Assembly: GCA_009103225.1 (NCBI GenBank)
Contig: RHPI01000777.1
Location: 276,181 to 293,488, forward strand
DNA from: Chlorokybus atmophyticus
Taxonomy: Eukaryota; Plantae; Mesostigma and Chlorokybus algae
DNA: 17,308 bases
Direction of reading: 5' to 3'
The notes beneath the pieces were generated by a model that had not been told where the DNA came from, made no database searches, and saw only the letters and a program-made list of their open reading frames with translations. Both the position numbers and the translations under genes were made by a program. Of this stretch, positions 1 through 17,308 are shown in pieces (within the stretch, counting starts at the first letter, position 1; every line of letters begins with the position of its first letter).

Positions 1-86
<86 letters not shown>
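1..86. repeat. (TC)n microsatellite, truncated by the window edge; probably the pyrimidine-rich 3' end of an intron of the subtilase gene
   Basis: Uninterrupted TC dinucleotide run 1-86, followed by a ctgCAG acceptor at 102-103. Confidence 0.97.
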
Positions 87-89
<3 letters not shown>

Positions 90-103
90 TGGCGTGCCTG
101 CAG

Positions 104-1660
104 TGGGATCAACCCTTCGGAAACTGCGCTAATGACACATTGATCTGCTCTTCTATACGTTTGGCTCTTCTGAAGTTGCGCACTTTTACGGTGGCGATCA
201 AGCAAACAACGTTGGTGGCGATCCAGTTGCGGTACGCCAGCCGCTGTTGAATGAGGATGTCAAATTAATCTACAGCGCGCTAATTACGTTTTCTGCAGAT
301 GTTCACCTTAGACAACACTGACAGCATTTATGATGGTTATGCCTACCTCGCAATCCAACGCGCGAGTGGACCAGCACCGCACCGCGTTAAGTATGTTTAC
401 CACGGTGGATATGGACCAACCGAGTACATCACGAATTCTGCAGAGTCCTTCGGTCATTCACAGGCCCGTGGTTGCTTCTCCACTGCCGCTGCATCGTAAG
501 TGGTAGTGGACATGGTCATGACCTGCATAACAATGGTACAGTTTACTTTAGCAGCGATAATTCTCTGGTTGTAAACAGCTATCCAAAGACGCCACCATTT
601 GGGTAACTCCTGCTGTTGTGGAGGACTTCAGCTCTCTCGGTGGTGTGCCCACACTCTTCGACCCCCCGGGCACAAGGTCAGTCCCTGCAGCATCACAATA
701 CATTGCTACTTCTGCGCATTGCGATGCATTGATTGCTGAGACGTCCCTCAAATGCAGGCTTGCAACGCCTGTCATCCGTCTCAAGCCCGATGCAACTGCC
801 CCTGGTGAGTGTCTGTTGGCTTAAACACACCCTACACACATGAGCACATGCGCATGCACGCGCACATTACTGTCACAGCATGCCTCTTGCTGCACGTGCG
901 CGCACGTGCACACATGCGTGTGCACTCAAATCGACCCTACAAGACAACATGCACATGCACATGCACATGCACGCACACACCACTGCCACATCATTGCCGC
1001 TTGCACGACTGTCCGTGTACACACAAACACACTCAAAATCCTATATGCACAAGCACATGCACGCGCATGTGCATACAAGCGCGCGCACACTCCAATGTCA
1101 CGGTGTTGCCTGCTCGCATTTATGCGTGCGGGGAACATACATGCATGCACGCACGCACACGTGTGTTCGCGCACATGCGCATGCAAGCATACGACTGTCA
1201 CAGTATTGCGCTTGCTAATCTGCTGTTTGCTTGCTACAGATGGTACAGACACAACTTTCTTCGGTGAGGACAGCGATTCCAACAACTTGCCCAACTTTTT
1301 TGGCACCTCAGCAGCAGGTGATATATGCAATTGCTGTCGTATGGCAGTTGTGTTTGCTATTGACGGCTCTGAACCTGTACACACTTGTTGTGCAGCTCCA
1401 CATGCAGGCGCTTTGGCAGCGCTTCTGCGCCAGGCCAACCCGAGTTTGACTCCCGACCAAGTGTACAATATCCTGAGACTTACTGCTGATGACATGAACA
1501 ATCCATACACCCATGGGTTTGACTTTGGCTTCGACTTTTCCACTGGGTGAGTAAGACATTTCATAGTCTTTGTGCCGCTATCTTGTCGAAAGTTTACACC
1601 TGTTGTCACTTACTTTGAGACTTGTGCAGGTACGGTTTTGTCAATGCCTTGACCGCATAC
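104..1660 (+). other. Peptidase S8 (subtilase) C-terminal half; catalytic Ser in GTSAAAPH, split by the intron 1318-1395
   Basis: Motifs GH..A.G...A, FSS.GG.P.LFD..G.R, KPD.TAPDG, NFFGTSAAAPH, ANPSLTPDQV..IL..TA and G.GFVNA are the conserved subtilase C-terminal series. Confidence 0.92.
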
Positions 1661-2890
1661 ACGGCCGCCAAATGCCGCATTGCATGCGGGACGACCACCG
1701 TGACATGGCCATTCTATCTTGATCCCGGGTGCGGTCCGCAAGGGTTCCAGCTGACCTGCAACTCAGGGGTGCTGAGCTACGCCACACCTTCCGGGACCTA
1801 CCAGATTGCGCCACCCCTTCGCACGGACTACTTGCTGCTGCCGAGCGCAGTCACTACGCAGCTAACCGCGTACGGCTGCCCCACCGGCAGCACCTCAAAG
1901 GGCTTGTCCACCATCGGCACGCCATTCAACATCAGCGGAAGCAATGTGGTCATGGGCTATGGTAACAATGTGAAGGCAAGCTTCACCACCTACAGTGCGA
2001 ACAATGCTCAGATCAGGACTGCCAGCTGCACGACCAGCAACACCAACGTGCCAACCTACTGCAACGGCACACGGTGCTGCTCGATGCCTCAAAGCCAGGC
2101 CGCCTTCCGCATTGCCTTCTCCAGCTCTGGTGGCTGCGGCGGTGCGGATATTTTGTGGCCTGCAGCAGTGAAGACCACACCTGTCACCCCGGCCAACGCC
2201 AAAGTCAACTACTTCCTGCGCTTGGACTTCACCGCACCACCTAGGTACGTGCTGCTTTTATACACTGACACTCTCGGAAAGACGTCTTTGCAGCCCAACC
2301 AGTGCTGTACCCGTAGCTTACACACAATTTCCGTCAGGCCAAAAAGCACGCAAGGTTGTCCCGCAGCCATCTGGTCTGCATCATCTTACACGTGCCGCTG
2401 GCCCTACAACCTGCCACGCACAACAACGCTCAGAGATGCTTTTGCGAGCACTGCAGCTAACAAGGCCATTGTGGACTCACGCTTCCCCTCCTCGACCACG
2501 CTGCAGCAAGCGTTGACTTCTACTGGAACGAGCGTGGTAACTGTCCTCATCAGTGCCAGTTGCGCTTCACTGCATCTGCAGAAACTCTCCTTGACTTGTC
2601 TACCTGTGTGTACAGTATGCCAAACTGGGAGTCCAGGCAGTAGTGGCATTACTCAACGCTTACCAGATACGTTACCCGCTGTACGTTAGCGAAGTTCAGA
2701 CGCAGTTCCTGGCTGCATTGAAATCCACTGGAGACCGTAAGTGGTCATTGCGCCTGGGTTACGCCTGCAACACTGCATAATCATCATCAGCTGACATGGT
2801 GTGCTTGGCTTGTGTTGTGCAGCTATCGCGCTCATCAGCATATTCACGAGAAACAATGTAAACAAGTGGTGCCCGCTCACCATATGCTAA
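104..2890 (+). CDS. Spliced gene, 5' end outside the window: S8 subtilase + WAK-like Cys-rich ectodomain + PDF1-like C-terminal domain; two frameshifts (recent pseudogene or consensus errors)
   Basis: Inferred exons 104-231, 299-495, 579-676, 758-804, 1240-1317, 1396-1546, 1630-2244, 2338-2536, 2616-2736 and 2823-2890 (TAA 2888-2890; ten segments, the first two domain-bearing ones disrupted). All introns are GT..AG, phase-compatible and 67-93 nt except one of 435 nt. Joined protein: WDQPFGNCAND/IDLLFY..GGDPVA|MFTLDN..GHSQARGCFSTAAAS|YPKTPPFG/VTPAVVEDFSSLGGVPTLFDPPGTR|LATPVIRLKPDATAP|DGTDTTFFGEDSDSNNLPNFFGTSAA|APHAGALAALL..GFDFSTG|YGFVNA..CGTTTVTWPFYLDPGCGPQGFQLTC..|..QGCPAAIW..|YAKLGVQAVVALLNAY..|PIALISIFTRNNVNKWCPLTIC*. 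Frameshifts at ~137 (extra AC) and ~601 (one G missing). Confidence 0.85.
826..1195. repeat. Alternating purine-pyrimidine low-complexity tract (CACATG/GCAC) inside intron 805-1239
   Basis: Dense CA/TG/GC dinucleotides; perfect 20-bp palindrome TGCACGTGCGCGCACGTGCA at 891-910. Confidence 0.9.
1670..2100 (+). other. WAK-type galacturonan-binding (GUB_WAK_bind-like) Cys-rich extracellular domain
   Basis: C..ACG..TVTWPFYLDPGCGPQGFQLTC matches the WAK pattern C..xCG.v.I.YPF....gC...gF.LtC. Downstream TPFNISGSN and CNGTRCC match the WAK PF..S..N and C.G..CC motifs. Confidence 0.8.
2350..2890 (+). other. PDF1 (protodermal factor 1)-like C-terminal domain
   Basis: Spliced sequence GCPAAIW...WP..TLRDAF...TTLQQALTSTG.SVYAKLGVQAVVALLNAY..RYPLYVSEVQTQFLAAL..IFTRNN...CPL follows the remembered PDF1 pattern GtC.yW...v..AF...L.qAL.nt...L.regtA.lLNs...fP.t..qV...F.aaL.....F..aNe. 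Confidence 0.65.
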
Positions 2891-5342
2891 GGCGGTTATG
2901 CAATATGCCGACCAAAAATATGTTTCATCCATACTTCCTCTTGCAATGCAAGCTATGCGTTAAAAGTAGGACACAGATAGTAGATCAATAAGTTGTGGGA
3001 TGTCGCTGAGCAACCAGTTTTGTTCAATTGGACCACACGTTGGATACAGTAAAAATGATCTAGGTTTGTCCCATGCGGAGTGTTCACCCGTGCAGCATTG
3101 CTAATCAACCTCAACATGGTTGTCAATGTAACTTGTCACATAGTAGCAACGATTTGTGGTCGTGCTTGCCAAGCACTGTTTGTGGCAGTCACTGTATAGT
3201 AGGAAATTGCGTACACAGTTGCTCTCTTATAGCATATACCGTTTGGATTGAGGAAAGATGTGCTGTACATATCTTGTGCGTGCGTAGGGGTTTTGCACTG
3301 CCAAGTTCGCAGTTACACTACTTGCAATTTACTTAATTGGTATTTGAGTGATTGCATATTGCAAGTAATCCTATAATTATCTGCTCACCATAGGCAGGCT
3401 GTGGACTTACAGGTGTTTAAAATGTTCACCAGAACCTTTGTCACCTTTTTGTAGGGGCGCCTGCTGCCGCGCATCCTCTCTACATTGTTCCATCGTCACA
3501 TTGGGACCTCCGCAAATGAAACTGAAAATTGCGGGAAGTTGTTGCTGTATCGCGCTGCACTAGTACATGCACCAACTTTTCTTATTTTTTTTTATTTTTT
3601 TTTACCAACAGTATGCAAAGACCATGTTTGTAGCAACGCATATCGCTCTCAGCATGCAAACAACCTACAAAGTACCTCATACTAAAACAAGCAGCAAAGG
3701 TTTTTACAGGTGTGCAAGCCATATTGCACGTACACTTGTACCAACCAACACGACTACCTCTCTCAACAAACTGCTCAAGACCAACACAGCCCACAACGGC
3801 AACAAGGCAACTTGGTGATTTGTCAATTGCCCAGTTTTAAAAGAACAGGATGGTAAGAGCACAGGTTGTACGCAGCTGTGAGCTTTACGTGACTGCTCGC
3901 TGGCTTTACATTATAAAGCCGACAAGTAGTCAAGTAAGCACACACGAGAAGCTTCTCGGGTGTGTCTGTGTGTAAGCGGAGACGCCAGCTGTGTCTGCGT
4001 GCGAGTTAGCGACCGTCACCCGAGCGCATGGCCACGGTTGGTCTGCTTCTTCTCCTCTTGCGTGCCCGCAAATCCCGCCGCCGCCGCCACCTCACAAACA
4101 GTCTGTGTGAGGGAAGCTGCTCTCAACATGCATGTCACTGCAGGCTTGCGCACTGCAGCGCCCTGCTCAGCGGCACGGCCGGGCATCCGCCTTGCATTTG
4201 ATCTTCAACGCATTGCGAGGGTTGGCTCAAAGTAGGTAAATTGGGACACAAAAGGGGGAAACCCGGGTCGGAACGCTAAACACGAGAGAAAAATGTTGCG
4301 TCATGACGCAAAACCCGGCAAAAGACCCAATATAGTGATGTACATTATGTAAGGTGGGCAACGCGATCACAGGTAATCCCAATTTTCATTGCCGCGTCTC
4401 TGCTTAGCCATTTTGCGCCGAAGACTAGCTCGGCTGTCGACCATGTTGGATGTCCGTATTATGTTAGCGTACAATCCGTTATTGGTAAGTGATAGATGCG
4501 ATGTAGTTAAAGCGATCATCTGTGATGGCGGCATGTGTTTGGGGTATGGGGCATGCACCGACCTCGTACTGCCAAAAACGTGTTTGTATTGATCGTACCG
4601 TATTTGCGTTGAAACACCAGTGTCTCGGCTCACCATTAAAACACCATTGCCGCCGGGATTATAACTTAAGCATCTGCAGTTAATGGCACATCTGCGGCCT
4701 TTTTGGCAACGCTTGCTGTTACAGTTGCGACACCATGTGATTAACGCCTTGTATAACCAATCCGCTGCCTAGCGACGCAAAATATCGTTCAGTTGAATCT
4801 TAACGTGACGGTAATTAACGTTAGCATATTTGTCGAGTAGCAACCGCATTATTACACTTTGCATTTTTGATGCTTTAACGTTTTGTTGGTGTTACCCAAC
4901 ATTAAATACAATGTCAGCTCTACTAAGCGCTGTGTGTATTATTATTAAGGTGACTTAAAGAGCACAATTTAATGACCATCAGTCAAACACTCTGTGCTCC
5001 AGCGTTTGAGTGATTGCCAAGGGCAAACACCGCGCATGTATAACCTTCAATCACCGCCCGTTTTCAACGGCGAAATGGAGACATGTATTTACATATTTGG
5101 GCAAGTCGACATTTATTGGCATATAAGAGCAATTGAATGCATGGGGATGTGCTTTGTGCTATGTTGAAAAGATCTCACGGCTTTAGGCTTGTAGCAGTCC
5201 GAGCGCAAAGCCATAAAAAACGATGCCGCTTGAGTTCGCGCCGCTGATGGAAGTCTGTGGCTGGGCCGCGTGACTCAACCGTTGTCAGCGTAGATTAAAG
5301 TTGTTATGGGGTATGAGTTGTCGGCCATTGTGCGTTGATGTC

Positions 5343-6320
5343 GGCAGCTTGGCTCCCATGGGCATGGGTGTCACCTTGCCTTTGGCGTCTCCCATTCTAG
5401 ACTTCTTCACGATCCTTTTCGCCATCTGCTCTTAACTGATTTTGCTGTGTTGTTGTTGTCTCTTTCAATCACCACCTTAAGAAAAGCTTCACCTTTCCCA
5501 GATCCCGCATGTCAAAGCTAGCCTTCAAGGATGCCTTCGCCTCCTTCAGGTCCCGTAGCTTCTCAGCAGCAGCCATGATGTCGTCGACGTGGACCAACAG
5601 CAAGATAGTCTTCTCCTTTTATGTGAACAGACCAAGATCAGCTTTAGAAAATGTGATGCCAATCTTCTCCAACTCCTTGCTGAGCCGGATGTGCCATACT
5701 TTTGGCGCTTGCTTGAGCCCGTACAGTGCCTTCACAAGTCTGCAAACAGTGCCAGGTTCTCCCTCCTTATAGCCCTTGGGTTGCTGCATGTAGATCTCCT
5801 CCTCCAACTCTTCGTAGAGGAATGCAGTGTTCACATCCAAGTGATGCAGCTCTCAATCTCTAGCTACCACAAGTGCAAACATGGTGCAAAAGGTCACAAG
5901 CTTACCAGCACGGGCGAACACCTCATTGTAGTTGATGCCATTTTGCTTTAAGAACCCTTTCACCATCAATCGTGCCTTGTACCTGTTGATGCGGCCTTGC
6001 CCATCGCGCTTGATCTTGTACACCCACCTCACAGGTAAGGGCTTTACTTCAGGTGGGACCTTCTCCAGCCTCCAAGTGCCATTGGCGTGCAAGGATGCTA
6101 TCTCCTCGTCCATCGCATGCCGCCACAGCTCCGCATCTTAGGCTGTAACCTCCTCATATGAGGTAGGCTCCTCTTCCTTGGTTGATGCTACCAAGCTTTT
6201 GAAGTGTTTTGTGTCAGGTCTTGTGCTCCTTAGCATGTACCTGGGCTTCTCCTGTACCTTTAAGAGCTTCTTTGTCCAGTGCTTCTTGATACCGATGGCT
6301 GGTGTTGGTAGCTTGGTCCT
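5343..6320 (-). mobile_element. pol: Ty1/copia fragment ('copia C'): integrase-RT linker and decayed reverse transcriptase, truncated at both ends
   Basis: EPTSYEE..W..AMDEEIASLHANGTW, KARLMVKGF, DVNTAFL, KALYGLKQAP, LLVHVDD (YVDD mutated), FDMRDLG and TPMP; in-frame stops and a frameshift near 5480; no RNase H or LTR follows. Confidence 0.95.
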
Positions 6321-6322
6321 TA

Positions 6323-6830
6323 CACAGGGCTTTTTACATGCGGACCAGTCGTACGCGGCCCGCAGATCACGTCTGGTTCGCTGCGGCATACCAGTGCCGC
6401 GACTGGTTTAGCATGACCGGACCATCGGTGGTCCCACCCCGGAGCCTAATGGCTTGGTCCAATAGACCGGACCAGGGCTGGTTGCGGGCCCCGCGGCCTG
6501 CGAACCAGTGCAGCACTGGTCAGCACGCAGCTTGAGCAGTAGGACCAGGGCTGGCCGCGCCCCCCTCGGCCTACGAAGCAGAGAAGCACTGGTACAGCAC
6601 GCGTGTACTGTACGGACCGATTATGGTTCTGCCAAGCAGGACCATGCTGCATTGGTACGGTCGCAAGCGGCCCTCGTAGACCATGCCTGGTCTCGGATCA
6701 GCACTCAACGACTGGCTCATGAATGTTACGGACCAGGGTTGGAGCGGGACATTGGCATCTACTTGGACCAGATCATTGCGTACCTAGCCTGAGCACGACG
6801 ACACAACACCTGGTCCTTTGCTCCCACGGT
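6323..6830. repeat. Candidate left terminus and subterminal repeats of the CACTA-like element
   Basis: About ten GGACC/GGTCC motifs in both orientations; GGACCAGGG(C/T)TGG occurs three times (~6469, 6542, 6731). Confidence 0.6.
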
Positions 6831-6891
6831 CATGTACGCCAATGCTAAACGAGTAGCAGGCACTCGGCTGCATGGTCCCCTGTCCATTTGC

Positions 6892-6899
6892 TAGGGTTT
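6892..6899 (-). promoter_or_regulatory. Telo-box-like motif AAACCCTA upstream of the transposase exons
   Basis: TAGGGTTT at 6892-6899; a single 8-mer, so it may be chance. Confidence 0.2.
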
Positions 6900-6959
6900 T
6901 AGGCTTGCGATGCAATCTCCGCGGCGGCGGCGGTGGCGATAACCTTTGGGGCAGCTGGT

Positions 6960-7620
6960 TTCGTGGGTATTACGCATGCACCCAGCATGGCGGACCGAAA
7001 GCAGCTAATATTGCTGAAAGACTCCACCAGTCTATTGCACTTAAACTACCTGTAATCAACGAAGCAGCTTGGCGCAAGCAGAAGCAGCATTCCAAGTTGG
7101 TTCTCAACGCAACGCAAGGTCTCTTACGCCAGAATGACTGGGAGTTAAGCCAAAGAGAGCAAGCTCTTGCTCGCAGAGAAGCTGAGGTGTCCCAACTTTT
7201 GTCTGATAGCGGCCTCGTTGGTGACAACGCGTCCCCCATGAAGGTGGATGGGCGCGCAGACCCCTCACTCGGGTAACATTCTTGCCCCCACTGGCTAGCT
7301 TTCAAGCCCAGTTGTTTGCGACATCCAACACAGCTTGCACAGATTTCTTGAAAGCTTTGAAACTTTGTCCTGCTATGAGCGTGCTTGCAGTTGTTAAGCG
7401 CCTACTATTACGCCCTGCAGGCCAGCTTCAATAGCTTAGCCTGCTGCTCACCCCCTTGCATCCGCTGACCAGCCATCCACTTCGCATTCCCCTGTCACCG
7501 ACTGCTGAAGCGGGAGGTGGAGCATTCGCCGACAAACCATCTCATCATGTGGAGAGCCAACAGCAGCAGCAGAATCGTCAGATTATCTGCGACCGCAGTT
7601 CTAATGGATGCCGCGGCATG
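6960..7620 (+). pseudogene. Possible 5' exons of the transposon gene (helical and Q-rich segments)
   Basis: ORFs 6872-7276 and 7456-7662 contain protein-like stretches (LHQSIALKLP..QREQALARREAEV; SQQQQQNRQ), ending at a G|GTAAGC donor at 7621; no recognisable domain. Confidence 0.3.
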
Positions 7621-7659
7621 GTAAGCAGTGCGGCTTATGAGTTTTGCATTCCATCTGCA

Positions 7660-7812
7660 TAAACACTGTTCAGTGTCTACGACTTATGCAGTCCATTGCT
7701 GTGACCCAAAGCCTTATGGGAACTGTCCAGTGTCTACAAGTTATGCATCATATGCACTAAACAATGCCAGTCCGGTCTATGACACAGCCATGCACGCGTG
7801 TGTCTTGCTTGT
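7660..7812. repeat. Intronic 57-bp tandem unit plus 59-bp terminal block, copy 1
   Basis: cactgttcagtgtctac at 7664 and aactgtccagtgtctac at 7721 (period 57); block 7754-7812 matches 10861-10919 at 55 of 59 positions. Confidence 0.85.
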
Positions 7813-9153
7813 GTTTCTTATATATATAGCGTGCTGATGTGGATTGGTGTTGATCGCTGGCTAGCTGAGCAAGCTCTGTCATCATGGATGGTGGACAAAG
7901 CTGTTACAAGGGCGCACCGTGCACTTGACCTGGCAGTTGCCGCAAGCAGGTGGGCACCACCTATTCCCCCTAGTCAACCTCCCGAGCCCAGGCAACCACC
8001 GTCAGAGTCTGCTACGAAGAAGTGGCTGGATATCTACCTAAAGATCGTGACAGCCCTGGAAGATTCTGGTGTCCAGGCGGCTCTCGTCAACGAGATTATG
8101 TAGTTCATCTTGGGCCAGATAAATTCTGTGGTCAAGCTGGCCTTGGAGGTTCCTTTGTAACACGAGCAGTTACGGGATGACATCGCCAGCCTCATAGGCG
8201 ACATAATGTCGAACAGCCCTGTCACGGATGAGCTGCCGACCGACATTGCCGCCGTGGATACACTAGCCGCGCTCGGCATGCCTGTTCCTCAGCGCCTGAC
8301 CGTCTGTCCCACATGCAAGTACTTGTTTGATGCACCTTATCCCACACTCAATGAAGATGACGAGGACTGGGACACGGGCGAGACCAAGCAAAAAATGATT
8401 GATCGCATCGCAACACACCGTGCGGAGGGGGATGCGGCAGGGTTCGCAAAGAATGTTGCAATTTCTTGTACAATAGTATAGGTGCCTGGCTCAGCGCCAA
8501 GTTAGATGTCCCTTCAATTGCTCACGACTATCTAGAGGAATGGCGCCACAAAGATGAATGGATGCATGTCCCTGTGGAACAACTACCCGCTGCAAACACT
8601 GAGTACCGGCATGGTGCGGAGAAGCGGCATCACTGCAGTTTCTGGGACCCTCGCCACAAAATCAAGCTGCCTGTTTCCTGCGCATTCTGCTACCACATCC
8701 CGGACGTCGACTTGGAGCATCACAGCGCAGGAGATCACGTGACAGTTGAATGCTCAGAGTGCCACAAACCCAACCATCAGATGGTTGGGTTTGTGCAGCA
8801 AGCTCTTGGCGACCCTCGCAACATAGCCCTGTTGATCCACGCCGACGGCTTCAGCTCAACAACCACTGTGAAGCACAGCTGCACCGTGGTCAGTGCCTCT
8901 GTACTCAATGGAGGGAAGCATTTTCTCATAGGAGTCTTCCTTCATGCCTTTGCTATTTGTCCCTACTAATTAGCTCCCGAACGGTGTGGACAGTCTGGAG
9001 CCCTTTCTTAAATCACTGGTGCGTGACCTGGAGAACCTCTACTTGAACGGCTTCACTGTTCGTTATGGCCTCGACTCCAATCATGATGACAGCCGCGTGC
9101 TTGATCGACGACCAGGTAATGACTTGGTTATCTCATGTCATATCATCTTTATC

Positions 9154-9302
9154 ACCCAAAGTCTCATAGGCACTGTCCAGTGTCTTATGCAGTCCGTTGC
9201 TATGACCTTAATCTCATAGGCACTGTTCAGTAGCTGCAACTTTTTATAGCATATCTGCCTTCTTGCGGTCTATGAAACTGTCATAGGCTGCACTGCTCAG
9301 TG
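9154..9302. repeat. Intronic tandem unit, copy 2 (shortened)
   Basis: ctcataggcactgt at 9163 and 9213, and a degenerate tcataggctgcactgctcagtg at 9281, inside intron 9116-9362. Confidence 0.8.
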
Positions 9303-10719
9303 CGGCCTCTGATAGTCCTACCAGACTGGTGTTGTGAGATACTGATGTTGCCTTCATTGCAGGTCAAGAGATAACGCTGCGCGTAGTGCTGTGGGCATGG
9401 ACGGGTGACCAGCCAGCGCAATGTGAGATAGGCCAGTTTAAGAATGGAGGCCTCGTCCCCTGCCGGCGTTGTCTCCTCAAAGCCACTTAGCACCAAGTGC
9501 CCCGGCGTGCTGAGCAGGGTGAAGCTACGAGGACACGTACTGACCATATTTATGGTGACAATTGCTACTATTGCCGCCATCCCCCAGCAGAGAGAGCAGC
9601 AAAGGATGCGTATGTCAACGCATGGTGGACTCACTCGAAGGCCAAAACCGAAAAGAAAAATCAATGGAGTGCGGCATCAATGGGAAATCTCCACTCTGGC
9701 GGTTGTGGCATTTGTATGAATTTAACCCTTGCCGCAACTGGGTCTATGACACTATGCACCTGTTGCTGGAGGGGCTTTGCAAGAGTTTGGTGCACAATAC
9801 GCTTGGTGCAGACAGTTTAAAGCATGTCCAAGACATTGCCGAGGTGGAGCGCAGGCTGTCCCAGATGCGCATAATACGCCCCATGGACTCGAAGAGCAAA
9901 CGTTTCCCAAAAGGCATCAGCAAGCACCTGGCTTGGTTCAAGGCCCAAGAATTGCAGATGTTCGTGCAGTATGCTGTGCCCTACTCTGTGTCCGATCTGA
10001 TAGACGAAGCAACCAGAGACGTCAGCTTTGCGCTTCACTTGCTCATCCGCATCTTCTTCCACAACTCTCGCCTACATGGATGGACTGCGGAGTTGTTGGA
10101 ACTTGCTGACGCTCTTTTATAATATTAGAGGGTCTACTTGGAGGACCTGTTTGGCACCAACAAAAGGCCCAACAAGCATGTGGCCGGTGCCGGTCACATT
10201 CTGGAGGACATCATCTGGCACGGGAGTCATGATATGTACTGGTGTTTTGTGCAAGAGCGCACTGTGTCCAACTATGTCAACACCTTCACCAACGGGAAGC
10301 AGTTTGAGATCATACACCAAGGAGATGGTTTCTGAGGACGCTCAACGTCATGCGAGAAGATCAGCGGATTGGAAGGCAGTTGTGCCACCGAGCTGATGAT
10401 GTAATGGCGTACTCTCAGCAGGTTTACCAGCCTTTGAGTGGAGCATGTAGTGACTGTCATTACGAAGTGCGCACTTAGAAGCACGCCATGGAGCTCTGGA
10501 CCCTTGATGAAAAATTCCCAGACTTGGAGCATGCGCGACTGATCAAAGAAAAGAGCATCCTTATTGGCAGCACCAGGAAGCCTGTCACTTTTGAGGGACC
10601 CTTGGCCTTGGAAACGCATTTAAAACATCACTGGCAACTTGCTTGCAGGCATACGCAAGTTCCGCGCATATCTGCGTAACGGGGTCATCTACAGGTGTAT
10701 AATTTCGTCTACGCCTTAT

Positions 10720-10919
10720 CCATTGCTGCGACCTGAAGACTCATAGGCACTGGACAATGTCTTCGAGGTATGCATTCCATTGCTGCGACCTGAAGACTCA
10801 CAGGCACTGTCCACTGTCTACGAGCTATGCAATCCAATACTGTGACCTAAAGTCTCATAAGCACTGAACAGTGCCAGTCCGATCTATGACACAGCAATGC
10901 ACGCGTGTGTCTTGCTTGT
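10720..10919. repeat. Intronic 57-bp tandem unit (about 2.7 copies) plus terminal block, copy 3
   Basis: Unit starts at 10720, 10777 and 10834 (ccattgctgcgacctgaagactcataggcactg...), inside intron 10695-10944. Confidence 0.9.
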
Positions 10920-11408
10920 AAAGCCTTTATATTGGCATTTGCAGACGCAGAGGCGTTGATAATGTAAAGATGGCGGACCCAACTGTCGCACCATGCCGGG
11001 TGGATGAGATTTACCTGTTCAATTGGCGGAAGTCAACTATCCATGTGCAAGTGCGGCCTTATTTCAAGAAGCGTGATGCCATGGGCAATGACTTAATTGA
11101 CAGAGACACCGGTGCACAGTGCATTGGGTGTTTGGCAGATGAGATTACGCTCATCAGTGGAGACCAGTTGCAACGCAAACTCTGGGTGTTGCTCAATCAT
11201 AATCTCGCAAATCATCAATTAGCGTACGACTATGACAGCACAGAGTTGAGAGTCACCGCAACCGACATCCCCTTGCCGGTGTGGTCAGAAAAGGGCGATG
11301 TCCTGAAGATGCGGCACAACGGCAAGTCCATTTTTGACTTCAGACTTCCGCATGAGTCCCCAGATGAAGATCCTGCTGACCCACCCCCTTGGGTTGTTGT
11401 GGTCAAAG

Positions 11409-11804
11409 TGTTGACATACACACGTGCAAATGACACGCCAACAACATCAACACAAGAGCATGACTGCTACTGCCGCCATAGCATCCGCACACATGCTACA
11501 TCGTGACCTCTTATCTTTATTGCAACAAGTCTGGGCTTTATACCCCGCCAGTCTCTACACACGTCTACATTGGCAAGCACCGCGTGCGCTATACTTAGCC
11601 GATTGCTGTTCTGTAAGCTATGCTGTCTAGCTCACAACCAGAGCTTTCCAACAAGCTAAGCCACGCCTGCTAAGCTTACGTATCCACAAAGCTACGCGGT
11701 TTCTCCCAACGCTCTACTCAGCATCTGGTCCGGAGTCCGTCCTGGCTCGACCATCTTGCTAAGTCCGGAGTCCACGTGCTCAGCCCATACCTTCAACCCT
11801 CAAC
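11409..11804 (-). mobile_element. Solo LTR related to the copia B LTR, inserted in a transposase exon
   Basis: Starts TGTTGA and ends ..CTCAAC. Shares collinear blocks with 16383-16807 (acacacgtctac, gcaagcac, caaccagagcttt, aacaagct, ccatcttgctaagtccgga). Protein-like reading resumes after it (PWVVVVK|FYMKGKLTG). No clean 5-bp TSD. Confidence 0.8.
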
Positions 11805-12456
11805 TTCTATATGAAGGGCAAGCTGACCGGATACAAGCATCACCCATGTAATACCTTCAACACAAAGAGGTGCAGTCCGACGGTCGTATGGTAGTCGACT
11901 ACTTGAAGAAGGCAGGGGGGAGGAGGCTAGGCGTCTGGGTGGTTAACACAGCTGCGAGCGACCAGGTGGAGGACCCTTTCTCAGCCAAAACAAAGCTCGA
12001 CTGGCCAAGGCAAAGGAGCAGCAGATGCAGCTTTGCATGGACGGAGAGGGGTAGAAGTGATGGACGGCAAATTCAACCAACACCGCATGTATTGGAAGCC
12101 AGGACAGCAGGCAGCAAGTGAGTATGTTTGCACTTACATTCACATGTTTGTAAAGTGTGTTTGTATCTGCGTCATAGACCAGTTTTAACAGCTGCGGACT
12201 ATGAAACAACTATGCGCACTGTGCACGTGTGCATGCGACTGCATGTGTAAAGGCCGAGCAAGCAGGGCAAGCAATGAACATGCAATTGCTATACATTACC
12301 GTATACAGTTATGCACATGTGTTCTGCAGGCTATGTACATTGAATGGATGCCTACAAGCCCAGTCTGCAGCTGCACTATGAGTCCAGCCTACAGCTGGAA
12401 CCAAGTACCTGGGTGCTACTGACTCAGTCTATAGTCCTGAACTAAATAGCTGGACA

Positions 12457-14059
12457 CTATGGTGGTGGTGGTGCTGGTGGTGGTTGCGGTTGTGATTATG
12501 ATTGTGGTGGAGCTGGTCGAGCTGATGGATGTCTGCTCAAGTAGTAGCCGATTAGGCCTTAATATTGTTCTCTGGTTTCGTGTGCGCCCTAGTGCGCAAC
12601 CGCTCGTTGTGCCTTAGTGAGATGTGCATATGATCGGTTCGCCATGTTCCGATCAAGCAGGAGCAAAGACTCCGTTAGTCTGGGCTGCAGAGCACCAAAG
12701 ACCTCCAGAGCGTTGGCGTACTGAGGGAGCCCATGTTCCACTCGCCGTTGATTGATGTTACGGAGGTAATGGTGCGCTATGTGTCGGATCAGAACACACA
12801 GCGCACCAGGATCACTGTCCCAAGTGGGTCGCGTCGGTTGATTGTTCCTCTGCGCTCAGGCATTACGAGCTTGTAGGCAGATTGCAAGCTCTGGAGCAAT
12901 GAGCTGTTGTTAACCTCGCAAGGACTGTTGTATGACCTGGGTAGTCTATCCTCCTCCTTCGCTTAACGAACGTGCCCGCGCGCCGGGACTTTCAGCTAGG
13001 AAGTCCTCCACCACAACCCGCATCCACTCATCAACTAGAACCTCTTCCATATGTATCTGTTGCTCTTTAAACTACTGACGTACAGCTTCCAACTGCGTGA
13101 CCCGCATATCATATTAATTGATCTCCCTTTGCTGCTCAAAGAACTCCTCTCGAAGTTCAGCCTCTGGCGGTAGTCCGGACGTGGAAGGAATGTCACCAGC
13201 TCCACCAGCTGCCGTGACACGCTGCAGCACCTGAAGCGTTTCCTCGAGCCTCTGCTGGGTATCTGAGAGCAGCATCTCTGTATGACTAACACGCTGCATG
13301 GCTTGAGCAGTGTTTTCTTCCGATCCTGCCAGGTCCGCCTATACCTTCAGAAGTTCCGGGTCGTCTTTGGTGGCTGGTCGTTTGCTGTTTTTTATAAGCT
13401 TCAGCTTGGACTTTTGGAGTTTGGCACTTTCCTGACGCAGGTGTTTCACCTCCGCATTCAAGGCGTCTGCTTGCCTGCTTTCCTTTGCTTGTAGCTTGCC
13501 CCCAGTCTCTAACTGTTGAAAGGCCAGCCGCTGGAGTTGTTTGTTAAGAGACTCCACTCTTGCTTGGAGGCGGTTCCTGTCATCAGTAATGGAGTTAACC
13601 TCTGTTTGCAGCTTGCGCCTAGCCTTTTGCTCCTGTTGAGAGGCCTGCAGGAGTTTTGCATTGCTAGACTGCACTGCTGCACGAAGCTTTTTTCTTGCCT
13701 CCGCACCCGTGCACGTCGCTCGCTCACCGGCATTGTCCACTCGAAGGCGGTCCGCCTCTTCGAGCGCCTTCTGCTGATCGGAGGACTCCTGCTGCTGAAG
13801 CTGGCCGCTACTCTCCTCTAGCTTCTTCGTGGCCTCCTCATGTGCCTTTAGCTGAGCGGAGGCCTCCTGCTGAATCTGGCGGATGTTCTCCTCCTACTTC
13901 TTTCTGGCCTCCTCACCTTGGCGCAGGCGCTCGCTCAGGCTCGCATTGTGCTCTCATAGGCGGTCCACCTCTTCAAGCGCCTTCTGCTGATCGGAGGACT
14001 CCTGTTGCCGAAGCTGGCCGTTGCTCTCCTGCTGCTTCTTCCTGACCTCCTCAGCTTGG
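12457..14059 (-). pseudogene. Long Q/E-rich coiled-coil ORF with a Pro-rich tail (candidate ORF2/TnpA-like gene of the CACTA element); 5' end cut by copia A
   Basis: One reading frame from 14058 to 12457 (QAEEVRKKQQE..LQTEVNSITDDRNRLQARVESLNKQLQ..WMRVVVEDFLAE..IAHHYLRNINQRRVEHGLPQYANALEVF..PQPPPAPPPP) with 12 in-frame stops. Confidence 0.7.
13707..14059. repeat. 213-bp (71-codon) internal duplication in the coiled-coil ORF
   Basis: gcgccttctgctgatcggaggactcctg at 13764 and 13977; similarity breaks exactly at 14060. Confidence 0.9.
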
Positions 14060-14403
14060 TGTGGAGAATATAGCATGGTTTGCAGTGTTCTCTACATGTA
14101 TAGCATATGACACTTATGAGCTATTGTCTCGTCAGCTTAGCTAGCCCTATTGTAGCTTATTAAGTCGGTACTTGATAAGCTACTCATAGATTGCAGTTGT
14201 ATGTATAGGCTGCAGGCAGCTACGACTGGTACAGTCTGGTCTGGTCTTTGGTAGGACTCAGACTGAGGGCCCAGAGCCTACAGGCCGCGGGTTATTGAAT
14301 GAGTTTACTCTCTGGTCAATACCTCTGGCGGTGTAGCTCTGCTCTTACCACTGTGCTGTGTATGCCTGTTGTGCATGGTTGCATGCAGCATCTCTAGTCA
14401 ACA
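14060..14403 (+). repeat. 5' LTR of copia A (344 bp)
   Basis: Begins TGTGGAGA where the flanking coiled-coil repeat breaks and ends GTCAACA directly before the PBS; predicted TSD CTTGG (14055-14059). Confidence 0.85.
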
Positions 14404-14417
14404 GGTCATGGGCCCAC
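14404..14417 (+). promoter_or_regulatory. Primer-binding site complementary to the anticodon arm of initiator tRNA-Met (half-tRNA priming)
   Basis: GGTCATGGGCCCAC versus GGTTATGGGCCCAC, the complement of plant-type tRNA-iMet GUGGGCCCAUAACC; one mismatch. Confidence 0.8.
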
Positions 14418-14569
14418 ATCTACGTGTGTAGAGCTAGCTACTGTGAGAGAGTGTTCTCCTCTGTGTGTGGGGTTGTTGGAGCTGATTGCTGGAGCTGAGA
14501 GGTGCAGCGGACAAGCAAGAGGACTGTGGGGTTCAGCTGTGAAGTTCAGCCAGCAGGAGAGACAGCAGG

Positions 14570-16382
14570 ATGGCAACCACTGGATCAGAGAAGGAGAAGT
14601 TCACCATCAAACCCTTGGGAGATGACAACTACGCCAGCTAGAGCTTTAAGATGAAGATGAAGATGAAGCTCATCTACACAGAGCTGTGGGACTACGTAGA
14701 CCCAAAGGGGAGTGCGCCAATTGGTAACGAGTCTGCATGGATGCGAAGCAGTTTGCGTGCTTTGGCTTTGATGAGTATACATGTTGAGCCCTTTTATAGG
14801 CTACTGCTACAGATGCAGTCTAATGCCAAGCATGCATGGGAAGCTTTGGAAAATATGTTCTCTACACGCTCTGTTGGTTGTAAGATTGAGCTCAAGCAAG
14901 CGTTCAACAACATGAGGAAGCTTGCTAGTGAGACAGTTACAGAGTATTTGGGACGTGCACAGAAACTCAGAAATGATTTGACCTCTATTGGAGATTCAGT
15001 CTCAGAGGATTTTCTATGCTTGAATGTGCTGTCTGAGTTGCCACGAGAGTTCGAGATTGTTGTGATCATGTTGGAGGGTATTAGTACCACTCAGAAGTTG
15101 ACCCTTAAAGAGATTTTGCCTATCCCGCTGAAGGCAGAATCTAGGATCAGGGGCAACGAGGCTGATGGAGAGTCCAGTGCGTTCTCTGCTCGAGCACAGT
15201 CATCTGGAGGAGCTGGTACCAGCGGTAACAACAATGGCAACAAGGGTGGAGATCAGAAGAAGCAGAAGAAGCCTTTTAAGGGGAAGTGCTTCCATTGCGA
15301 CCAATTTGGGCATCGGAAGAGTGATTGCCAGCAGCTGAGGTCAGCAAAGGGCAATCAGGGTGGACAGAAAGGAGTGGGTGGAGCAGTTGCCTTCACAGCA
15401 TCCACAGAGATCAGGCGTCATCCTGGGTGGGTGTTTGATTCTGGCTGTACACAGCATCTGACTCCAAATGCTGGGCTGCTACTCAACTACAAAGTTCAAT
15501 CCAGTCCACGGAGTGTGGAGGTTCTGGGTGGACAGCTGGAGGTAGCGGGTACAGGCCAATCAGTGCTTCATTATAAGACAGGAGAAGGTGTGTACAGGGT
15601 GGAGCTGAAGGAGGTTCTTCATGTTCCTCGTGCACAGGCTATCCTCTTCTCCATGAAGGTCGCATTGAAGGCTGGAGCTGATTTGTCAGGACAAGGAGCA
15701 GAAGTCTGTCTGCGCATTGATGGCAAGGTGTGTCTCATCGCGAGAGAACAGCAGGGCGGCCTTTACGTGATAGAAGAAGCTGAGACTGACACTGGTGGCG
15801 ACAGTTCCTGAGTCAACTGAACTTTGGCATCGAAGGTTTGGGCATCATGGCTATGACAACCTGCATCGTTTGGTAGCAGAAGATTTGGTCAGCGGCATCA
15901 ATGTGAGCAAGCTGCAGATCAAGCAGGCCAAAGGAGTGTTGTGCGAGCCATGTGTGTTGTCCAAGATGCATAGGCAACCTTTTCAGCGATCTGAGAGCAT
16001 CAGCGAGCATGTTGGACAGTTGGTACACACAGATGTGTGTGGTACACTCGAGCCATCAAAGGGGGGAGCATCTTACATTGTCACCTTTCTTGATGATTTC
16101 TCCAAGCTGTCATTGGTGCGTCCTGTGCAGCTCAAGTCAGATGTACCAGCTGTGGTGAAAGAGGTGGTGCTGTGGTTCAAAAATATGTTTGGCAAATCTG
16201 TGAAGACAGTCAGAAGTGACAAGGAGGGGAGTACCTGAAGAAAGAGCTATCTGCATTCTGGTCTTCGCAAGGCATTGTGCATTAGACAACAACACCGTAC
16301 ACTCCGCAGCAGAATGGTGCAGCAGAATGGCTGAATCTGACTTTTATGAAAAGGGTGAGAGCTATGCTGAGTGATGCAAAGT
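14570..16382 (+). pseudogene. gag-pol: Copia A gag-protease-integrase polyprotein, disrupted
   Basis: ATG at 14570; TGG->TAG at 14639-14641; UBN2-type gag; zinc knuckle CFHCDQFGHRKSDC; protease WVFDSGCTQH; LWHRRFGH..CEPC; HTDVCG, RSD, TPQQNGAAE. Frameshifts near 15795 and 16230, and a stop in GIVH*TT. Confidence 0.93.
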
Positions 16383-16807
16383 TGTTGAAGGACTAGCATG
16401 CACATGTAGTTGAGGCAAGCATAGATGCACAGAGACAGAGCTACCGCCACCAGAGCATACACAAGTCACATCACATTCATCTATTACAACTTGTCCACTG
16501 GTTCTTATACCAGCCAGTTACACACACGTCTACGTTTGCAAGCACTGCGTAAGCTATACTCAGCCTTTTAATGCGCTCTAAGCTGCGTTGTCTTTCTTAC
16601 AACCAGAGCTTTTTAACAAGCTCTCACACGCCTAATATGAGTAAGTATACGCGGAGATATAAAGCAGTTAGTAAGGCTCCTGTCTGGAGTCCGGAGTCTG
16701 GTCCGACGACGCCATCTTGCTAAGTCCGGACCTAGTGCTCGTCCTTACGACCTTCTACTCCTGTGTGGGTGGTCGATGCTGATCGTATTTAGGAATGACT
16801 CTCAACA
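16383..16807 (-). repeat. 3' LTR of copia B (425 bp)
   Basis: Terminal inverted hexamers TGTTGA (16383) and TCAACA (16802-16807); predicted TSD AAAGT (16378-16382). Confidence 0.85.
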
Positions 16808-16816
16808 CTCCCACGC
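16808..16816 (-). promoter_or_regulatory. Polypurine-tract-like site GCGTGGGAG of copia B
   Basis: Lies immediately 5' of the LTR's TG on the minus strand. Confidence 0.7.
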
Positions 16817-16849
16817 GAGCAGCTTGACCTCCAACGCTTGCTCCTGTAG

Positions 16850-17308
16850 TCAAACACAGATGCCAAGTCCTGCGCAACAAGTCTTGAACTTGAGCGGTGA
16901 CAATGGCTTTGTCATGAAGTCCGTCAGCATGCCCTCAGTGCTGCAATACTGGAACTCCACCTCCTTCCTTGTGACTCTGTCACGCACAAAGTGATGCATG
17001 ACATCAATGTGCTTCGTCCTTGCCGAGGCGATAGGGTGCTTCAACAACTTGATGGCTCCTTGGTTGTCACAGTTGATGACGATGCACGCCATGGGGTGCT
17101 CCAAGTCTGCCATGAGCTTACGAAGCCAGAGTGCCTCCTTCACTACTGCTGCCGCTGCCATGTACTCAGCCTCTGATGTAGATGCTGCTGTTGTTGGCTG
17201 CAGCCTGCTGTTCCAGCTCACCACGCCTCCGTTCAGCTTGAAGACGTAGCCTGTAGTGGACCTCCTGCTGTTGAGGTCACCAGCAAAGTCCGAGTCGCAG
17301 TAGCCCTC
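16850..17308 (-). CDS. pol: Copia-type RNase H (C-terminus of pol), uninterrupted within the window
   Basis: [60 protein letters not shown]; 153 codons to the stop with no internal stop. Confidence 0.95.

Follow-up and report, generated by a model that had tools for sequence, protein, structure and literature searches.

A Chlorokybus gene family linking an S8 protease to WAK-type and PDF1_C modules, with a probably inactivated copy

Among 1.84 billion representative proteins searched, an S8 serine protease, a WAK-type module (GUB_WAK_bind) and a PDF1_C domain were found together, in that order, only in proteins of the alga Chlorokybus. The window (the whole stretch of 17,308 nucleotides that was analysed) contains the 3′ two-thirds of one such gene, on the plus strand, with GT-AG exons throughout 104-2888; the 5′ part, to which the signal peptide and the Asp/His region belong, falls upstream, outside the window. 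We lean somewhat towards the reading that this copy belongs to a small, Chlorokybus-specific family of secreted protease-WAK-PDF1_C proteins, whose tail would anchor or aim the enzyme, and that it was itself inactivated recently. An intact member of the family (915-969 aa) starts with a signal peptide and continues with a bacterial-type S8 serine protease, then a WAK-type Cys-rich ectodomain module of ~190 aa sharing an exon with the last helix of the protease, a short Pro-rich linker, and a helical PDF1_C of ~130 aa. There it ends, lacking any membrane anchor, EGF repeat or kinase.

Gene structure and splice joints

In the window copy the domain order is S8 serine protease, GUB_WAK_bind module, PDF1_C and stop, distributed over the following features.

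104-231, plus strand: protease exon; LQWDQPF motif, then the IDLLFY...NNVGGDPVA segment; two extra bases near 135-138
299-495, plus strand: protease exon; MFTLDNTDS...RVKYVY...GHSQ...AAA; acceptor cag, donor gtaagt
579-676, plus strand: protease exon; second frame break, one G short in the run 601-603
758-804, plus strand: protease exon; RLATPVIRLKPDATAP; 69% identity with P0003 residues 485-500
805-1239, plus strand: long CA/CATG-rich intron of low-complexity sequence; a contig joint spans it
1240-1317, plus strand: protease exon with the catalytic-serine motif GTSAA at its end; alignable with P0002, P0003 and the bacterial homologues (...NFFGTSAA)
1396-1546, plus strand: protease exon; APHAGALAALL...TADDM...FDFSTG
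1630-2244, plus strand: end of S8 and WAK module in a single exon; YGFVNALTAY at 1630-1668, GUB_WAK_bind at ~1673-1807, beta-rich extension to 2244; 10 Cys
2338-2536, plus strand: first part of PDF1_C; short PPRP linker, then GCPAAIW...CRWP...TLQQAL
2616-2736, plus strand: middle part of PDF1_C; AVVALLNAYQIRYP...FLAALKS; 85% identity with P0001 residues 376-415
2823-2888, plus strand: end of PDF1_C, NKWCPLTIC, and stop codon TAA at 2886-2888; same ending in P0001, P0002 and P0003

The exons of the window were searched singly, and the public spliced model P0001 (jgi/Chlat1 ChrspC232943S00916, a 437-aa fragment) was used as the joined form. P0001 is the closest public protein and has the same three-part order. 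Every 3′ splice joint of the window copy is matched by P0001 and by spliced contigs of close relatives, assembled from public sequencing runs that are only presumed to be RNA. In these contigs the joints 674/756, 804/~1240 and 2736/2823 have GT..AG ends, and the joint 1317/1396 is present. Contig depth was zero at 848-1219, inside the long intron. One contig crosses the joint 1546/1630 and extends to 2088. Loose contig ends behind 2240-2245 read the start of exon 2338-2536, which indicates that intron 2245-2337 is spliced out. Single contigs cross the S8-WAK joint as well as the WAK-PDF1_C joint, in agreement with the order put forward in the initial annotation. That the order is an artefact of the gene model, produced by merging adjacent protease and WAK/PDF1 genes, is refuted by the shared exon 1630-2244, by the joint-crossing contigs and by three independent public models, and we give it practically no credence; the general risk of manual splicing is all that speaks for it.

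The reading ends at TAA 2886-2888. In the window copy no membrane helix was found (maximum mean Kyte-Doolittle hydropathy over 19 residues, 0.95), and neither an EGF repeat nor a kinase was detected by Pfam in the window exons or in P0001, P0002 and P0003, in agreement with the earlier claim that the protein stops without a transmembrane segment or kinase.

Two other public models, P0002 (Chrsp46S06086, 969 aa) and P0003 (Chrsp66S00566, 915 aa), are full-length. In all three the order and the splice joints are those of the window copy. Identity to the window copy is 94% for P0001 in the WAK exon and about 44-49% for P0002 over the WAK and PDF1_C parts. These proteins stem from elsewhere than the window locus, as paralogues or else as orthologues in a different strain. 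Their reading frames are open, whereas the window copy is broken twice in its protease part. The proposal that this order was undescribed stands in part. No description of the three-part fusion was found in the literature searched, but automatic annotation has already given the public Chlorokybus models all three Pfam accessions. This holds for that genus only.

The three domains and their relatives

The catalytic-serine motif GTSAA/APHAG is split over exons 1240-1317 and 1396-1546. On the second of these exons alone, the Pfam Peptidase_S8 profile (PF00082) scored 21.4 bits, just under its cutoff of 21.8, and on the matching region of P0001 it scored 41.6 bits; the same exon had a PDB match to the alkaline serine protease 1v6c. 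Exon 299-495 is 43% identical to P0002 residues 430-501 and also aligns to two bacterial homologues (L001 and L003). Serine motif and profile assign the family to S8 (clan SB), and its members are putative proteases. For the upstream part of the gene, P0002 and P0003 are informative: both have hydrophobic N-termini and supply the remainder of the protease. No I9 prodomain was found in them, and the Pfam S8 match is limited to profile positions 160-288, leaving the Asp/His half unmatched. The residue at the expected Asp site is D in P0002 and N in P0003; where His is expected, the sequence is D(A/E)GRAM.

Judged from its sequence, the protease core is of bacterial type. A total of 45 bacterial loci match it, at identities that reach 42% over 476 aa. 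These are secreted S8 proteases of an LQWDxPF subfamily (for example in Marinibaculum, Hormoscilla, Saprospiraceae, Steroidobacteraceae, Solirubrobacterales), and they share with the Chlorokybus proteins both the core and the presence of a variable C-terminal module. In the bacteria, however, this module is made up of RTX repeats, Calx-beta or a T9SS sorting domain. When the bacterial tails were searched locally with profiles, neither WAK nor PDF1_C was found; the Chlorokybus genes, moreover, have spliceosomal introns. The plant subtilases SBT1-5 (S8A), which carry an I9 prodomain and a PA domain, have in common with the family clan SB, the GTSxAxP serine motif and an extracellular location. 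Unlike them, P0002 and P0003 have no I9 or PA domain by Pfam, and the nearest relatives found were bacterial.

In exon 1630-2244, GUB_WAK_bind (PF13947) reached 31.1 bits, against a Pfam gathering cutoff of 29.4. The same exon encodes the YGFVNAL end of the protease, so the fusion of an S8 protease to a WAK-like domain within a single exon, as first annotated, is upheld. The module has the Cys framework C-x3-CG...P...C...C. In an alignment with plant WAK/WAKL proteins (A2), C15, C19, G20, P27, C34 and C43 are invariant, and YCNGxxCC is common to both. Homology with the land-plant WAK/WAKL ectodomain extends over about 150-180 residues, with a conserved Cys framework and a CNGxxCC block, but identity to plant WAK ectodomains is 23-31% and several plant Cys positions are lost. 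The Chlorokybus protein also differs from WAK/WAKL in having no EGF repeats, transmembrane helix or kinase, and in carrying the module C-terminal to an enzyme. An AF2 model of the module had a pLDDT of 82.6. Foldseek against the PDB gave nothing at E <= 0.001; birnavirus capsids, at a TM of about 0.24, were dismissed as noise. A wide VIA-align search gave only generic beta-sandwich or jelly-roll matches, with Z up to 6.9. Among them were C-terminal beta domains of the Tk-SP subtilisin and some CBMs, too weak for a carbohydrate-binding fold to be assigned.

The next domain had been described as PDF1-like, and this was confirmed on P0001. There, PF27764 (PDF1_C; PF27764.1) is precomputed, as it is on moss proteins found by domain alignment, and the AF2 model of residues 300-437 (pLDDT 92) has as its top atlas match the PDF1_C cluster (328 members, Streptophyta; TM 0.82). 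The window domain, encoded by three exons, is 65-85% identical to P0001, and its PF27764 assignment is carried over from that protein. Motif alignments A1 and A3 cover the first part of PDF1_C; in A3, C17, W22, W31 and AALLN are invariant and the AALLNA block is nearly so. When the PDF1-like region of P0001 was used for a word search, that protein was the sole match, and an ESM Atlas feature search with the same region gave nothing usable. The name ‘protodermal factor’ was attached to no match in any source; the tie of the domain to PDF1 is the one expressed by the Pfam name PDF1_C, together with the general description of the Arabidopsis protein. Plant PDF1 is a small, secreted, proline-rich epidermal protein. 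The land-plant protodermal factor 1 family has the same helical C-terminal domain (GC..W...WP, TLxQAL, AALLNA, terminal Cys), whereas in Chlorokybus this domain terminates a protease. The PDF1_C fold is also found in bacterial surface proteins. A joint arrival of S8 and PDF1_C from bacteria is unsupported, since no PDF1_C was found by local profile searches in the tails of the bacterial proteases.

A twice-broken protease frame, as assembled

The initial annotation overlooked that the protease frame is broken twice, first near 135-138 and again at 601-603. The frame of exon 104-231 changes behind ...QPFGNCAND, its two protease segments being read in frames 2 and 1. Contigs of close relatives (X1 and X2) are two letters shorter than the window at 135. 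When read from upstream and spliced, the window copy meets a TAG at 309-311. In the spliced frame of exon 579-676, YPKTPPFG is followed by a TAA at 604-606, and the homologous VTPAVVEDFSSLGG... is in another frame; this stop is in frame because one G is missing from the run 601-603, and X1 and X2 have an extra G behind 600. Both breaks are evident against three independent kinds of relatives, namely these contigs, the paralogues P0002 and P0003, and the bacterial homologues. Alternative splice sites do not rescue the frame: no GT/AG pair is available at the first break, and at the second the frame is set by the phase of the donor at 496. The window copy has no continuous protease frame and, as assembled, is therefore unable to make the fusion protein. 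It is probably a recently inactivated paralogue, that is, a young pseudogene.

We find it quite conceivable, if somewhat less than probable, that the copy is instead intact and functional, both indels being assembly errors, in which case it would encode a secreted S8-WAK-PDF1_C protein like P0002 and P0003. The breaks sit in short repeats, GGG(G) and (AC)2, which are typical sites of such errors. The WAK and PDF1_C exons, downstream of both breaks, are wholly open and well conserved, and 29 of the 40 differences listed relative to the run contigs fall at third codon positions, so that substitutions are mostly of synonymous type and purifying selection is indicated. This conservation can also be accommodated by a young pseudogene, since with open and conserved downstream exons any inactivation must be recent. 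Against assembly errors, for one gene to have two indels inside ~470 bases would be unusual, all contigs covering either site differ from the window's version, and the surroundings of the gene are rich in transposons. PacBio is unmentioned in the Chlorokybus genome paper (PMC7027972), which may not describe the assembly of the window. Recent inactivation remains our preferred reading.

Possible role and origin of the tail

The protein would be secreted, and its two C-terminal modules would fix the protease in the cell wall or the gelatinous matrix, or direct it there. Targeting or anchoring is the most likely role of the tail, because the bacterial relatives have, in the corresponding place, C-terminal modules of other kinds, serving secretion or adhesion. 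The argument for an anchoring role is one of position and analogy.

An earlier suggestion was that pectin (homogalacturonan) is the ligand of the WAK module, and that its binding is coupled to proteolysis in wall remodelling, signalling or defence. The module is a member of PF13947, and in vitro binding of pectin and oligogalacturonides by the WAK1 ectodomain is described in the literature (summarised in PMC11684076). The role of Arabidopsis WAKs as receptors for pectin fragments is now disputed, however: oligogalacturonide signalling is reported not to need WAKs, and the predicted galacturonan-binding domain of WAK1 to be negatively charged at apoplastic pH (PMC11684076). In addition, the identity to plant WAK ectodomains given above is low, and the Chlorokybus genome paper reports no pectate lyase, rhamnogalacturonate lyase or pectinesterase, and a single pectin acetylesterase (PMC7027972). 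Pectin binding and its coupling to proteolysis are purely conjectural, and we regard them as improbable. Rather than an anchor, the tail could be cargo, if the protein were a polyprotein whose protease cleaved itself off and so set free two wall proteins, one WAK-like and one PDF1-like. The modules are indeed separated by short joints, Pro-rich or flexible (TAPPRP), and both PDF1_C and WAK-type modules occur alone in other streptophytes. Yet the WAK module begins within ~5 residues of the last S8 helix, nearly linker-free, and self-cleavage appears very improbable to us.

A 2024 review of plant receptor kinases treats WAK-type domain families as land-plant-specific, and gives them as absent from Chara, Zygnematophyceae and Coleochaetophyceae (PMC10868138). 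The Chlorokybus family places a bona fide GUB_WAK_bind module, together with PDF1_C, in that lineage of streptophytes which is furthest from the land plants; their partner there is an enzyme rather than a kinase. From their presence in this early-branching alga it follows that the modules are older than land plants. It could be that both served at the base of the streptophytes as C-terminal modules that directed a secreted protease, derived from bacteria, to the wall, and were later recruited, the WAK module to receptor kinases and PDF1_C to epidermal proline-rich proteins; we put this forward as a tentative and rather doubtful scenario. If it were true, the WAK ectodomain would be no land-plant invention, and its ancestral job would have been enzyme tethering, not signalling. 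The family offers a concrete, testable system for the ligands of two poorly understood wall-protein modules, and for the assembly of receptor ectodomains from older secreted proteins.

The window locus itself is of smaller value. As a further, probably dead, copy, it chiefly documents birth-and-death turnover. Degenerate fragments of the family (P0005 and P0009) are found elsewhere in the genome.

Modules and relatives of the fusion gene

The gene at 104-2890 comprises ten exons with GT-AG borders on the + strand. Only its 3' two-thirds can be read in the window, and the 5' part lies beyond the window start.

Exons of the gene, by the part of the protein they encode:
104-231, 299-495, 579-676, 758-804, 1240-1317, 1396-1546, +: second half of a clan-SB serine protease
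1630-2244, +: end of the protease and WAK-type module
2338-2536, 2616-2736, 2823-2888, +: PDF1_C domain

The window opens with a perfect (TC)n microsatellite (1-86, at least 43 units), just upstream of the first acceptor (101-103) and probably inside the intron preceding exon 104-231. The 435 bases of intron 805-1239 are nearly all CA/CATGCAC-type low-complexity repeats, which create long spurious open reading frames on both strands. The start of the public Chlorokybus model P0001 falls inside the equivalent intron.

The protease exons carry the motifs LQWDQPF, NNVGGDP, RVKYVY, FSSLGG and KPDATAP, and the catalytic-serine motif GTSAA|APHAG, split by an exon boundary. Window exons were searched one by one, with the paralogue P0001, the closest public protein, as a stand-in for the spliced form. 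For Pfam Peptidase_S8, exon 1398-1544 alone reached 21.4 bits, marginally short of the 21.8 cutoff, and the matching region of P0001 reached 41.6 bits.

Exon 1630-2244 translates without interruption into 204 residues. Its first 12 form the last S8 helix (YGFVNALTAY), and directly after comes a Cys-rich module that Pfam recognizes as GUB_WAK_bind (31.1 bits; gathering score 29.4). As both sit in one exon, their fusion cannot be a splicing artefact, as the initial annotation had argued. With HMMER, among 1.84 billion representative proteins, the module matches land-plant proteins in alignments of up to about 180 residues, including one from Camellia named "wall-associated receptor kinase-like 15" and one from Urochloa in which Pfam finds a kinase domain together with GUB_WAK_bind. 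In an alignment with plant WAK/WAKL proteins, C-x3-CG, P27, C34 and C43 are invariant and a YCNGxxCC block is shared. The AlphaFold2 model of the module is mostly beta (pLDDT 82.6), and PDB searches with it returned generic beta-sandwich matches only, with no WAK ectodomain among them.

Over the last three exons we found GC..W, CRWP, TLQQAL, AVVALLNAYQIRYP, FLAALKS and a final WCPLTIC. The Pfam copy used has no model for this C-terminal domain. P0001 carries the precomputed accession PF27764.1, a search with the domain alignment recovered moss proteins of Ceratodon and Physcomitrium having PF27764 as their only domain, and the all-alpha AlphaFold2 model of the paralogue's domain (pLDDT 92) found as its best ESM Atlas match the cluster "PF27764 PDF1_C" of 328 streptophyte proteins (TM 0.82). 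The PDF1 assignment proposed earlier therefore holds. The stop codon, TAA 2886-2888, follows the domain. No exon of the gene contains a hydrophobic stretch (19-residue hydropathy maximum 0.95), an EGF repeat or a kinase, in agreement with the claim that the protein ends without a transmembrane segment or kinase.

A word search found one protein, P0001, a 437-aa fragment model from Chlorokybus atmophyticus (jgi/Chlat1), with the same domain order and with splice joints exactly as inferred for the window. The exhaustive search of the 1.84 billion representative proteins gave only 34 matches. Two Chlorokybus proteins among them, P0002 (969 aa) and P0003 (915 aa), are complete three-part proteins with hydrophobic, signal-peptide-like N-termini; two more from Chlorokybus, P0005 and P0009, are degenerate fragments of the family. 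Among the 34, the three-part order was not found outside Chlorokybus.

The literature searched contained no description of the three-part architecture and no pairing of GUB_WAK_bind with Chlorokybus. The Chlorokybus genome paper (PMC7027972) does not mention WAK, subtilase or protodermal factor, and WAK-type domains are regarded in a review as specific to land plants (PMC10868138). Public Chlorokybus gene models already bear the three Pfam accessions, automatically assigned, so that the architecture is undescribed in that literature but not unannotated: the domain combination is new, and its parts are known.

Status of the assembled copy

Two frame breaks interrupt this copy. In exon 104-231, LQWDQPFGNCAND is read in frame 2, and IDLLFY...NNVGGDPVA, which comes directly after it, in frame 1. 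Once 495|579 is correctly spliced, translation gives YPKTPPFG and meets TAA 604-606, the homologous VTPAVVEDFSS being in another frame. The spliced frame read from upstream terminates at TAG 309-311. In protein alignments both breaks hold against P0002 and P0003 and against bacterial homologues. Alternative splicing was considered as a repair of either break, and no alternative splice site restores the frame. As assembled, the copy is unable to produce the fusion protein.

Two public sequencing runs contain part of the gene, in the form of contigs that are only guessed to be RNA, as their spliced form suggests. Because they are 90-99% like the window, these contigs come from paralogues or a sister strain or species, and an origin from this very locus is not demonstrable. 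Divergence among Chlorokybus isolates is deep, and a 2021 study presented RNA-seq for four of them (PMC8611356). Against the window sequence, the contigs from each run are two letters shorter at 135 and one G longer behind 600; none covering these sites shows the window's version. We consider it fairly likely that the copy is a real, recent pseudogene, probably a dead member of the fusion family. Since the breaks sit in a G run and an AC repeat, assembly error could also account for both, an explanation to which we give roughly one chance in three.

The contigs skip introns at GT..AG joints, at about 676|758, 804|1240, 1317|1396, 1546|1630 and 2736|2823. One connects the S8 exon to 1630-2088, and loose contig ends behind 2240-2245 read into the start of the PDF1_C exon. 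If the contigs are RNA, the three-part message is spliced as one in close relatives. Of 40 listed differences between window and contigs, 29 fall at third codon positions, an excess that, at the level of sequence, is a signature of purifying selection.

Origin of the protease and possible role of the tail

Homologues of the paralogues' protease core were recovered at 45 bacterial loci, identity reaching 42% over 476 residues, in organisms including Marinibaculum, Hormoscilla, Saprospiraceae, Steroidobacteraceae and Solirubrobacterales. Plant SBTs have I9 and PA domains, whereas Pfam detected neither in the Chlorokybus paralogues. In P0002 and P0003 the Asp/His half was not matched by the S8 profile of Pfam. 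The expected catalytic Asp is D in P0002 and N in P0003 (VVSNSF), and both read D(A/E)GRAM instead of HGT at the expected His site. The family may rely on a non-classical triad; alternatively, some of its proteins may be inactive.

In the scanned bacterial proteins, RTX repeats, Calx-beta or a tail for T9SS sorting come after the core, and none of the 45 loci has a WAK or PDF1_C module; in Chlorokybus, in contrast, the same place is occupied by these two streptophyte wall-protein modules. The core's closest bacterial relatives, those of Marinibaculum and Hormoscilla, are large, at 970-1240 aa, and carry RTX repeats or Calx-beta. Such variable tails mark the position after the core as a slot for secretion or adhesion modules, from which we infer that the Chlorokybus tail would hold a secreted protease in the wall or gelatinous matrix, or aim it there. 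Pectin binding by the WAK-type module, as proposed in the initial annotation, would be hypothetical: oligogalacturonide signalling does not require Arabidopsis WAKs, and the predicted galacturonan-binding domain of WAK1 is negatively charged (PMC11684076); pectin-modifying enzymes are nearly missing from the list for Chlorokybus in its genome paper (PMC7027972).

In the ESM Atlas the PDF1_C fold also occurs among bacterial surface proteins that bear DUF11, DUF7507 or SdrD_B domains, and the sequence search also gave bacterial or metagenomic homologues (P0010, P0026, P0034). Two metagenome/Logan proteins, P0004 and P0033, have the PDF1_C-like domain two to six times in tandem, with acidic low-complexity linkers in between, and P0034 pairs the domain with a tail resembling a T9SS sorting signal. 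The fold is thus widespread in bacterial surface proteins.

Other features of the window

8206-11506, +: run of same-strand open reading frames of 91-186 aa
14651-16235, +: Ty1/copia element
16853-17224, -: open reading frame resembling a copia RNase H end

The run at 8206-11506 gave no convincing Pfam match (Cys_rich_CPXG, weak at 19 bits, below cutoff); it resembles a single intron-split or decayed gene, possibly for a DNA-transposon protein. The frame at 16853-17224, without a Pfam match, lies on the strand opposite to the copia element, which encodes gag (Retrotran_gag_2), a zinc knuckle, the Pol beta-barrel, a pre-integrase domain and the integrase core.
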